A program made the translations under genes and the position numbers. Positions 1 to 64,000 of a stretch of DNA of 64,000 nt are shown piece by piece. The notes beneath the pieces are model-generated. The model searched no databases. It saw only the letters and a list, made by a program, of their open reading frames with translations, and was not told where the DNA came from. The stretch is from NCBI GenBank assembly GCA_035291665.1, contig DATDRP010000006.1, positions 209,255 through 273,254 of the forward strand, in the 5' to 3' direction. Positions within the stretch are counted from its first letter, which is position 1. The number at the start of each line of letters is the position of its first letter. Source of the DNA: Patescibacteria group bacterium (GTDB taxonomy: Bacteria > Patescibacteriota > Microgenomatia > UBA8517).

Positions 1-308
1 CTTGTCTTGAATATTCTTTCCGAAGATACGTTTTCATTTAAGGAAAAGCTTGAACTTATTATTGTGGCACCGTTTATGTATATCCTTTTTTATACATTGA
101 GTATGGTGGAATATGTTGCTCTTATAAAGTCATGGATAAATATGCCGGGTTTGAAGAAAAGTTTACTATCCGATAAACAAAATTGGAAACCAATCACAAG
201 ATTGGGGTTTAAGGAAAGTGTGTAATCCCCACAGGGATGATTGTTTTTACTATTATTTGATATATAATTGGCCCAAAGAATAAATTCATCACTGCCCATG
301 TAATTAAC

Positions 309-974
309 ATGGTATTAACAGAAGAAGATAAAAGCCGGATTGAGGAAGAAGAAAAATACAGAGCTCAGGTTAGAGGAGATCTGAAAGAAGAAAAACCTCC
401 AAAAAAAGCCAGTGTTGGTAAGGGGTGTCTTACATTAATACTAATTCTAATCATTGGCTTTGTAATAATATCTTTATTGTCGACTCCTAAGAGTAAGAAC
501 ACTTCAACTGAAAACTCAGTGCCGACTCAATCTCCGGCACAAATAGAACAGGAAAAAGGTGCTGAGGAAATGAAAATAAAAAATCTAAGTAACAGCATTT
601 GCGAAAAGAGAAGCGATGGAATGCCATATCTGAATTTGGAATCAATTTCCAAGATGATTGATGGTCAATGGAAAGAAGGGGAATTAATTTATAACACGAC
701 AACAAAACCCCTACCTGATATTTGCGATAAGATAGCCGGGTTCTGTTTGAAAACTTGGGGAGAAACCGAATGCCAAGGGATTGCTGAAAAGAAGATTTGG
801 ATTGACATGAGCCAATTTCAGTTGGAATTGGCTATGGGAAACCCCCGTGACAAGAACAACACGACGGGTACCTGGGGAATACACTCACAATGGGTATATG
901 GTGATTTTGGACCTTACATATATTTGGAGGGTGAAGATAAAGATAGTATGAAGGTTACAAGTTGGCAGGATTAA
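309..974 (+). CDS. hypothetical membrane-anchored protein (charged N-terminus, one TM helix LTLILILIIGFVIISLL, extracytoplasmic domain)
   Basis: ORF track. Hydrophobic helix after a K/E-rich N-terminus. No recognisable catalytic motif. Confidence 0.5.
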   Translation: MVLTEEDKSRIEEEEKYRAQVRGDLKEEKPPKKASVGKGCLTLILILIIGFVIISLLSTPKSKNTSTENSVPTQSPAQIEQEKGAEEMKIKNLSNSICEKRSDGMPYLNLESISKMIDGQWKEGELIYNTTTKPLPDICDKIAGFCLKTWGETECQGIAEKKIWIDMSQFQLELAMGNPRDKNNTTGTWGIHSQWVYGDFGPYIYLEGEDKDSMKVTSWQD

Positions 975-1026
975 ATATTACAACAGCGTTAATTCCAATT
1001 CCCGGTGTGGAAATCCTCGTTTACCT

Positions 1027-1845
1027 ATGTCTATTGAATCAAAGAGCAATGCTTTGAAGGTTGCATCAACTCTTTTTTATAAAAAAAGAGCAGGGAACCG
1101 GGCGGGTTTAAGATTAACATACCGGATGCTGGCTGAACAGGATCCTCGGGCTCCATATTCTACGAACGAATCTTTGGTTAATGATATTTTTGAAGTCATG
1201 GACGATTTTCAAGACAAAACCAAGCATTTTGATCTACTTCGTTTATATTGGCTAAAAGCTGAAAAATACGATACGTCCGAGATTTTTTTGTCAGCTATAC
1301 AGTTTATGGATGATCACAACGCAATTTTACCCAAGACCACCCTTCCCCCGGCGGATGACATACTCGAGTTTTCAAACTTTGTTTTACAAAGCACGGATAA
1401 GGCTACTCATAAAAAGCAGTTCGAAAAATTGATGCAAATTTCAGGTGGAAATCCGATTGGTGCGTCAAATGTTGGCTTTATTGCATCCAGGCTGTATGCC
1501 CGGGGAGGCGATACAAGAGCATATCCGGAAATAAAAATTGGAATAGAAGATATTGTCGCCTGGAATGTAAAGATGCCCTATTTTGAGGGAAACGGGAAAA
1601 CAAATGATGCCTCAGGAGATAACTATTATTTTTGGACACATTTTTTTGCGGCCTCAACACTGCGTTTAATCGGAACCGCCGAGGCGAATTTTTACGATAA
1701 AATTTTTGAATACGGTTCGGATATAATGACTTTTGTCAGAAAAACTTTTGTCGGACAGCCCACCGTCACAGCACACCGCGAAGCATCTATGATCGGAAGG
1801 AATTTGGGAATTGCAGTTATAGAGAAATGTGAGGGATCTATTTGA
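1027..1845 (+). CDS. hypothetical protein
   Basis: Long ORF consistent with local coding density. No motif recognised. Confidence 0.45.
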   Translation: MSIESKSNALKVASTLFYKKRAGNRAGLRLTYRMLAEQDPRAPYSTNESLVNDIFEVMDDFQDKTKHFDLLRLYWLKAEKYDTSEIFLSAIQFMDDHNAILPKTTLPPADDILEFSNFVLQSTDKATHKKQFEKLMQISGGNPIGASNVGFIASRLYARGGDTRAYPEIKIGIEDIVAWNVKMPYFEGNGKTNDASGDNYYFWTHFFAASTLRLIGTAEANFYDKIFEYGSDIMTFVRKTFVGQPTVTAHREASMIGRNLGIAVIEKCEGSI

Positions 1846-1856
1846 TATAATAGTAG

Positions 1857-2459
1857 ATGACGGAACGAAATAGACAATTTACTGCTCCACCGGAATTTTC
1901 CAAAACTTATACTGCTTCAACCGATTCAATTGGTCAAATGAGTATTGATTTAGGTAACGTCTTTGTCTGGTTGGGATCTTCAAGGGAAATGGGAAGCCGG
2001 ATGGCTTGGCATGAATATCTCCATATGATGGCGGATGGGGTAAGAGACGGACAGCTGGGATACCGGGTTGGCGCCTCTTCAATAGTTGCTTACTATATGG
2101 TTTTTGGGAAAAGAGATCCCGGGGAAATGATGAAAATTGCCTCGGCGCCGGGTTTTGGGGAAATGAGCGGACAGGATCACAACATTTATAACAGCGCAAA
2201 AACCGATTATTATCATGAACTTCAGGAAAAAGACAGGGAAAAGGTACGGGAAGATTTGAATGCGTATATCAAGATCAGAAATAAACTGCACGAGCTTGAC
2301 CGGTATGGAGGTCTCACACCGGACCAAATTGAAAAAATGGATTTCGGAATCTTCAGCGAGAATAAAGATCTTATAAAGCGAGCGGTAGATGAGGTGAAAA
2401 AAGAAATTAACGGAAACAGGAAAAACGATGTTTTAATGGAAAGAACGGTTATAATTTGA
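1857..2459 (+). CDS. hypothetical protein with HExxH-like motif (AWHEYLHMM)
   Basis: ORF track. Possible zinc-binding HEYLH motif. Otherwise unassigned. Confidence 0.4.
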   Translation: MTERNRQFTAPPEFSKTYTASTDSIGQMSIDLGNVFVWLGSSREMGSRMAWHEYLHMMADGVRDGQLGYRVGASSIVAYYMVFGKRDPGEMMKIASAPGFGEMSGQDHNIYNSAKTDYYHELQEKDREKVREDLNAYIKIRNKLHELDRYGGLTPDQIEKMDFGIFSENKDLIKRAVDEVKKEINGNRKNDVLMERTVII

Positions 2460-2485
2460 CATCTGGATGGGATTTAATATAGAAT
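2456..2485 (+). promoter_or_regulatory. candidate sigma70-type promoter TTGACA-N18-TAGAAT reading into the Arg-codon leader ORF
   Basis: TTGACA at 2456-2461 and TAGAAT at 2480-2485. The predicted transcription start falls at the leader ORF ATG at 2493. Confidence 0.3.
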
Positions 2486-2492
2486 ATCGCAA

Positions 2493-2552
2493 ATGTTTGA
2501 AGATTTCTCAGTCACCACAAAGCTAATTTTGTCTCTCCGCAGGAGAACATAG
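2493..2552 (+). CDS. candidate attenuation leader peptide MFEDFSVTTKLILSLRRRT (three consecutive Arg codons CGC-AGG-AGA before the stop)
   Basis: 19-codon ORF read from the sequence. The Arg codons sit directly 3' of segment 1 (TCTCTC, 2532-2537) of an alternative-pairing attenuator. See findings. Confidence 0.45.
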   Translation: MFEDFSVTTKLILSLRRRT

Positions 2553-2591
2553 CTTTTGGTGAGAGGAACTTAAATATTCCTGTTAATACGA

Positions 2592-2618
2592 CCTCTCACG
2601 AAAACGAGAGGTTTTTTT
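2592..2618 (+). terminator. intrinsic terminator CCTCTC-acgaaaac-GAGAGG plus T7, ending 5 nt before the ATG at 2624; part of an attenuator
   Basis: 6-bp GC-rich stem with an 8-nt loop and a run of 7 T. An upstream GTGAGAGG (2559-2566) can pair with CCTCTCAC (2592-2599) as an antiterminator. Confidence 0.6.
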
Positions 2619-2623
2619 GTATC

Positions 2624-3757
2624 ATGAAGGGAAAAAAAATGATTAAAGAAACAGAAAAACAACTAGCATTAGATCAAAAATCACTCACAGATAAATACTA
2701 TGAGTTTATAGATTTTTCTTATGACTATGGAGCAATCTCAGATTTCCCGGTTCCGGGAAAGAAGGGACTTAATAGATATTTGCCGCTATTGCCGGTTGAG
2801 AGTGTTGATACCAAGATAAAAAATTTGGGGAATACTCCTTTGGAAAAGGCTAAAAAATTTGGTTATGAGGTTGGTTTGTCTAATCTTTGGATCAAAAGAG
2901 AAGACTTGAACCCGACTGGATGTTTTAAAGACAGAGAAAGCGCGGTAATAATTTCAGCTGCGAAAGAAAGAAACATCACTTCAGTATATGTTGTTTCCTC
3001 TGGTAATGCGGCTTTATCTACAGCTAAGTTTGCGAAAGAAGCCGGTATAGCCTGCACCTGCTATGTACCTGAAAAGACCTCTAAAGAAAAGAAAGACCTT
3101 ATCCAAAAATATGGAGCAGAACTCGAATTGATTCCCGGTTTTTATGAAGATGTATATAGAACTGTTGTAGACATGCATCCAAAAGGATGGAACGTTACTT
3201 CTGGACAAAATCCATACAGAATCGAGGGCGGTAAAACGATGGCTTATGAAATAGTTGAACAATTAAAAGAAGTCCCTGATGTTGTTGTTATTCCGAGTGG
3301 AAACGGAGGTTGTTTGGCTGCAACATGGAAAGGGTTTAAGGAACTCAAAGAAATTGGAAAAATAGATAAACTACCAAAAATGGTGTGCGTACAAATAAAA
3401 GGGGCAGCTCCAATAAAAGTAGCTTTAGAACAGAACAAACCTTATGTGGTCCTCGGAGAAATTGAGGACTCAGTTGCTGAAGGAATTGTTGCTCAAGAAT
3501 CATATAACTCTCCACAAGCAGTCCAAGCTCTGAAAGAGTCGGGGGGCTATGTAATCGAAGTGAATGATTCGGAAGTAATCAGCGCTCTGAAGAAAATTAT
3601 AGAAACAGAATCTATCGTTCCTGAACCAACATCTGCAGCCACATTTGCAGCATTATACAAATTGGAAGAACAATCTGACTCACTTGTCGTTGCCGTTAAT
3701 ACTGGTGACGGAAAGAAAATGATAGATGAGGTTAAACATCTAATTCAGAAAACCTAA
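2624..3757 (+). CDS. PLP-dependent fold-type II enzyme, threonine synthase-like
   Basis: GNTPLE...REDLNPTGCFKDRES lysine motif and a Gly-rich SGNGG loop, typical of threonine synthase or threonine dehydratase family enzymes. Confidence 0.65.
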   Translation: MKGKKMIKETEKQLALDQKSLTDKYYEFIDFSYDYGAISDFPVPGKKGLNRYLPLLPVESVDTKIKNLGNTPLEKAKKFGYEVGLSNLWIKREDLNPTGCFKDRESAVIISAAKERNITSVYVVSSGNAALSTAKFAKEAGIACTCYVPEKTSKEKKDLIQKYGAELELIPGFYEDVYRTVVDMHPKGWNVTSGQNPYRIEGGKTMAYEIVEQLKEVPDVVVIPSGNGGCLAATWKGFKELKEIGKIDKLPKMVCVQIKGAAPIKVALEQNKPYVVLGEIEDSVAEGIVAQESYNSPQAVQALKESGGYVIEVNDSEVISALKKIIETESIVPEPTSAATFAALYKLEEQSDSLVVAVNTGDGKKMIDEVKHLIQKT

Positions 3758-3759
3758 AT

Positions 3760-4590
3760 ATGAGTATCGTAGAATCAATTAACGGAAAAGATAAACCCAA
3801 AGGAAATTGGATCAGTGTGGAACATGAGGGGAGTTTTCATCAGATAGAAATTGCAAAAACTCCGGAACAGTTGGCCGAAGCAAAGGCGCTTGATGATTTG
3901 GTTTTTGCCGGACATGTTGGTATAACAATGAATGAATTATATGAAATTGCTAATAATGGAGCGGTATTGCTCATGCGAGATATTAATGGGAATTTAATTG
4001 GAGAATCACAGGTAATAACCTCACCAATATCCGAACATCCTAATTTAGATAAAGATGAAGCTTATAATTATGGAACTGCTATATATCCGGGATTACAGAA
4101 TAACGGATTGGCTCAAGTCTTATTCAAAGCTCAAGAACAGATTGCAATCGAAGCTGGAAAATCAAAGAGCACTCTGACAGTCAGGCTTGAAAATGCCCAA
4201 AGCATCAGGGGAAGATTTAAATCTGGCTTCTACATTGTAGGCTATGATCCAAACCATTATGGTTCGTTCGAAGATGGTGGAGCAAGATTAATTATGGAAA
4301 AAAACCTTTCAAGAAAAAATGGGGTGGTCCCAGTACCTGTTCTTGCGGGAATGGTTGATCAGGGAAAGGTGAGAATTATAAATGGCCATACCGAAAGTCC
4401 CAATATGAAAGATGAGGGGTTGTTAATTGGAATCGGTGTTAATTCAGGCGACGAAATAGACCATGCGGCACATGTTGCTGTGAAAGAAGTTTTTGAAAAT
4501 AATAAACATCTTGGTATCGGTATTCTAAAGTCATGTGAATTTAAGACTAAAGTTGACAAAACAAGCCTGTTAGTTTTTACTGAAAAATAA
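3760..4590 (+). CDS. hypothetical protein, possibly GNAT-fold in the N-terminal half
   Basis: Weak GNAT motif-A-like LQNNGLAQVLF...IEAGKS segment. The assignment is tentative. Confidence 0.35.
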   Translation: MSIVESINGKDKPKGNWISVEHEGSFHQIEIAKTPEQLAEAKALDDLVFAGHVGITMNELYEIANNGAVLLMRDINGNLIGESQVITSPISEHPNLDKDEAYNYGTAIYPGLQNNGLAQVLFKAQEQIAIEAGKSKSTLTVRLENAQSIRGRFKSGFYIVGYDPNHYGSFEDGGARLIMEKNLSRKNGVVPVPVLAGMVDQGKVRIINGHTESPNMKDEGLLIGIGVNSGDEIDHAAHVAVKEVFENNKHLGIGILKSCEFKTKVDKTSLLVFTEK

Positions 4591-4600
4591 TTCACCTCAA

Positions 4601-5347
4601 ATGGTAAAAACAAATCCTTCGCATCTTAAGGAAAAATATAAATTATTATCAGAGAAATTAGATAGAGAATTACTTAAGATATCTTTCAAGGAAAATAAAG
4701 AAAATATAGTCTATTTGCCGGATTTAATAAAAAAACAAAATGTTGAGATGGTTATCAAGTACAAGGAAAATGCGTATTTAAGGGAATCAGTGGCTTTAAA
4801 TCTAATTAAAGCTGCAAAATATTTTAAAAATAAAAACTTTACTCTTGAATTGGAAAGTGCCTATAGAAGCATAAATGAACAAAAAAAACGGTTTATAAGT
4901 AGATATGCTTCAATTAAAAAAAAATATCCTAACAAACCAAAATCTGAATTATTGAAATTAGCAAATACATATACTGCAGGAATTTTAATATTAGCTGCTC
5001 ATACTGCAGGTGCGGCTGTTGATGTTCTTTTAAAAGACTGGAAAAATTCCAGTCTTGATTTTGGGACAGACTATCTTAATGGTGATGAAAAATCTGTTAC
5101 AGATTATCCTAATTTATCAAAAAAAGTTAAAGCAAATCGGAAAATTCTGAAAAAGGGTATGGAAAAATTTGGTTTTACTAATTACCCATTCGAATATTGG
5201 CATTACAGTATAGGTGATGTTTTTGCAGCTTATTTTAATAAACAAAAATATGCAAAGTATGGACCTGTTAATTATGATATGAAAAAAAATATCACAATAT
5301 TTTCGAACAATAAAAAAGATTTATATAAATTTTTTAAAATTAGATGA
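4601..5347 (+). CDS. M15-family zinc D-Ala-D-Ala dipeptidase-like protein (VanX/VanY-type)
   Basis: AAHTAGAAVDV matches the SxHxxGxAxD motif. EYWHYS matches the ExxH motif. Confidence 0.5.
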   Translation: MVKTNPSHLKEKYKLLSEKLDRELLKISFKENKENIVYLPDLIKKQNVEMVIKYKENAYLRESVALNLIKAAKYFKNKNFTLELESAYRSINEQKKRFISRYASIKKKYPNKPKSELLKLANTYTAGILILAAHTAGAAVDVLLKDWKNSSLDFGTDYLNGDEKSVTDYPNLSKKVKANRKILKKGMEKFGFTNYPFEYWHYSIGDVFAAYFNKQKYAKYGPVNYDMKKNITIFSNNKKDLYKFFKIR

Positions 5348-5898
5348 TAGAACAAGAAATAAATCCTCAAAAAAATGTAAAGATTGTTATCCCCGACACC
5401 TCTTCAGTAGGTGAATTTATCAATACAATCGAAGAAGTATCCAAATGGACACATTTTTATAAAGATACAATGTGGCCAAGGAGTCCTGAAAAAATAAAAA
5501 GTTACTTTCAGAAAGGACATTCTGTATTATTAGTAAATGAGAAAACCGATGAACTTCTTGCACATGGAGCGATAAAATGGATATCTGATGTTAATCCAAT
5601 ACTGGAAATAGGAACAGTTGTCGTTAATCCAAAATATAAAGGTTTAGGGTATGGTACTAAAGTTACTAAAGCGGTTATAGAACATGCGAACGTGATGTAT
5701 CCAGAAAAAACTCAGTTCGCGTTTTGTAATCCATCCAGCCTAGGGATATTAAAAAAATTAGGTGCTATCGAAGCACAAATAAACGATTTACCGCTAGAGG
5801 TATGGGAAGGATGCGCAACTTGCCCCAATAAACCTAAACCTGAAACCGGAAAATTTTGTTGCGATACGATTGTCTTTTTCCCTAAAGTCATTAACTAG
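5344..5898 (+). CDS. GNAT N-acetyltransferase with Cys-rich C-terminal tail
   Basis: Motif A VVVNPKYKGLGYGTK. C-terminal CATCPNKPKPETGKFCCD. Start overlaps the previous stop (ATGA). Confidence 0.55.
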   Translation: MIEQEINPQKNVKIVIPDTSSVGEFINTIEEVSKWTHFYKDTMWPRSPEKIKSYFQKGHSVLLVNEKTDELLAHGAIKWISDVNPILEIGTVVVNPKYKGLGYGTKVTKAVIEHANVMYPEKTQFAFCNPSSLGILKKLGAIEAQINDLPLEVWEGCATCPNKPKPETGKFCCDTIVFFPKVIN

Positions 5899-5917
5899 TT
5901 ATTAGTATCTAAATAAA

Positions 5918-6634
5918 ATGTCTGTCTCAAAAGAAATTTTTCAAAATGAGCATATTGTTTTACCTGTTATTCACGCGGAAACAGAAAACCAGGTTTTGGA
6001 CAATGCAAGAGTTGCATATGAGGCTGGTTGTGATGGAATATTTCTTATAAATATGAAGGATCCTACAACGTCCACCAGAATGAGCTACGAAAATCTTCGT
6101 AAGTTACACAAAATGGTACGTAGCGAATATGCCACTTGGTGGATCGGTGTAAATTATTTGGATTTACCAGCGGTTAAGGTTTTTGAAAATGTTGACTCTA
6201 CAGTTTCTGGAGTTTGGGTGGATAATGCGGAAATTTACGAATGGCTTGATAAGCAAGTGGCCGCGCATAAAATTCTTCAAGCCAGAGAGAATAGTGGTTG
6301 GCGTGGATTATACTTCGGAGGGGTCGCGTTTAAGTACCAAAAAGAAGTTGATAATCCAGGTCTTGCAGCAAAAATTGCAACTTCTTTTGTTGATGTTGTG
6401 ACAACCAGTGGTAAGGCAACAGGTTCTGCTCCCGATCTGGAAAAAATACGTTTGATGAAAGAATCTTTGGGAGAGTTTCCCTTAGCGATAGCGAGTGGTG
6501 TTTCTCCTGAAAATGTTAAGCAATTTATGCCTTATGCTGATTATTTCATTGTAGCAACAAGTATTTTGGTACATGGAACAGAAAACTTTGATATAAATAA
6601 AATTAAATCTTTAATTGACAATGTACGAGGGTAA
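5918..6634 (+). CDS. BtpA/SgcQ-family TIM-barrel protein
   Basis: N-terminal VLPVIHAE...AGCDGIFLIN and C-terminal TTSGKATGSAP...AIASGVSPENV...ADYFIVATSI match the BtpA family pattern. Confidence 0.5.
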   Translation: MSVSKEIFQNEHIVLPVIHAETENQVLDNARVAYEAGCDGIFLINMKDPTTSTRMSYENLRKLHKMVRSEYATWWIGVNYLDLPAVKVFENVDSTVSGVWVDNAEIYEWLDKQVAAHKILQARENSGWRGLYFGGVAFKYQKEVDNPGLAAKIATSFVDVVTTSGKATGSAPDLEKIRLMKESLGEFPLAIASGVSPENVKQFMPYADYFIVATSILVHGTENFDINKIKSLIDNVRG

Positions 6635-6719
6635 TTTCCCGGTAATAAGTCATATTAAAAATCGATATTATTAATTAATATTTGACTCCTATAATATAAA
6701 AAGAGTAGAATCCCCTTAA

Positions 6720-7634
6720 ATGTCGAAAGAGTCTACTATAGAGCAAGAAAAATTTGCGAAAGTTATACCACATATAGAAAATGAGTATTCGCCTCTTAAA
6801 AAAGTCTTAGTTAACAGGAATCCTCAATTGGTAACAACCTTTACAGATCTTGTGGTAAACCCTATACAAGGCAGATCTTTGGAAAAAGTTGAACATAGAG
6901 GAGAAATCAAAGTGCTTCCAGGTGCTGCTGAATGTCATGGAAATTTATTGAAGGTCTTATCTGAAAATGGTGTCGAACTTTTATATTCCGATGTTACTCC
7001 CATCAAAGAAGGTCATACACCACTCTTTACCAGAGATGTGGGGGTTGTTATTGATAACAGAGTATTACCTTCCAAAATGAGGTACGAGTATCGTTCAGTG
7101 GAGGTTCCGGAAATGTTGTCCAAAATTTCTGATGGCAGCATTATCAGAACAAACCAAGAATATAAAATAGAAGGAGGGGACGTCGTTTTTTTGGAACCAA
7201 ATCTTCTTCTAATTGGTATTGGTCCCCGAACCGATGTAAATGGATTAAATTTATTGAAGGGTATTTACCCGGGTAAAGAATTTATATCTTTTTCAACAGT
7301 CCGTAAAGAAGAAGCATTTCACATTGATACAAATTTGGGTATTTTGGGAAAGAAGCATTTGGTATATCTTCCCGAACTTGTCCCACAAGATGTTGTTAAC
7401 CTCTTAAAAGATCGGGATTATACATTTGTTGAAGCCGAAATGTCAGAACATGATACTTGCTGTACAAATATATTAGCTATTAATGATAGGAGAATAATCG
7501 CCCCTGCTGAAAATAAAATTACGAACTCAAGGATTCGAAAGTCGGGGGTTGAGGTAATAGAGGTATCACTTAAAGACATATTATCTTTCGGAGGGGGCCC
7601 TCACTGCTTAACACTCCCTCTTGTCAGAGATTAA
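6720..7634 (+). CDS. pentein-fold guanidino-group modifying enzyme (amidinotransferase / DDAH / arginine deiminase superfamily)
   Basis: N-terminal EYSPLKKVLVNRNP motif. C-terminal GGGPHCLTLPLVRD with the catalytic Cys in the position seen in arginine deiminase, DDAH and amidinotransferases. Confidence 0.6.
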   Translation: MSKESTIEQEKFAKVIPHIENEYSPLKKVLVNRNPQLVTTFTDLVVNPIQGRSLEKVEHRGEIKVLPGAAECHGNLLKVLSENGVELLYSDVTPIKEGHTPLFTRDVGVVIDNRVLPSKMRYEYRSVEVPEMLSKISDGSIIRTNQEYKIEGGDVVFLEPNLLLIGIGPRTDVNGLNLLKGIYPGKEFISFSTVRKEEAFHIDTNLGILGKKHLVYLPELVPQDVVNLLKDRDYTFVEAEMSEHDTCCTNILAINDRRIIAPAENKITNSRIRKSGVEVIEVSLKDILSFGGGPHCLTLPLVRD

Positions 7635-7637
7635 ATT

Positions 7638-8522
7638 ATGACAAGTGAACAAGAAGAAAAAAATATTTCTGACGGAAAAGATGCAAAGATTAATAATTCT
7701 GAGTTAGACGCAGTTAAAAAAGATACATACGTTAAAATTAAGTCAGAGTTTCCTGGAATAAGTCAGGAATTAACTGACACATTTTTAAAATACTTTTATC
7801 AGGACAACTCAATAAAGTATAAGACTAGTAACAGAGACATTGTCACCAAAGCGGATTTAGAAATCGAAAAAATATTTACAAGCTTTATCCATAAAAGATT
7901 TCCAAAACATAGAGTCGTAGGAGAAGAGACTTACGATCCACACGAAAAAGAACGAAGTGATTGGGTTTGGTATATTGATCCAATTGACGGTACAACAAAT
8001 TTTGCCCACCATAATGAAGAATGTGCCATCATGGTAGGTTTATTGCACAAACACCGACCTTTTTACTCTTGGATTAATTTTCCTGTAAAAAATCAAACTT
8101 ACACTTCGATTCCCAACGAAGGTTGCTACTTGAATGGCCAACAAATTGTAAGAATTCACGACAGGGAAGTTGAGCTTAATAATTCTCTGTTGGGTGTTCT
8201 CCAAGAAAGATCGTTGGAAGAATTCACAAAGATTTACAAAAATGTATGGAATAAAAATCAGGGAACACGAATTTATGGTTGTTCCGCTAGCCTATTTTGC
8301 AGGTTGGCAACGGGTGAGCTTGATGCATCAATTATAAAAGAATCTTATATTTGGGAATATGCATCAGGATTGTTGATAGCATCCGAATCTGGATGCTCAA
8401 CACATGTTGTTAACGGCAATCTTTTCAATGATAAAAAAACAGATTTGATTTTAGCCAGAGATAAAGGTTTACTTAATAATTTAATTCCTTTGGTAAATAT
8501 TCAAAAGGAGAAATTAGAATGA
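7638..8522 (+). CDS. inositol monophosphatase family phosphatase
   Basis: WYIDPIDGTTNFAHH matches the WxIDPIDGT motif, with an upstream EE metal-binding pair. Confidence 0.75.
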   Translation: MTSEQEEKNISDGKDAKINNSELDAVKKDTYVKIKSEFPGISQELTDTFLKYFYQDNSIKYKTSNRDIVTKADLEIEKIFTSFIHKRFPKHRVVGEETYDPHEKERSDWVWYIDPIDGTTNFAHHNEECAIMVGLLHKHRPFYSWINFPVKNQTYTSIPNEGCYLNGQQIVRIHDREVELNNSLLGVLQERSLEEFTKIYKNVWNKNQGTRIYGCSASLFCRLATGELDASIIKESYIWEYASGLLIASESGCSTHVVNGNLFNDKKTDLILARDKGLLNNLIPLVNIQKEKLE

Positions 8523-8538
8523 AAGAAAATGATAGGAT

Positions 8539-9075
8539 ATGATCGAAAATAGAGAACATCTAATTCCTAAGAATATAGTTTTTTTTGACGCCGACAAAAC
8601 CTTATGGCAGGTTATTACAACTGACGGATCAGACGATTGGTCAAGTAAAGTTAAAAATGCAACTTTCTTGCTTGATGATGGAAACACCGTTACCAGGAAA
8701 GAAAATGGGACAAAATTTGTTTTAAAGGATGAAGTGAAAGAATGTTTGGAAAAACTGTCAAAAGAAGGGATAGGAATCGGATTAATAAGTGACAATGAGC
8801 CGGAAGATGTTAAAAAAATAACGGATTTATTTGGGATCTCTGAATTTTTTGACTCAAAACTTATAAATGTTAGTTTATGGGAAGGTCCATGTCCGAAAGA
8901 AGTGATGATTACGGAAGTGGTTGAAAAAATCGGATCAGAAAATTTCTCAAGAGTACTGTTGGTTGATGATAAAGATTATAGTGAGGCAATGAAAAATTCA
9001 GGTTATTCATTTATACAATCTCCAAAGGACAGCTTTCCCAAAGAAATTGTTTTGGACTACTTTGGATTAAAATAA
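8539..9075 (+). CDS. HAD-superfamily phosphatase, MDP-1-like
   Basis: IVFFDADKTLW (DxDxT motif I resembling MDP-1 VVFDLDYTLW). LLVDDKD motif. Confidence 0.5.
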   Translation: MIENREHLIPKNIVFFDADKTLWQVITTDGSDDWSSKVKNATFLLDDGNTVTRKENGTKFVLKDEVKECLEKLSKEGIGIGLISDNEPEDVKKITDLFGISEFFDSKLINVSLWEGPCPKEVMITEVVEKIGSENFSRVLLVDDKDYSEAMKNSGYSFIQSPKDSFPKEIVLDYFGLK

Positions 9076-9183
9076 TCAGTAAGTGATTCGTCTGTTGGTA
9101 TTCCTAATTAGATTGATCAAGAAACGGACCATCGGTGAATGAAGAATTAAGAAGTTTATGAAAATTGTTAACGTCATGCGAGC

Positions 9184-9212
9184 TTACAAGCAATATATCA
9201 TTAATGTATATT
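9184..9212 (+). promoter_or_regulatory. candidate promoter TTACAA-N17-TATATT upstream of argG
   Basis: Sequence match to the sigma70 consensus, about 95 nt upstream of the argG ATG. Confidence 0.35.
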
Positions 9213-9306
9213 TCTCACCAATAAATGTATACTTATAAATTATTAAATAATTGGAGTAAGTTTTTATAGTGGTTGCCCACCTAAAAGATGGGTTTTTGAT
9301 GATAAA

Positions 9307-10566
9307 ATGGACTTTCAAAAGAATGATTATGTGAGAGTAGCTTCTTACGAAGGACAACCCGGTAAAGTCAAGAAAGTTGTCTTGCTTTATTCAGGTGGTT
9401 TGGATACTTCAATAAGCCTTAAGTGGATCCAGGATACCTACAAGGCGGAAGTGGTTACGCTCACGGTTGATTTAGGGCAACCTACGGAAGACATTAGTCT
9501 TATAAAGAAAAAGGCTCTTAAGTTAGGGGCAAAAGCTGCTTATGTACTTGATTTGAAAAGAGAATTTGCAAACGGTTACATTTCAAAAGCAATTAAGGCA
9601 AATGGATTATACGAAGGTAAATACCCTTTATCAAGTGCAATATCGAGATATGTGACTGTTAAGGCAGGCGTCGATATAGCGAGAAAAATTAAAGCTGATG
9701 CAATTGCGCACGGATGTACTGGTAAAGGTAACAGTCAGGTAAGGTTCGACCTAGCAATAACAACACTAGACCCAAAGTTAAAAGTAATTGCCCCAATTCG
9801 CGAGTGGGGTATATCAAGGGATGCTGGTTACAAGTATGCAAAGGAAAACAATATACCAGTCGTAATCAACAAAAAAACCTTATACTCAGTTGACGAGAAT
9901 CTTTGGGGAAGAGGAATTGCAAGCGGTATACTTGAAGATCCATCAAAGGAACCTCCTCAGGATACATTAGGCTGGGTAACACGACCTGAAGATGCACCAA
10001 ATAAACCGGAGTATGTCACATTAACCTTCAAAAATGGTGTTCCTACAGAATTGAATGGAAAGAAAATGGAACTGTACAAGCTTATTATGAAGCTTAATAG
10101 TGTTGCTGGAAAACATGGTGTCGGGTTAATTGACCACGTTGAAGATAGAATTGTTGGACTTAAATCTAGGGATTATTATGAATGTCCAGGAGCAGTAACG
10201 ATATTAGAAGCCCACAAGGATCTAGAAAAATATGTTTGTACTATTCATGAGAATCTATTCAAAGAGATTATTGATAGTAAATGGGCACAGATGGCATATT
10301 TTGGATTGTGGTTTGATCCTCTCATGGATGCTCTGAATGCGTTTGTTGATGTGGTAAACGAAAAGGTAACTGGAATAGTTAGACTAAAACTTTATAAAGG
10401 TGTAGTTATTGTTGTAGGGAGGGAATCAAAATATGCGCTTTATGATATGAAACTAAACACTTACTTTACAGGGCAAACCTTCAATAGACAGGCTTCAACT
10501 GGATTTATAGAGCTCTTCGGTCTCGAAAGTAAAATGGCTAATTTACTAAGAAAGAGTAATCGTTAG
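9307..10566 (+). CDS. argG: argininosuccinate synthase
   Basis: VVLLYSGGLDTSISL (PP-loop SGGLDTS), plus overall length and conserved blocks typical of ArgG. Confidence 0.9.
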   Translation: MDFQKNDYVRVASYEGQPGKVKKVVLLYSGGLDTSISLKWIQDTYKAEVVTLTVDLGQPTEDISLIKKKALKLGAKAAYVLDLKREFANGYISKAIKANGLYEGKYPLSSAISRYVTVKAGVDIARKIKADAIAHGCTGKGNSQVRFDLAITTLDPKLKVIAPIREWGISRDAGYKYAKENNIPVVINKKTLYSVDENLWGRGIASGILEDPSKEPPQDTLGWVTRPEDAPNKPEYVTLTFKNGVPTELNGKKMELYKLIMKLNSVAGKHGVGLIDHVEDRIVGLKSRDYYECPGAVTILEAHKDLEKYVCTIHENLFKEIIDSKWAQMAYFGLWFDPLMDALNAFVDVVNEKVTGIVRLKLYKGVVIVVGRESKYALYDMKLNTYFTGQTFNRQASTGFIELFGLESKMANLLRKSNR

Positions 10567-10677
10567 TAGTATTAGTTATACAGAACATCGCAAGCCCACA
10601 GTTAGTAGGAATGTGAAGTAAATGAAGGTTTTTTAGAATAAAGTCAAGAAATTAATGGACGAAGAATTGGTCCTTAC

Positions 10678-10706
10678 TTGACAATAATTCCACCCTCTTG
10701 TATATT
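10678..10706 (+). promoter_or_regulatory. candidate promoter TTGACA-N17-TATATT upstream of the aminotransferase gene
   Basis: Perfect -35 hexamer and a near-consensus -10 with 17-nt spacing. Followed by hairpin GTCTCA-gacta-TGAGAC at 10710-10726. Confidence 0.5.
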
Positions 10707-10774
10707 CTGGTCTCAGACTATGAGACATTTATTGATTGGTTCATTTTGGAATAACTTCCCTTTTCATTACTTAA

Positions 10775-11986
10775 ATGGCTGAACTTATTAAGACATCAGA
10801 ATACTTCATAGATCTAGAAAATAGATTTGGTGCCAGAAACTATAAGCCGTTAGACGTTGTAATTGAAAAAGGTGATGGTGTTTGGGTGACCGATGTCAAC
10901 GGAAAAACCTATATTGACATGTTAAGTGCTTATAGTGCTCTTAACCAAGGACACAGGCACCCGAGAATTGTCGAAGCCGCCCAAAATCAGTTGAATAAAA
11001 TTACACTTACTTCAAGAGCTTTTAGAAATGACCAATTCGGACCATTTATTGAAAAGTTGAGTGAAATAACTAATAAAGAAATGGTACTTCCGATGAATTC
11101 AGGATCAGAAGCTGTGGAAACCGCATTAAAAACAGCAAGAAAATGGGGGTACAAGAATAAATTGAAGGAGGATGAAGAAGCTCGGATTATTGTTTGTCGG
11201 GGCAACTTTCATGGGAGAACTATTAGCGTGATTAGTTTTTCTACTGAAGAACAATATCGGGATGGCTTTGGACCATACACACCCGGTTTCGATGTGATTC
11301 CATACGGGGATACAAATGCGTTGGAAAACGCGATAAAGCCAAATACTGTAGGATTTTTGGTTGAGCCAATTCAAGGTGAAGGTGGTGTAATAGTTCCTCC
11401 AAAAGGATACTTGCGTGACGCTTTCGACATTTGCCGAAAAAATAATGTACTTTTTATGGCCGATGAGATTCAAACTGGTTTGGGAAGAACTGGTAAAATG
11501 TTTGCCTGTGATCATGAAAACGTAATACCCGATGTTTATATTTTGGGTAAAGCACTTTCTGGCGGAATACTTCCTCTTTCTGCCGTAGTAGCAAATAAAA
11601 ATATACTTGGGGTATTTGAACCTGGTGATCATGGATCAACTTTTGGAGGAAACCCCCTGGCTTCAGCGGTAGGTCTTGCATCGCTTAATGTTCTGGTTTA
11701 TGAGAATTTGGCAGAGAACTCTGCTCAAATGGGAGAATATTTTCAAGATAGATTGAAAAGGATGGAATCTCCCCATGTTAAAGACATAAGAGGAAAAGGA
11801 CTTCTTATTGGAGTTGAATTGGAACCCGCTGCCGGAAAAGCCCGAGGTTTTTGTGAGCGGTTGCAGGAGGTGGGGGTGTTGGCCAAAGAAACCCATGATG
11901 TTGTTGTTAGATTTGCTCCTCCACTAATAATTAATAAGAATCAAATAGACTGGGCAATGGAGGGAATCGAAAGTGTCTTTAAATAA
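10775..11986 (+). CDS. rocD: ornithine aminotransferase (class III PLP aminotransferase; ArgD/RocD family)
   Basis: Near-identity of blocks to RocD/OAT: GARNYKPL, DMLSAYSALNQGHRHP, KITLTSRAFRND, FHGRT, EIQTGLGRTGK, THD..VRFAPPL. An acetylornithine aminotransferase (ArgD) role cannot be excluded. Confidence 0.8.
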   Translation: MAELIKTSEYFIDLENRFGARNYKPLDVVIEKGDGVWVTDVNGKTYIDMLSAYSALNQGHRHPRIVEAAQNQLNKITLTSRAFRNDQFGPFIEKLSEITNKEMVLPMNSGSEAVETALKTARKWGYKNKLKEDEEARIIVCRGNFHGRTISVISFSTEEQYRDGFGPYTPGFDVIPYGDTNALENAIKPNTVGFLVEPIQGEGGVIVPPKGYLRDAFDICRKNNVLFMADEIQTGLGRTGKMFACDHENVIPDVYILGKALSGGILPLSAVVANKNILGVFEPGDHGSTFGGNPLASAVGLASLNVLVYENLAENSAQMGEYFQDRLKRMESPHVKDIRGKGLLIGVELEPAAGKARGFCERLQEVGVLAKETHDVVVRFAPPLIINKNQIDWAMEGIESVFK

Positions 11987-12030
11987 ATTTGGTATTATAT
12001 TGTTGTAAATCAGGAAGATAATAAAGTTAT

Positions 12031-13188
12031 ATGACCGAACACGAAAAACTATTATCAAGTCTTATTGAAATAAAGTCATACTCAGGTGAAGAGAAAGATA
12101 TTCGTGGTTATATAAAAAAATGGTTTAAAGAGCGGAAAATTGATTCTTTTCGGCAGGATGAAAATTTAATAGTTCATTTTGAAGGTGCAGACAGGTCCAA
12201 AGCATTTATTTTTAATTCCCATATGGATACTGTCAATAGGGGGGACGCAGCTTGGGAATATGGACCTTGGAAGCCAACTAAAGTAGGAAATACGCTTGTT
12301 GGATTAGGAGCGAGTGATATGAAGTCCGGACTTACAGCTTCAATGATTTTGGCGGAAAAATATTCGAACGAAAAGCCCCCAGTTGATCTTTGGTTCACAT
12401 ATGTGACAAGAGAGGAAGTAGATGGTTCCGGAACCGATAGTTTTGCACGGTGGTTCTCTCAAAATAAGTACAACATTCAATACAAAGACAAGGCGGGGAT
12501 ATTTACTGAGCCTACGGGATTGAAAGAAATTGAACACGGACATAGAGGCAATTTATTCTTAATCGCGCAAGCAGAGGGTGAATCCGGACATTCATCTCGA
12601 CCTGGCGATATTAAAGGAACTTTAGCAGTGAAACAAATGTTTAATTTTTCTCAATCTTTTCAAGAACAAGTAAAGTTATGGAATGAAAAATATCAAAGTA
12701 AGTATTTTAATCCGGCAATCACTTTGGGAGAACTAACCTCAATCCAGGCGGGTGTAAACGTTGTTACAAAAAACGGACTTCCCGTAATAGTTCCAGCGTC
12801 ACCAAATAAATTTCCGTCTCTTTGCGTTGCGACATTCGATTTGAGAACCACACCGGAATTTCATGCTGCAGCTTTGAAGAAAGTCGAAGATTTAGCCAAA
12901 AAAGAGGGAATTAAGGTTGATTTACTCTATCCGGAAGCACCTGCTGGATTTACTGACCCTCAAGAAAAGATTATTGAAATAACGAAAAGTAAAGTACCGG
13001 ATGCAATATTGAAAGTATCGCAAGGATCGGCTGATTTGGGCTTTTTAACAGGGTTGGGAATAAAAGCAATAATATTTGGTCCCGGTGAAAAACTTCAGGC
13101 ACATAAGACTAATGAATATTGTTATCCTGTTAAAATTCCTCAAGCAGTTGACCTATATCAAGCAATCGTCGAATCTTGGGCAAAGTGA
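12031..13188 (+). CDS. M20-family metallopeptidase (ArgE/DapE-like deacylase)
   Basis: FNSHMDTV, GLGASDMKSGL and E..G motifs of the M20 family. 385 aa. Confidence 0.7.
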   Translation: MTEHEKLLSSLIEIKSYSGEEKDIRGYIKKWFKERKIDSFRQDENLIVHFEGADRSKAFIFNSHMDTVNRGDAAWEYGPWKPTKVGNTLVGLGASDMKSGLTASMILAEKYSNEKPPVDLWFTYVTREEVDGSGTDSFARWFSQNKYNIQYKDKAGIFTEPTGLKEIEHGHRGNLFLIAQAEGESGHSSRPGDIKGTLAVKQMFNFSQSFQEQVKLWNEKYQSKYFNPAITLGELTSIQAGVNVVTKNGLPVIVPASPNKFPSLCVATFDLRTTPEFHAAALKKVEDLAKKEGIKVDLLYPEAPAGFTDPQEKIIEITKSKVPDAILKVSQGSADLGFLTGLGIKAIIFGPGEKLQAHKTNEYCYPVKIPQAVDLYQAIVESWAK

Positions 13189-13189
13189 T

Positions 13190-14011
13190 ATGAATGAAAG
13201 AGAAAAATTAGTGGAATTTCCTTCTCCTCAACTTCTTCGGATTAATGGAATAGCTGGGATGCATTATCGGACAAACATTTCTCCAAGAGCATTACTGATC
13301 TATGGAATTGGCGCTCCCATTCTTCCCGATAATGGCAATTTACCTGATGCACCAAACATTTTAGAAAGAGGTGTAGATGTGTTTGTACCTGATTACATAG
13401 GTTATGGAAGAAGTGACGGAAATTTTACACCTCAGAATTGCATTAACACATTTGTTGAACTATATGAAAATTTTAAACAAGGATGTACTGGAAGAAATTA
13501 CTATGAAGGGGTATCAACAAAACTTAAATATGAAAGAATAATATTTATCGGTAGAAGTTTTGGTGGTACTTATGTACCTTTACTCCCAAGATTCAATTCA
13601 GAAATTAAAGAATTGGCTCTTTTTTACCCTGTTGTAGATAGTAAGCATTGCGGAGTAGTCGCCGGAGAGGAAACAAACGAACGATTTTTGGGAAGCATGA
13701 AGGAGGATGGTTATCACTACCTATATCGGGGAATTCTTGATCTAATGTGGAAAGCTCATTTGGAGAATGAAGACGATTTGTCACCCATGGACAATATGGA
13801 ATATTTGAAAGAAGCTAAATTATTTATTGCCCATGGAATGAAAGATGCCTGTGTAGATTATTCACATTCTGTTGAGTATTTTAACCAACTTCTGGAGAGG
13901 TATCCGGATAAAAAAGATCAAATTAAACTTAATTTATACCCAGAAGGAAAACACGATAAGTCAACATCAAATTTAGCTATAAGTGATTTCCTGGATTGGC
14001 TAGGTAAGTAA
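13190..14011 (+). CDS. alpha/beta-hydrolase fold protein
   Basis: GRSFGG nucleophile elbow and a His near the C-terminus. The ORF-track start at 13076 overlaps the previous gene by about 110 nt. The in-frame ATG at 13190 (MNEREK) directly follows the upstream stop. Confidence 0.55.
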   Translation: MNEREKLVEFPSPQLLRINGIAGMHYRTNISPRALLIYGIGAPILPDNGNLPDAPNILERGVDVFVPDYIGYGRSDGNFTPQNCINTFVELYENFKQGCTGRNYYEGVSTKLKYERIIFIGRSFGGTYVPLLPRFNSEIKELALFYPVVDSKHCGVVAGEETNERFLGSMKEDGYHYLYRGILDLMWKAHLENEDDLSPMDNMEYLKEAKLFIAHGMKDACVDYSHSVEYFNQLLERYPDKKDQIKLNLYPEGKHDKSTSNLAISDFLDWLGK

Positions 14012-14015
14012 TATT

Positions 14016-14768
14016 ATGATCGAAAAGTTGAATATAAGCGTCTTTGAAAGTTCATTCAAGTCAGAAAAAGAAGCAGAATTGAAAACAGGTTTGAATGGAT
14101 GGAGTGACTTGGTAATGAAAGGCTATGGATTTTCTGGTGACAGTGTGCAAAGGAGTCGGCAATTTGGTTATGAATATTCGGAAAATCCGGATATAAATAT
14201 AATCGCAATTCATTCTAAAGATGAGGTAATTGCGACCTTAACTCTTAGTAAAACGAATATATTTGGAGAATATAATTCGTATTGGTTAAATGGGATAGTA
14301 ATTCTTCCTGAATATAGACAGAAAGGGTTTGGTACAAAATTAATTAAAGAGGCAGCGTTTTTAACAAGCGCTGATGTTTTTGTCGGATCAACGAAAAACC
14401 CAGCGGCAGTAATGACTGTTGTAAATGGAGTACTCGATTGTAGTATGAGATCATACTACGGAATGTATGAAGTAACATCTGAAGTCAATTCAGGTAGATC
14501 TGACCTGCATACAAATTATATTTTAGAATATTTAAAAGCAAAAGGTATTGACAACCCGTCATTGCCTCTTGATGAGAATTCGGTGGTTTTATATAAAGAT
14601 ACTGATGTTTTATCACCCGACATTCCAGCAATTGAAACCTACCCTCAATATTTAAAGGAAGCTTTTGTGCCGGTTATCAGAGCCCAAATATCTGTAGGAA
14701 GGACTAAAACTGCCGTCATGCCATTGATTTCAATTGATGAAAAACTTTTATATGGAAAAACTAAATAG
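14016..14768 (+). CDS. GNAT N-acetyltransferase
   Basis: GIVILPEYRQKGFGTKLIKEA matches motif A. Confidence 0.5.
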   Translation: MIEKLNISVFESSFKSEKEAELKTGLNGWSDLVMKGYGFSGDSVQRSRQFGYEYSENPDINIIAIHSKDEVIATLTLSKTNIFGEYNSYWLNGIVILPEYRQKGFGTKLIKEAAFLTSADVFVGSTKNPAAVMTVVNGVLDCSMRSYYGMYEVTSEVNSGRSDLHTNYILEYLKAKGIDNPSLPLDENSVVLYKDTDVLSPDIPAIETYPQYLKEAFVPVIRAQISVGRTKTAVMPLISIDEKLLYGKTK

Positions 14769-15612
14769 AGATGATGAAGACAAGAAAATTGAATTGTGGT
14801 TTGAGATCGAACAAATTGGAGGTGGTATATTCGTAATCGGTGAACCATATCACCGGGAAGAGGTTTTTTGCTACTTTATTGAAGAAAGAGATAAAGATTT
14901 GTTAATCGATACCGGCATGGGGGTTGTACCAATTACAAAGGCTTTGGAAAAAATTCGAAACTCCAATAAAGAGCTTGTTGCTGTTAATTCTCATGCTCAT
15001 TTTGACCACATTGGGGGCAATTATCAATTAGATAATATATTAGTTCCTGATAATGATTGGGAAATTAATATTATTCGTAAAGGATGGAACCACAGTTCTT
15101 TAGAAAGGTATGGATTTAGTAAAGAGTTTAAGAAGAAACCGATCGGTTTTATAGCCGACACTTTTGAAATTCCAGGTTATGAGAAAATATTACCTGTGCT
15201 TAAAGAAGGTTTTATAATTGATTTAGGTGACAGAAAAATAGAGGTTCTTGAAACCCCTGGCCATACTCCTGGTGGAGTATGTTTTTTCGATAGAAGTAAC
15301 GAGAAATTATTCACATCGGATTTGCTTTATCAGGGACCGCTTTTTTGTTTCGAAAATGAGAGTTCAATTGAAGATTATTATAGTAGTTTAGTGAAACTTA
15401 GAGAGATGAAAAACAACATTAAGCAGATTCACCCTGGCCATAATTATTATGTAGCACAACCGACCCTAATTGATTCCGCATTAGAGTGTTTTGATAGGAT
15501 AATAAGTCATCTCAAACCGGATTATGAAGAAAAATTTAATGATCAGACTTTATTTGTATATTCACATCCGTCTGTTGAAAGTTTAAGTGTATTGGTTAAT
15601 AGTAAAGGTTGA
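14734..15612 (+). CDS. metallo-beta-lactamase fold hydrolase
   Basis: NSHAHFDHIGGN (HxHxDH), plus downstream His/Asp ligands (TPGHTPG). Confidence 0.65.
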   Translation: MMKNFYMEKLNRDDEDKKIELWFEIEQIGGGIFVIGEPYHREEVFCYFIEERDKDLLIDTGMGVVPITKALEKIRNSNKELVAVNSHAHFDHIGGNYQLDNILVPDNDWEINIIRKGWNHSSLERYGFSKEFKKKPIGFIADTFEIPGYEKILPVLKEGFIIDLGDRKIEVLETPGHTPGGVCFFDRSNEKLFTSDLLYQGPLFCFENESSIEDYYSSLVKLREMKNNIKQIHPGHNYYVAQPTLIDSALECFDRIISHLKPDYEEKFNDQTLFVYSHPSVESLSVLVNSKG

Positions 15613-15624
15613 AATATCAAACAT

Positions 15625-16059
15625 ATGTTTATGGAAAATGAGTTGATAAAAAGGAATTTCGGCCGTTTGGAATATCACTACGAGGAGGAGCAGCACGTGT
15701 GGATAATTGACTGGATTGAATCGCATGAAAAAATGGGAGGTAGTAAACTCATCAAAGAATTTGTTGAAATAATCGGTTCCGGGGAAAATGTAGTTATTGA
15801 ATACGTCATAGAAAAAGAGACAAGAAACCAACTTATGAATTTGGGATATGTGAACCGATTATTGTCAGGTAACGATCAGGAAATTGAAATAAAAGACAAA
15901 AAACAACTGGGAAAGCTTAAGTTAGTTAATGTTCAGGAAGACGGAGGGGTTCATGTCGATAGTGTAAAAATCAGCAAGCTCGGATTGATAGGGAGAACAG
16001 AAGGTGGGTTAATGCAGCAATTCGGAAATATTCAAATTAGTATTAATGGGCATACTTAA
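15625..16059 (+). CDS. hypothetical protein
   Basis: ORF only. Confidence 0.4.
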   Translation: MFMENELIKRNFGRLEYHYEEEQHVWIIDWIESHEKMGGSKLIKEFVEIIGSGENVVIEYVIEKETRNQLMNLGYVNRLLSGNDQEIEIKDKKQLGKLKLVNVQEDGGVHVDSVKISKLGLIGRTEGGLMQQFGNIQISINGHT

Positions 16060-16069
16060 AAATAAAAAA

Positions 16070-16098
16070 TTGACTACTATATACCTATAGTGTATATT
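16070..16098 (+). promoter_or_regulatory. candidate promoter TTGACT-N17-TATATT upstream of the RocB-like gene
   Basis: Consensus-like hexamers at correct spacing, 18 nt before the ATG at 16116. Confidence 0.4.
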
Positions 16099-16115
16099 AT
16101 CAATAATTTAAAATT

Positions 16116-17786
16116 ATGGCTGTAGAAAAAAAAATTGAGGCTGAAATTCTTACAAAAGCGTTGATTAAACAACAGAGTATAAGCAAACCTGGTGAGGCAG
16201 AATATAGGATTGAAGAGACTAAATTAGCCGAACAAATAAACAAATGGTTTGAGGAAAAAAATGTTCCCTCCTTTTTACAAGAACTCCCAGACGGTCGAAA
16301 AAACGTTTTCGCATTTGTAGCAGGGAAAAGAGATGAAACAATAGTAATTGCTGGTCATTTTGATACGGTTGATGTTAAAGATTATCTTCGAATGAAACTG
16401 CATCCTTTCGACTCTGACACCTTGGCTGAAGAGCAAGAGATTGATACTGAAAGGTATGTTGTCGGTAGGGGTGCTTTTGACATGAAATCAGGAATTGCTG
16501 TTGGGATGACCTTAATGAATAAATGGAATGAAAATAAAGATAATCTTAATGGATCAGTGCTTTTTGTTGCCACATGTGACGAAGAAAACGATTCTTTCGG
16601 GATACTCAATGCGGCCGATGTTCTACTAGCCGCAAAAGGTAGCGCAATTGATGACGGTAAATTAACCAATCAAGTCAAAAAGCTTACTGGAGGTAGAGAA
16701 CTAAATTTACAAGGAGTAATAAACATGGATTATACAACTGAAAGATTCCCTGGAGATAAAGAATACCATGTTTGGAGTGGAACAATAGGAAAACTTTTAC
16801 CAAGTATAATTGTCAGGGGAAAAGAAACGCATGTGGGTGAACACTTTGGTGGTTTTCATGCCTCATCCTTAATGTCGAGAATAGTTTCAGAATTTGAAGG
16901 AAATATGGAATTTGCAGGGAATAGCGTTCCTCCAACTGTCCTTAAATTGAGTGATGGTAGAGATTTATATAATGTTATGACTGAGAGTACTTTAAGAGCG
17001 TATGTAAATGTGTTTAGTGTAGGCCAAACACCCGCTGAAATCATAGATAAGTTGAAAGATAAAGTGACCCAGGTTGTTGGCGATTATTCAGAATCAATTA
17101 AAAACAATTATGGAATTTACAAAAATAGAATGGGTTTACCAAATGAGGTTGAAATCCCCGATTGGGGAAAGCGAACGAAGGTTATGACCTATTCCGAGCT
17201 ATTGGGGTTGGCTAATGAGAAAATCGGAAAAAGTGAAGTAGACAATCTTATAAAGAAAATAGCCTCAACTGTTCAAGGTGACGGGAGAGATGTAAGTTTC
17301 GCCATTGTTGACGCTTTGCTAACAAGTTCAGAGCTTAAAGATCCCGCTGTTATAATTTTCTACTCTCCACCTTACTATCCCTATATTAAACCTGATAATG
17401 GGAAACTCTATGAAGCGACAAAGGCAAAATCTGATGAAGTTGGAAAAGAATATGGTGTATCAATTACCATGCATCACTTTTATCCTTATATTTCGGATAT
17501 GAGTTACCTGAAACTTGAACCGGAAATCAGTTCAAGTATAAATAAATTAACCGGAGAAATGCCTGTCTGGGGTGTAGAGAACGAAAATGGAAAAAAGGTT
17601 TATCACGTCGATCTTGATAAAGTGGCTAAATTGGGGTTACCTGTAGTCAACGTTGGTCCTTATGGACATGGGGCGCATAAAACCGAAGAAAGGGTAGAGA
17701 AGAAGTATTCGTTCGAAATTCTTCCTGATCTGGTAGATCGTATTGTCAATAATATATTTAATGATGACAAAACCCCTTCATTGTGA
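16116..17786 (+). CDS. RocB-like M20-family peptidase (arginine utilisation protein RocB family)
   Basis: GHFDTVDV and GRGAFDMKSG M20 motifs in a roughly 556-aa protein. Size and motifs resemble Bacillus RocB. Confidence 0.6.
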   Translation: MAVEKKIEAEILTKALIKQQSISKPGEAEYRIEETKLAEQINKWFEEKNVPSFLQELPDGRKNVFAFVAGKRDETIVIAGHFDTVDVKDYLRMKLHPFDSDTLAEEQEIDTERYVVGRGAFDMKSGIAVGMTLMNKWNENKDNLNGSVLFVATCDEENDSFGILNAADVLLAAKGSAIDDGKLTNQVKKLTGGRELNLQGVINMDYTTERFPGDKEYHVWSGTIGKLLPSIIVRGKETHVGEHFGGFHASSLMSRIVSEFEGNMEFAGNSVPPTVLKLSDGRDLYNVMTESTLRAYVNVFSVGQTPAEIIDKLKDKVTQVVGDYSESIKNNYGIYKNRMGLPNEVEIPDWGKRTKVMTYSELLGLANEKIGKSEVDNLIKKIASTVQGDGRDVSFAIVDALLTSSELKDPAVIIFYSPPYYPYIKPDNGKLYEATKAKSDEVGKEYGVSITMHHFYPYISDMSYLKLEPEISSSINKLTGEMPVWGVENENGKKVYHVDLDKVAKLGLPVVNVGPYGHGAHKTEERVEKKYSFEILPDLVDRIVNNIFNDDKTPSL

Positions 17787-18334
17787 AAGAAACAGTTGAA
17801 CGATTAGTTATAAAAGAAAATCGTTTCGATAGTTTAAAGGTTGTTGAAATTATTGTTTCAAGTCAAAAGGGCAAGTTTAGACTTAACAATTTGCTTCCCC
17901 AGGGATGGATTTTTGTTGAAGGCAATAAACCGATCCATACTGACCCTGAAAGGAAAAGGATTCAGATACCTCAAACGCAAAAAGACAAAAAAACAAATAA
18001 GGAAGTCCCTTTCTTGTCCGTTCCCGGTAATACAATTGGACTTCTACACGAAGCCGGACATGCTTTTATAGATGAAGAAATGTCAATGGATGATATTGAG
18101 TTAGATTTGTATTTAAGACAAAAGATGAATTACCAAAGTCTTTCTTCTTTTACACAGGTAGAGTTGAAAGAATATGTAAGACTAGTTTTAAAAGCGGAGA
18201 AAAAAGCTTGGGACTTTGCCTTGAGTACATATAGTAATTTATTGAAAATGGGATTTAATATAGAACCGGATTTAAATAAAAACGATCTAAAAAGTTTAGC
18301 TGCCAGGAAGATGAAATCTTATCCAATTCCTTGA
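17783..18334 (+). CDS. hypothetical protein with HExxH-like motif (LLHEAGHAF)
   Basis: ORF overlaps the previous stop. Possible metallopeptidase-like zinc site. Confidence 0.4.
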   Translation: MKETVERLVIKENRFDSLKVVEIIVSSQKGKFRLNNLLPQGWIFVEGNKPIHTDPERKRIQIPQTQKDKKTNKEVPFLSVPGNTIGLLHEAGHAFIDEEMSMDDIELDLYLRQKMNYQSLSSFTQVELKEYVRLVLKAEKKAWDFALSTYSNLLKMGFNIEPDLNKNDLKSLAARKMKSYPIP

Positions 18335-18421
18335 TGAATACAATTTCTAAGGCTAATATTTGAACAGTAATAGTAATAACTTGACAGTATGATATATACT
18401 ATATACACATTTATTATAAAT

Positions 18422-18466
18422 ATGAGACGTGCTCGTACACTTAGAAATACCAGGAGGATTAATTGA
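18422..18466 (+). CDS. candidate Arg-rich leader peptide MRRARTLRNTRRIN
   Basis: 14-codon ORF with 6 Arg codons (AGA CGT CGT AGA AGG AGG), read from the sequence. Directly followed by two hairpin-plus-T-run structures. Confidence 0.35.
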   Translation: MRRARTLRNTRRIN

Positions 18467-18483
18467 ATCCTTTTTTACTTTGA

Positions 18484-18506
18484 CCCGCGATAAGCGGGTT
18501 TTTTTT
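18484..18506 (+). terminator. intrinsic terminator CCCGC-gataa-GCGGG plus T8, ending 5 nt before the ATG at 18512
   Basis: Perfect 5-bp GC stem with a run of 8 T. A weaker hairpin GGATT-aattg-AATCC plus T6 lies at 18456-18476. Confidence 0.6.
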
Positions 18507-18511
18507 GACTT

Positions 18512-19828
18512 ATGGCAGAAAGAATTAGAGTAGAACAAAAAGAATTAAAAACCCCCGATATGGGTGTATTTGAAGAGACGGCAGAACTGAAAAGGGTGAT
18601 GATGTGGGGACTTCCCGGAGCAGAAACTGTTTTGGGACAACTGTTACCTAAAAAAAGGAGTTGTTTTCAAAAATCTTTTAATGTTTCAGAAGCCAGAGAT
18701 GAGATGGAAGGCGCAATGGATTTGCTCAGAAAAAAAGGAGTTGAAATTTTTGTGGTGAAGGACGAATGGGCAAAAATGATCCAAGAAAAAGGAATAAAAG
18801 CAGATTACGGAATTGATGAACTTAAATCAGAATTAAAGGATAAGGGGGAGTACTTGTACCTGAAATATAAAAAAGAACGCGATGAGGAATATCAAAAGGA
18901 AAAGAAAGAAGCATTGGAAAAAGGGGAAAGGCCTGAAGAACCTGCTGGTCTGGAAGTTTTGGAACTCTTGGACTCAATATTAGACGCAGATGTTAAAAAA
19001 TATGGAGAGAATGCGGCAGTCGTAATGAATCAGAAACTATCCATTGATGGATATTGCTGTAAAGACGGAGAAAATCTTCCTTTGTCAAATATTTTTTACG
19101 CGAGAGATCAGTCAAACCTGATGGGCTCAACATGGATTTGGTCGTCAATGAAGCATGAAATCAGAAAAGCAGAAGTTCCGATTTATAAAGAAGTTGTCAG
19201 ATATTCCGGAATTCTTAAGGATCAGGGTATTACTGAAGTGAATGTCGAGGAAACAAAAGAAGGTGTAGGATTGTTTGAGGGTGGGGATGGGATTGTAAAT
19301 AATGGTATAGCATATATAGGTCTTGGCGGACGATCCGATCTCGAAGGAATAAAACAGGCGGCAAAACCAATTCTTGAAAGCGGATTGAGACTCGTGATTT
19401 GTCGGGATAGAAATAGGGCGCGTTTGGGTGAAGACGAAATGGACGCGATGCATCTGGATACTTTTTGGATGCCTACGGATTTGAATGAAGTAGTTGGATG
19501 TCCTGATGAGATAAAAAACAGGAAAGCATTTGAAGTTTATTTGGATGAAAAATCTCAAATTAAATTTAAATCATTGGGGAGTTTTTCAGATCATTTGCAT
19601 CAGAGGGAGATTGATATGGTGCCGTTAACGATAGACGAACAAAGAAAATATGCTCCGAATTTTCTTAACCTGGGTGGAGGGATTATCATACTGTCATTAG
19701 CGAATGGTAATAACTTGACGGAAGAACTAACCAGTAGGGGAAAAGTTGTTTATAACGCTGATTTTCAGGAGGTTACCAAAGGTTTCGGGGGGCTACATTG
19801 TGCTACCGCTTCACTTTTAAGAGTTTAA
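18512..19828 (+). CDS. pentein-fold enzyme, arginine deiminase-like (amidinotransferase superfamily) with a long charged insertion
   Basis: MGVFEETAELKRVMMWGLPGAE resembles the ADI/DDAH N-terminal motif. C-terminal GGLHCATASLLRV holds the catalytic Cys. The true start may be the internal MGVF at 18560. Confidence 0.55.
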   Translation: MAERIRVEQKELKTPDMGVFEETAELKRVMMWGLPGAETVLGQLLPKKRSCFQKSFNVSEARDEMEGAMDLLRKKGVEIFVVKDEWAKMIQEKGIKADYGIDELKSELKDKGEYLYLKYKKERDEEYQKEKKEALEKGERPEEPAGLEVLELLDSILDADVKKYGENAAVVMNQKLSIDGYCCKDGENLPLSNIFYARDQSNLMGSTWIWSSMKHEIRKAEVPIYKEVVRYSGILKDQGITEVNVEETKEGVGLFEGGDGIVNNGIAYIGLGGRSDLEGIKQAAKPILESGLRLVICRDRNRARLGEDEMDAMHLDTFWMPTDLNEVVGCPDEIKNRKAFEVYLDEKSQIKFKSLGSFSDHLHQREIDMVPLTIDEQRKYAPNFLNLGGGIIILSLANGNNLTEELTSRGKVVYNADFQEVTKGFGGLHCATASLLRV

Positions 19829-19829
19829 T

Positions 19830-21608
19830 ATGCCAATAACAAAAGAACGCGAAATAGGCTACGACTTCACAAATGAGAGGTACCCAATTGTTGGTTTTGA
19901 AAAGGGTATAAAAGGTCTTATAAAAAATTACACCGGTTATAACGGTGAAATTACCATAACAGAAGCCCCTGCAAATTCGGGATCAGATTTTGGAATTCAA
20001 ACTTCTTCTATAGCAAGAGCCAAAGGTGAAAATCCCGTTAGCGTGGCACAAAGTTTATCTCAAAAAGGTTGGTCGCATCCATATATTGATGAAGTAAGAA
20101 GTCAAGGTCCATATTTGAATTTCCGCTTGGAATACGGCACATTTGGTTTGGATGTTGTAAATGGAATTCTCAGCGAGGAAGCAAATTATGGCATGGAAAG
20201 AAAGAAAGAGAAAGGACGGGTAATAGTTGACATGTCTTCACCGAATATAGCCAAAAGAATGAGTTATGGCCATTTGAGATCAACTATTATTGGTGACGCA
20301 GTATCGAATTTATATATAAGCCAAGGCTATGATGTGGTTCGTGATAACCACATTGGAGACTGGGGTACTCAATTCGGAAAGCAAATTGCAGCGATAAAGA
20401 TGTGGGGGGACGAGAAAGAATTGATGAGATCATCGGAACCCGTCGGGGATTTGCAGGAACTTTATCAAAAATTCCATCAAGAAGCTGAAAAACATCCCGA
20501 ATTAGAAGACTTGGGAAGACAGTGGTTTTTGAAATTAGAGCAGGGAGATAAAGAAGCCAGAAGACTTTGGAAAATGTGTGTAGATTTATCAATGAAGGAG
20601 TTTGACCGGGTATATAAAACTTTGGGTGTAAGATTTGATGTTGCAATGGGAGAAAGTTTCTATGAAAAGATGCTTCCGTCGGTGATGAAACAGGTAGATC
20701 GAAGTCCGATCTCAAGCAGAAGTGAAGGAGCATTAGTTGTTGATATGAAAGATAGAAATCTGGGTGTGGCAATTATACAAAAATCTGATGGAGCCAGTGT
20801 TTATATGACAAGAGATTTGGCAACTGCTATGTACAGAGAAAAGAAAATGGGAGCAGAGAAAGCAGTCTACGTTGTAGGGGAAGATCAAAAGCTCTATTTT
20901 CAACAACTGTTTCAAATTTTACAAGGATTAGGTTATGAAATAGGTGAAAAAAGCGACCATGTTTATTTTGGGATGGTCAGGATGGAAGAGGGGAAAATGT
21001 CGACCAGGAAGGGAAGAACCATTCTTCTGGATGATGTTATTAAGGAAGGTTTAGAAAGAGAAAGACAAGTTATATCAAATAGAAATCCCAAACTTTTTAA
21101 TTCAAGAAAAAGAGAAGAGGTAGTAAGACAGGTTGCAATAGGGGCACTCAAATGGAACGATTTATCACGTGACCCGAGAAGATCTATAGTCTTCGATTGG
21201 GATGAAGCATTAAATATGGAAGGTTTTTCTGCTCCATATGTTCAATATGCGGCAGTGAGGGCGAATGCAATTTTAGAACATGCTGGTGTTAATCATAGGC
21301 ACATTGCTCAAGATAATCCTGAAGGTGATGATGTATATAAAGAATCCAGTGAACAAAGTTTAATAAAGAAACTTGCTGCTTATCCAAAAGCTGTAAAACT
21401 TGCTCAGGAACAAAACAATCCATCGATTGTTGCAACCAACGTTTATGAAGTCGCAAAAGAATTTAATTCTTTCTATAGGAACAATCCTGTTTTAAGGGGA
21501 ACGGATAAGAATTTAATTCTTTCAAGATTGAAGTTGGTGGGTGCGACAAGTCAGGTGATAAAAAACGGTCTCGGGATATTGGGAATAGAAGTCCCGGATG
21601 TGATGTAA
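19830..21608 (+). CDS. argS: arginyl-tRNA synthetase
   Basis: Class I HIGH-type SYGHLRSTIIGD, KMSTRKG (KMSKS-like), and DALR-type anticodon-binding YVQYAAVRANAIL. Ends ...DVM. Start is 2 nt after the upstream stop. Confidence 0.9.
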   Translation: MPITKEREIGYDFTNERYPIVGFEKGIKGLIKNYTGYNGEITITEAPANSGSDFGIQTSSIARAKGENPVSVAQSLSQKGWSHPYIDEVRSQGPYLNFRLEYGTFGLDVVNGILSEEANYGMERKKEKGRVIVDMSSPNIAKRMSYGHLRSTIIGDAVSNLYISQGYDVVRDNHIGDWGTQFGKQIAAIKMWGDEKELMRSSEPVGDLQELYQKFHQEAEKHPELEDLGRQWFLKLEQGDKEARRLWKMCVDLSMKEFDRVYKTLGVRFDVAMGESFYEKMLPSVMKQVDRSPISSRSEGALVVDMKDRNLGVAIIQKSDGASVYMTRDLATAMYREKKMGAEKAVYVVGEDQKLYFQQLFQILQGLGYEIGEKSDHVYFGMVRMEEGKMSTRKGRTILLDDVIKEGLERERQVISNRNPKLFNSRKREEVVRQVAIGALKWNDLSRDPRRSIVFDWDEALNMEGFSAPYVQYAAVRANAILEHAGVNHRHIAQDNPEGDDVYKESSEQSLIKKLAAYPKAVKLAQEQNNPSIVATNVYEVAKEFNSFYRNNPVLRGTDKNLILSRLKLVGATSQVIKNGLGILGIEVPDVM

Positions 21609-21674
21609 TTACCGGAAATTTATAAAAAATATGGATAGAAAAAAACACTGCAACAATCTTTCTGTTATTTTAAT

Positions 21675-23522
21675 ATGACGGCGGAAGCAAATTTACCTCG
21701 CGACGTTGATCCGTATTCTCCTGAAAACGGCAATATCCCGGAGCTGGTACGTAGAGCTTTGCACATTGCCACCCTTGCGCATGAAGGACAAGTCAGAAAA
21801 TCAGGCGAGCCGTACGTTTCACACCCTATCGCGGTTGAAAAAATATTACACGAGGAATGGGGTTTGGAAAATGAAAATGTAAGGGCTGCCGCACTACTTC
21901 ACGATACTCTGGAGGACACCGATTTGACACCGATTGATCTGACTAATACGTTTGGATCGCAAGTTTCCGGATTGGTTTTTGCCCAAACAAACCTTAATGC
22001 CAGTACTGCAGGCGTGACATCCGAGGAGTGGAAAAAAATTAAGGACAAGGAAAATGCAAGAAAAATTCTTGCCAGAAGTTTTTTGGATCCAACAGTAGGA
22101 GTGGGGAAGCTCGCCGACAGGCTCCATAATATGCGAACGCTGGAACCGATGACACCTCAAAAACAGCAGGAAACTGCTGATGAAACCCGCAGAGTCTATG
22201 CCCCATTGGCGGAAGCTCTCGGAATGTGGCTCGTAAAAACCGAATTGGAAGATCTTTCTTTCCAGTATCTTGATCCGCTGTATTTCGAAAAAGTTAAAAA
22301 AGAGATAGATTCGGATGCAAGACTGAGTGAAAACTCAGTCGGATTTTGGCAATCCAGATTAAGTCTCCTTTTGAACGAAAATGGTATTGATGGCGACGTA
22401 CGGGTAAAGAAAAACGGCTACTGGTCAATTGTGAACAAAAGAAGATCTCAATCGGTTGTCAGAAAGAGCTCGCTTTCGAATTTTTCAGATGTTAATGATG
22501 TTGTCAGTTATCGTTTGGTTTTGGAAAACGAAAGCGATTGTTATCAAGCTTTCGGTCTTGTTCATAAGGAATTTGGCGAGCTGGTCGATTTTGAGAGAGA
22601 TGATGTTTTCATGTATGACAATAAAAGAGATAACGGCTATCAGGCTTTGCAGACAACTTTATCGACAAAAGACGGAGATATTGAAATTGCAATCATGACG
22701 AAGGAGATGGAAGAATTCAATAACTGGGGAGTAGTCAGTCTCAGTAAATATGGTGTAGAAGATTTAAGTCAGTACAGATTGAAATTGGTTTTTACTCCAA
22801 CCGGAGATGTGAAGTTTTTGAAACCTCAGGCAACTGGTATTGATTTTGCATATTTGATTAGCGAAAGTTTGGGTGCACAAGCGTCGGGGTTAACAATAGA
22901 CGGAAAAAGACAACCGATTGCAACCGTTATTCCCAATGCAACCGTGGTTGAAGTTGATCCTGCGAAAGAAACCAGAATTGCGCCAAGTGAGGAAAGCCTG
23001 AACTATGCTCTTCCTGAAACGCGGAGGGTTATTAATAGACAATTAATAATTTCGGAAAACCAGGAAATCGTAACCAGTGTTGGAGATCGTCTTAACAAAG
23101 CTCTTTTATATAAAAGGGGGTTGTTGGAATTTGAGGATTTGGACAGAGGAGTTAAAAGAATAATCCTGAATCGATTCGGAGTACCAGACTTCAATAGTCT
23201 GTGTTTGAAATATGCCGATGATCAAGGCTTGTCGCGCTTGATTTCAAAAATAGATGAAATTCTAGATGGCTTGGGAATCGATAAAGAACTTCGAAGCATA
23301 AGTACGGTATATGTCGAAGGTGTTGATACCCCCGGAGTCTTGGCGGAAATTTCAAACTGGATAAATAAAAAGAAAGGGAATATTAAAAAAGTATCGCACG
23401 AGGTCGATGGAGACAGATATGAACTAAGGCTTGTTGTTGAAGGAATCGGCTCTGTTGGCGAAGTTTTTATGAGAGATAAGCTTGAAAAAGACCCGAGGTT
23501 TGATAAGTGGATCGTTATTTAA
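21675..23522 (+). CDS. RelA/SpoT-family (p)ppGpp synthetase/hydrolase (short RSH with HD, synthetase, TGS-like and ACT regions)
   Basis: HD motif YVSHPIAV...LHDTLEDT. Synthetase block DCYQAFGLVHKEF. C-terminal ACT-like segment. Confidence 0.75.
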   Translation: MTAEANLPRDVDPYSPENGNIPELVRRALHIATLAHEGQVRKSGEPYVSHPIAVEKILHEEWGLENENVRAAALLHDTLEDTDLTPIDLTNTFGSQVSGLVFAQTNLNASTAGVTSEEWKKIKDKENARKILARSFLDPTVGVGKLADRLHNMRTLEPMTPQKQQETADETRRVYAPLAEALGMWLVKTELEDLSFQYLDPLYFEKVKKEIDSDARLSENSVGFWQSRLSLLLNENGIDGDVRVKKNGYWSIVNKRRSQSVVRKSSLSNFSDVNDVVSYRLVLENESDCYQAFGLVHKEFGELVDFERDDVFMYDNKRDNGYQALQTTLSTKDGDIEIAIMTKEMEEFNNWGVVSLSKYGVEDLSQYRLKLVFTPTGDVKFLKPQATGIDFAYLISESLGAQASGLTIDGKRQPIATVIPNATVVEVDPAKETRIAPSEESLNYALPETRRVINRQLIISENQEIVTSVGDRLNKALLYKRGLLEFEDLDRGVKRIILNRFGVPDFNSLCLKYADDQGLSRLISKIDEILDGLGIDKELRSISTVYVEGVDTPGVLAEISNWINKKKGNIKKVSHEVDGDRYELRLVVEGIGSVGEVFMRDKLEKDPRFDKWIVI

Positions 23523-23893
23523 ACCGTTTCGATTATTTCGGAATCAAATTCTATACTTTTTACCTTTATGCTTGTTGGATTATATTTGTCAAAAGCTGAC
23601 TCTAAGGCGTTTTTAAATTCCCCTTCCTCTTTCTCGACGCAAGCCACCAAATCTATATGGACAGTATTATATTCCGGCCAGGTGTGTATAACCAAATGAG
23701 ACTGAGATAGTACGAAAATTGTTGTTGACCCGCCGGGTTGGAAATTGTGAATAAATTTTTCGACCAGATTCAGATTTAAATTACTTATGATAGTTTGTGC
23801 AACGGCCTCGATTGCGGACTCAGAATCCTCGAACGATTTTAATTTTATCAACCCGACAAATTGTTTAATCAGCGGTGTAGATTTTTCCTGCAT
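23519..23893 (-). CDS. speH: S-adenosylmethionine decarboxylase proenzyme, SpeH (class 1b pyruvoyl enzyme) family
   Basis: FVLSQSHLVIHTWPEYNTVHIDLVACVE aligns with the SpeH processing/active-site block (VxSESHxxIHTWPE...DxFTC). Gln replaces the usual Glu before the pyruvoyl Ser. Confidence 0.7.
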   Translation of the reverse strand: MQEKSTPLIKQFVGLIKLKSFEDSESAIEAVAQTIISNLNLNLVEKFIHNFQPGGSTTIFVLSQSHLVIHTWPEYNTVHIDLVACVEKEEGEFKNALESAFDKYNPTSIKVKSIEFDSEIIETV

Positions 23894-24848
23894 AATTTTG
23901 TTTAATCAGCGGTTTAGTAAGCTGTGTAACGTCGCAAACATATAAACTGCTGGTGTTTCCGATGGACTCAGCTTTATTATATCGATTAAATTTATCAAAT
24001 ACCCATCGAACCATTAAACCCATGGATGTTATTGCGCCATGAACCGATACAAATCTTTCTTTTGCCCTGTCGCTGTTTCCATAGCAGAAGTAAATTCTTG
24101 CAGCTTGATTTTGCGGGTCAAGACATTCAATTGCTCTTGAAATAAAGAGTTTCATTCCTTCAGTTGTATAAGGCGGATCCGTAAACACGACATCATACTT
24201 GCCTTGGTATTTTTCGGGTAAGGATTTCTTGACATCATACCGAGCAGTTTCGATTTTGAATTTTTCTTTTTTTGAAATTACATTAATATTTTCTAAAATC
24301 CTGTCATCGATATCCAAAACAGTAATGGCGGATGCTTTTTTTGTATTGGCAATTGCAACGGAAGTAAAATCATCATCTCCCAATAAAAGTATTCTCTTTC
24401 CGGCCACGTCTTCAAACCAGTTAAGTATTTGAGACCGCCTTGCCGTAGTTTCCGCGGTTGCCAAAAACTGATCATAACCCCTCACGGGTTCCGGTCGTTT
24501 ATCGATATATTTATTGAGAAGCTTCAAAGTGGAGTTAAACTCCTTGGTTTTCAAAAATGACCAGAGTGCACCTTCCGGTTGGTATTCGGAATCAAAAAGA
24601 GATAAAACTTCTTCAACAGCATCAACTTTTAATTGGGTATTTTTGGAAGGGATCATTAGCATGTCTGATAACATTTCCTTAGCCTGGTTTAAGGCATTTT
24701 TTGAAACACCTGATTTCTGAAGTAATTCATTATTTTCAACTGGATTGCCGTCGCGCAAAAAATATAAAAAATCTTTAGTCTTCTTTGTTGGTATTCCTGT
24801 TTTTCGCGAAACTTCCAGGATTTTTTCCTTTATGGTATTTTCCATCAT
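23865..24848 (-). CDS. DUF43 / BpsA-like putative aminopropyltransferase (class I MTase-like fold)
   Basis: LLLGDDDFTSVA and DVVFTDPPYT motifs. 29-nt overlap with speH suggests translational coupling with the dcSAM-producing enzyme. Confidence 0.45.
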   Translation of the reverse strand: MMENTIKEKILEVSRKTGIPTKKTKDFLYFLRDGNPVENNELLQKSGVSKNALNQAKEMLSDMLMIPSKNTQLKVDAVEEVLSLFDSEYQPEGALWSFLKTKEFNSTLKLLNKYIDKRPEPVRGYDQFLATAETTARRSQILNWFEDVAGKRILLLGDDDFTSVAIANTKKASAITVLDIDDRILENINVISKKEKFKIETARYDVKKSLPEKYQGKYDVVFTDPPYTTEGMKLFISRAIECLDPQNQAARIYFCYGNSDRAKERFVSVHGAITSMGLMVRWVFDKFNRYNKAESIGNTSSLYVCDVTQLTKPLIKQNYAGKIYTAD

Positions 24849-24991
24849 ATTGAACCAGATTCTATTTGTTTGAATATGCTTTTGTCAAGGAAAAGCAACT
24901 AAGATTTTCTTTGTAAGCAGTTATTTTGATGCATAGAAATTTTTGCCTCAATTACATATTTAACCAGGAAGTTTAGTGTTAGAATTAAACG

Positions 24992-26764
24992 ATGTCACTC
25001 AATAGGAAAATACTTCTAATTATTGGTTTCACAATGTTATTATTCATTGCAATTCTTTTTGTCACGTCGAGGCTCTTCTTGCTGGAAAGTTTTTCAGAAA
25101 TAGAAAATCAAAAAATGGTGACGAATGTCGGTAGAGCTGAATCTTCGTTTGATGAACGCGTCAATGATATTGAAGTTGCAATAAGCGATTGGTCAATGTG
25201 GGATGATACGTACCAATTTGTTGACGATGCCAACGTTGATTATATCGAATCGAATATCTCAACAAATTCCCTCACAAATTTAAATATTAATTTCATGGTC
25301 TTTGCCAATATTGATGGGGAGATTGTTTTTCATGAAACTGCCGATATTGATACGGAAAAATATCCCGATTTAACCGATGAACTTATAAGTTATATCAGGT
25401 CAACGGATCTTTTACTTAATCACCAAAATACCGACGACAGTATTGCCGGATTAGTAATTCTTCCGGGGGGAACGCCACTTTTGATAGCGTCTCAACCTAT
25501 CGTAAAGAGCGACGGCTCAGGTCCCATTAACGGAACTTTAATTTTTGCAAAACAGATGGATGAGGAGGTTGTTAAAAAAATTCAAGACAGGGTGCGTTTA
25601 TCAATTAATTATTACGATGTTAATAAACTTGATGACGAAGATCTTCAAAATGCTTTTAATAATTTAAAAAATAGTGAAATTTTTACGGAACCACACGAGG
25701 AACATATTCGGGGTTATAAGATTATTAAAGACCTGAATGGTAATCCGGCCTTATTGATGCGCGTTGAAATAGCAAGAGATATTTACAGGCAGGGTCTAAC
25801 GACTATTAATTACTTTTTATTTTTTGTTATCGCAATCGGCGTGGCAGTTACTGTAATTTCTGTACTTTTTCTGACTGTTACTATCATTAAACCCATTAGA
25901 ACATTGATTAGTGCGACAAACCGGATATCGGAAGGAAATTTCGACCAGAGAATTGAAACAAAATCAAAAGACGAGATTGGGAAACTCGCAACGACCTTTA
26001 ATTCGATGACTGAAAAACTGCAGAAAACTTTCAAAGAATTGGAAGAGACCAAAGAAAGTGAAATCGGGAAAGCAAAAGAATTGGTCAAATTAAAAGATGA
26101 ATTTGTATTTATCGCAGCGCATGAAATCAGATCACCTGTTGTTGCCATCACCGGTTTTACAGATATGATCGCTGACAGTTTAAAAAATATGCCTAAAGAT
26201 GTTCTTGAATCTTTCGGTCTGTTGAAAAAAGCAACGGAAAGGCTTGGACAGCTGGTGAACGACCTTCTTCAGACTGCAAGATCTGAGTCAGGTACGATTA
26301 AAATTCAAGATAAGGATGTTAATTTTTCGGAATTTTTGACCGGTTTGGTTAAAAATTATAACGGGAGGATAAAAGAAAGTCACCTGAAGATTACATTGAA
26401 AATCGATCCTCAGATAAAAATTATTAAGACAGATGAGACAAAGTTGTCGGAAATTATCGGGAATCTTTTGACGAATGCAATCAAATACAATAAAAAGCGG
26501 GGTTCTATAAATATAACGGCTGAAACTACCGGTAAGTTTTTGAAAATTAGGGTGAAAGATACGGGTGTCGGGATTAATCCCGATCTCCATAAAATGGTTT
26601 TTGGTAAATTTTTCCGCGCACACCAAGAGGGGACTGAGGAAGTTGAAGGAACCGGTCTGGGACTCTTCGTGACAAAGATGCTGGTGGAAAAAATGGGGGG
26701 AGAAATTGGATTTACATCAGAAGAGCGGGTAGGTTCTGAATTCTGGTTCACAATTCCGATATGA
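24992..26764 (+). CDS. sensor histidine kinase (TM, extracytoplasmic domain, TM, HAMP, HisKA, HATPase)
   Basis: H-box FIAAHEIRSPV. HATPase GTGLGLFVTK. HAMP-like segment after the second TM. Confidence 0.8.
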   Translation: MSLNRKILLIIGFTMLLFIAILFVTSRLFLLESFSEIENQKMVTNVGRAESSFDERVNDIEVAISDWSMWDDTYQFVDDANVDYIESNISTNSLTNLNINFMVFANIDGEIVFHETADIDTEKYPDLTDELISYIRSTDLLLNHQNTDDSIAGLVILPGGTPLLIASQPIVKSDGSGPINGTLIFAKQMDEEVVKKIQDRVRLSINYYDVNKLDDEDLQNAFNNLKNSEIFTEPHEEHIRGYKIIKDLNGNPALLMRVEIARDIYRQGLTTINYFLFFVIAIGVAVTVISVLFLTVTIIKPIRTLISATNRISEGNFDQRIETKSKDEIGKLATTFNSMTEKLQKTFKELEETKESEIGKAKELVKLKDEFVFIAAHEIRSPVVAITGFTDMIADSLKNMPKDVLESFGLLKKATERLGQLVNDLLQTARSESGTIKIQDKDVNFSEFLTGLVKNYNGRIKESHLKITLKIDPQIKIIKTDETKLSEIIGNLLTNAIKYNKKRGSINITAETTGKFLKIRVKDTGVGINPDLHKMVFGKFFRAHQEGTEEVEGTGLGLFVTKMLVEKMGGEIGFTSEERVGSEFWFTIPI

Positions 26765-26797
26765 CATTGGTATTACCCCAAAAGTCCCCGGGTTTTG

Positions 26798-27232
26798 TCA
26801 TTTTGTTTCTGACAAATCGGAAAGAATTTGATCGGCGTGAACTTTTGGATCCACTTTATCATAAATTTTTTCAATAACTCCTTTTGAGTTAATCAAAAAG
26901 GATACTCTTTTTGCAAAAACCACTCCCGTTGCTCCATATAAGTTAATTACTTTTCGATCGCTGTCGGATAAGAGTGTAAAGGGAAGTGAATATTTTTCAG
27001 AAAACTTTTTGTGAGATTTAACGCTGTCCGCGCTGACTCCCAGTATTTTCACCACCCCTTTTAGCTTCTCAAAATTGTCTCTAAGGGAACACGCCTCTTT
27101 GATGCATCCGGGCGTGAAATCTTTGGGATAAAAATACAAAAGCACCCAATCTCCCCTGTAATCGGAAAGTTTATGGTTTCTTCCCATTTCATCCGGAAGT
27201 GTAAAATCGGGGGCTGCGTCCGCCTTTTTCAT
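26798..27232 (-). CDS. bcp: thiol peroxidase / peroxiredoxin Bcp
   Basis: PKDFTPGCIKEAC matches the Bcp FTPGCTxxAC motif. Confidence 0.8.
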   Translation of the reverse strand: MKKADAAPDFTLPDEMGRNHKLSDYRGDWVLLYFYPKDFTPGCIKEACSLRDNFEKLKGVVKILGVSADSVKSHKKFSEKYSLPFTLLSDSDRKVINLYGATGVVFAKRVSFLINSKGVIEKIYDKVDPKVHADQILSDLSETK

Positions 27233-27383
27233 ATTATAAATTTTACTCCACTCTTCATTAATTTAGTAATTATTTTTTTCTGAGTAGAAGGGACTGAAAA
27301 TGTAGATTTGGCATATCGCTTCCGATATCGATAACCTTGAATTCTAAAATCTCAAATAAATTTTTAACGTTATCCAGTAAGGT

Positions 27384-27896
27384 TTAATCCGATAAAAAAG
27401 AAAAAAAGCGGGGAAGGTTCATTTTTTTCTTATCAGTAAGTGTCTTTTCTTCATTCATGCCTCCGTAAACACCATAATAAAATACTCCATCATTATTGAG
27501 CACACGATGAATATTTTGAAGTACATCATCAAGATCTTTTTTGGGGACGTGAAGCAATACATTCAAAGAGAATATACCGTCAAAAGTAGTTCCTAACGAG
27601 GGTAAATCGTATAAATCAAACACTCTTGCATCAAGTCCTCTTTTTTTACACATCTCCACCATCTTGTCAGATAAGTCTGTTGCCAAAACCTTGAAACCGC
27701 TTTCCTGAAAATATTTTGCATCTAGTCCGGCGCCGGAACCCAATTCCAAAATAGTTGTCTTATTTTCCTTTTTTAAAAGCTCAACAAATTTTTGTCTTAT
27801 ATCCAACTTCCATTGATCTCTTTTCCCCTCTAAGGAGTCTCTTCTTTTTGCATCTGCATCATATGCAGTTTTTAATTGCTTCTTAAGTTCATTCAT
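27384..27896 (-). CDS. class I SAM-dependent methyltransferase
   Basis: Motif I ILELGSGAGLDA and a downstream acidic loop. Confidence 0.6.
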   Translation of the reverse strand: MNELKKQLKTAYDADAKRRDSLEGKRDQWKLDIRQKFVELLKKENKTTILELGSGAGLDAKYFQESGFKVLATDLSDKMVEMCKKRGLDARVFDLYDLPSLGTTFDGIFSLNVLLHVPKKDLDDVLQNIHRVLNNDGVFYYGVYGGMNEEKTLTDKKKMNLPRFFSFLSD

Positions 27897-28195
27897 TTTT
27901 CTTAATCCTAGTATACCGCTCTTATTCTTTATTGCTCTACAGGAATCTTAAGAAGCATTCAAGAATTTCCCCCAAGTCTGACCAAGTTGGATGTCATAAC
28001 AATCCTAATCCGATAATACCAATAATAATAAGATAACCGGCTATCAGATAATTAAGAAACTTCGGAAACAAAAGAATCAATATGCCAAACAACAATGATG
28101 CCAAAGGACTTAAGTTAGTTGTAGAAATATTTATATATCATCACCCCCCTAAAAATTATCAAAGGTAAAACCCCCGCACCCACAGCATTTTCGAT

Positions 28196-28444
28196 TTATC
28201 GCTTTAGTAAACGTGCGACAAATATCACAACAGCCGAACCAATGACGGCAACCACCAAGCTATAGATATTAAACCCACTCACACCGGGTTTACCAACCAA
28301 CCCCATGAGAAAACCGCCGACAACCGCACCGACAATACCCAAAATAATATCCGTAATGGTGCCTTGGCTGGAATTGGTTTTCATTACCATAGAAGCTATC
28401 CAACCCGCAATTGCTCCAAAAATAATCCAAAGTATAATTCCCAT
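28196..28444 (-). CDS. GlsB/YeaQ/YmgE-family small membrane protein
   Basis: MGIILWIIFGAIAGWIASMVM... and a Gly-rich second helix, typical of the transglycosylase-associated family. Confidence 0.55.
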   Translation of the reverse strand: MGIILWIIFGAIAGWIASMVMKTNSSQGTITDIILGIVGAVVGGFLMGLVGKPGVSGFNIYSLVVAVIGSAVVIFVARLLKR

Positions 28445-28492
28445 AATATATTCACCCCCAATCTTTCTAGTTAAACAAATCCAATAAACAGA

Positions 28493-28894
28493 CTAATCTG
28501 TGCTAGTCTGTCGTTCGCCGGAAAGTATCCGTACCAACTTAACAATTCCCAAAGCCACAACAGCATATACAATAATTGCGACCAGTGTTGATGGTTCAAG
28601 AACTGAAGTTGTTTCTAGTCCTGGGTTCAACCCACGTCTGAATATCCCTTCAAAAGGTATAATAAAGATTCCGGTTACACCATAAATCAAACCTACGAAT
28701 CCGCTAGCAATACTTGCTCCCATCAATTTCAGTACCAGACGGAATGCTAAAAGTATTTCCAACGCTCCAAAAAAGAAATAAATTAAATATTCAATTGTTT
28801 GAGAACTGGTTGCTACCATTTTGGTTTCGGTAGTAACAGCTTCTTTCGGACCTTCGTTTTGAGTAGTTATTGATTCTTTTACAATTTCTGCCAT
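28493..28894 (-). CDS. small integral membrane protein, possibly YggT-like
   Basis: Two TM segments and an ...IIPFEGIFRRGL block reminiscent of YggT. Weak. Confidence 0.3.
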   Translation of the reverse strand: MAEIVKESITTQNEGPKEAVTTETKMVATSSQTIEYLIYFFFGALEILLAFRLVLKLMGASIASGFVGLIYGVTGIFIIPFEGIFRRGLNPGLETTSVLEPSTLVAIIVYAVVALGIVKLVRILSGERQTSTD

Positions 28895-28959
28895 ATAATT
28901 TCACCCCCTTTGCCCTCCATAGCTTTAGCGACGGAGGGTTCACTTAATAAATCCATTTT

Positions 28960-29550
28960 TTAAGTCACTATTTTTGTCGTGCTTAATTCTTCGAGCTTCG
29001 AGATGAGTTCTTCTTTGGTGTAGCCGGATGTCTCTATTTGTTTATTCACAAACAACCTTAACCCTTCAACGATCCTTCGGGCAAACACCGCTTCCTTCGG
29101 CCATAAATTTCTTATTCTGACTTCATTGTCTTCAAAAGTTTTTGAAATAATAACCAATTGTGCGAAGAATATATCCCTGTTAATAAAAATATTGGCGATA
29201 TCTTTTATATCAACACTATGAATTTCTGAAGAGAGAAGGTGCCGGTTAATTATCGTAATTCGACCCTCCTCAACATTTATGGTGTCGGGAAATAAATCAA
29301 AAGGAAACGCGTGAGAGGAGATGGAGACTAAGATTCTGTTTGACTTTTTAACCAAGTTGGCGATTGCCCTGTTGTTCAACCTTTTCTGTTTATCGGCAGC
29401 CAATGATTCTTTTTCTATCTCTCGCGCTTTGGAAGAAAGGCGATCTTCTCCCTTTTCGAGTAAATCGTCCACTTCGTGCTGAGTATATAGTTTTTCCGGT
29501 CTGTTATTGTTGCTTCTTTTCTGATCATACATTATTAAGTCCATATTCAT
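28960..29550 (-). CDS. hypothetical protein
   Basis: ORF only. Confidence 0.4.
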   Translation of the reverse strand: MNMDLIMYDQKRSNNNRPEKLYTQHEVDDLLEKGEDRLSSKAREIEKESLAADKQKRLNNRAIANLVKKSNRILVSISSHAFPFDLFPDTINVEEGRITIINRHLLSSEIHSVDIKDIANIFINRDIFFAQLVIISKTFEDNEVRIRNLWPKEAVFARRIVEGLRLFVNKQIETSGYTKEELISKLEELSTTKIVT

Positions 29551-29632
29551 TCCTTCTTTCCATCACAACCTTTACAATAAAAACGCCCTTCAAATTATTT
29601 TAGAGGTACACCTGAACCTCAAATTTTCGTAT

Positions 29633-29863
29633 TTAAGAAGACCGTTTGTTATTTCGGGTGGGGGGTTTACTAATTACGGTCTTTCTTATTATTGTTTCTT
29701 TTGGAAGGACATTAATTAAGGACTTTTCAACAAATGCAGTCAAGCTTAAATCTTCGACAACTGCTTGGGCTCTCGCCTGCTTCAAAATTGAAGGATTAAC
29801 GAAAAGCGTTACTCTTTGTTTATTTATGTTAGTAAGAGCCAAGCCACCAATATTAGTTGTCAT
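29633..29863 (-). CDS. possible ribbon-helix-helix (CopG/Arc-like) small DNA-binding protein
   Basis: QRVTLFVNPSILKQARAQAVVEDLSLTAFVEKSL resembles a beta-strand plus two-helix RHH module. Tentative. Confidence 0.3.
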   Translation of the reverse strand: MTTNIGGLALTNINKQRVTLFVNPSILKQARAQAVVEDLSLTAFVEKSLINVLPKETIIRKTVISKPPTRNNKRSS

Positions 29864-29977
29864 ACTTCATATAGTACTACTAGTTGTAGTACTTGTCAAG
29901 TGTCTTATATTTGAGCTTAGATGAAAAATACGGGTCGGGATTTGCACTCTTCAAATGGAAAGATATATATTTAATTA

Positions 29978-30682
29978 GTGTTCAGGAAAGTTATTTTAGT
30001 ATTAACCATTATTCTACTTGGAGTTGTTTTCACGCCTTCGGCCAGCGCTTCCGGGGACTTAATTAAACCGACTTCACGGTTTTATTTTCTGCAGACTTGG
30101 GGAGAAGAAGTCAGACTTTTATTAACCTTTTCGAAAGATAATAAGATCGATTATCTTCTAACCCTGACGGAAAAAAGAGTTGATGAAATTAGTTCATATC
30201 CCTCATCTTCGGTTTTACAAAGGTATGACAGCAATGTAAATAAATTAAGCCGAATAGCTGAGCAAGTGGAAAATAAAGAGGACGCGGTTGAAAAGATAAA
30301 AGGTGCGAATCTTCGTCAACAGGAGATTTTAGCCAAAGTCTATGCAAAAGTTCCCGACGAAGCCAAAGGAGCAATTGTAAATGCGCAGGAGCAATCTTCA
30401 AAACATGTTGCACAGACAATACAAAATGTTCAAGGTTCCGATAATGCACAGAATTTTACAAACCAAGTAGAACAGATAATAAGAATAGAAAAGGCCGGAC
30501 AGGTTGAACAGGTTCCGATGGAAGGAAGCCCGAATGCTAACCCGGGTGAATTTACCCCGAAAGCCATTAATGGACCTAATGAAATAAAAGGAATACTCCC
30601 GTCAAATCAATCGGGAGATAGTGGCGGTCAAATGCAGCCGGCAGAGCCCGTACAAATTAATCAACAGGGTAGCCAATATTAA
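29978..30682 (+). CDS. secreted protein, DUF5667-like N-terminal region
   Basis: Signal peptide. FYFLQTWGEEVRLLLTF... resembles DUF5667 proteins common in Firmicutes and Patescibacteria. Q/N-rich C-terminus. Confidence 0.4.
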   Translation: MFRKVILVLTIILLGVVFTPSASASGDLIKPTSRFYFLQTWGEEVRLLLTFSKDNKIDYLLTLTEKRVDEISSYPSSSVLQRYDSNVNKLSRIAEQVENKEDAVEKIKGANLRQQEILAKVYAKVPDEAKGAIVNAQEQSSKHVAQTIQNVQGSDNAQNFTNQVEQIIRIEKAGQVEQVPMEGSPNANPGEFTPKAINGPNEIKGILPSNQSGDSGGQMQPAEPVQINQQGSQY

Positions 30683-30687
30683 ATGAA

Positions 30688-31638
30688 ATGAAAATCTTAA
30701 AGAAATGGTGGTTTTGGTTAACAATCATACTATTGGTTATTGTCTTGGCTGTATTATTATTTAATTCTTCAAAGAATAAATCTTCATCTTTTACCCCATC
30801 TACCCCCGGTAAAAATCAGGAAACCAATTGGAAAGATGCGGGCGTTGCCGTCAGCGGAAAATATGCCGATGCGGACGTTCTCGATTTGGGAAATGGAAAA
30901 TTCAGAATGTATTATAGCGTTGAACCGGAAGTGCAGGGGAATAAATTGGAAATGTATTCATCCGTTTCTTCTGACGGAATAAAATGGACAAAAGAAGAGG
31001 GGGCAAGAAAGGAATTTGCAACATTTCCGGATGCAGTCAAATTACCGGATGGAACATTCAGATTATATTTTCAGAATGCCGGTGTAATTAAAAGCGCGGT
31101 ATCTTCCGATGGATTGACTTGGAAAGATGAGACAGGAACAAGGATAGGAAATGATGAGAAAGGCTTCAGCTTGGACAATGTTGGAGCACAAACAACAACT
31201 CAATTAAAAGATGGGACATATATTATTGTTTACCGGGGGTTGGAAAATAAGCCGTATGGAAATGAAAAATTACCAAATAATACAACTTCTTACTTTTTCT
31301 ATGCGACGTCCCCGGACGGAATTAATTTTACAAAAAAAGGCATTGCTTTGGATTCCCGGAATTCCACCTTAAAAGGTTTTGTTGATGGAGCGGAATGGGT
31401 GAAATGGGACGACAATGACCTGCGTCTTTATTTTTGGACCTACTCAGGGATCTATCATATTAATTTTCAAAACGGTGCATTTATCGATAAACCCACCTTT
31501 GACTTCAGCAATAATCCGAACCAGCCAATGCCTTCCAATCCCCCGGGTGATCCGACTTTAATTAAGATTGGCAGTTCTTGGTACATGTATTACGGTCAAC
31601 ATACCAAAGGCATTTACTACGCAACTTTAACAAAATAA
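30688..31638 (+). CDS. membrane-anchored BNR/Asp-box repeat protein (beta-propeller, sialidase/glycosidase-like)
   Basis: N-terminal TM. Repeated SxDGxxW boxes (SSDGIKWTK, SSDGLTWKD, SPDGINFTK). Confidence 0.5.
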   Translation: MKILKKWWFWLTIILLVIVLAVLLFNSSKNKSSSFTPSTPGKNQETNWKDAGVAVSGKYADADVLDLGNGKFRMYYSVEPEVQGNKLEMYSSVSSDGIKWTKEEGARKEFATFPDAVKLPDGTFRLYFQNAGVIKSAVSSDGLTWKDETGTRIGNDEKGFSLDNVGAQTTTQLKDGTYIIVYRGLENKPYGNEKLPNNTTSYFFYATSPDGINFTKKGIALDSRNSTLKGFVDGAEWVKWDDNDLRLYFWTYSGIYHINFQNGAFIDKPTFDFSNNPNQPMPSNPPGDPTLIKIGSSWYMYYGQHTKGIYYATLTK

Positions 31639-31641
31639 AAA

Positions 31642-32634
31642 TTGATTAAATATAAAGGCAAAACAAGCGGTTTATTAAAAGCTTTTAAAATTTCTATCGG
31701 TTTAATTCTTTTGGGAATTGTAGCCTTTCTGGGATTTGAGTTTATACCCGGTTTTTTTAAATCCGGAACCGGTAGTCCTTCTTCAAGCAAAGATGTAGTT
31801 GATCTATCGCCTGATCAATATCAAATTAAATCGGTAAATTTACTGGGGTTGGATAAAATAATCGAAACATCCCATTTCTCCATATATTTTCATAGCGGGA
31901 ATGAAGACGAGGCGCGTCAATTGATTACTATTTGCGAGAATGATTACCCTTCGCTTTCGAAATTCTTTGAGAGTACCCCCAAGACAGAGGTTCTATTGAC
32001 TTATGACGCCGATGAATATGTTAATGTTTTTAATGCTGCTCCGCCTTGGGCAGGCGCCGATAGATATAAAGACCCGAAAACTTCAGCCGGGTCTTTCTGT
32101 CCCAGCTGTACAAAAAGTCTAAAAAACGAAACGGAATATATTTATATGCTTCGTCCCGGAATGAAGTCATTTGCTCATGAGATTTCCCATCGCTACTATT
32201 GGTCCAATTACAAAAATCTGCGATTTAATAATGATCTTACATGGCTCAACGAAGGTTTAGCCGTTTATGTTCAGAATGAAATTGCCAAAGGTCCCGGCGG
32301 ATTATCATCAACATCGCTTCCGAATATTAAGAAATTTACCCTACCGGAGAGTTTTTCGGAACTTAACCAGCTTCAGCAGACAGGCTCAACTGATATGTTT
32401 TATGATTTGGTGGGTTTGATGGCTTATTACATTTCGGACCGATCTTCCGATCCGGGACTAAAGAAATTCATCGACGATTTAAACCAAACGAAGGATCTTG
32501 ATAAAACATCACAAAAAATTCTGAATATGAATTCCAACCAACTATTTACCGGATGGAAAGAAAATGTTGAAAAGGTAGCCGCGGGGAATCCAAAAGACTT
32601 CCTAACCAGTTTCAGATCGCAAACTCAAAAATAA
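31642..32634 (+). CDS. secreted putative zinc metallopeptidase (HExxH)
   Basis: N-terminal TM/signal. FAHEISHRYYW HExxH motif followed by NEGLA. Confidence 0.4.
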   Translation: MIKYKGKTSGLLKAFKISIGLILLGIVAFLGFEFIPGFFKSGTGSPSSSKDVVDLSPDQYQIKSVNLLGLDKIIETSHFSIYFHSGNEDEARQLITICENDYPSLSKFFESTPKTEVLLTYDADEYVNVFNAAPPWAGADRYKDPKTSAGSFCPSCTKSLKNETEYIYMLRPGMKSFAHEISHRYYWSNYKNLRFNNDLTWLNEGLAVYVQNEIAKGPGGLSSTSLPNIKKFTLPESFSELNQLQQTGSTDMFYDLVGLMAYYISDRSSDPGLKKFIDDLNQTKDLDKTSQKILNMNSNQLFTGWKENVEKVAAGNPKDFLTSFRSQTQK

Positions 32635-32643
32635 ATCAGTAGA

Positions 32644-33027
32644 CTATTCAACTACCACTTTTCCAACCATTGATGGATGAAGTCCGCAGCTATAATCAAA
32701 ACTTCCCTTTTCCGTAAAAGTAAATTCAAATTTATCGCCCTTCATTAAGGTGGACGAATTAAAAGTATCCGACTTAATTGTATGAGTTACCGAATCTTGA
32801 TTTACCCATGTTACTTTTGTACCCGCCTTAACAGTTAAGGCTCCGGGACTAAAAGTGAAATTTTGGATGTTTACTACGTTAGCAGCTTCTCCGGTTTGTG
32901 ATTGTTGAGCCGGTTGTGTTGAATTTTGTTGGTTTGACGAATATTTATTTTTCGTAAAATAAATAAAACCGCCTACAACAACTATTAATAAAACAATTCC
33001 GATGACAATTTTATTATTCGTATTTAT
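32644..33027 (-). CDS. type-1-copper cupredoxin (plastocyanin/amicyanin-like) with N-terminal TM anchor; no canonical start codon
   Basis: Minus-strand translation from 33048 to the TAG at 32644 gives ...NNKIVIGIVLLIVVVGGFIYF...VTHTIKSD...YSCGLHPSMVGKVVVE. That is a blue-copper H...C..H..M ligand set. GGAGGGGG SD-like sequence 6 nt upstream of an in-frame ATA. No in-frame ATG/GTG/TTG before residue about 100, so it is absent from the ORF track. Confidence 0.45.
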   Translation of the reverse strand: MNTNNKIVIGIVLLIVVVGGFIYFTKNKYSSNQQNSTQPAQQSQTGEAANVVNIQNFTFSPGALTVKAGTKVTWVNQDSVTHTIKSDTFNSSTLMKGDKFEFTFTEKGSFDYSCGLHPSMVGKVVVE

Positions 33028-33109
33028 GCACCCCCTCCAAGTTAGTCTCTAACCATATTATACAAGTTAACTGCCAAATTAAAGGGGAATGAGAAGACAA
33101 ATTTGAAGA

Positions 33110-34702
33110 TTAATTACCCCCGAGTTCAACGATTACTTTATCTATTTCTTCTTTAGTAAGGATCATCCAGGGAGAACTGTCGGGGTTTGATGTTGATGCA
33201 GCCGGACTGTCCCCCTGAGTCCACCATTTTGCCTGATAGGGAATGCCGTTAAAAAGCACCCTCTGGCCGTCATCATAAACTGTCTCACCTGACCATACCG
33301 GATAAATTCCTGCCGGAAGTGTCACCTGGGGAATGGGTTTTTCTCCGGGTAAAACCGGCCCGATGAGTTGCCAGGGAGTTTCCCATGATTGTAGGACCGG
33401 GTTATCGGGAAGATTACCTTGCGTCCACCATTTTGCCTGATATACACTTTGATGCCAAACCACTTTTGTTCCTTGCAAATAAGTTCCCGATTCACTCCAG
33501 ATTTGATAGGGACTTTCATCGGGGTTATCAGGTTTTTGCTTCGTTGCAGGACTTTCAACCGTTATTAAAGATGCGTTACCGCTAATATCTCCGGCAAATC
33601 CCCTGCCAAGAATATTTGTAAAAGCGGACTTTTCCTGCTTTATGCCGCTGCAGGAGTCGGATACGACGCTTATGTTTACATAATTTTCCCCGCACTCGAC
33701 ATCCCTATTTCCCGACCATATTGATATTCTGGCAATGCCTTTTGAGATCGCAAATTCATTCAAACCGGCGGCATCTTCCAGAGTGAATATTTCATCCGCA
33801 AAATCATTTTGGCCGATCATCGGGGTTGCACCGATTTTTGTCCAAAGGGTCGAATCACTAAGGTTTTTTCCCGATTGATTGTACAAAATTCGAAGTTGCC
33901 GGTGAGTTTCGGTTAACGCCATTTCCGAGGCTTGCTGCATGGTTTGGTTCTTTTCCCGGCTTGCACCGTAATCCATAGTCATGACATTTACACCCGCCAA
34001 GTCAACACCTTCCGATAACATCGCAGAAACTGCATTAGTTCCGTCCTGGGTGAGTCCCTGCGGAGAAACGGGTAAAGTCAGCCAAACAGCAAGGCTTTTT
34101 CCTTCAAGTCTTTTAGTTTTTTGAAGTTCAGCAACAACCATTCCCCTTCGCTTCAATGCATCTGGATCAGTGAGGCCGTTGCCTTCAAGATCAAGGTCAA
34201 TCGTATCAATACCATAGCGGTCAATTACAGATTTATACGCTTCAATCAGATTCCCTTGATCTTCACATTTGACTGCAAGCTCATCGTTTCGTAAACCGCC
34301 AAATGATACAGCGATATTGCCCTGCTTTTGCCTGAAAAGAGCAATCCGCCTGTCAAGATCAAGCTGAACTCCGGCTTCGTCAAGCGTGTACGCTCCTCCC
34401 CAGGCGGGTGTACAAGTGTCTTTTGCGGAAGAAACAATAAATGACAAAACCGCATTATTTGATAAACTTTTGCCGTCGATATGCTCAAAATCAAATATTG
34501 GTGTTGCGGTAACATCCACATATTCGGCAAACCAGGGTTTGACGTTTACCGATAAATAATTATCCTTAAACCTTTGCAAGCTCCAAAAAATACTCCAGGA
34601 GATACCCGCAAGCATAAGAAGGGCAAGGATCACCCTCCAAGGAGAAAGTCGTCTTCTTTTTTCTGTATTGACAGTTGTTGAGGTTGCATCTATTTTACTC
34701 AT
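33110..34702 (-). CDS. GH18 chitinase-like glycoside hydrolase with two C-terminal CBM5/12 chitin-binding domains, N-terminal TM anchor
   Basis: GIDTIDLDLEG (DxxDxDxE catalytic motif), VMTMDYGAS. Two C-terminal repeats each containing YQAKWWTQG (CBM5/12 signature). Confidence 0.75.
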   Translation of the reverse strand: MSKIDATSTTVNTEKRRRLSPWRVILALLMLAGISWSIFWSLQRFKDNYLSVNVKPWFAEYVDVTATPIFDFEHIDGKSLSNNAVLSFIVSSAKDTCTPAWGGAYTLDEAGVQLDLDRRIALFRQKQGNIAVSFGGLRNDELAVKCEDQGNLIEAYKSVIDRYGIDTIDLDLEGNGLTDPDALKRRGMVVAELQKTKRLEGKSLAVWLTLPVSPQGLTQDGTNAVSAMLSEGVDLAGVNVMTMDYGASREKNQTMQQASEMALTETHRQLRILYNQSGKNLSDSTLWTKIGATPMIGQNDFADEIFTLEDAAGLNEFAISKGIARISIWSGNRDVECGENYVNISVVSDSCSGIKQEKSAFTNILGRGFAGDISGNASLITVESPATKQKPDNPDESPYQIWSESGTYLQGTKVVWHQSVYQAKWWTQGNLPDNPVLQSWETPWQLIGPVLPGEKPIPQVTLPAGIYPVWSGETVYDDGQRVLFNGIPYQAKWWTQGDSPAASTSNPDSSPWMILTKEEIDKVIVELGGN

Positions 34703-34706
34703 AGTT

Positions 34707-36989
34707 TTATGTCAGGCTTTGCTGAGGGACAACCCCTTTTGCTTCACCGTGGTAAAGAACCGCTTTCCAATCCACGTCAACCTTACTTTCAACTTTATTT
34801 TGCGTCACTTTAACGGGTTTATCTTCAATATAAAGCCAGTCTGTCAGGTTAAGCCATATGTCTTTAAACATATTACCGATGCCGATATAGGCAACAATTG
34901 CCCATGAAGCTGCGAAGGCATTAAATCCTGCAAAGAATGCATTACCCCAATTCTGAATAATTATATTTCGCCATACGGTGAATATAGAAAACCCGACAAT
35001 CAAAAGCGGCACGATGATAAATTGAAGCGAAGCCGGAGTCCGGTCTTTCACTTTCGGAGTACGGGCAAAGGGTATCTTTTTCCCGGTTATTGCCTGTTCA
35101 ATTGACTTTAATACTCCTGCGAGATTAACGGGTAGCATTATCAAGTTGAATCCATAAATTCGAAAAATATCGCTGTATTTGTATCCGCAATATTTCAGGT
35201 CGCTGGCCATAGCTGTAAAGTAAGGAACAGCAGCAAGAAGTACAAGCGGGCTTAACAGCCGGCCGTCGTACGGATATGCCAAAAGAAAGATTAAGCCGAA
35301 TGTCGCCCAGGCAATGGACGCCATATAATTAAGCCGGAGCATAAATTCAGTTCGCGAAACTTCATCGTTTCTGTTTTTTCTCACCTGAATCTGCGAAAAC
35401 AGCTTAGGCATAATAAGGAGTCCTCCATTTGCCCAGCGCCTGCGCTGAACCACCAGTGATCCGAAATCCGGAGGGGTTGCACTATAGCTCAGGCGTTCCG
35501 GATAATTCATGAGCTGCCATCCGTGAAATGTTAAGTCTATGCTAGATTCGGTGTCTTCAATAACGGTTCGGTCCTGAATAAAACGCTTTACAATAAAGCC
35601 GTTTTGCAATTCATTTTCAACAATGTCGTTCAGAGCGATTTTACGAATAACTGCATTAGCTCCTACCCAGAAAGTTGCGCCAAAATAGCTCATCCCTTGG
35701 TGAAGAATATGTTGGATATCAGTGGTTGCACCGGCCAACCGCTCGATTCGAGTATAAGCACCTCGGAAAGATGAGTATGGTGTTTGGGCAACCGCTATCC
35801 GGGCATTTTCAGGCTGTTTTAAAAAATAAACCAACCTCAAGCAATATTCTCTGAGTAAAATTGAATCCGCGTCAAGCGTAAGCAGAAACTCACTATCCGG
35901 AACTGTCAGATTATTAACATTTTTCTTATTTGTCGGTGTAAGGATAATTCCATTAGGCGAATTTTCTTTACGGAAAGTTCCACCCATAAGACCAATATAA
36001 GAATTGAGGTTCATAGCCTTATTGACTTCGTGAGAAAGCGAGACATACTTTTTGCGTTCAAAAACGCTCACATCTCCCTTGAATGTCCATGATAAACGCA
36101 GATATAACTGGTGAATACGGTCTCTTGAGAGTTTTACACCTTCCTTTGCGGACAAATTCAAAGCTTGAGCTACCAAATTTAAATCTTCCGCAAGTTTTTT
36201 AAGTACCTGATCAGCAAAAAAGACATCAACGTGGTCGTCGATTTTTTCTTTTTCAGCCATTTCGTTTAACCAGGCTGATGCCCATTTATAATGAGACGCC
36301 AAAGTTTTTATATCCCCGGTTGTTACGGAATTCTTGATCGGATTATTTTCAAAGCAATTTAGCGCCTTTTTGAATCGGCTGTAAGGCACGGAAAGATAGG
36401 ATTTTATATCCTTGCCAAGATTGCGTGCGCCAATCAAGCGGGCGGCATCTGCCGGATTTGTCGGATAAGGTTTATCATCGAGAAGCAGGATTATTCTCAG
36501 ATTGGGATATTCCTGTAAAGCTGCCGAAAGAAGAGTCTTTCGGATGACTTCATTTTCCTCATTGTAAGAAGGGACCAAAACTGTGATTGCCGGTTGATTT
36601 TTGCTGAAATATTTCTCAAGAATTGCCCTTGGGGTTCTTTCGTGGGCGGCGAATCGTTCAAGCGCCCCGTGGCGGGAAATAAGATACATCAAAGACGAGA
36701 AGGTAAGAAACGAAACGACGAGTGAATAGCTGAATGCCTCCATCGTGAATTGATAATTTTGAGGTCCATCCAAAAGCTGACGGATGATGATTGAAAATAT
36801 ATAAACAAGCCAAAAAACGATCGTAAACATGATACTTAAACGGCTGAGCGTTAATTTGAAAGTTGACGGTTTGTCATGAAAGATTGATAGAGGAGTAGTA
36901 CTTTTTTCAGCACCCCACTGACGTTTTCTTAACTTTTTAATTCTTTGTTTCAAATTTTTCATATTCATGATCAATTTATATTTCCACAT
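34707..36989 (-). CDS. processive family-2 glycosyltransferase (chitin/cellulose synthase-like), multi-TM
   Basis: D, DxD (TLDADS), TED-like (TVIEDTES) and QRRRWANG (QxxRW) motifs. Several TM helices flank the catalytic domain. Confidence 0.75.
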   Translation of the reverse strand: MWKYKLIMNMKNLKQRIKKLRKRQWGAEKSTTPLSIFHDKPSTFKLTLSRLSIMFTIVFWLVYIFSIIIRQLLDGPQNYQFTMEAFSYSLVVSFLTFSSLMYLISRHGALERFAAHERTPRAILEKYFSKNQPAITVLVPSYNEENEVIRKTLLSAALQEYPNLRIILLLDDKPYPTNPADAARLIGARNLGKDIKSYLSVPYSRFKKALNCFENNPIKNSVTTGDIKTLASHYKWASAWLNEMAEKEKIDDHVDVFFADQVLKKLAEDLNLVAQALNLSAKEGVKLSRDRIHQLYLRLSWTFKGDVSVFERKKYVSLSHEVNKAMNLNSYIGLMGGTFRKENSPNGIILTPTNKKNVNNLTVPDSEFLLTLDADSILLREYCLRLVYFLKQPENARIAVAQTPYSSFRGAYTRIERLAGATTDIQHILHQGMSYFGATFWVGANAVIRKIALNDIVENELQNGFIVKRFIQDRTVIEDTESSIDLTFHGWQLMNYPERLSYSATPPDFGSLVVQRRRWANGGLLIMPKLFSQIQVRKNRNDEVSRTEFMLRLNYMASIAWATFGLIFLLAYPYDGRLLSPLVLLAAVPYFTAMASDLKYCGYKYSDIFRIYGFNLIMLPVNLAGVLKSIEQAITGKKIPFARTPKVKDRTPASLQFIIVPLLIVGFSIFTVWRNIIIQNWGNAFFAGFNAFAASWAIVAYIGIGNMFKDIWLNLTDWLYIEDKPVKVTQNKVESKVDVDWKAVLYHGEAKGVVPQQSLT

Positions 36990-37192
36990 ATCGTATAATT
37001 ACGAACATATACTATAGATATCTATTTGTAATCGTGCGTGGATCAAGAGGTGTTATTATAGGCTATAAACAGTATTTATTCAAGCGAAGTTATATGAAAT
37101 CCCCGTTCGTTAATCTGAAGGAAAAGCTGTCCAAATGCCATGATGGTACGAAGTATGAATTTATTCGTAATATTGTATGCTAAAATGCACTT

Positions 37193-37807
37193 ATGGATGA
37201 AAAAATTTTATTCCTAATTCAGCAAGCGGGTACGCTTATGAATATGCCCAGAAGCCACAAAAAACATCTTGGTACTGCCTTTGATACAGTCGCATCTCAC
37301 AGCTTCCATGTTGCTGTGATTGCCTATTGTGTAGCAAGAATGGAAAGGCTGGATAACGAAGCGGCAGCGAAGGCTGCATTAATGGGCCTTTTTCATGATT
37401 TGGTGGAAGCAAGAACCGGAGACGTTGATTTTGTAGGCAAACATTATACGACTACCGATGAAAAGCAAGCTGTGAAAGACCAATTTGATATCAAGGATTT
37501 CGGGAAAGACTTGGTTGGTTTAATAGAAGATTTTGAAGATCGAACTTCTCTGGAAGCAAAGTGCGCGAAGGATGCCGATAGCCTTGAGCAGCTTTATCAG
37601 GAATGGGTACTTTCATGGCAGGGAAATAAACTGGCGAATAAGTGGTTTGAGTCCGACTTCAAGGACAGGGTGCCCGGACTGAGGACGGAATCGGCGAAGA
37701 TGTTAGCCAACAAAATGAAAGACAGTAATCCGCAGGAGTGGTGGTGGTCGCAGTTTGTCAAAGATGACATGGCAATTGATAGAGAAAAATTACTTGGGAA
37801 AAAATAA
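37193..37807 (+). CDS. HD-domain phosphohydrolase, YfbR-like 5'-deoxynucleotidase family
   Basis: SHSFHVAVIAYCVA...LFHDLVEARTGD matches the YfbR H...HD...D pattern. Confidence 0.6.
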   Translation: MDEKILFLIQQAGTLMNMPRSHKKHLGTAFDTVASHSFHVAVIAYCVARMERLDNEAAAKAALMGLFHDLVEARTGDVDFVGKHYTTTDEKQAVKDQFDIKDFGKDLVGLIEDFEDRTSLEAKCAKDADSLEQLYQEWVLSWQGNKLANKWFESDFKDRVPGLRTESAKMLANKMKDSNPQEWWWSQFVKDDMAIDREKLLGKK

Positions 37808-38006
37808 TTCTCTCAAAGTAGGTCACAACAATAATTTCTATCCAAAGGTCCCTTCTAAATGCTTAGTTTTTTTCTAATACCAATTTTTTTAGATTCCGAA
37901 AAAAACTGAAGAAATATGAAGGGTGTCGAGTCAAACTAGACTTTAACCAAGTTGGACTTGATGCAAATCCATTCCTTCCCGCGGGTGAAATTCTATTTGA
38001 GAAAGA

Positions 38007-38321
38007 TTACACAGCCTGAATATGAAGCTTTTTTTCAATTTTTTCAATCCGATTTAATATTAAGGGTCTTTCTTCTCTGGCTGTAACAACTTCCTTCAAA
38101 ATAGGATCTATTTTTGTAAAGAATTCACTTTTAAATTCTATGAGTTTTTCTTCGAATTTCTCTTCCTGTTCATCCAATTTACTCCCAAATTTTCTTTCCT
38201 GTTCATCCAATTTACCACCAAATCTTCGTTCCTGTTCATCCAATTTTTCACTAATTATTTGATCAAGTTTTAACTCGAATGCATCCAAACGTTCATCTAA
38301 ATCTTTTTTAGTTAATACCAT
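38007..38321 (-). CDS. small coiled-coil protein with tandem 11-aa repeats (KLDEQERKFGx)
   Basis: Three tandem 33-bp DNA repeats at 38162-38250 encode KLDEQERRFGG / KLDEQERKFGS / KLDEQEEKFEE. Confidence 0.5.
   Translation of the reverse strand: MVLTKKDLDERLDAFELKLDQIISEKLDEQERRFGGKLDEQERKFGSKLDEQEEKFEEKLIEFKSEFFTKIDPILKEVVTAREERPLILNRIEKIEKKLHIQAV
38162..38250 (-). repeat. 3 x 33-bp tandem repeat inside the coiled-coil protein gene
   Basis: CCTGTTCATCCAATTT recurs at 38165, 38198 and 38231, a period of 33. Confidence 0.8.
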
Positions 38322-38525
38322 AGTTTATTAAACTTCATGAAAGAGGTGGTGTCAATCTGAAAAACCTTGTTAAATTTGCGAAGTCATTCGAAATATTAAC
38401 GAAGTAGGAAAGAAATCCGGGGGAGTGCGGAGCTGCGTTTGACGCGGCGAATCGTATATCATTATTCGCTAAAACTCACGACTTTAAGAATGAAAAGGAA
38501 AGAACTTTTTTACAGAAGGTTTGGT

Positions 38526-38750
38526 TTACATATATGGATCCAGAAGCACGGCAAGTTCGTCGACAGAATCGGGGAAGTCGGTCTCATTTTCCGACAGTTC
38601 TTTTAACGCGTAGTTTAAATCTTCCCATTGATCAGTGGTGATGACATCGGTGGAATGTATATCATTGAGATTGGAAAGTAGTGAGCCCCAAGTTGATTCT
38701 TCGGTTGTATTCCAAAGCTCTTTTAATATTTTTTTGTTTACATCTGCCAT
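38526..38750 (-). CDS. small acidic hypothetical protein
   Basis: ORF only. Confidence 0.35.
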   Translation of the reverse strand: MADVNKKILKELWNTTEESTWGSLLSNLNDIHSTDVITTDQWEDLNYALKELSENETDFPDSVDELAVLLDPYM

Positions 38751-38841
38751 ACAGGTATTATATCAAACAGGTTACGGGTTATTTTTTTCGGTGTGTTCGA
38801 AAGCTACACACCGGGTGTGGGTAAATGATTCAATAGAACAA

Positions 38842-38901
38842 AGTCGAAGAGTTTGGGATAAGGGTATAGGGTGTAAGGCTATTTGCACCCTAAGGGTGTA
38901 A
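38842..38901 (+). repeat. palindrome-containing intergenic element, copy 1 (extended form), 7 nt upstream of the ATG at 38908
   Basis: AGTCGAAGAGTTTGGGATAAGGGTATAGGGTGTAAGGCTATTTGCACCCTAAGGGTGTAA. Core TTGCACCCTAAGGGTG. Confidence 0.8.
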
Positions 38902-38907
38902 TATTGA

Positions 38908-39657
38908 TTGGGGGTGATATATATGAATATGAAAAACGTCCTTCTAAGTTTGTGTACTTTCGCGTTATTATTAGGCTTGTTTACACTTCCGGCTCAAGCA
39001 GCTACTTTCTTAGATGATTTTAATGATGGAAATGCTGATGGATGGGACTTAAGTCAAACAGAACACCCATTATTAAATATTGGTAATTGGAGAGTTGTTG
39101 ATGGAAAATTAGTTCAAGATACAGGTTATGATGGTGTTCTTGCTTTATTACCGAACCAATACTCAGATCAAACAGATGAAACCTTACTAAAAGTTTATGG
39201 CCCTTCGGGTGCAACAGGATTTGTTATTTGGTATAAAGATAAAACCAATAGTGTATCAGTACTTGTTGCCAATGGACTAATTGGGGTTGCAGAAGTTTAC
39301 AACAATGTTTGGACTAATTATTCCTTCCCAGTAACATTTAACATTAACGAAGACAGATGGGCAGACCTTAAAGTAGAAGCAAACAGTCTTAATGGAGAAA
39401 TAAAGGTTTATTTGGACGGAACTTATTTGTTTACTTATAACGCAACTGCACCCAATCGTGTTGGTCAAACTGGATTTAAACAAGGAAATGCCGGTGGAGC
39501 ACATGATTACATCAGTATAATTACTCCTGATCCTAGTCCGACTAACAAAGATCAGTGTAAAAATGATGACTGGAAAACTTATGGTGAATTTAAAAACCAA
39601 GGAGATTGTATTTCTTTTGTAGTGACACGTGGTAATAGTTCACCAGCAGGTCAGTAG
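38908..39657 (+). CDS. secreted hypothetical protein (signal peptide; DDFNDGNADGW beta-sandwich/lectin-like motif)
   Basis: Signal peptide MKNVLLSLCTFALLLGLFTLPAQA. Possible concanavalin-like or DUF1080-like fold. GGGGGTGAT SD-like sequence. Confidence 0.5.
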   Translation: MGVIYMNMKNVLLSLCTFALLLGLFTLPAQAATFLDDFNDGNADGWDLSQTEHPLLNIGNWRVVDGKLVQDTGYDGVLALLPNQYSDQTDETLLKVYGPSGATGFVIWYKDKTNSVSVLVANGLIGVAEVYNNVWTNYSFPVTFNINEDRWADLKVEANSLNGEIKVYLDGTYLFTYNATAPNRVGQTGFKQGNAGGAHDYISIITPDPSPTNKDQCKNDDWKTYGEFKNQGDCISFVVTRGNSSPAGQ

Positions 39658-39738
39658 ATCTTGAATAAACAGATTCTTTAATTGCAGGGGAACGAAAGCA
39701 TCCCTACTTTTTATCATTTATAAAAATATTACATTGAA

Positions 39739-39764
39739 GCTATTTGCACTCTAAGGGTGCAACA
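39739..39764. repeat. palindromic element, copy 2 (core only), immediately 3' of the minus-strand gene 39768-40202
   Basis: GCTATTTGCACTCTAAGGGTGCAAC (one mismatch in the palindrome). Confidence 0.75.
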
Positions 39765-39767
39765 AAC

Positions 39768-40202
39768 CTAGCTATCCACCGCTGTTGTTTTATCTTCCGC
39801 GACCGCAAGCTTTTGCAAAAGTTTTGCAAACTCTTTCATTTTTTTACCTAAAGCCCGATTTCCTGAATTTACGTTTGAAAGCTCCCGTGATTCATCAAGA
39901 TTTACAAGTTTTAAATCGTGTTTTGATATTATGCCACATCGGGCTAAGTGACGTATGGAACGGTTTAAAAAATGGGAACTTGTTACTATTTTTTCCGGAA
40001 GTAATGAAACGATGGAGTCATCTCCATATTGTTCTATTAAATCAATATGACTTTTGGCCCAAGCAGTCCGTTTTTCTCTCGGATCACGTGGTAAATTTTC
40101 AAGATACTTAAGAAGCTCTTCTTTTAATTTAAGGTGATCATCTGTAGTTTCTTGATCAAAAGTATTCCTTCCCGACTCCATATTTTCTAACATTGTATGC
40201 AA
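39768..40202 (-). CDS. hypothetical protein
   Basis: ORF only. Confidence 0.45.
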   Translation of the reverse strand: MHTMLENMESGRNTFDQETTDDHLKLKEELLKYLENLPRDPREKRTAWAKSHIDLIEQYGDDSIVSLLPEKIVTSSHFLNRSIRHLARCGIISKHDLKLVNLDESRELSNVNSGNRALGKKMKEFAKLLQKLAVAEDKTTAVDS

Positions 40203-40235
40203 TTATACTTCGAGCTTATATGAAAATCGAAGAAA

Positions 40236-40285
40236 TAGGGAAAAGGGTATAGGGTGTAAAGCTAATTGCACCCTAAGGGTGCAGC
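40236..40285 (+). repeat. palindromic element, copy 3 (extended form), between divergent genes (starts at 40202 - and 40330 +)
   Basis: AGGGAAAAGGGTATAGGGTGTAAAGCTAATTGCACCCTAAGGGTGCAGCG. Confidence 0.8.
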
Positions 40286-40329
40286 GTTACAAATTTGAGA
40301 TTGGAATTTTAATATTATAAAATACCCGC

Positions 40330-40761
40330 ATGTCGATAGAACAAGATGGTGATAAAAACGAAGTGGAAGAATATCGCAAAAGAGTTGAAAGATTTATAAA
40401 GAGTGTTCTGAAGGAAAATATTTCAGATGCTGATGATGAAATTGTTGAAAAAGCACTTCCTATAGCTGTTGATTTATTTTTAGAAGCCAAAATGTTTTAC
40501 GAATTGGAGGAAAAAACTCTGAGGGCTACAATTGAATTTGCAGAAGCAGGTGAATACGAGCGAGCGCAAACATCTTCAAACGTCTCAAATTTTTTTCAGG
40601 AAAAACGAACAAAAACCCTTACAAAGCTCCAGGCTATAGGCGGATTGATTAATAATACCAGACACGTAAGTAAATACGGTGTGAATGATGTAATTGATAA
40701 TTTGTCTGATACTCCTTTCTTATACCTTTCGCCTCAAACAATTGTTGTAAGGGAAGAATAA
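40330..40761 (+). CDS. hypothetical protein
   Basis: ORF only. Confidence 0.45.
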   Translation: MSIEQDGDKNEVEEYRKRVERFIKSVLKENISDADDEIVEKALPIAVDLFLEAKMFYELEEKTLRATIEFAEAGEYERAQTSSNVSNFFQEKRTKTLTKLQAIGGLINNTRHVSKYGVNDVIDNLSDTPFLYLSPQTIVVREE

Positions 40762-40841
40762 ACAATAACTAAGGAAGAATATTTATAGGGGGTGTATTAG
40801 TAAATCATCCTGCGGTGATTATAATTCGAGATTAAGAGAAA

Positions 40842-40900
40842 GTTGAAGAGTATGGGAAAAGGGTATAGGGTGTAAAGCTAATTGAACCCTTAGGGTGTGT
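40842..40900 (+). repeat. palindromic element, copy 4 (extended form), upstream of gene 40987
   Basis: GTTGAAGAGTATGGGAAAAGGGTATAGGGTGTAAAGCTAATTGAACCCTTAGGGTGTGTC. The 5' extension AGTyGAAGAGTwTGGGA is shared with copy 1. Confidence 0.8.
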
Positions 40901-40986
40901 CGATTAAATATGTAATTTTAGAAGATATAATATAATCAATAGAAACCGTTCGCATATATGATTTCAAAAAATCACAATAATTCTAT

Positions 40987-41793
40987 ATGACCTATAAGGA
41001 ACCAGAGGACAATAATTCTTATCCGGTTGACTGGGAAAAACTTGTCGGAGAACAAGCGCGGCGGTTGCAGTTAGAAAAAGATGCCAAAAAAGGAATAGAA
41101 AAAGAAAGTGATGATAAAGCGGTCCGTTTTTTGCAAGAAATCGGGGCTAATGAATTATTAACCCAAATAAGAGATCAAGTCTGGAAAGCGGGTAGTGTAA
41201 TTCCAGTTTTTCCCGGAAGTAAAATCTACAAGCCTGGGTTTATGGAAACCTTTTGGTGGGCTTATAAAAGTAAAGAAGAATTAGGTTTGATACCAAAGAA
41301 TTGGTGGAAAAATGATTATATATATCGAAAACAAGCTCGGGAAATGAAAGGACCCTTTGGTGAAGCTGGTATTGCTTTGTGTTTAGCATGGGAAGAGAAA
41401 GCTATGTTTATAAGAAGTAATCCTGATCCCGAAGAAAGAGCCGAAGAAGGAATTAAAATCGTCCAAGCAGATGACCCGATTGTGATTAGATGCGCTTATT
41501 TGGGAATTGAGAATAACTACGCGCTTGGTGTAGCAAGGGGAGGGAGGAAAAAGTATCTAAATGATAATATAGGATATCTCCCAGTTTCGAGAATAACTAC
41601 ATTCGGAGTAGTACCAGATTTTGATCGACAAGAAGTTGGATTAACCGGCACATTTTTCGTACCCGAAGAATCGAATCCGAGGAAAAAATTGATTGAAGAA
41701 CTTGTCAAAAAAATATTACCGAATGAAGATTACAGTAGAGTGAAAGAGACAGAAGTCCATTCTTTTTCCCCCATCATTGAACTTTACGAATAA
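40987..41793 (+). CDS. hypothetical protein
   Basis: ORF only. Confidence 0.5.
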   Translation: MTYKEPEDNNSYPVDWEKLVGEQARRLQLEKDAKKGIEKESDDKAVRFLQEIGANELLTQIRDQVWKAGSVIPVFPGSKIYKPGFMETFWWAYKSKEELGLIPKNWWKNDYIYRKQAREMKGPFGEAGIALCLAWEEKAMFIRSNPDPEERAEEGIKIVQADDPIVIRCAYLGIENNYALGVARGGRKKYLNDNIGYLPVSRITTFGVVPDFDRQEVGLTGTFFVPEESNPRKKLIEELVKKILPNEDYSRVKETEVHSFSPIIELYE

Positions 41794-41995
41794 GTAGTTT
41801 AATTACAATTGAAGCCTCAAACAAATCATTAAAGGTCATAGACAAATATAAAAAGTGAGTCAAATCATAATCCTGAACCTGGTCGAAGGACTACAGATCT
41901 GCATTGTGGCGAGTAGATCGACTTCGCAGAGTTTGACTTAAACCTTCTTGATAGTCGGTATTTGGTTTTACTCTCAACTATTACTATCCCAAAAG

Positions 41996-42027
41996 GAAAA
42001 GTATTTGCACCCTAAGGGTGTAACATT
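41996..42027 (+). repeat. palindromic element, copy 5 (short form), upstream of gene 42095
   Basis: GGAAAAGTATTTGCACCCTAAGGGTGTAACATT. Relative to copies 1, 3 and 4 the GGTATAGGGTGTAAAGC segment is deleted. Confidence 0.75.
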
Positions 42028-42094
42028 AAAGTTTTTTTGTATAACAAAAAAAATATTGATTTGGAATAAATATAGGGTATAACAATCGATTACA

Positions 42095-42400
42095 ATGACA
42101 AAAAAAGGAACCTTGGGTTTTATTCAAAATACAGGGACAAAAGAAAACGGTGGAATTATTGTTGCATCCGATGATCCGAATGAAATTAAAAAACAGCTTG
42201 AAGAAGCTTTGGAATTAGCCCAATCTCAGGAAGGGTCCGGAAGAAAAGAATTTGATTTGGATGTTATCAAAAGTATGCTTGCAAGAGCAGAGAATGGATC
42301 AGAAGTATTTGAGGTACTAGAAAAATTAGAACAATTATTGCGGCTGGGTAAAGAAGCTCAAAAAAAGCCTATAGGATTTGAAATTCCAAAAAAAATATAA
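42095..42400 (+). CDS. hypothetical protein
   Basis: ORF only. Confidence 0.4.
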   Translation: MTKKGTLGFIQNTGTKENGGIIVASDDPNEIKKQLEEALELAQSQEGSGRKEFDLDVIKSMLARAENGSEVFEVLEKLEQLLRLGKEAQKKPIGFEIPKKI

Positions 42401-42485
42401 TTCCTTTTTAGAATTCTTAAAATTTTCTGTGAAATCTTTTTTTCAAAGCTTTCTTCAAAAGATTCGATTTATTCAGCTTTTTTTA

Positions 42486-43832
42486 TTACAAATCAAATTC
42501 CTGATTTAATTGGGGGAGAAAGACCTCTTTTATTCCAAGTTCCTCTGATATTTTTTTGGAAAACACCGAGCGGACCTTGTCCTCCCCGTGTGTGACAAAA
42601 ACCTTTTTGATATTTTTAATGTGTCCAAGCCAATTTAAGAGTTGTTTTTGGTCCGCGTGAGAGCTCATCGCATCGGTAAAATTGACAGTTGCCTTGACAG
42701 AAATATTGACATTATCGATATTTACACTTTTATCTCCATCCAGAAGTTCGCGGCCAAGCGTATCTTCTCCCTGATAACCGACGATAAATAGCCGGGTCGA
42801 GAGCATGGGCAAATAATGTGCGGCGTGACCCAGGATCCTCCCGCCGGACATCATTCCGCTTCCGGCAATAATTACTTTGGAGCCGGTTTGTTCATGAACA
42901 GCCTGACTTTCTTTCCAATCATTTATAATTACAAGTCCGGGAAAATCGAAAGGGGAACCGAATTTCAAATCGTCCTGGATATGAGGATTAAATAGCTTTG
43001 AATACTCCAAATAATCCAAAGTCGCTTTTTGTGCCATTGGGCTGTCCAGATATACGGTGGTCTGATTCTTAACCTTTCCTGACTTTTTCAAATGTTTTAT
43101 AAGATGAAGTATTTCCTGGGTTCGATCAAGTGAAAAAGCCGGAATAAGAAGAGTTCCGCCCGATGTTTCAACAGCATTTATTTCTGATCCCAAAGCAATT
43201 GAGGGGTCCGATTTTTCATGGAGTCGATCGCCGTAGGTGGACTCGATAACCACCGCATCCGCAAAGTTAAGATATTCGGTTTCCTGTAAAAGATCCTCCG
43301 GAGTATTTCCCAAGTCCCCGCTAAAAATTATTTTCCGGTAGTTTCCTTTGGCGGTATTATCCACGATCTCCAAACTGGCCGATCCTAAAATATGCCCATC
43401 GTCATGAAATGTAACACTAAAATCACCTATTTGAAAAGGTGTCCGGTATTCGACAGTTTCGAACTTCTGAATTGTTTTTACTGCCATTTCTTCGTCGTAT
43501 AAAAATTCCCTGTCATCTTTTTGAGCAATTCTTGCGCTGTCCAAAAGTGACAGTTCCGTAAGGGCCCTGGTTGCAGGGGTCATCCTGATAGTACTTTTAT
43601 AGCCATTTTTTAAAAGTATAGGAAGTCGTCCGCAATGGTCCAAGTGTGCATGGGTGAGAACGGCGCTTGTAAGGGTGGTGACATCAAAATCGAACGGTTG
43701 GTAATTCAGTTCTTCATATTTGGTTCCCTGAAACATGCCAAGGTCGATAAGTATGGATTGTCCCGAATCGCCGGTTAAAATGTAACAAGATCCGGTTACA
43801 GAACCCGATGCCCCCAAAAATTTGACCTTCAT
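42486..43832 (-). CDS. metallo-beta-lactamase / beta-CASP family RNA-processing nuclease-like protein
   Basis: LTHAHLDHCGRLP (HxHxDH) and further His/Asp ligands. Size and C-terminal region are consistent with the beta-CASP subfamily. Confidence 0.65.
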   Translation of the reverse strand: MKVKFLGASGSVTGSCYILTGDSGQSILIDLGMFQGTKYEELNYQPFDFDVTTLTSAVLTHAHLDHCGRLPILLKNGYKSTIRMTPATRALTELSLLDSARIAQKDDREFLYDEEMAVKTIQKFETVEYRTPFQIGDFSVTFHDDGHILGSASLEIVDNTAKGNYRKIIFSGDLGNTPEDLLQETEYLNFADAVVIESTYGDRLHEKSDPSIALGSEINAVETSGGTLLIPAFSLDRTQEILHLIKHLKKSGKVKNQTTVYLDSPMAQKATLDYLEYSKLFNPHIQDDLKFGSPFDFPGLVIINDWKESQAVHEQTGSKVIIAGSGMMSGGRILGHAAHYLPMLSTRLFIVGYQGEDTLGRELLDGDKSVNIDNVNISVKATVNFTDAMSSHADQKQLLNWLGHIKNIKKVFVTHGEDKVRSVFSKKISEELGIKEVFLPQLNQEFDL

Positions 43833-43887
43833 ACTATTTATATTTTATCACTTCCAGCCTCGAGTTGACAGAAAATTATTTTTATTA

Positions 43888-44451
43888 TTAAGGAGATTTA
43901 TCAAACCTTCCGATTTTAGGGTTTATATATCCTTTTGGCCATATATAATTGCCTTTCATTTTTTGTTCGTAAACAGTAAATGGTTCCAAACCCATCTTTT
44001 TTCTTTTATTATCAAGCATTTTGTTGTCCTTAATTGGTCTTGGGGTTGGTTCACCTTTCTTATTTTGATAAAACTGTGTACCGTATGTTTGCTGTCTGCC
44101 TCTATTTACAGCAACTCTGTCTGTTAAGTAGGCAATATTTGCCGGTAAAACATCGTTATTGGACTTAAGTATTAACTTTAAACATTCTTCCTGAAAATTA
44201 ACATTGTGATCCGCATGTTGAGCAATTAACCATGCAGCATAGGAAGCTTCTTCACCAACTGAACTTATTGTTGGCCAGCCATTGATCTCTTTTAGAATTT
44301 GCTTTAAACGTGTGGAATTATTTTCATCTATATTTTTATCAAATGTACTTTTACCAGATTGAGAATCCTTCCGCATCTTTTGGTCAGCTTCGGCCATCGC
44401 AATAATTTCTTTTGAAAGATCTGGATATTTCATATTTGTATTATAATTCAT
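43888..44451 (-). CDS. hypothetical basic protein
   Basis: ORF only. Confidence 0.4.
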   Translation of the reverse strand: MNYNTNMKYPDLSKEIIAMAEADQKMRKDSQSGKSTFDKNIDENNSTRLKQILKEINGWPTISSVGEEASYAAWLIAQHADHNVNFQEECLKLILKSNNDVLPANIAYLTDRVAVNRGRQQTYGTQFYQNKKGEPTPRPIKDNKMLDNKRKKMGLEPFTVYEQKMKGNYIWPKGYINPKIGRFDKSP

Positions 44452-44457
44452 CTTAAG

Positions 44458-45033
44458 ATGAAAGATAAAAAGAAAAAGTGGGTAAACCTTATGAAGAAAT
44501 ATTCCGAGTTTGGGGATAAGTTGGGTAAAGGAATCGACAAAGGAATTCTTGAGACAGTAGTTGTTTTGAATGCGTTAGGTATAAATACGGATCAGTCGTG
44601 TGAGGGACATCTAAAATGGGGAACTTGTGCACCCTGGGTGGATATTAAAGCACCCAATACACAGAAACTTGAAGATGAATTACAAAAATATTGGGATGAA
44701 GCAGAATCATTGTCAAATAGAGGTAAAAGTCATGACGTAACGGATAAATTATTTAGTAAATTTCACAAACTAAGAGTAAAGCTGAAATCAACAAATATGG
44801 CCCCCGCGCAAAAACTTCTGGATTTCTTATCTGAGTTTTATGGTGATAGAAATTCGGAGTACAAAACCAGATTAATGCTTTCTTTTACCCCAAAAGGGTT
44901 GGGAAGACTGGAATCTCAAGGAGCTGCTTTTCAGGAAGTGTTACCGATTGGTCAAAGAAAAAGAAATCTATTAGTATACGAGAAAGAAATGCATGAATTT
45001 ACAGAGTTTCTGAAAAAGAAAATCTTCAACTAA
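44458..45033 (+). CDS. hypothetical protein
   Basis: ORF only. Confidence 0.4.
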   Translation: MKDKKKKWVNLMKKYSEFGDKLGKGIDKGILETVVVLNALGINTDQSCEGHLKWGTCAPWVDIKAPNTQKLEDELQKYWDEAESLSNRGKSHDVTDKLFSKFHKLRVKLKSTNMAPAQKLLDFLSEFYGDRNSEYKTRLMLSFTPKGLGRLESQGAAFQEVLPIGQRKRNLLVYEKEMHEFTEFLKKKIFN

Positions 45034-45101
45034 ATAAAAATATCTTTAGTTTCGCATCATCACCTGAAATAGTAGTTTGTTTATTAATTACGAGAGTTAT
45101 C

Positions 45102-45539
45102 TTACTTCCCTTCAATTACTTCAGCTTGTGGTACTGGATAATCTCTTTTTATTGCCTCTGTTATTTCATTTGTTTTATCTTTTATTTCTTCTATTCTATT
45201 GACGGAATCGGATTTTCCAGAATAAATGCTTTCTGCGAATGCTTTTGCATGTTGAACAGATAATTCTTGTGTTGCTCCCAAAATTCCAAATACTTGAATA
45301 GATCGCCTGTCTAGATTTCCTTCATCAATTTTGTTAATTAAATTATCATAAACTTGAATATCACCAGTTTTATGTTCTTCAGTCCAATCCTTCATGTCCA
45401 ATAAGTATCCTTTTGCTAAACCAACAACGTCTTCTTCTGTATATCTCTTTTCAGTTGCTGTTTCCCCGCGGTTGATTATTTCACCCTTTTCATTAAATCT
45501 AGTACCCAAACCTGACTGTTGTTCTGTATCTTCTGACAT
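45102..45539 (-). CDS. hypothetical protein
   Basis: ORF only. Confidence 0.4.
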   Translation of the reverse strand: MSEDTEQQSGLGTRFNEKGEIINRGETATEKRYTEEDVVGLAKGYLLDMKDWTEEHKTGDIQVYDNLINKIDEGNLDRRSIQVFGILGATQELSVQHAKAFAESIYSGKSDSVNRIEEIKDKTNEITEAIKRDYPVPQAEVIEGK

Positions 45540-45595
45540 TTATATCACCTCCTACTATTATTTATTAACCCAACAATTATTTTCTATATCTTATC

Positions 45596-46036
45596 TCATG
45601 CGACATCCTTAATAAAATAGGATTTCCCTTCTTTCACCCTGTATTCTTTAAACCCTCTTTTCAAACAAAAAGAATACATATTTGCAAATTTATTTTTATA
45701 GGTATTTAAAGTTAAATGATTGTATTTTTTATCGATCGCAAACTTTAAAATAGCTTCATACATTTCTTTCCACACACCAAACCCCCTGTAATTTTCCAAT
45801 ACTCCGGCGTTCCAAATATGAAAGTTTTCTTCTTTCGGATAACAAATAGAAAAACCTACCATTTTTTTATTGTTCCAAACAGTAAGCAAAAGACCGACAT
45901 TATTTATCTTATTCAACCAATCGTCTCTGTTGTGATATTTTTTGATTTCTTCAGAAGTAGGTTTGAAAACTTGCTTGGAAAGATACAAAGCGTTATCCAG
46001 CTCCTCAATTTTGTTTTTGTGGAGTGTAATTTTCAT
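45596..46036 (-). CDS. GNAT N-acetyltransferase
   Basis: VLENYRGFGVWKEMYEAIL matches motif A. Confidence 0.5.
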   Translation of the reverse strand: MKITLHKNKIEELDNALYLSKQVFKPTSEEIKKYHNRDDWLNKINNVGLLLTVWNNKKMVGFSICYPKEENFHIWNAGVLENYRGFGVWKEMYEAILKFAIDKKYNHLTLNTYKNKFANMYSFCLKRGFKEYRVKEGKSYFIKDVA

Positions 46037-46179
46037 AATGCCCTACGTTGAGCAGCTCTGTCTGGAAACATTCGAGCCCATAACCAATTTAACCAAGTGT
46101 ATCACAGTTGAGGCTAAATCCCCCTTCGCTTTCAGCTTCGGTGGGACTAGTGAGACATTTAGGACAGTTAAAAAGAGTA

Positions 46180-46446
46180 TTACCTGTTGGCAAAGTAATT
46201 GTAGACCTTTGCAAACAAGTAGCCTGTTAACCATGCAGCAACGGTTAAAGATACAAGCCCTAATACAAACGAGCCCAACGATAAGCTCCATCCTGTTACC
46301 TTGCTAATCTCAAGACCATGAAACCAAGATTGAGCTATGGACATAGATAAATCAGGGAACAAAGAAACCGCAATTCGGCAAAAGACATAAAGAATAGCGC
46401 TGGTGACTGAAACCGCATTTGCTGTAGATGTTGGACTATGCTTCAT
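46180..46446 (-). CDS. small membrane protein
   Basis: Two hydrophobic helices. Lies downstream of the CopB-type ATPase gene on the same strand. Confidence 0.35.
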   Translation of the reverse strand: MKHSPTSTANAVSVTSAILYVFCRIAVSLFPDLSMSIAQSWFHGLEISKVTGWSLSLGSFVLGLVSLTVAAWLTGYLFAKVYNYFANR

Positions 46447-46486
46447 AAAAGATTCACCCCCTGTATCATTTCACTTAATTAAATAG

Positions 46487-48721
46487 TTAGCTTTCTAATC
46501 TTGTATTTTTTAATGTAAGTGCATTTGCAACAACTATAAGAGACGATGTGCTCATAAGAAGAGCACCCCATTCAGGCCGAAGCAAGACGCCGTATGGATA
46601 CAAAACTCCTGCAGCAAGGGGAATTGCAATAATGTTATATCCTGCAGCCCATGCAAGATTCTGTTTCATCTTTCTGTCAGTCTTGCGGCTTAAAGTTATT
46701 GCCTTAACAATATCCTGAGGATTACTTTTTACTAATACAATTTCCGCTGATTCTATCGCAACGGAAGTTCCTGCTCCTATTGCAATTCCGATGTGAGCCT
46801 GGGTTAATGCCGGGGCATCATTTACACCATCTCCGACCATTCCGACAATATATCCTTTATCCTGAAGCTCTTTTACTTTATTGGTTTTTTGGTCAGGTAA
46901 AACTTCTGAGAATACTTTATCTATTCCAAGATTTTTACCAACCATATCAGCGACTTCTTTTTTATCTCCGGTTAACATCGCGACCCGTATTCCCATTTTA
47001 TGAAATGAATCGATAGCATTTTTGGATTCCTTTCTAATTTTGTCTTCTAAAATTATTGCGCCGATTATTTTGTTTTCATTAGACACATAAACAACCGTTC
47101 CGACTAAATCAGTGGGGAGCGTGATTTTTTCGATGTTGATATTTTTATCTTTCATCATCATCCTGTTTCCTACATATACTTTTTCTCCACTAACAATCCC
47201 TTCAGCTCCTTTTCCCGGAAACGACTTAAATTCAGTTGCAGGACTTACATCAACACCATTTTCTTTTGCATAGTTAACTACTCCTTGGGCAATTGAATGT
47301 TGGGAATGCAGTTCGACAGCGGACGCAAGTTTAAGAAGTTGTTTTTCATCCAGACCGGTAGTAATTATTTTTGAAACACCATATTTCCCTTCGGTTAAGG
47401 TACCGGTTTTATCTAACACCAAATACTGAAGTTTTCTGGCAATTTCCAAACCTTTCATATCCCGAATTAAAATCCCGTTTTTAGCAGCCAAAGAAGATGT
47501 AATAGTGGTGACAGTAGGAATGGCTAACCCTAAAGCATGTGGACAAGCAATAACGACAACAGTTATCGCTAGTGTTGCAGCAAAAACTACGCCTTGGGGA
47601 CTTACAAATATCCAATAAATAAACGTTCCCGTTCCAACCGTAATTGCGGTTAAGGTCAACACGTTTGCTGCTTTATCCGCCAGTTCCTGAACTTTGGGTT
47701 TTGTATTTTGCGCTTGTCGTATTAAATCCATAATTTGCGCAATAGCTGATTCGGCTCCGGTTTTGGTAATCCTAACTGTTAACGAACCATCGTTGTTAAT
47801 TGAACCACCTATAACATCGCTATTTGCCTCTTTGGTGATTGGTCGTGATTCGCCGGTTATCATTGATTCATCGACCGAGGATATCCCATCAGTTACGATA
47901 CCGTCTGCAGGGATCCGTTCACCCGGCTTTACTAGAATGACATCGCCTTTCTGAAGCTCGTTTGTGGGAACATCTTTTATTTCCTGTTTACCCTTCGTAG
48001 CTTCAGCGTAGTCGGGTTTTTCTCCAATAGTCAGTAAATGTGCAGTGTCGGGAATAAGTTTTGCCAACTCCCGAAGGGCACCACCTGTTCCGATTACCGC
48101 TCTCATTTCCATCCAATGACCGAAAAGAAATGCTAATGCCAATGTTGAAATTTCCCACCACAAAGACTCACCTGTAAAAAAGAAAGTAGCAGCAGTACTG
48201 AATAGATATCCAGCTGATAATGCAAGAGAAACCAAAGACATCATTCCGAAATTGCTGGTTATAATTTCGCTTTTTGCAGCAGAAAAGAATGGTTTACCGC
48301 CATATACCACAATTAGAGTTCCTAAAAGAAATAGCAATATTTCGTGCCCAAGAAAGACCAAAGTAAATCCCAACCATTCCTGAATCTGCATCGAAAGTAG
48401 AAGAACAAAAATCGTTAGAGGTAAAACTACAAAAAATCTTTTTCTAAAATCATCAGCCATCATTCTGTGGTGCTCCATAGGATCCCCTCCGTCGTTATGT
48501 TTATGGTTTTGGCGGGCAGGCATTCCTTCATGATGTCCCTGATGTGAAGAGAACCTTTCCGTTTCCGCTTTTTTTGCATTATGTCCATCATGAGCCATAT
48601 CCACTCCATGATTTTCCTGTTTTGAATCTTTAACTTCTTGGAGATCCATCCCGCACTTCGGGCATTTTCCAGGTTTGTCACTAGTAACCTCGCTGTGCAT
48701 TGGGCAAGTAAATGTTTTCAT
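46487..48721 (-). CDS. copB: P1B-3 (CopB-type) copper-transporting P-type ATPase
   Basis: DKTGTLTEG phosphorylation site, GDGVNDAPAL, membrane CPH motif (VVIACPHALG). N-terminal CPMHSEV...PGKCPKCGM metal-binding motif plus His-rich stretch. Confidence 0.8.
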   Translation of the reverse strand: MKTFTCPMHSEVTSDKPGKCPKCGMDLQEVKDSKQENHGVDMAHDGHNAKKAETERFSSHQGHHEGMPARQNHKHNDGGDPMEHHRMMADDFRKRFFVVLPLTIFVLLLSMQIQEWLGFTLVFLGHEILLFLLGTLIVVYGGKPFFSAAKSEIITSNFGMMSLVSLALSAGYLFSTAATFFFTGESLWWEISTLALAFLFGHWMEMRAVIGTGGALRELAKLIPDTAHLLTIGEKPDYAEATKGKQEIKDVPTNELQKGDVILVKPGERIPADGIVTDGISSVDESMITGESRPITKEANSDVIGGSINNDGSLTVRITKTGAESAIAQIMDLIRQAQNTKPKVQELADKAANVLTLTAITVGTGTFIYWIFVSPQGVVFAATLAITVVVIACPHALGLAIPTVTTITSSLAAKNGILIRDMKGLEIARKLQYLVLDKTGTLTEGKYGVSKIITTGLDEKQLLKLASAVELHSQHSIAQGVVNYAKENGVDVSPATEFKSFPGKGAEGIVSGEKVYVGNRMMMKDKNINIEKITLPTDLVGTVVYVSNENKIIGAIILEDKIRKESKNAIDSFHKMGIRVAMLTGDKKEVADMVGKNLGIDKVFSEVLPDQKTNKVKELQDKGYIVGMVGDGVNDAPALTQAHIGIAIGAGTSVAIESAEIVLVKSNPQDIVKAITLSRKTDRKMKQNLAWAAGYNIIAIPLAAGVLYPYGVLLRPEWGALLMSTSSLIVVANALTLKNTRLES

Positions 48722-49221
48722 TTTTCTTTTGAAGTTTTAAAGTGTTCGTCAACCCCTTTGATCATTTGTTTTACACACCACTTTGCATAAATACTACCGA
48801 GTAATAGCCCCAGTAATTTAGTAAAGAATGGTTTTGGTAAATTGTAATCAATGTAAACCTTCAATAGTGAATTTTCTTTTTCTGGTTTAATTTCAAAACC
48901 TAATTTATAGTGGTCAACAACAAGAAGGTTGATATTTCCAACGGTTTTCCATTCTTTGTGGTTGGGAGGGGAGTACTTCGTAATCGCTTCATCTAAAAAT
49001 AAGTTAAATCCAAAGACTTTTCCATGTAACTTAATATGCGAACCTAGCTTTTGTCCTTTGCCTTCATCCATTTCAGTTTCCATACTTCCGCCACCCATCA
49101 TCCAGGACGACTTATTCATGTGTGCGGAAAAATTTTTATGATTGTCAGCAAAGTTAAAGATTTCGTCAGGTGTTGCAGACACCAATACGGATTCTTCGTA
49201 ATGTTTACCAAAATCGGTCAT
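48718..49221 (-). CDS. hypothetical protein (possibly SRPBCC-like), start of the copB operon
   Basis: ORF overlapping the copB start by 4 nt. Confidence 0.4.
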   Translation of the reverse strand: MTDFGKHYEESVLVSATPDEIFNFADNHKNFSAHMNKSSWMMGGGSMETEMDEGKGQKLGSHIKLHGKVFGFNLFLDEAITKYSPPNHKEWKTVGNINLLVVDHYKLGFEIKPEKENSLLKVYIDYNLPKPFFTKLLGLLLGSIYAKWCVKQMIKGVDEHFKTSKEK

Positions 49222-49338
49222 GTGCTTTAATGATACATTAATAGTAACTTTCTAAGCATGAACTTTCTGTGAAGATTTAATCCTTTGAGCAACATTCCAT
49301 TTCAGACGTAATATTGTACTTATTTGACCATTAAGGAT

Positions 49339-50742
49339 TTATGAAGAAATTTTTGCCAAGGGTAATTTGACAGATACAGAGGTGCCATTCCCAGGCTTGC
49401 TATTGACAACAATCTTACCTTGATGCGCATTTACTAGCGCTTGCGCGATTGATAAACCCAAGCCTGATCCCAAAGTTTTCTCAGTACCGGTTCCCCTGTA
49501 AAAACGATTAAACACATTCGGTAAATCTTTTTTTGATATTCCTATTCCGGTATCTTTAACGGAAAAAATTGCTGATCCACCTTCTTTTCTAAGTAAAAGC
49601 GTAATTGTTCCGTTGGCTGGAGTAAATTTCACAGCATTGTCTATAATATTCAGGAAGGCTCTCATTAATTTGTCTTCCTGACCTAAAACCTCGATATTAT
49701 TTTCAATATTAGATACAATTTTTAGATTTTTAGTAAGGGTTAGTTTCTCTAATATTTCCTTAAGTTCTTTGGACATTCCTGATAAATCTACTTTTTCGGC
49801 TTTACCTCTCGCATTGTCTGATCTGGTCCATGCAAGATCTAGAATGTTTTTAAGCGTAGACGAAATATTATTTATATCGACAAGAGAATCTGTTAATGCC
49901 GACTTGTATTCAGTACTTGTTCTTTTTTTGGAAAGTGTGATTTCAACCCCGCTTCTAAGAGTAGCTAGAGGGGTTTTGAGCTCATGGGCAAGGTCTCCTA
50001 TAAACATGCGTTCCCGTTCAAAAGCTTCACTGATTCTACCAAGCATGGTATTAAATGTTTCAGCCAATTCTTCTATTTCGTCCCCGGTGTTGGGTTTTTT
50101 AACTCTCTCGGTTAAGTTTTCAGAACTAACTCTTTTTAATTTATCTGTTATTTCTCTCAGAGGACTTATTGCCCCCTTTGCAAGTAAATAGCCTCCAATA
50201 ATTGTGGGAATTACAAGTACGACATATATAATTCCTAAAGTTACCAAAAGACTTTGTAAGGACTTCTGGACTATTTCAATAGGATGAGCCATTAAAACGA
50301 CTCCCAGTAAAGTTCCATTTTTAATAACAGGAGTTGCTCGAAAACGAAGAGGTAATTCACCGACAGTTTTATCTATAAAAAACGGTTCCTTTGTGTTTAA
50401 TACCTTTTGAAACATTTCTTCTGTTATATTTCCTGGGAGATCAGTTTTAAGTGAGCTGGAGATAGTATTGCCGTCGTTATTCAAAACTACTACAAGCATT
50501 CCGGGTATCCCGCTGAATTCTTGTAAGAATGATTGCCTGGCAATTTCTTGATACATGCAACATTCTTGGCGAGTCAAAACTTCAACTACTTTTTCAGAAT
50601 GGGATGTTAAAGCACTGTCAGTATTTATATAAAGAACATATTTTGTCAGGATAAAAAATCCAATTGCAAGAAGTGCGGAGAAGATAACAAATGCGGAAAC
50701 ATACCAAAATGTCAACCTAAACTTAATGCTTTTAATATTCAT
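49339..50742 (-). CDS. sensor histidine kinase (CopS/CusS-like)
   Basis: Two TMs with a periplasmic domain, HAMP, H-box DLAHELKTPL, HATPase GSGLGLSIAQ. Confidence 0.8.
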   Translation of the reverse strand: MNIKSIKFRLTFWYVSAFVIFSALLAIGFFILTKYVLYINTDSALTSHSEKVVEVLTRQECCMYQEIARQSFLQEFSGIPGMLVVVLNNDGNTISSSLKTDLPGNITEEMFQKVLNTKEPFFIDKTVGELPLRFRATPVIKNGTLLGVVLMAHPIEIVQKSLQSLLVTLGIIYVVLVIPTIIGGYLLAKGAISPLREITDKLKRVSSENLTERVKKPNTGDEIEELAETFNTMLGRISEAFERERMFIGDLAHELKTPLATLRSGVEITLSKKRTSTEYKSALTDSLVDINNISSTLKNILDLAWTRSDNARGKAEKVDLSGMSKELKEILEKLTLTKNLKIVSNIENNIEVLGQEDKLMRAFLNIIDNAVKFTPANGTITLLLRKEGGSAIFSVKDTGIGISKKDLPNVFNRFYRGTGTEKTLGSGLGLSIAQALVNAHQGKIVVNSKPGNGTSVSVKLPLAKISS

Positions 50743-51413
50743 ATATCTTCTGTTAGACGATAACCCACACCGTGTAAAGTATGAATTAGTTTTTTATCCG
50801 ACGCTTTATCAATTTTTCGCCGGAGTGATGCTACAAAAACATCTACAATATTACTCATACTGTCAAAATTATAATCCCATGCATGTTCCGTAATCATTGT
50901 ACGGGTAACAACTTCGTCTTTATGTCGTAACAGAAGTTCAAGAATAGAAAACTCCTTAGGAGTAAGAGTAATATTTTTATCATTTCTGGTGACTGTATGT
51001 TTTATCGGATCCACTATTAAATCATCAACTTTTAAAATAGGCGAGGATTCTTGCTTACTTCGTCTGATTAAAGCTTGTATCCTGGACCTAAGTTCTAAGA
51101 ATGAGAAAGGTTTGGTCATGTAATCATCAGCTCCACTATCAAGTCCTGCTACCTTATCTTCAATTGTTGTTTTGGCTGTTAACATTAAAACTGGAGTTTT
51201 TATATTTTTCTCACGGAGCGATCTGCAAAGAGTGAGCCCGTCAATTTTAGGAAGCATAATATCAAGGATAATGAGGTCATACTCTTCAGACTCGGCTAAA
51301 TATTGACCTTCTTCACCATCGTATGCAACATCAACGGCATAACCTTCCTCAAGCAGACCTTTTTTTATGACATTAGATAATCTGAGTTCATCTTCAACCA
51401 ACAAAATTCTCAT
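50739..51413 (-). CDS. OmpR-family response regulator (CopR/CusR-like)
   Basis: MRILLVEDE...DLIILDIMLP receiver plus winged-helix HGVGYRL. Overlaps the kinase start. Confidence 0.85.
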   Translation of the reverse strand: MRILLVEDELRLSNVIKKGLLEEGYAVDVAYDGEEGQYLAESEEYDLIILDIMLPKIDGLTLCRSLREKNIKTPVLMLTAKTTIEDKVAGLDSGADDYMTKPFSFLELRSRIQALIRRSKQESSPILKVDDLIVDPIKHTVTRNDKNITLTPKEFSILELLLRHKDEVVTRTMITEHAWDYNFDSMSNIVDVFVASLRRKIDKASDKKLIHTLHGVGYRLTEDI

Positions 51414-51504
51414 GGTTCGACTCCTCTCACCATGATCTCTTCGAGCCTGAACCTCAGAGCCGATGACTTGAGTGCGATCGAATGGATCATATACCCGTAT
51501 TATA

Positions 51505-51535
51505 TTATAAATTTATGAAGAATTTGTGAAGTTTT
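51505..51535. promoter_or_regulatory. direct TGAAG repeats (ATGAAGAATTTGTGAAG), candidate response-regulator box upstream of the RR-HK genes
   Basis: Two TGAAG half-sites at 10-11 nt spacing between copA and the response regulator gene. Confidence 0.3.
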
Positions 51536-51547
51536 ACCTTATTCTAT

Positions 51548-54500
51548 TTATTTTGCAGATTTTTTGTATTCAATCCCGGTTATGCTTTTAAAAGTTTTTT
51601 TGTCAGTAATGTGATAATTATCCAGTTCGGTATTTGTCATTTCTAATATTCCTGCTATGCGAACTCTAGGCAATCCAAAAATACCGTATATTTCGTCACC
51701 CACATTTTTGAATAATTTGGCTCTTTTCATCATTTCTGCCTCTTCTGACCCTAAGATAATATCTCCCGTTCTTTGAGGGTATGATCCTTGGGCGATTTTT
51801 AAGGCACCTATGTCTTCTACTTCAAGAAAAACTTTAGTTTCACCGTCTTTAATTACTAATTTTGTATTTCCTTTTTGGAGTAACTTTTCAGCTGATACTG
51901 TCATTTTTGTTGTGCCTTCAGTCTGCATATTTTTCTCTCCGCCTGCCATACTTGAACTGACATTAGCGAATTGTATAAACATAAAGGTAAACGCAATTGC
52001 CATAAAAGCTGGTGCAAATGTTGATACATAATCCTTCTTTCCGGGAGTAAATCTTCGTAAAATTAGTGAATTTCCCACTACAGAAATGGAACTTAATGCC
52101 ATTGCAAGACCTGCGAGTTCGGGTTTTAAAACAAGTCCGGCAAAGCTGAAAACTCTAGCAGCAATAGGAATGCCAATGACATTATAAAAAAGTGCAAAGA
52201 ACATATTCTGTTTTATCTTTTGCATAGTTGAGCGGGAAAGTTCGATTGAGGAAACAACATCTCTAAGGTCGTTTTTGATAATAACAATTCCGCCGGTTTC
52301 CATAGCTACATCCGTACCCGAACCCATAGCTATACCAAGATCCGCTTGGGCGAGAGCCGGCGCATCGTTTATTCCATCCCCGACCATCGCCACTTTTTTG
52401 CCGGTATCTTGTAATTTTTTGACTTCATTGGCTTTATCTTCAGGTAACACCTCTGCTAAAACATTAGTAATTCCAACCTGTGAAGCAATCGCTCTTGCCG
52501 TTCTCTCATTATCTCCGGTAATCATATAAACAGTAATTCTTCGCTTTGCGAGCATTTCAATTGCCTCTTTTGAGGTTTCTTTTACCGTATCGGCAACAGC
52601 AATGAGGCCTAACACTTTCTTTTTTGTTGACAATACCATCACGGTTTTACCCTGGTTTTCTAAAGAATCTATAGTGTATCCATGTTCCGAGAGCGACAGC
52701 CCTAATGTTTCGCTTGCAAGTTTTGGTTTACCAAAATAATAAATCTCTTTACCAATGAATCCTTGTACACCAAATCCCGGGATTGCCATAAACCCTTCGA
52801 CTTCGCTTAAAGCAAGGCCTTTTTCCTGGGCATTTGAATATATTGCCTCAGCAAGGGGGTGCTCTGATTGTTTTTCCAGCGAGGCGGCAATTTCTAATAT
52901 ATTCGCTTGCCCAATAATGTCAGTCACTTCAGGTTTTCCTTTTGTTATTGTTCCCGTCTTATCAAAGATAATAGTATCGATTTTGCACGCCTTCTCCAAC
53001 GGTTCTCCACCTTTAACCAATATGCCATGTTCAGCACCTTTACCTGTGCCAACCATAATTGCTGTAGGTGTTGCAAGCCCTAACGCACACGGGCATGCAA
53101 TTACTATAACTGCGGTAAATGCCATTAGAGCAAAAGACAGAGTTGCTCCCAGAACGAAATACCAAATAACAAAAGTTGAAAATGCAATCAATATTACAGC
53201 AGGTACAAAAAACGCAGAAATTTTATCTGCAATTGCTTGGATAGGAGCCTTTGATCCCTGTGCATCTTCAACAAGTTTAATAATTTGGGAAAGAGTGGTT
53301 TCAGAACCGACCCTTGTTGCCATGAATTCAAAGCTTCCCGATTTGTTAATGGTAGAACCTATGACAAAGTCACCTTCATGTTTTTCGACGGGTAAGCTTT
53401 CACCTGTGATCATAGATTCGTCGAGTGCCGAACTGCCTCTTATTATCTCACCATCAACCGGAACCTTTTCTCCGGGACGAACCAATACTGTGTCTCCTTT
53501 AAGGACTTCTTCAAGGGGAATATCAAGTGTTTGGCCATTTCTTATAACCCTTGCTGTTTTTGCCTGTAAACACATTAGTTTTTTGATTGCTTCCGATGTA
53601 CGGCCTTTTGCTTTTGCCTCAAGCCATTTTCCCAAAATGACAAAGGTAATTAAAAATGCTGCGGTTTCGAAATAAAGTTCGGGAATTTTAGATCCGTTTA
53701 AGCCGATAAGTGAATTTTTGGCAAGATAATAAAGAATAAAATTAACTGCACTATAAAAATAAGCAACCGATGTGCCGATTGCTATAAGACTATCCATATT
53801 AAAAGTTCTCATCCTGAGGCCAGACATCATTCCTTTGTAAAAACCTGCTCCGATAATAAATTGAACTGGAGTTGCCAGAATAAATGAAATAATCCCGACA
53901 TAGGGGAGAAGCAGGGTTGCCCCCAGGAAATTCGGGAAAAAGTCAAAAAGCATAAAGTAAATCATCGGGAAACTTAAGACTAAGCTCCAGGTAAACCTCT
54001 TAAAGTAACCACCAATTTGAACTTGTTGTTTTTCTGCTTCTTCTTTTGTATTTGAGGGGTCTGAAACTATTGCCTTATAACCAGTTTTTTCTACTGCTTT
54101 GATGAGGTCCTCTTCTTTTGCAGTCGAAGAATTAAATGTTACTGTCGCTTTCTCTGCAGCAAAATTTACACGGGCTTCCGTTACTCCGGTCACCTTTTTT
54201 AACGACTTTTCAATTACACCTGCACAAGATGTACAATGCATGCCGAAAAGGGACAGAGCAATCTTTTTCTGAGATTCAGTTTTTTCAATAGAAGAAGTTG
54301 CTGGAACTTTTTCTTTTACTTCCGTAACAGGTTCGTTTTTCAATCCTAAGTTACCTTCGAATACAAATTCTCCTTTCTCATCTTTTTTGACCGATCCTTT
54401 GATACTAATACCAGTGGAAATGATGTTTTTAAGAAGCATACTGTCATATATAACTTGTCCAGCAACCTTACCATTACCGTTTTTTTCTTTGAGATTTTCA

Positions 54501-54715
54501 ACCTCACCTTTATACCCTGCGTTCGCGATTGCTTTTAGAATCAAGTCTCTATTTATTTCTTGGTCTGCAGTTAAAAAGCCATCACCAGTTTTATGATCGA
54601 CAGACACGGTATCAACGCCTGGAATATCAGAAATCTCATCTTTTATAAGCATCTCACAGCTTTTGCAGTGCATTCCGTTGACATTAAATTTGACTGTATT
54701 TTTTCCGTTTTTCAT
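51548..54715 (-). CDS. copA: P1B-1 (CopA-type) Cu(I)-transporting P-type ATPase with two N-terminal HMA domains and an extra C-terminal domain
   Basis: GMHCKSC and GMHCTSC HMA motifs, CPC (VIACPCALG), [19 protein letters not shown]. About 170 aa beyond the last TM have no ATPase counterpart. Confidence 0.85.
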
Positions 54716-54846
54716 AGCAATTTCAAGGAAACCCCGATTCTATCGGGGAGGAATTGAACTTGATATATCATTCTCATTCAGATGTGAAACCACACTCACA
54801 AGAGCGTGGAGAATGTTATATAACTTTATATTCCATTCCCTCCAAA
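54716..54846 (-). promoter_or_regulatory. conserved promoter plus structured leader element, copy A, ending at the copA ATG
   Basis: On the minus strand: TTGGAG-N17-TATATAAC, then ACATTCTCC, hairpin, GGTTTCAC..GAGAATGATATATCAAGTTCAATTCCTCC, hairpin CCCCGATagaATCGGGG, GTTTCCTTGAAATTGCTATG. Confidence 0.55.
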
Positions 54847-55022
54847 GCTTTTTGGAATTCATCATTTGAAATATCTCTTGTCAAAACAACTTCGGTTTCG
54901 CCAGTTTCGAAATTAACATTAACCAAGGTAACTCCATTAATCGCACCGAACTTTCTTTCAATAAGTCTTTTACATGCTTGACAGTGAGTACCTTTGATTG
55001 TAATTTGAATTTTCTTTTCCAT
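54816..55022 (-). CDS. copZ: CopZ-like copper chaperone (single HMA domain)
   Basis: MEKKIQITIKGTHCQACKRL...: GTHCxxC motif. The start at 55022 directly follows the upstream stop. The longer ORF-track start at 55106 would overlap the upstream gene by 83 nt. Confidence 0.7.
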   Translation of the reverse strand: MEKKIQITIKGTHCQACKRLIERKFGAINGVTLVNVNFETGETEVVLTRDISNDEFQKALEGMEYKVI

Positions 55023-55023
55023 A

Positions 55024-56859
55024 TTAAATAACTGTAATAGTTCCCCTTGGAACTCCCATTGCACAAGTGATAGGGTACTTACCCGGTTTATCAGGGGTAA
55101 ATTCAAAGACTAGTGTTTTTCCCTTTTCCAAAAACTGCGGATTATCAGTTAGTTGAGGTATATAAATAGTACTCATGCAGCCGCTACCTTCATCTTTTAC
55201 ATCCACTTCCATGCGTACAGGCTTTCCGGCTTTAACGGTAAATTCAAAAGGAGAGATGTCCGTATCACTTTTATAGATGGTATTTAATATCTGGACGCCG
55301 TTTTCATTTTTGGCGAGGGTGGGTGTCACCCCCACACCAACTTTAGCCGCTTGTGCTTTTCCACCTCCGCAACCACAGCCCCCACTACCACTTCCGCAAC
55401 TACCATTTGCCACCGGTTGACCCACAGCGGGAGCTGTGTTTGCTGCTAGCACCTTATTGTCGTTATTGTTTACCTGACCATTAGAAGTGCCTTTTTCAAC
55501 AACCGCAAAACTTCCTGTGTACATTCCCATGCTGCAGGAGAAATTGATTGTTCCAACTTCTTTTGGAGTAAATTCGATTATATTTTCTCCAGGGTGCAGA
55601 CTTTGACGAACGTTTAGTTTCGATGAGACAATGCTCGAAGCACAGGTATTAGGATCCTTGGAGGTTATTATCCATTTTACAGGAACACCAACGGCAACAG
55701 TAAATTTATTCGGTGAATATCCTCTAGCCGTTTGGTCCATTCTCACAATCTGAACTCCGTCTTGTTCTTGAATTCCTGAATTTTTATCGGATGCAGCGTA
55801 TGCATTAATTCGAGTGCCTAAATCATTAAAAGGATTTGTTCCCAAAAGATTGAGGCCGTTATTCAGATTAAAGAAAGCCAATAGTGAAACTACTAATCCA
55901 GCAAATTTAAAAAACTTTTGAGCAAATACACCTTTGATAGCTGCAGTTAAACCTCCCACACTCAAAAGTCCAGGTGCGGTTCCCAAGGCAAAAATACCCA
56001 TAATTGCTGCTCCCTGAACAAAGCTACCAGTTGATACGGCATAAAGTTGCATTGCCTGGGTAAACCCGCATGGAAGGAAAAAAGTTGACCCGCCCATTAA
56101 AAATGCATTTTTATGACTATATTCCTTCTGTGTTTGTTCCTTAATTCCAAATAGTTTTGATATTCCTTTAGGCATTGAAAAACTAACATTCTGGAGTCTT
56201 GGGAAAAGGCCAGTAAGTTGTAATCCGAGTGTAAGCATTACGAGTGCAACGGCTGCAGTAACAAGTCCAAGACTTGTTCCGGAAAACTGAAAGAATGATC
56301 CCAAAAGTCCTATTGCGCCTCCGAGAATAGTGTAAGAAGTAATTCTTCCTAAGTTAAATAATAAATGGGGCTTAAATTTTTCAAAAGGGGTTGCGTTGGC
56401 ATTATTCTGTGAGAAACGAGCTGAAACTCCAAGTACAATTCCTCCGATTAATGCCATGCAAGTTGAAAATCCTGCGGTTAATCCAATAAGTGCAACCGTA
56501 AGTAAATTTGAAGGGTGACCGGGATTTACCGCAAAAAACTTTGACAATCCAAGTCCATCGACCAGAATAAAAAGAAAGAAAAGGACAATAGCTGCATAAA
56601 TTATGTCCATATAGTCTTCAACTTTGGCTGAGAATATGGGAGGTTTTTCTGCAAAACCCACTTGATAACCGGCATTTTGGACTGCTTTATCTATGTCTTC
56701 TACTTTCAATTCGGAGTTTGTATAACAAATTTCTGCACAGGCTTTTTTATGCGAAACGTCTACTTTTTTAACACCTTGGATGTTTTTTAATTCATCCTCT
56801 ATTAAGAGTTCACAGCTTCTGCAGTGCATTCCCTTTATTGGTACGATAGTTTTTTTCAT
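55024..56859 (-). CDS. fusion protein: N-terminal HMA domain, multi-TM Cys-containing permease-like core (DsbD/CcdA-like?), Cys-rich linker, two C-terminal Cys-Met beta-rich domains
   Basis: GMHCRSC. TM Cys in AGFSTCMALIGG and FFLPCGFTQ. Linker GSCGSGSGGCGCGGG. Repeats ...FSCSMGMYTGSF... and ...ITCAMGVPRGTI... Confidence 0.6.
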   Translation of the reverse strand: MKKTIVPIKGMHCRSCELLIEDELKNIQGVKKVDVSHKKACAEICYTNSELKVEDIDKAVQNAGYQVGFAEKPPIFSAKVEDYMDIIYAAIVLFFLFILVDGLGLSKFFAVNPGHPSNLLTVALIGLTAGFSTCMALIGGIVLGVSARFSQNNANATPFEKFKPHLLFNLGRITSYTILGGAIGLLGSFFQFSGTSLGLVTAAVALVMLTLGLQLTGLFPRLQNVSFSMPKGISKLFGIKEQTQKEYSHKNAFLMGGSTFFLPCGFTQAMQLYAVSTGSFVQGAAIMGIFALGTAPGLLSVGGLTAAIKGVFAQKFFKFAGLVVSLLAFFNLNNGLNLLGTNPFNDLGTRINAYAASDKNSGIQEQDGVQIVRMDQTARGYSPNKFTVAVGVPVKWIITSKDPNTCASSIVSSKLNVRQSLHPGENIIEFTPKEVGTINFSCSMGMYTGSFAVVEKGTSNGQVNNNDNKVLAANTAPAVGQPVANGSCGSGSGGCGCGGGKAQAAKVGVGVTPTLAKNENGVQILNTIYKSDTDISPFEFTVKAGKPVRMEVDVKDEGSGCMSTIYIPQLTDNPQFLEKGKTLVFEFTPDKPGKYPITCAMGVPRGTITVI

Positions 56860-56991
56860 AACAGTTTCAAGGAAACCGTAAACTTAATAGTTTACGGAGG
56901 AATTGAACCTGATATATCATTCTCCCTCAGGGGTGAAACCATGCCTAATGGCATGGAGAATGTTATAATCAGTTTTCCAACATCTGATCAA
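56860..56991 (-). promoter_or_regulatory. conserved promoter plus structured leader element, copy B, ending at the ATG of the HMA fusion gene
   Basis: TTGATC-N17-TTATAAC, then ACATTCTCC, hairpin CCATGCCattaGGCATGG, GTTTCAC..GGAGAATGATATATCAGGTTCAATTCCTCC, hairpin CGTAAACTattaAGTTTACG, GTTTCCTTGAAACTGTTATG. Confidence 0.55.
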
Positions 56992-57769
56992 TTGCCTTTT
57001 TGAAATCTTCATATGGGTAAGCTCCCGGCATTAATTTTGTTTTGCCCGTTTTTGTATCCAATAGAATGTTGCCGGGGGTACCATTTACACCTAAGCTTGC
57101 TGCCGTATCTGCGTCACTTTTAACTCTGTCCGCATACTTTCCGCTTTCCAGACAACTCGTAAATTTGGACTCATTTACTCCAGCTTCTTTTGCTAAGTCC
57201 GGTAAATCCGAAAGAGCAATACCTGTTCCACCTGAGTTGGTTTTTGTAAATAGTACATTTACAAATTTCCAAAATGCGGTGTTTCCTCCTAATTCATTTG
57301 CACATTCTGAAGCTTCTGCCTCTTTGGCTGCATTTGCGTGGAAGGGTAGTGGCAGGTGTCGGTAGACCCAAGCAACGTCTCCTTTGTAGCTATCTACAAT
57401 CTTTTGGGCTGTCGGATGGAACCTTTTGCAGTAAGGACATTCCATATCCGAATATTCGAAAAGAAATATCCTTGCATCTTTTTCTCCATTTACATGATCA
57501 TCAGTAGTCAATTTTATCTCACCCTTTAACTCGGGAGCTACTGCGGAAGGCTGAGAGGGTTGAGTCGGGTTGGTATCATTTCCTTTCGCTTCCACCTGTA
57601 TTCCTTCGACTTGAGAACCGTTTTTATAGGTTCCCAGTTCTTTTTCTAGAAATTTTACACGGGTGTACAATGATCCGACAAAGAATAGACTAACAAGTGC
57701 AATTCCTATAGATAAGGCTAAAAAGTTTTCGTTTTTGGGTTCTTGATTATCTGAATTTATTTTTGGCAT
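56969..57769 (-). CDS. membrane-anchored thioredoxin-fold thiol:disulfide oxidoreductase (DsbA/BdbD-like)
   Basis: N-terminal TM. DMECPYCKRFHP CxxC active site in a thioredoxin-fold context. Confidence 0.65.
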   Translation of the reverse strand: MPKINSDNQEPKNENFLALSIGIALVSLFFVGSLYTRVKFLEKELGTYKNGSQVEGIQVEAKGNDTNPTQPSQPSAVAPELKGEIKLTTDDHVNGEKDARIFLFEYSDMECPYCKRFHPTAQKIVDSYKGDVAWVYRHLPLPFHANAAKEAEASECANELGGNTAFWKFVNVLFTKTNSGGTGIALSDLPDLAKEAGVNESKFTSCLESGKYADRVKSDADTAASLGVNGTPGNILLDTKTGKTKLMPGAYPYEDFKKAIDQMLEN

Positions 57770-57785
57770 ATGTTAAGGATACGAA

Positions 57786-57830
57786 ATCATTTATGAAGAA
57801 ATCGTGAATAGATGAAAATAAATCATGAAT
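57786..57830. promoter_or_regulatory. array of (A/G)TGAA direct repeats at about 11-nt phasing upstream of the DsbA-like gene
   Basis: ATGAAgaaatcgTGAAtagATGAAaataaatcATGAA. Similar to the TGAAG pair at 51505-51535. Confidence 0.3.
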
Positions 57831-57838
57831 TGGAATTG

Positions 57839-58357
57839 TTATATGTAATAATTTATTAATATGTAAACGGCAATACTCGCCATTAGCATCGACCCCAAAC
57901 TGAAAACCATGGATTGGTAGGGGAAGAGTCTTTTTCCGTTTTTCTTTTTTATAAAGATGTTTAAAATATCAAACGAGTAAAAAACTACACTTCCCAAGAT
58001 CATGCCGAAAGTTAACTTATCAAAACCAAAGATGCTGTCCATTCTTATAATTAATTTGAATACATAGAAAGACCAAAGTGTCGAAACGAAAATAAGAATA
58101 TATACTAATAGTCCTACAAAGCGATTAAAAAATATTTTGTTTCTTTGACCCAAAGAATTACAAAGCCAAAAGGCAATCGCACCCAATAATCCTCCGATCC
58201 AAATTCCGGTAATTGAGTCGTCAACGCCCACCCATCTGGTTAAAGTAATACCGGCCGCAGCACCTGCAACACATAAAGGACAGTGCGCGAAAGCTAGTGA
58301 AGGTGTTAAAAGTCTAACAACCAAAAAAGATAGAAGAATAAAAGATATTATCCACAT
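57839..58357 (-). CDS. integral membrane protein with TM-proximal CPLC motif (possible DsbB/VKOR-like partner of the DsbA-like protein)
   Basis: Four or five TM helices. AFAHCPLCVAGAA. Tentative functional guess from gene context. Confidence 0.35.
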   Translation of the reverse strand: MWIISFILLSFLVVRLLTPSLAFAHCPLCVAGAAAGITLTRWVGVDDSITGIWIGGLLGAIAFWLCNSLGQRNKIFFNRFVGLLVYILIFVSTLWSFYVFKLIIRMDSIFGFDKLTFGMILGSVVFYSFDILNIFIKKKNGKRLFPYQSMVFSLGSMLMASIAVYILINYYI

Positions 58358-58359
58358 AT

Positions 58360-58878
58360 TTAGTTAACAACGTTACCATTGAATTTGAGTTCTTTTGTTC
58401 CGGACGGATTACTGAAGTAAAGAAAAACCGTGCGGTCAAAAGGACCTACCCCTTTTGGACCGTGTGCAGCCGGATCAAATATTGCAGTAACAGTTGCAGT
58501 TTGTCCTGAAGGTAATTCAAGATTTACCGGAGGATTTTTATCTCCCATCCCTTCCATCCCGAACTCTCTGGTTTCTTTGTCGCCGATTTTTATTTTTGTT
58601 TTGGTACACATACATGAAGTTGCAATTCTTTGAAGTTTCATAGATTCTGCAGACGTATTTTTGACTTCGTAAGTTTTAACCACATTACCGTCTTTCATTT
58701 TGATCGTGCCGACATCATACGATGCAGGACTAACTTCCAAGTCTTTAATATCTACTGATGCTATAGCATCAACCTCTTTTGCCGGAGATTCTTTTCCTCC
58801 TTGCCATATTGCAAAACCAACGATAAGTAGAAAAGAAAAAACCAGTACCCCGATAAGTATTTTCGTATCTTTAGTCAT
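58360..58878 (-). CDS. membrane-anchored secreted protein with CMC and His/Met motifs (possible metal-binding beta-sandwich)
   Basis: N-terminal TM. SCMCTKTK...FGMEGMGDK...AAHGPKG. Confidence 0.35.
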   Translation of the reverse strand: MTKDTKILIGVLVFSFLLIVGFAIWQGGKESPAKEVDAIASVDIKDLEVSPASYDVGTIKMKDGNVVKTYEVKNTSAESMKLQRIATSCMCTKTKIKIGDKETREFGMEGMGDKNPPVNLELPSGQTATVTAIFDPAAHGPKGVGPFDRTVFLYFSNPSGTKELKFNGNVVN

Positions 58879-59138
58879 TTTTTATTGCTTAAGAATTGAA
58901 CAATTTTATAAAATTCTCGGTTACCATTTAAACTTTTAATCTTTTCCCGTAAACAACAACTCAAATGACCTTCAAGCATAATTTTTCGCGCATTTTCCAA
59001 AGCACGTTGTGCTTTTCGGGAACTTTTTACTACCTTAATACACTCATCATGGTTCTCGAATAAAAATAATGTTTTATTCAGATATTTTTTTGCAGTGGAC
59101 AATTCTGATAAAACCTTATCTTTTACTATTGTATCCAT
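58875..59138 (-). CDS. small hypothetical protein
   Basis: ORF only. Confidence 0.3.
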   Translation of the reverse strand: MDTIVKDKVLSELSTAKKYLNKTLFLFENHDECIKVVKSSRKAQRALENARKIMLEGHLSCCLREKIKSLNGNREFYKIVQFLSNKK

Positions 59139-59314
59139 CGAACTAATGGTAGTTTACAAATCTGACTATTAAGAAATCATGAAGACAGCCTCAATAATTT
59201 GCTATTAAAAGATGAAAATTCTGTAGATTGCTTAAATCACTTGGGGAAAATACCGACTTTTCCAGACACCATGATCAGTTTACTGGAATTTAGGCTGGGG
59301 GACATGGATTCACT

Positions 59315-59626
59315 TCACTCACTTTTTAATTCATCTAAACTTTTTCTCAACATTAATTTCAAGGTCTTTTTTCCGGGGTTCGTTTTGAAATATCTTTCCC
59401 TTCTTAGTGCATCATGCTTCGAAACAAAATATTCACAAAATATTAATTTAAAAGGACGCCTTGAAGCAGTGGCTTTTGATTTGCCATGAAAGTGTGCAGT
59501 TAAACGTTCTTTTAAATTAGAGCTGGATCCGATATAGAAAAGACCGTCTTTTTGACTTAAAAGTACATACGTACACCAATTGAGTTTTGACATACTATTT
59601 ATATTAATTTGTCTTTGGAGAAACAT
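59315..59626 (-). CDS. GIY-YIG nuclease-domain protein (YhbQ/UPF0213-like)
   Basis: WCTYVLLSQKDGLFYIGSSSNLKERLTAHFHGKS matches the GIY-x10-YIG motif. Confidence 0.7.
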   Translation of the reverse strand: MFLQRQININSMSKLNWCTYVLLSQKDGLFYIGSSSNLKERLTAHFHGKSKATASRRPFKLIFCEYFVSKHDALRRERYFKTNPGKKTLKLMLRKSLDELKSE

Positions 59627-59690
59627 AAAGTGTCGGTGAAGTACAACGAAGTTGACTTCACGACCATGAAGTGAGCTGTGCTCTACTTCA

Positions 59691-59764
<74 letters not shown>

Positions 59765-59799
59765 ATATCACATTAATTTTAACGTACAATAAATTTCAA

Positions 59800-59878
59800 A
59801 TCCTCAATCCCGCATTGCGGGAAGTCCTACCGTGTCGTCGGGTTTGACTCGACTCTTGCTGTGTACCAGATCCCCCAA
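59800..59878 (-). other. partial tRNA-Gln-like duplicate (shares ATATTGGGGGATC and ACGGTAGGACT with the tRNA) followed by hairpin CCCGCA-a-TGCGGG
   Basis: Minus strand TTGGGGGATCTGG...ACGGTAGGACTTCCCGCAATGCGGGATTGAGGA does not fold as a complete tRNA. Confidence 0.4.
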
Positions 59879-60098
59879 TATAAAAAAAGTAATTAGTTAT
59901 TAGTTATAAGTAGAAAAAATAACTCTAACTAAGGGAATTATATCAAAAATCCGAATCAAATCAGAAGTTGTCGGTTCGGTTTAGTCATTATTTGACGAAT
60001 TAATTAACTGTAATTTCGACTACAGATTTTTTATACCAGCTTTAATAGACTTCATAAGCTATTTGCTCATTATGAAAATATGGCAAATGTGAAGGGGG

Positions 60099-60308
60099 GT
60101 GATAAATATGCAAGACAAGAAAAATGCAATTGAACATTTAAAGAATCATCAGAAGTATCCTGCCACAAAGGAGGATCTTGTGAAGGAATGCGACGATTTG
60201 TCGGATTTTTCGGACGAAGACAAAAAGTGGTTTGAAGAACATCTTATGGAAAAGACCTATAAATCTGCTGATGAAGTTATGCAGGTACTTGGTTTAATGG
60301 AGAAATAA
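60099..60308 (+). CDS. small hypothetical protein (DUF2795-like?)
   Basis: GGGGGGTG SD 7 nt upstream. ...YPATKEDLVKEC... segment. Confidence 0.4.
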   Translation: MINMQDKKNAIEHLKNHQKYPATKEDLVKECDDLSDFSDEDKKWFEEHLMEKTYKSADEVMQVLGLMEK

Positions 60309-60360
60309 ATCTGACAAATTTATATCCTTCTTATTTTTTTAACTTTGGAGGGCAAAGGAG

Positions 60361-60753
60361 GTGATGATTATGATAAAAAAGATAGATTCAATTGGACTTT
60401 TCAGCGAGAATGCCAAGAAATTGAAAGATTTTTATGTTGAGAAAGTCGGCTTGAAGGTTTCGATGGAAGGCGAAATGGGAGAAAATAATGATGTATTATA
60501 TGGATTTGATATCGGTGAAAAAGAAAACTTTTTCATAATGTCGCATTCAGAAGTTAAGGGGAAAAATAAGAATCCCGAAAGATATTTAATAAATTTTGAG
60601 GTTGATGACATTGACAAGGAAGTAGAGAAGTTGAAAAGTAATGATGTCAAACAAATACAGGAAAAATACCATGTTGAAGGATATGGTTACATTTCAACAT
60701 TTGAGGATTCAGACGGTAATTATTTCCAATTGGTTCAGGTAAGAGAAAATTGA
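60361..60753 (+). CDS. VOC/glyoxalase-family small protein (tentative)
   Basis: AGGAGGTG SD. The N-terminal IDSIGLFSENAKKLKDFYVEKVGLKV pattern resembles the glyoxalase fold. Confidence 0.4.
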   Translation: MMIMIKKIDSIGLFSENAKKLKDFYVEKVGLKVSMEGEMGENNDVLYGFDIGEKENFFIMSHSEVKGKNKNPERYLINFEVDDIDKEVEKLKSNDVKQIQEKYHVEGYGYISTFEDSDGNYFQLVQVREN

Positions 60754-60790
60754 TTAAAGATACGGGAACGTTGCATAATTATCTATACAA

Positions 60791-61546
60791 ATGTTTCTTC
60801 TGATAGACAAACCCAAAGGAATTTCGTCGCACGATGTTGTTAACAGAATAAGGCGCATAACCGGAGAAAAGCGTGTTGGGCACGCCGGAACACTGGACCC
60901 AAATGCAACTGGATTATTGATTGTTGCCGTGGGTAGGGATTCAACAAAGAAATTATCAGAATTTCTGAAATTGGATAAAGAATATCTTGCTGAGATAACA
61001 TTGGGAGAAGAAAGGGATACGGATGATGCATTGGGGAAAATTGTAAAAAGTCTAAGTCTAAGTGTAAGAGAAGATCTATCCCGGAAACAGGTTCGTATTT
61101 CACACAACACGAAATCTGTACGGGATGACAAAGCTGGTATCGAAAGTTTACCAACTTTGTCCAGAGAGAAAGTTGAAAATGCGCTGAAGTCATTTGTAGG
61201 AAAGCATGTTCAGATACCTCCGGAATATTCAGCCATAAAGGTAAAAGGAAAAAATGCATATGAGTATGCAAGGAAGGGGATAAGTCTAAGTTTAAGTTCA
61301 AGAAAAGTTGTAATTTATTCAATTGAACTAATTGATTATTCGTTTCCGGTTATAAAATTAAATGTAAAGGTATCAAGCGGTACTTATGTTAGGTCAATTG
61401 CCCGGGATCTTGGGAGGAAGCTTGGAACATTTGCATATTTATCAAATCTTAAACGCTCACAAGTTGGAAAGTATTTGATTAAAAACGCTCTTGATCTTGA
61501 TTCCTTAACAAGCGAAAATTGGAAGGAGTATTCGTTTAACATTTAA
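60791..61546 (+). CDS. truB: tRNA pseudouridine(55) synthase
   Basis: [14 protein letters not shown] (catalytic Asp motif), [21 protein letters not shown]. Confidence 0.85.
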
Positions 61547-61548
61547 TA

Positions 61549-62751
61549 ATGTTCAGAAAAATTGTATATATTCTAATAACTCTTTTTGTTTTTGTAGCCG
61601 GAGCTTATTTTATAGCAACAAAATATTTCCACATTGATGAAAATGCCGTAAAAACTCTTGTTGAATCACCTTCGCAGGACGTTGTCAAACTGATTAATGA
61701 AAATCCGACAAACTCAGGACCTTTTACTATTTATGGTGATTATAAAATCGGTATTTTTGCGGATCTGGGTGAAAAAGCACCCCGGGTTCTGAGCTTTGAC
61801 AACTCGGGGACACTTTTTACATCAATTACCGGAAAAGGTGAAATCTTGGCGCTGCCGGACGCAGATGCGGATGGCAAAGCGGACAGGATTGAAGTCGTGT
61901 CAAAAGGCTTAAACCGTCCTCACGGAATTGTTTTTTACAATGATTATTTTTATATTGCCGAGACAGACCGGGTGGTCAGGTATAAATACGGTTCTGACCG
62001 TAAGTTGGGAGAGAAGGAGTTTTTATTTAATCTACCGGGGGGTGGAAGACATTTTACAAGAACAATAAAAGTATACGAAAACAAATTGTATACATCAGTA
62101 GGGTCATCTTGCGATGTATGTGTTGAAAAAGAAATCGATAGAGCTTCAATACTTGTATCCGATCTTGACGGTTCAAATTTGAATGTTTTTGCGACGGGGC
62201 TTCGTAATACTGTGTTTTTTGATTTTGCTCCATCGGGAAGCTCAGGAGAAGTTAAAATTTGGGGAAGTGATATGGGGAGGGATTTTTTGGGAGACAATTT
62301 GCCTCCTGATGAGTTGAATGTTATTGAGAATGGGGGAAATTATGGCTGGCCGTGGTGTTATGGCAATAAGGCAATCGACTCCGATTTCAATCGGAACGCA
62401 GGTTTTGATTGTTCAGTTACGCGGGCTTCTGAATTCAATTATCCGGCACACAATGCACCGCTCGGGACCACTTTTATCAAATCCGGAGTATTACCCAAAT
62501 CTTATGAAGGCGATTTGTTGGTATCATTCCACGGATCATGGAATAGCACATCTAAAGTCGGGTATAAAATAGTCAGAATCGATATAGAAAACGGAAAAGC
62601 CGTAGACATGAAGGATTTTATTACGGGTTTTGCCGACAGCAAAGGAAATGTTATCGGGCGTCCGGTTGATCTTGTATTTGATTCAAAAGGGAATTTATAT
62701 ATAAGTGATGACAAGGCTAATGTAGTGTATGTTTTGACCAAAAAGAATTAA
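61549..62751 (+). CDS. PQQ-dependent sugar (glucose/sorbosone) dehydrogenase-like beta-propeller protein, N-terminal TM
   Basis: NRPHGIVF, GGNYGWPWCYG and further propeller blades. Confidence 0.7.
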   Translation: MFRKIVYILITLFVFVAGAYFIATKYFHIDENAVKTLVESPSQDVVKLINENPTNSGPFTIYGDYKIGIFADLGEKAPRVLSFDNSGTLFTSITGKGEILALPDADADGKADRIEVVSKGLNRPHGIVFYNDYFYIAETDRVVRYKYGSDRKLGEKEFLFNLPGGGRHFTRTIKVYENKLYTSVGSSCDVCVEKEIDRASILVSDLDGSNLNVFATGLRNTVFFDFAPSGSSGEVKIWGSDMGRDFLGDNLPPDELNVIENGGNYGWPWCYGNKAIDSDFNRNAGFDCSVTRASEFNYPAHNAPLGTTFIKSGVLPKSYEGDLLVSFHGSWNSTSKVGYKIVRIDIENGKAVDMKDFITGFADSKGNVIGRPVDLVFDSKGNLYISDDKANVVYVLTKKN

Positions 62752-62763
62752 GATAAAGAAAGA

Positions 62764-63507
62764 ATGATCGATGCAAAAATATCAATATTGCTGGGATTTA
62801 TCCAAGGGCTGACCGAGTTCTTGCCCGTTTCCTCGTCAGCACACTTGGTTCTTATCCAAAACCTAATTCCTAATTTCTCTCAACCCGGAATTTTGTTTGA
62901 TGTAGTTTTGCATTTTGGAACTTTGTTTTCCGTTTTGCTGTTTTTCAGAAAACAGATATTAAGCATTAACTTGAAATATCTGATGCTTATTGCAGCCGGA
63001 ACAGTACCGGCTGTTCTGGCTGGCCTTCTTTTTCGGAAAAGTTTTGAGGTGATGTTTTCCAGCATCGGCTGGTTGGGGGTTGAACTCATGATAACAGGGG
63101 TTTTGAATATTATGATAGACAAACCCGATGACGGAAAAAAAGTTTTAAATTATCGAAATTCGCTCTTGATAGGTGTTGCCCAGGCAATAAGTATAATACC
63201 CGGGATTTCCAGATCGGGAGCAACAATCTTTACCGGGGTTAAATTAGGTATCAGTAAAGAGAAAGCAGCTGAATTTTCATTTCTTTTATCGGTTCCTGCA
63301 ATTCTGGGAGCAAATATACTTGAATTTCTTTCCCATCGTGAAGTTAGTATTCTTCCTGCTAATATCTACATATTAGGATTTTTAACAGCGTTATTGATCG
63401 GTTATGTTTCGATTAATCTTGTATACAGATTTTTAAAACAGGGAAAATTCAAACTCTTTGGTTATTATGCCATTCTTCTCGGGCTGGTTACGATTCTTCT
63501 ATTCTAA
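62764..63507 (+). CDS. uppP: undecaprenyl-diphosphate phosphatase
   Basis: GLTEFLPVSSSAHLVL (EFLPxSSSxHL) and PGISRSGATI motifs. Eight TM helices. Confidence 0.85.
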   Translation: MIDAKISILLGFIQGLTEFLPVSSSAHLVLIQNLIPNFSQPGILFDVVLHFGTLFSVLLFFRKQILSINLKYLMLIAAGTVPAVLAGLLFRKSFEVMFSSIGWLGVELMITGVLNIMIDKPDDGKKVLNYRNSLLIGVAQAISIIPGISRSGATIFTGVKLGISKEKAAEFSFLLSVPAILGANILEFLSHREVSILPANIYILGFLTALLIGYVSINLVYRFLKQGKFKLFGYYAILLGLVTILLF

Positions 63508-63872
63508 GTGAGGATTGTAATTATCTTCGGTAAAAAAAGTACGATGCCGACGATAATCGACATGGCAGCGGCCAGAAGTACGCAAGCTGCTGCAACATCT
63601 TTAGCAATTTTTGCATAAGGATTAACCTCGGGACTTGTGGTATTGACGATAGCTTCCAGGACCGTATTTAAAAGTTCCAATACCAACACAAAAAATATTG
63701 TAAAAGTCAGAAATAACCACTCCAGAAGATTAAGTTTAAGTATAAGACCAAGAATAAGAGCAAAGACGGAAAACGAAAGATGGATTCGGAAATTGGGTTC
63801 GTTTTTTAACGCCGTATTCAATCCCTGGAATGCGTAAGAAAAACTTTTTAGAGTTGTATGACGTAAGCCCAT
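63504..63872 (-). CDS. dgkA: diacylglycerol/undecaprenol kinase DgkA family
   Basis: SFSYAFQGLNTALKNEPNFRIH and ELLNTVLEAIVN motifs. Start MGLRHTT at 63872 preferred. The ORF-track start at 63947 is GTG and would translate a copy of the conserved leader element. Confidence 0.65.
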   Translation of the reverse strand: MGLRHTTLKSFSYAFQGLNTALKNEPNFRIHLSFSVFALILGLILKLNLLEWLFLTFTIFFVLVLELLNTVLEAIVNTTSPEVNPYAKIAKDVAAACVLLAAAMSIIVGIVLFLPKIITILT

Positions 63873-64000
63873 GTTGTTAAGTATTAGTGTAAGTCCTGCA
63901 ACAAGATAATGTAAATGGATATTTATAACAGCGTTCAAGAATACCACGCCCTTTAGGGCGTGGATGAATTGAACTCAGATATGTCATCCTCCTTAGGGAA

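Follow-up and report, generated by a model that had tools for sequence, protein, structure and literature searches.

Five co-oriented copies of an intergenic hairpin module in an orphan-gene island of a Patescibacteria genome: a possible duplicated operator

Within the window, a 64,000-nt stretch of DNA from an uncultivated Patescibacteria group bacterium, a 19-nt hairpin element occurs five times in 3.2 kb, always in the same orientation, always between genes, and in three copies as part of a longer repeated module. The best reading of this arrangement, to which we give a probability of roughly 40%, is that of a duplicated promoter-upstream operator module of a putative dimeric regulator, which would define a small private regulon. 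An operator or dedicated regulon had been among the proposals of an earlier note on this DNA, and it is the best supported of them from the position of the copies, although the search for its cognate regulator leads to a single candidate, the product of gene B.

All five copies lie where they had first been placed, with hairpins at 38883-38901, 39744-39762, 40266-40284, 40882-40900 and 42005-42023 (copies 1-5), and each is indeed intergenic. Scanning with the 19-mer at up to 3 mismatches gave 4 sites, against 0.01 expected by chance, and the 13-nt core CACCCTWAGGGTG at up to 2 mismatches recovered all five copies (0.5 expected) and nothing else in the 64 kb. A covariance model run with filters off returned the same five copies only, all on the plus strand at 46-53 bits, their minus-strand scores being 10-18 bits. 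The genome scan proposed in the earlier note was run over ~82 kb, including 18 kb of additional flank in which no extra copy was found, so that five copies in 3.2 kb stand against none in the remaining ~79 kb. Exact-match scans of viral, genome and metagenome collections gave single unrelated matches only.

The element is not the perfect 19-nt palindrome of the first description, since its consensus consists of 8-nt arms around an asymmetric TAA spacer that reads TTA in the reverse complement. Mismatches to this consensus, earlier put at 0-3, number 1, 1, 1, 5 and 1 in copies 1-5, and the consensus itself occurs in none of the five. The TAA spacer is present in four of the five copies, the left flank AAGCTAWT is common to all, and the shared direction is kept even around the reversed gene B. 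These three features, orientation, spacer and left flank, are not needed by a symmetric operator and point to common descent or to a strand-specific role. The 5' extension described for three copies was recovered (AAGGGTATAGGGTGTAARGCTA is exact in copies 1, 3 and 4), as were the ~60 nt common to copies 1 and 4, whose alignment spans 60 nt. The extension also holds a third half-site, GGGTGTAA, at 38869, 40252 and 40868, which had been missed. Of 80 aligned nt, copies 3 and 4 share 84%, and 31 of these form an uninterrupted exact match at which short assemblies break. Because these two copies are so similar while all island proteins are unrelated, the non-coding module is the copied or conserved part.

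Judged by sequence, the genes around the copies are unrelated orphans of an uncultivated Patescibacteria metagenome-assembled genome (MAG). Copy 1 is a full plus-strand module (extension and hairpin, 38819-38901) with the hairpin TTGCACCC-TAA-GGGTGTAA and the extra half-site GGGTGTAA at 38869-38876, and it ends 21 nt before gene A (38923-39657, plus strand; HLE49442.1), which encodes a 244-aa protein with no family match, predicted to be secreted from its signal-peptide-like N-terminus, and which is preceded by a Shine-Dalgarno-like GGGGGTGA at 38910-38917. Copy 2 (39736-39774, plus strand; hairpin TTGCACTC-TAA-GGGTGCAA) is a short core alone. Its hairpin lies 86 nt past the stop of A and, as described earlier, directly 3' of a minus-strand gene, ~5-6 nt past the stop codon of gene B (39768-40193, minus strand; HLE49443.1, a 141-aa orphan); because A and B converge on it, copy 2 is upstream of no gene and does not count as an upstream element. 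Copy 3 (40202-40284, plus strand; hairpin TTGCACCC-TAA-GGGTGCAG, half-site at 40252-40259), again a full module, is the copy reported between divergent genes, which are B and gene C (40330-40761, plus strand; HLE49444.1, a 143-aa orphan), and its 5' end holds a minus-strand TATAAT (40207-40202) 8 nt before the ATG of B. Copy 4 (40818-40900, plus strand; half-site at 40868-40875) is a full module with a decayed hairpin, TTGAACCC-TTA-GGGTGTGT, that accounts for its 5 mismatches, and is followed by gene D (40987-41793, plus strand; HLE49445.1, 268 aa). Copy 5 (41997-42035, plus strand), ahead of gene E (42095-42400, plus strand; HLE49446.1, a 101-aa orphan with a weak match to phrog_9619, of unknown function), is a core with an intact hairpin, TTGCACCC-TAA-GGGTGTAA, and a degenerate or absent upstream extension; the clean internal deletion once ascribed to it does not hold up, homology to the other copies being demonstrable only from 41997 onward. 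Four copies do precede plus-strand starts, as had been stated, at measured hairpin-to-annotated-start gaps of 21, 45, 86 and 71 nt (copies 1, 3, 4 and 5) rather than over the range of 7-90 nt first given.

A sigma-70 or extended -10 box is predicted ahead of many genes of this genome, at 6-10 nt from the ATG, and genes B, C, D and E appear, from such predictions, to have promoters of their own. The predicted plus-strand promoter of C (TTGAGA-17-TAAAAT, 40295-40323) ends 6 nt before the ATG, and its transcript is probably leaderless. That of E (TTGATT-16-TATAAC, 42056-42083, plus strand) ends 11 nt before the ATG, and the predicted core promoter and leader of D occupy 40903-40986 on the plus strand, with the -10 element GATATAAT (TATAAT at 40926-40931). 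No good promoter was found for gene A, a point against the operator reading. Since the predicted promoters of C, D and E sit just downstream of the hairpins, the hairpins would be promoter-upstream and not part of leaders, with centres at ~-47 (copy 4/D), ~-55 (copy 3/C) and ~-76 (copy 5/E) relative to the predicted starts.

An 8-3-8 inverted repeat near the predicted promoters of C, D and E and inside the B/C region, copy 2 excepted, has the size and place of an operator. Like the operators of dimeric transcription factors, it has 8-bp arms and a total of 19 bp with additional half-sites, which fit multi-site binding, and it lies between genes, 5' of predicted core promoters and centrally within a divergent gene pair. 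It differs from them in that one copy has no promoter to serve and the promoter distances are not constant, both of which count against the reading, and in that a whole ~80-nt module is repeated as co-oriented copies with asymmetric flanks and spacer. The changes in the stems of copies 1, 2, 3 and 5 are also wobble-compatible, an observation that an RNA or single-strand structure would explain no less well than an operator.

These stem changes bear on a rather unlikely alternative, namely that the element is transcribed and that its plus-strand RNA forms a hairpin (8-bp stem, UAA loop) that acts on the RNA. It could do so by stabilising the 5' ends of transcripts begun inside the extension (at the promoter-like TYGAAG-17-TAGGGT), by stabilising or processing read-through transcripts of A, C-D and D-E at an intercistronic or 3' position (cf. 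REP hairpins in E. coli operons), or as a switch, the left arm having two possible partners, the right arm and the upstream GGGUGUAA. All five copies lie on the plus strand, as do four of the five genes, and 38 of the 40 stem cells of copies 1, 2, 3 and 5 are paired on it. Moreover, the four distinct stem substitutions are all transitions giving G.U on the plus strand, which would be C.A mismatches on the minus strand; however, four one-sided transitions have odds of ~1 in 16 in copies related by descent, and these five related sequences hold four one-sided changes and not one two-sided compensatory pair. The minimum-free-energy fold of copy 1 pairs the upstream half-site with the left arm, and two mutually exclusive hairpins are therefore energetically close, but the fold z-scores, at -0.6 to -2.4, are unremarkable.

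Read-through may carry transcription across copies 4 and 5, there being no terminator after C or D, whereas copies 1 and 3 follow divergent genes and could be transcribed only if the weak promoter-like sequence of the extension is real. The 5' stem-loop RNA suggested in the earlier note is weakened, the best promoter predictions for C, D and E falling 3' of the hairpin, and copy 4 has a broken hairpin yet a perfectly kept extension. A search of 38700-42200 against Rfam at E values up to 10 gave four chance-level matches, none on the element, and at gathering thresholds the only hit was a tRNA-Gln at 59694; the element belongs to no known RNA family. A U tract is missing in most copies, whereas real terminators of this genome have one, and canonical hairpin and T-run terminators (T7-8) are present elsewhere in the window. 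An intrinsic terminator was rejected, a lenient T-count being passed only by copy 1 (plus strand) and copy 3 (minus strand), neither of which has a co-directional gene before it.

The operator reading draws further on gene D, whose single known homologue (65% identity) lies at a locus of another Rifle-type metagenome (L029/L030). About 80 nt of promoter and leader up to the ATG (window positions 40907-40986) are conserved between the two loci, and their homology begins 7 nt after the copy-4 hairpin, in place of which L029 carries three exact GTGTGGTCAA direct repeats unrelated to the element. A core promoter kept with other repeats upstream is the pattern expected from swapped regulator sites, and is a further likeness to operators of dimeric factors. 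The element is thus absent at the orthologous promoter of the sole D homologue, and no other orthologues were found in the databases searched. In the comparison with related genomes suggested earlier, the island was missing beside the closest beta-CASP orthologue (91% identical). Both absences count against the operator reading. The available assemblies of the organism do not differ (100% identity), and no gain, loss or reshuffling was seen among them.

Another alternative is that the hairpins are non-integron recombination sites, acting as double-stranded DNA or as a folded single strand, and that the array of unrelated orphans grew by successive single-gene insertions at them, catalysed by a recombinase from another part of the genome. 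We hold this to be improbable, but the cassette-like layout with co-oriented repeats may indicate a recombination role via such an enzyme. Every gene is bracketed by co-oriented copies at tight spacing (for B, ~5 nt on the copy-2 side and 8 nt on the copy-3 side), the units, 522-1123 bp long, have the size usual for cassettes, the bracketed genes are unrelated, and both the absence of the island beside the beta-CASP orthologue and the onset of D homology 7 nt past the hairpin would fit insertion. The D homologue in L029 is flanked by two 127-nt repeats, 96% identical, with a hairpin of similar outer arms (TTGCAC...GTGCCAA), but these are no more than the DNA upstream of two paralogous small genes. 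An insert of 45 nt in a Gottesmanbacteria MAG carries a near-identical hairpin and duplicated half-site, and 21 nt from the start of the target gene are duplicated around it; the match at L008, however, was picked by the search pattern itself. Half-site 1, the 6-nt gap and half-site 2 resemble the core site of a tyrosine recombinase, whose spacer length is 6 bp; FRT-type and other such sites can have a third symmetry element. Shared with such sites are three 8-bp elements in direct-inverted-direct order, with half-sites 1 and 2 lying 6 bp apart, but the pair found in all five copies has a 3-bp spacer, and neither a recombinase nor recombination traces were found. Also against insertion are the lack of recombinase, integrase or transposase domains in 82 kb, of attC features and of a sixth copy after E, the identity of the assemblies without reshuffling, the promoters that the genes appear to have, and a module that at 80 nt is far longer than a junction needs and includes the promoter of B.

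The more specific proposal of an integron-like cassette array fails on every defining feature that could be tested, and the element is not that of an integron. Integron cassettes are promoterless, are expressed from a common Pc promoter and vary in content among strains. [quoted passage not shown] 2016, PMC4889954). The island has in common with these the repeat-ORF-repeat-ORF layout, co-oriented, palindromic and foldable repeats, cassette-sized units, unrelated genes without database homologues and, as in CALIN, no nearby integrase. It differs in that neither strand of 38700-42200 contains an RYYYAAC...GTTRRRY pair at 40-150 nt spacing, and in that the element is an uninterrupted 8-bp stem with a 3-nt loop (19 nt), compared with a two-box attC of at least ~55 nt, and has no R or L boxes, unpaired central spacer or extrahelical bases. 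The genes have predicted promoters of their own, no cassette variation was observed, and no IntI/Phage_integrase, recombinase or transposase was found among the genes of the window and its 18 kb of flanks (82 kb in total).

Common descent of the copies is also what a functionless relic or selfish repeat would leave, whether a small MITE- or REP-like element or the product of local gene conversion or duplication in a fast-evolving island. The copies form a decay series (full, truncated in copies 2 and 5, broken-stemmed in copy 4), their flanks and asymmetric spacer would be common by descent, the element is restricted to one organism in all collections scanned, and the assembly breaks at the 31-nt exact repeat are of a kind with this. 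We nevertheless doubt this explanation: the element is not dispersed (none in the other ~79 kb), the copies all point the same way, which REPIN pairs do not, they are bordered by neither terminal inverted repeats nor target duplications, and no transposase is present. Placement is also exact, with one copy per intergenic gap adjoining promoters, and the hairpin is kept in four of five copies with wobble-compatible changes alone. REP/REPIN elements are associated with RAYT transposases, encoded by a single-copy gene, and a REP can act as an intercistronic mRNA stabiliser (PMC3116915, PMC3337134). The present element likewise is a short extragenic palindrome with a GC-rich stem, is found only between genes and could stabilise upstream mRNA, but REPs number tens to hundreds of copies scattered over a genome, commonly as inverted pairs, whereas here five co-oriented copies lie in 3.2 kb, no RAYT was seen (no Y1 transposase in 82 kb), and the element carries a ~60-nt conserved 5' extension; membership in REP/REPIN-RAYT was rejected.

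The element differs from LexA, CIRCE, Fur and sigma-54 sites, as first noted. CIRCE, the HrcA operator, is TTAGCACTC-N9-GAGTGCTAA. It has a similar half-site (GCACYC/GRGTGC, with TT and AA ends), but the spacer here is 3 nt and not 9, and the neighbours are orphans and not groES/groEL or dnaK, which rules out CIRCE/HrcA membership.

For the regulator itself, gene B encodes the only candidate DNA-binding protein in the island, by resemblance. The profile check on the flanking proteins outlined in the earlier note gave a family-level signal for B: its distant homologues and their profile contain a helix-hairpin-helix segment similar to the RNA polymerase alpha-subunit C-terminal domain. The B family profile matched such a domain in the PDB (1z3e_B, E = 8e-4), PF03118 was matched by 4 of 8 family members (best E = 5.9e-6), and hhalign of the family against the alpha C-terminal domain gave E = 0.0026 at a probability of 11%. 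B alone had no significant match in Pfam, fold searches with its model (pLDDT 75) were uninformative and matched no DNA-binding fold, and the loci of B homologues hold no similar palindrome. Alpha C-terminal-type domains usually bind the A/T-rich minor groove, which counts against B as the regulator.

Under the operator reading, the five elements would derive from a single lineage-specific control module of intergenic DNA, which spread as regulatory DNA, and not genes, was duplicated. Upstream palindromes of another, independent family have been duplicated locally at metal-resistance genes of the window, and regulatory-region duplication is therefore a habit of this genome. The full module, represented by copies 1, 3 and 4, measures ~80 nt with certainty and possibly ~140 nt, and runs from TYGAAGA...GGGAWAAGGGTATA through the half-site GGGTGTAA and a 6-nt gap to the inverted repeat TTGCACCC-TAA-GGGTGYAA (8-3-8); it would sit immediately 5' of the core promoter of the next plus-strand gene. 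The inverted repeat and the extra half-site would form a putative binding site for a dimeric or multimeric regulator, possibly B, which would act, as activator or repressor, from positions ~-47 to -76 on genes A, C, D and E, whose promoters would have a weak -35 and often be leaderless, and would also control B from the middle of the divergent B/C region. Copy 2, truncated and with no promoter to serve, may be a relic, serve as an auxiliary or looping site, or act as a roadblock. If this reading is true, five unrelated orphan genes of a strain-specific island would be under one control.

The five hairpins punctuate an island of five genes annotated only as hypothetical (HLE49442 to HLE49446), in a Patescibacteria (CPR) metagenome-assembled genome from a JGI metagenome (sample 3300002503). 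Along the plus strand the order is the minus-strand gene s74, copy 1 (38883), gene A (38923-39657, +), copy 2 (39744), gene B (39768-40193, -), copy 3 (40266), gene C (40330-40761, +), copy 4 (40882), gene D (40987-41793, +), copy 5 (42005), gene E (42095-42400, +) and a minus-strand beta-CASP RNase gene. The five-copy element described in the earlier note proved real and highly non-random, with corrections to its details. Single-mismatch matches to the 19-nt sequence lie at 38883, 39744, 40266 and 42005, four where chance would yield 0.01, and the 13-nt core CACCCTWAGGGTG, at up to two mismatches, also picks up the degenerate copy at 40882, with no further match in 64 kb. A covariance model given the five cores as input, with filters off, finds the five known copies only, at 46-53 bits on the plus strand versus 10-18 bits on the minus strand, and 18 kb more of the same genome, on both sides of the window, hold no copy. 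The consensus consists of 8-nt arms round a TAA spacer, whose asymmetry means that the palindrome, contrary to the earlier note, is not perfect; no copy equals this consensus, the mismatches in the five copies being, in order, 1, 1, 1, 5 and 1.

Three of the copies (1, 3 and 4) belong to a longer module, in which the extension AAGGGTATAGGGTGTAARGCTA, matched exactly in each, contains a third half-site, GGGTGTAA, which repeats the right arm directly and is separated by 6 nt from the left arm that follows. Over 80 nt, copies 3 and 4 have 84% identity, with an exact run of 31 nt; assembly breaks are expected at such a repeat, and two short-read assemblies do break precisely at copy 4. Copy 1 can be aligned to copies 3 and 4 over about 60 nt. 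The similarity of copies 2 and 5 is limited to a core of roughly 30 nt, which leaves the clean deletion formerly proposed for copy 5 unsupported. The 5' extension also carries G-triplets with a 7-nt period (GGGAWAA GGGTATA GGGTGTA) at 38855-38876, 40239-40259 and 40855-40875, followed by a fourth GGG within the right arm of the hairpin; possible readings of this period are heptad binding sites, or a G-quadruplex in competition with the hairpin.

In many genes of the window a TAnnnT or TGnTAnnnT box ends 6-10 nt short of the ATG, and there is no Shine-Dalgarno sequence (examples lie upstream of 1857, 24992, 26798, 37193, 38750(-), 43832(-) and 44458), which suggests that leaderless mRNAs, from sigma-70-type or extended -10 promoters, are common in this Patescibacteria genome; canonical terminators with T7-8 runs are found in the window as well. 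Within the island, the predicted promoter of B is a perfect TATAAT on the minus strand (40207-40202) that falls within the 5' end of copy 3 and precedes the ATG by 8 nt, while those predicted on the plus strand are TTGAGA-17-TAAAAT for C, ending 6 nt before the ATG, the GATATAAT box at 40926-40931 for D, and TTGATT-16-TATAAC for E, ending 11 nt before the ATG. The hairpin centres are about 55 nt (C), 47 nt (D) and 76 nt (E) upstream of the predicted starts, and one hairpin occupies the centre of the control region between the divergent genes B and C. The predicted positions are supported by the locus of the single D homologue (L029/L030, 65% identity), which keeps about 80 nt of the D promoter and leader; homology starts 7 nt past the hairpin, and upstream of that point three exact GTGTGGTCAA direct repeats replace the palindrome. 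Upstream repeats that are exchanged while the core promoter stays conserved have the look of regulator binding sites. A 10-codon upstream ORF (40958-40990), with a TGA stop that overlaps the D start codon (ATGA), is not kept at the homologue's locus.

Our preferred reading, to which we assign a probability of about 0.4, is that a single control module, placed upstream of promoters, is present in five copies and would bind a dimeric or multimeric regulator. The inverted repeat and the extra half-site would be the target of this regulator, A, C, D, E and probably B would make up a private regulon, and it would be the regulatory DNA, not the genes, that was duplicated or conserved. Among the proposals of the earlier note, the putative dedicated regulon or operator is the best supported, the support being positional. 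This genome does duplicate regulatory regions, as is seen in a second, unrelated family of upstream sequences at metal-resistance genes (54708-54792, 56852-56941, 56858-56915 and 63925-63982), which are 89-92% identical, contain long imperfect palindromes, precede heavy-metal ATPase or HMA-domain genes, lie near a CsoR-like repressor gene (PF02583), and are probably metal-regulator operators. At the locus of the closest beta-CASP relative (L035), a 22-nt promoter-like motif, GAAGYYGAAARTGGTAAAAT, stands directly upstream of three consecutive genes (2320-2341, 3117-3138 and 4520-4541) and is a further locally repeated promoter sequence in the lineage.

Four features are misfits to the control module: copy 2 is flanked by convergent genes; orientation, asymmetric spacer and left flank are common to all copies; in the stems of copies 1, 2, 3 and 5 every substitution is a transition keeping G.U pairing on the plus strand, where 38 of 40 cells pair and no change is two-sided; and in the minimum-free-energy fold of copy 1 the upstream half-site and the right arm compete for the left arm. 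Together they would suit an element that acts as a plus-strand RNA hairpin. We nevertheless consider an RNA element unlikely: the best predicted promoters lie downstream of the hairpins, divergent genes precede copies 1 and 3, most copies have no U tract, the z-scores of the folds are ordinary, and no Rfam family matches, a result on which a riboswitch or known sRNA was also rejected.

If the hairpins were cassette junctions of a non-integron kind, this would account for where all five copies lie and how they are oriented, with the tight brackets round the reversed gene B included. At L029 two 127-nt repeats (2062-2188 and 3508-3634; 96% identical) enclose the D homologue, each holding a hairpin, GCACTTAG-N6-CTAAGTGC, with outer arms (TTGCAC / GTGCCAA) that resemble the window element; each is, on the other hand, merely the upstream region (TTGACA-17-TTAAAT, leaderless) of one of two paralogous small coiled-coil genes homologous to window gene 38007-38321. 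A Candidatus Gottesmanbacteria genome (JACREK010000072, about 4318-4410) contains a near-identical hairpin, GGCTGCACCC-TTA-GGGTGCAAGGCT plus a second GGGTGCAAGGCT, in a 45-nt insert between genes that we read as aroF-like and pheA-like, and the 21-nt direct duplication of the downstream gene's first codons at its flanks makes it look like an insertion with target duplication. Against junctions stand the genes' own predicted promoters, the absence of a sixth site and the lack of any polymorphism seen, so that we judge them rather improbable; the integron-like array envisaged in the earlier note is further contradicted by the absence of attC cores, of a two-box structure and of an integrase. More specifically, the hairpins could be junctions of a previously unknown non-integron cassette system in Candidate Phyla Radiation bacteria, in which a recombinase whose gene lies elsewhere would capture orphan genes singly at the 8-3-8 hairpin and its flanking third half-site, a proposal that we hold very improbable; the hairpin-bracketed units round the D homologue and the Gottesmanbacteria insert are possibly related to such a system. 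No recombinase or transposase domain was found within the 82 kb examined, and the island is 100% identical in all assemblies of the organism.

Exact-pattern scans with TTGCACCCTAAGGGTGYA covered viral, species-representative genome and metagenome collections (the source organism being in neither DNA collection) and returned 2, 5 and 16 matches, respectively, as single copies only and with unrelated flanks; these matches are chance-level, the one Gottesmanbacteria hairpin excepted. The extension motif AAGGGTATAGGGTGTAA gave four matches in viral contigs, all within an unrelated phage coding region. A relic or selfish repeat is in our estimate a rather improbable identity, and REP/RAYT sequences, intrinsic terminators and CIRCE were rejected, as were a sigma-54 promoter (GG-to-GC spacing 15, not 12) and a CRISPR (units of 500-1100 nt that contain genes). 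The element is outside every described family, yet of a familiar kind.

Searches of genes A-E and their neighbours against Pfam, NCBIfam, PHROGs and PADLOC gave no match except a weak one of E to phrog_9619; among PDB sequences, A, C, D and E either had no match or matched designed helical proteins by composition; D and E had no tblastn match in phages; no paralogues exist among A-E; and D has one homologue among 5.8 billion proteins. No synteny exists with the closest beta-CASP orthologues (91%, 76% and 75% identity), whose neighbouring genes are all different; this places the island in a variable region. The RNase itself (42486-43832, -) has type VII CRISPR Cas14 as its top NCBIfam match, with 344 bits where the cutoff is 800, and was rejected as a CRISPR component in favor of an ordinary beta-CASP ribonuclease. 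Inside gene 38007-38321(-), three in-frame 33-nt tandem repeats (38155-38253; 73-85% identical) encode the KLDEQER.FG. repeat of a small coiled-coil protein.

Gene B is the only candidate DNA-binding protein of the island. A word search found no homologues, and full phmmer found seven distant ones (P0124-P0130), giving a family of eight among 1.8 billion representatives, one member of which carries a helix-hairpin-helix module twice. The family profile matches the helix-hairpin-helix of the RNA polymerase alpha subunit C-terminal domain (PDB 1z3e_B, E = 8e-4; hhalign, E = 0.0026), and four of the eight members match PF03118 (best E = 5.9e-6); B alone falls below significance against this domain, and its predicted model (pLDDT 75) gave no fold match. 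Stand-alone proteins resembling the alpha-subunit C-terminal domain are without annotation. The tie between B and the palindrome is weak, the loci of B homologues having no comparable palindrome and half-site counts near chance.

To our knowledge, almost nothing is known of transcription control in Patescibacteria, and very few candidate cis-regulatory sites have been described. The importance of the element is modest, because it is limited to one uncultivated organism and to genes without known function, and would become much greater only if the hairpins were recombination junctions. If the control-module reading is true, the element would stand among the very few candidate cis-regulatory sites for Patescibacteria, would join five orphan genes in one co-regulated unit, would offer the 19-mer as a concrete bait for the regulator, and would draw attention to a small protein family that resembles the RNA polymerase alpha subunit C-terminal domain.

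Follow-up and report, generated by a model that had tools for sequence, protein, structure and literature searches.

What is a single membrane protein that starts with a copper-chaperone-like domain and ends in cupredoxin-like domains doing beside copZ and copA, and does it carry copper or electrons? The question is raised by a gene at 55024-56859 (minus strand; 611 codons plus stop, ATG start; ORF list and translation) in the window, by which we mean the whole 64,000-nucleotide stretch of a Patescibacteria contig that was analyzed. Translation confirms that the motifs quoted in the first-pass annotation are all found in the 611-aa protein: GMHCRSC at residues 10-16, AGFSTCMALIGG containing Cys134, FFLPCGFTQ containing Cys264, GSCGSGSGGCGCGGG at residues 486-500, FSCSMGMYTGSF at residues 440-451, and ITCAMGVPRGTI at residues 597-608. 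The start is backed by homologue N-termini of the form MxKTTVPIKGMHC and by a leader that ends in the gene's ATG; note that public gene calls starting at Met11 (601 aa, P0001) truncate the N-terminal domain. The key Cys and Met residues are each retained in 78-81 of 81 species-level homologues, and the features of the protein lie far outside what chance would give. Read from its N-terminus, this genuine membrane protein consists of an HMA domain, seven helices, and two C-terminal domains that are homologous and separated by a conserved Gly/Cys linker.

The HMA assignment made from GMHCRSC is borne out. The CopZ-like domain with Cys13 and Cys16 (residues 3-69; 56653-56853, minus strand) scores 46.1 bits against Pfam HMA (PF00403; cut-off 24.8) over residues 6-66, and a sequence search of the PDB matches it to the metal-binding domains of Cu-ATPases and to CopZ. 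Cys13 is kept in 80 and Cys16 in 81 of the 81 homologues. The model runs strand-helix-strand-strand-helix, the sixth element of the full beta-alpha-beta-beta-alpha-beta fold being a mere 2-residue bridge. Among the 100 nearest cluster representatives, 88 have the domain. The gene of one relative that lacks it (locus L004) has a separate HMA gene next in line, and in another (P0222) a cytoplasmic ECCGGE stretch takes its place, which makes the partner on the cytoplasmic side a metal site and not a thioredoxin.

An extra membrane helix, TM0 (residues 84-104; 56548-56610, minus strand), is indicated by a hydropathy peak of 2.5, a model helix at 80-103, and the positive-inside counts; it would place the HMA domain inside while the six-helix core begins outside. 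The membrane part amounts to seven helices, this one and the six of the core, in about 260 residues rather than the roughly 300 of the earlier estimate. In each of the 81 homologues, one side has 8 to 20 more positive charges than the opposite side. By the positive-inside rule, this bias puts the HMA domain inside and predicts an extracellular location for the C-terminal cupredoxin domains in 81 of 81 homologues.

The core itself (residues 119-340; 55840-56505, minus strand) is a six-helix DsbD_2/CcdA-like unit. It matches Pfam DsbD_2 (PF13386) with 113.6 bits against a cut-off of 24.9, over residues 122-328 and profile positions 2-197 of 199, and hhalign of the family profile with Escherichia coli DsbD gives a probability of 88% (E = 2.9e-6, 170 columns). 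Core helix 1 holds Cys134 (codon 56458-56460, minus strand; helix break 130-134 in the model) and core helix 4 holds Cys264 (codon 56068-56070, minus strand; helix break 261-263 in the model), each kept in 81 of 81 homologues. In the hhalign alignment, these fall on the redox pair of DsbD: Cys134 on precursor Cys182 (FTPC) and Cys264 on Cys304 (SPC), which we take to be mature Cys163 and Cys285, with a 19-residue signal peptide. The surroundings are invariant as well, including the motifs STC and TFFLPCGFTQ, the 13-residue motif TFFLPCGFTQAMQ, and, around the cysteines, polar residues (Thr, Gln, Gln, and Met, together with Arg in helix 2).

There are differences from the DsbD/CcdA families. 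Pfam assigns the core to DsbD_2 and not to DsbD_TM (PF02683), for which the 611-aa protein has no match at E up to 10; two relatives do exceed the DsbD_TM cut-off of 27.1 bits, P0222 with 38.9 bits and P0229 with 27.8 bits. CcdA and DsbD have a Pro-Cys motif at both membrane cysteines, whereas here helix 4 has Leu-Pro-Cys and helix 1 has Ser-Thr-Cys, without the proline. A fused HMA domain replaces the free thioredoxin, and an external cupredoxin replaces the thioredoxin-like or Ig-like redox domain. Of the two likenesses originally suggested for the core, that to DsbD/CcdA holds, through DsbD_2 and the aligned cysteines, while that to TauE does not, as Pfam TauE (PF01925) gives no match to it at E up to 10 and DsbD_2 alone is reported. 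We found no solved structure for the core by HMM search with the single sequence and two profiles or by Foldseek with a core-only model (best E = 0.63). UreH-type nickel permeases presumably share the PF13386 domain. UreH is described as a family of putative secondary Ni transporters (PMC2667541).

As had been noted, the C-terminal part is a pair of homologous domains (33% identity, E = 2e-12); each spans ∼95 residues and not ∼75. Their reading as cupredoxin-like Cys/Met repeats also stands: From phmmer matches and from Foldseek on the model, they are CupA-type cupredoxin domains with predicted Cu(I) sites, and Pfam reports two Cupredoxin_1 stretches in the protein. Domain 1 (residues 363-455; 55495-55773, minus strand) matches CupA of Streptococcus pneumoniae (2mry/4f2e; phmmer E = 1.9e-10) and the metal-binding domain of CopA (4f2f; E = 4.5e-9), both Cys and the CxMxM motif being aligned in these matches. 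Foldseek, without success for the core, matches this repeat to 4f2e with E = 4.6e-8, a target TM-score of 0.88, and an rmsd of 1.2 Å over 93 columns (31% identity). The putative ligands, Cys406 and Cys442-x-Met444-x-Met446, are retained in 78-81 of 81 homologues, the Met residues in 78-80. Domain 2 (residues 513-611; 55027-55323, minus strand; Cupredoxin_1 E = 8.6e-13) has CupA as its best PDB match (E = 2.3e-4, Cys aligned) and putative ligands at Cys561-Met562 and Cys599-x-Met601. Cys561, Cys599, and Met601 are present and the last Met position of the CupA motif is Val; the Cys occur in all two-domain homologues, and the model has a pLDDT of 80-95 here. Between the domains lies the Gly/Cys-rich segment GSCGSGSGGCGCGGG (55360-55404, minus strand), whose Cys488, Cys495, and Cys497 form a Cys-x6-Cys-x-Cys pattern within a disordered stretch (pLDDT <50 over 458-510). 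Its presence was correctly reported, and 38-40 of the 43 homologues that have both domains share its cysteines, with Cys497 invariant in alignment A2.

The first-pass annotation called this a novel architecture, which it is not. The three-domain arrangement is identical in 120 of the 120 best database matches, the databases hold more than 3700 relatives, and of at least 600 matching stretches in a scan of species genomes, at least 592 encode one. The family is common in Patescibacteria (candidate phyla radiation) and occurs elsewhere too, with the external cupredoxin domains single or tandem. NCBI and JGI records name relatives "sulfite exporter TauE/SafE family protein," a machine-assigned name that is misleading. 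The remark that this is not a characterized family is right in that we found no experimental study of the family in the literature, but the repeats are recognizably related to the solved and characterized CupA. Among publications on DsbD_2/COG2836 or CcdA-like proteins with copper, HMA, or cupredoxin, the sole relevant item found predicts that an HMA-plus-DsbD_2 family belongs to the copper regulon under CsoR in gut Firmicutes (PMC4938975).

The genes around it are those of a copper cluster. As stated in the first-pass annotation, copZ follows directly: The 68-aa HMA chaperone (54816-55022, minus strand; Pfam HMA) begins 2 bases past the gene's stop, and 49 of 84 related loci likewise have a copZ-like ORF after the gene. 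Beyond it lies copA (51548-54715, minus strand), whose 1055-aa product is a P1B-type ATPase for Cu(I) (Pfam, NCBIfam); it contains two HMA domains as well as a CPC motif and has no Pfam cupredoxin match. Across Patescibacteria, 66 of 73 related loci have the copA core directly downstream and on the gene's own strand. Apparent fusions to CopA in two loci (L050 and L057) were rejected, being ORFs extended across a stop codon. Directly upstream, at 56969-57769 (minus strand), is the gene for a DsbA-like protein that has a membrane anchor, a thioredoxin fold, and a CPYC active site (Pfam Thioredoxin_4 and DSBA); a relative of it is nearby in just 20 of 84 related loci, and one relative of the 611-aa protein (P0194), known from one 2.4-kb contig, has the architecture fused to a ScsC_N-DSBA module. 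The contigs of P0194 and P0222 are both too short to include neighboring genes. The first gene of the same-strand cluster encodes a CsoR-family repressor (58875-59138, minus strand; Pfam Trns_repr_metal, 28.4 bits), whose Cys33, His58, and Cys62, read from the sequence, match the C-H-C pattern of Cu-CsoR. The regulator is variable: CsoR-like in four of 84 related loci and elsewhere a BlaI/CopY-like Penicillinase_R repressor or a two-component pair, while the gene-copZ-copA core is constant. Genes for multicopper oxidase and YtkA-like proteins are found near the gene in relatives.

Several known systems share parts of this arrangement. CupA of S. pneumoniae (4F2E, 2MRY) and the CopA domain 4F2F have the same cupredoxin fold, with the first Cys and Cys-x-Met-x-Met aligned, and cupA also lies just upstream of copA, as the present gene does. 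CupA, however, has one N-terminal helix, faces the cytoplasm, and feeds a CopA that bears a cupredoxin domain (PMC7558416), whereas in the present protein seven helices precede the cupredoxin domains, whose predicted location is external, and the local CopA has ordinary HMA domains. CupA has been described as limited to a few streptococci (review, PMC7558416), and the present family is widespread in Patescibacteria. The Scs system of Salmonella, Proteus, and Caulobacter (ScsB, ScsC with CPYC, and the acceptor CueP) is similar in being a copper-linked cluster with a DsbD-superfamily membrane protein, external tandem beta-sandwiches, and a neighboring CPYC protein; its proteins bind Cu(I) (PMC10907172). 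ScsB differs in that it spans the membrane with eight helices, has at its N-terminus an alpha region of tandem Ig-like domains with CxxxC, and includes a gamma domain but not HMA (PMC10907172). The present protein has seven helices and C-terminal cupredoxin domains, and it lacks a thioredoxin-like domain. The Scs system is also periplasmic and Gram-negative, and the constant partner of the present family is copA, not a thioredoxin-fold protein. The COG2836 proteins of gut Firmicutes likewise have HMA fused to DsbD_2 under a copper repressor (PMC4938975), with a C-terminal DUF2318 membrane domain or nothing where the present family has one or two CupA-type domains. MerP-MerT resembles the relay proposed below for the present protein in leading a thiophilic metal from an HMA Cys-x-x-Cys to a membrane Cys pair and on to a Cys site on the far side. 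Homology is limited to HMA (NCBIfam MerTP, 47.3 bits against a cut-off of 180), the polarity is reversed (HMA is inside here and periplasmic in Mer), and the membrane fold is another one.

With the domains, their homologies, the conserved putative ligands, the positive-inside topology, and the close linkage to copZ and copA established, the reading that we tentatively prefer, and would put a little short of an even chance, is an outward thiolate relay for Cu(I) that works alongside CopZ and CopA. Here Cu(I) from CopZ or the cytosolic pool would be bound by Cys13-x-x-Cys16 of the HMA domain and handed on by ligand exchange to the membrane pair Cys134/Cys264, which may face either side in alternation, in a CcdA-like manner. 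The pair would then release Cu(I) to the external CupA-like sites of two cysteines plus methionine, from which it might be lost, oxidized, or passed to external copper proteins. That the cargo is Cu(I) and not electrons, and that it moves outward, is inferred, as is the source of energy.

The relay is favored by the Cu(I)-type domains at both ends of the chain (GMHCxxC in HMA and Cys...CxMxM in the CupA-like domains), by the conservation of Met residues (78-80 of 81) that have no role in thiol-disulfide exchange, and by an HMA domain in 88 of 100 cluster representatives, with a separate HMA gene or a cytoplasmic ECCGGE stretch in two relatives that lack it. Gene order points the same way, with copA downstream in 66 of 73 loci against a DsbA-like gene in 20 of 84, and with a gene-copZ-copA core that stays constant as regulators change. 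So do the charge-bias topology in 81 of 81 homologues, the position of the membrane Cys at modeled helix breaks among invariant polar residues, and the HMA-DsbD_2 family in the predicted CsoR regulon of Firmicutes (PMC4938975). Counting against it are the homology of the core to DsbD/CcdA with the Cys pair aligned, which makes electron transfer and not metal transfer the ancestral chemistry of the fold; the adjacent CPYC thioredoxin-fold gene and the one relative fused to such a module; and the core's lack of a match among solved structures. Moreover, energy coupling for export against the cytosolic copper buffer is not evident, and Cu(I) export is already done by CopA. The larger claim, that a CcdA/DsbD-type core has been converted from an electron carrier to a Cu(I) carrier, giving a new class of ATP-independent copper translocator and the first known extracellular use of CupA domains, standard in Patescibacteria copper operons, we regard as possible but doubtful.

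The main rival takes the ancestral chemistry at face value, and we consider it rather unlikely: The membrane Cys pair would move electrons, not metal, from the cytoplasm, as in CcdA, DsbD, or ScsB, and keep the external CupA-like, linker, and perhaps CPYC cysteines reduced, which would leave them able to bind Cu(I) or to repair disulfides that copper induces at the cell surface, with HMA as copper sensor, gate, or immediate electron donor. Both catalytic Cys of E. coli DsbD are aligned in the hhalign match, P0222 and P0229 lie above the DsbD_TM gathering score, and the order of a membrane Cys pair followed by an external beta-sandwich with a Cys pair mirrors DsbD and ScsB (tandem Ig-like; PMC10907172). 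The upstream membrane-anchored protein has the CPYC motif of ScsC and DsbG, P0194 is a fusion to ScsC_N-DSBA, and the cysteines of CupA are able to reduce Cu(II) in vitro (PMC7558416), so that re-reduction would be needed. On the other hand, a Cu-type HMA domain, not a thioredoxin, forms the cytoplasmic module, the Met ligands of the external domains are conserved, and the DsbA-like neighbor is far less constant than copA. The 611-aa protein itself also lacks a DsbD_TM match and the Pro-Cys of helix 1, and the P0194 fusion is known from a single contig. Both this redox relay and a copper-delivery permease had been put forward at the outset, and these are the two readings that survive; of the functions proposed then, uptake is the direction least favored, since the gene is linked to copA and to a CsoR-type repressor.

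Uptake would have the cupredoxin domains capture copper outside and pass it through the Cys pair to HMA and CopZ, much as MerP-MerT handles mercury or CopC-CopD handles copper. In its favor, the sites form a chemically symmetric chain whose sequence sets no direction, the HMA part matches the MerTP fusion proteins weakly, and the uptake components CopCD are found in copper-resistance operons. However, the MerTP score is far below the cut-off and confined to the HMA domain, the cluster is on one strand with a CsoR-type repressor, its neighbors copZ and copA respond to copper excess, and no cytoplasmic copper-requiring enzyme is encoded nearby; we hold import to be quite improbable. Nearly as improbable is an acceptor or sink in which the CupA-like domains take Cu(I) leaving CopA (compare CusF and CueP in Gram-negative bacteria) or hold surface copper out, the core serving mainly as an anchor for positioning and moving neither copper nor electrons across. 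The close linkage to copA, the predicted external location of the CupA-type domains, the multicopper oxidase and YtkA-like genes near relatives, and the transfer of Cu(I) from CopA to CueP in vitro (PMC10907172) are in line with it. Against it, a plain anchor would not keep TFFLPCGFTQAMQ invariant, nor the two membrane Cys in 81 of 81 genomes, and has no need of a cytoplasmic HMA domain, which 88% of relatives nevertheless have. That the protein is a TauE/SafE-type exporter of sulfite or organosulfonate anions with incidental extra domains, as the NCBI and JGI record names would have it, is hardly credible, given a core that Pfam matches to DsbD_2 alone and fused domains and conserved neighbors that are all copper-related.

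Copper export in single-membrane bacteria is usually described in terms of CopZ and CopA. The present family adds a third protein that adjoins copA in about nine of 10 loci throughout a superphylum, and it joins in one chain the three best-known soft-metal modules: HMA, the DsbD-type Cys pair, and the CupA cupredoxin. If Cu(I) is carried, this would be a new type of transporter and would show a disulfide cascade turning into a metal relay. If electrons are carried, the protein would be a compact single-protein counterpart of Scs and CueP in organisms with minimal genomes.

The gene had also been described as standing under its own copy of a conserved leader. The copy exists, at 56857-56966 (minus strand), where it ends in the gene's ATG (a repeat with an RNA fold z-score of -4.9 and a covariance model score of 105 bits), and a second copy at 54713-54819 (minus strand; z-score -3.5, 96.5 bits) ends in the ATG of copA. 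Rfam has no match to the leader at gathering scores or at E up to 5. We rejected a role as CsoR operator, for which CACCCCTGAGGGAG in the first copy is operator-like, as free covariation is seen at the same hairpin position and the genes behind the element are unrelated, and a small upstream ORF, as the length differences of the hairpin are not multiples of three. Nor does the leader bear on copper: The same leader stands upstream of many unrelated genes in 60-odd metagenome contigs and is a general structured RNA of the clade, without copper specificity.

The gene at 55024-56859 (minus strand) is a real open reading frame of 611 residues, and its translation carries every motif listed in the first-pass annotation (residues 10-16, 134, 264, 440-451, 486-500, and 597-608). 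Pfam assigns four domains to the protein: an HMA domain (residues 6-66, 46 bits), a DsbD_2 domain (residues 122-328, 114 bits), and Cupredoxin_1, which occurs twice. Homology between the C-terminal domains, as had been proposed, is confirmed (33% mutual identity, E = 2e-12), but each spans about 95 residues and not ~75. For an identical protein (P0001, encoded at 2892-4697 of contig L001), public gene calls begin at Met11 and give 601 residues. With this start the HMA domain would lose its first strand; we prefer the 611-residue start because of the leader's ATG and the N-termini of homologs.

Hydropathy and an AlphaFold model give seven membrane helices, of which six form a core (119-340) and one (84-104) is extra. 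There are 12 Lys/Arg in the loops of the N-terminal side vs. one in those of the other side, and a positive-charge excess of 8 to 20 on the N-terminal side recurs in 81 of 81 homologs. By the positive-inside rule, this bias points to a cytoplasmic HMA domain, with the linker and both cupredoxin domains predicted to lie outside the cell.

The reading of the C-terminal repeats as cupredoxin or Cu(I)-type domains is borne out by both sequence and structure model. Domain 1 matches Streptococcus pneumoniae CupA (2MRY/4F2E, E = 1.9e-10) and 4F2F, the cupredoxin metal-binding domain of S. pneumoniae CopA (E = 4.5e-9), with its first Cys and its Cys-x-Met-x-Met motif aligned in these matches; its predicted structure fits 4F2E with a target TM-score of 0.88 and an rmsd of 1.2 Å. 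CupA is also the best solved relative of domain 2 (E = 2.3e-4, both Cys aligned). CupA is a characterized Cu(I) chaperone that, besides its high-affinity bis-thiolate site, has a second site rich in Met; it has one anchor helix, works on the cytoplasmic side, and has been described as limited to a few streptococci (PMC7558416). The cupredoxin fold and ligand set of the C-terminal domains are thus already known from CupA, whereas their predicted external location and their fusion partner are not.

The membrane core matched no solved structure, either by sequence search or by Foldseek. A profile of diverse family cores aligns with Escherichia coli DsbD (probability 88%, E = 2.9e-6, 170 columns), placing the family's two membrane Cys at Cys182 (FTPC) and Cys304 (SPC) of the DsbD precursor, which correspond to the redox-active Cys163 and Cys285 of mature DsbD. 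The suggestion of a DsbD/CcdA-type core therefore stands, and that of a TauE-like permease does not: The window protein has no match to Pfam TauE. For the same reason, the label "sulfite exporter TauE/SafE family protein" in public records is unsupported. The Pfam DsbD_TM threshold is passed by two relatives but not by the window protein. In structure models, Cys134 and Cys264 appear where helices 1 and 4 are broken. The invariant residues flanking them comprise Ser-Thr-Cys around the helix 1 Cys, Thr-Phe-Phe-Leu-Pro-Cys-Gly-Phe-Thr-Gln-Ala-Met-Gln around the helix 4 Cys, and an Arg in core helix 2.

The architecture had been called novel, but the number of relatives shows it to be well represented in databases. 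A word-indexed search yielded 3,767 relatives among 8,000 scored candidates, and the same three Pfam domains occur in all of the best 120 of these 3,767. Scanning one genome per species, we found at least 600 matching stretches, at least 592 of which encode a relative; the best 80 of these loci come from Microgenomates, Parcubacteria, Gracilibacteria, WWE3, Berkelbacteria, and similar groups, together with bins of doubtful label. A core-only search with E cutoffs of 1e-3, 1e-10, and 1e-30 returned 4,083, 1,575, and 289 cluster representatives, respectively, and among the nearest 100 representatives 88 have an HMA domain and 81 a cupredoxin domain. The 81 species-level genomes divide into 38 whose protein is about 450 residues long with a single cupredoxin domain, and 43 with two such domains plus the Cys-rich linker. 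Cys13, Cys16, Cys134, Cys264, Cys406, Cys442, Met444, and Met446 are kept in 78-81 of these 81 genomes; conservation of the two membrane motifs is partly by construction, since they served to retrieve the loci, and the other ligands were not so used. The same motifs are kept in relatives placed outside the candidate phyla by their Ala-rich composition only.

All four parts of the protein are from known families. We found no characterized example of their combination, external CupA-type domains with a DsbD-type core and a cytoplasmic HMA domain. Our literature searches found no experimental study of this architecture; the sole relevant find was a computational note placing HMA-DsbD_2 proteins in the CsoR regulon of gut Firmicutes (PMC4938975).

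Two relatives each lie on a single short contig. P0194 (L154) is a 720-residue fusion of HMA, DsbD_2, Cupredoxin_1, ScsC_N, and DSBA, with active site CSYC; P0222 (L153), which passes the DsbD_TM threshold, lacks the HMA domain but shows Glu-Cys-Cys-Gly-Gly-Glu on the cytoplasmic side. Many TPA metagenome bins with clear Patescibacteria-type copies are titled "uncultured Gammaproteobacteria," "Pseudomonadales," or "Bdellovibrionales" (L006, L007, L013, L016, L017, L021, and others, among them the source of the closest relative, with 81% identity and the same gene order), and these titles look unreliable.

The gene is followed directly by copZ (54816-55022, minus strand), as annotated at first pass, with a gap of two bases after its stop codon, and then by copA (51548-54715, minus strand). 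The copper pump is the gene's constant partner: In 66 of the 73 loci with sufficient sequence, a copA core is found directly downstream and in the same orientation. Of 84 related loci, 49 have a copZ-like ORF after the gene, 20 include a DsbA-like gene, 14 DUF1573, and four CsoR. The copA product has 1055 residues, about 160 of them after the last membrane helix (51548-52050, minus strand). This extension matches no family; tblastn coverage reaching residue 1046 in many relatives suggests that it is conserved in these lineages.

Four genes lie upstream on the same (minus) strand. The DsbA-like protein (56969-57769) has an N-terminal membrane anchor and the active site Cys-Pro-Tyr-Cys, a reductase or isomerase type motif found in ScsC and DsbG (PMC10907172). 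A 172-residue polytopic membrane protein (57839-58357), with His-Cys-Pro-Leu-Cys after its first helix, has no match in Pfam or NCBIfam and weak relatives in loci L041 and L059; because its gene sits between those for the DUF1573 and DsbA-like proteins, it may serve the DsbA-like protein as a redox partner. The DUF1573 protein (58360-58878; N-terminal anchor helix, Ser-Cys-Met-Cys-Thr motif) may be a further external copper or thiol protein of the cluster; in the related loci L002, L004, and L005, a DUF1573 gene lies just 3′ of copA. The fourth gene encodes a CsoR-family repressor (58875-59138; Cys33, His58, Cys62). Regulators vary among relatives with the same gene-copZ-copA core (L002-L005), being a response regulator with a histidine kinase or a BlaI/CopY-like repressor, and multicopper oxidase and YtkA-like genes lie near some relatives. 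Just past the CsoR gene, a small ORF (59315-59626, minus strand; GIY-YIG-like by eye only) and a tRNA gene (59694-59764, minus strand; Rfam, 58 bits) form the edge of the copper cluster.

Every module would offer a thiolate pair, and the same residues could serve ligand exchange, carrying Cu(I), or thiol-disulfide exchange, carrying electrons. We tentatively favor outward passage of Cu(I) through the protein, since the domains at both ends are of copper type, Met ligands are retained in the external sites, an HMA domain (a Cys-Cys stretch in P0222) and not a thioredoxin forms the cytoplasmic module, and the conserved neighbor is copA and not a thioredoxin-fold protein. The main rival, a CcdA/ScsB-like reductant relay that would keep the external copper-binding Cys reduced, is rather unlikely; it draws on the Cys pair alignment with DsbD, the CPYC protein encoded next door, the fusion of P0194 (on its single short contig) to ScsC_N-DSBA, and the parallel with the tandem external beta-sandwich domains of ScsB (PMC10907172). 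We give little credence to a passive external copper sink for CopA, less to an importer, and almost none to the TauE/SafE exporter of the database name.

The leader upstream of both the gene and copA is a structured repeat with a length of about 107 nt and the start codon at its end; three hairpins of variable sequence separate its conserved blocks (ATAACATCCTCC, GGAGGATGATATATCAGGTTCAATTCCTCC, and GGTATCCTTGAAACTGTTATG). The leader is not copper-specific. A 22-nt core pattern matched 66 metagenome contigs (L086-L151), about 60 of which have the full leader 5′ of a downstream gene's ATG, and these genes are unrelated, with N-termini read as gatB, dnaN, efp, ruvC, rpsE, and glycosyltransferases. 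The leader has no match in Rfam, and its covariance model has none in 84 other Patescibacteria loci (1 Mb); in the window the model finds the two full copies and a degenerate copy at 63924-63996 (minus strand). An alignment of 45 copies (43 distinct metagenome copies and the two from the window) shows compensatory changes in 16 of 33 predicted pairs, and the predicted structure has the start codon as well as a GGAGG in paired positions. Fold z-scores are -4.9 for the copy before the gene (56857-56966, minus strand) and -3.5 for that before copA (54713-54819, minus strand). The leader may act in translational control specific to the clade, or it may be a mobile expression cassette.
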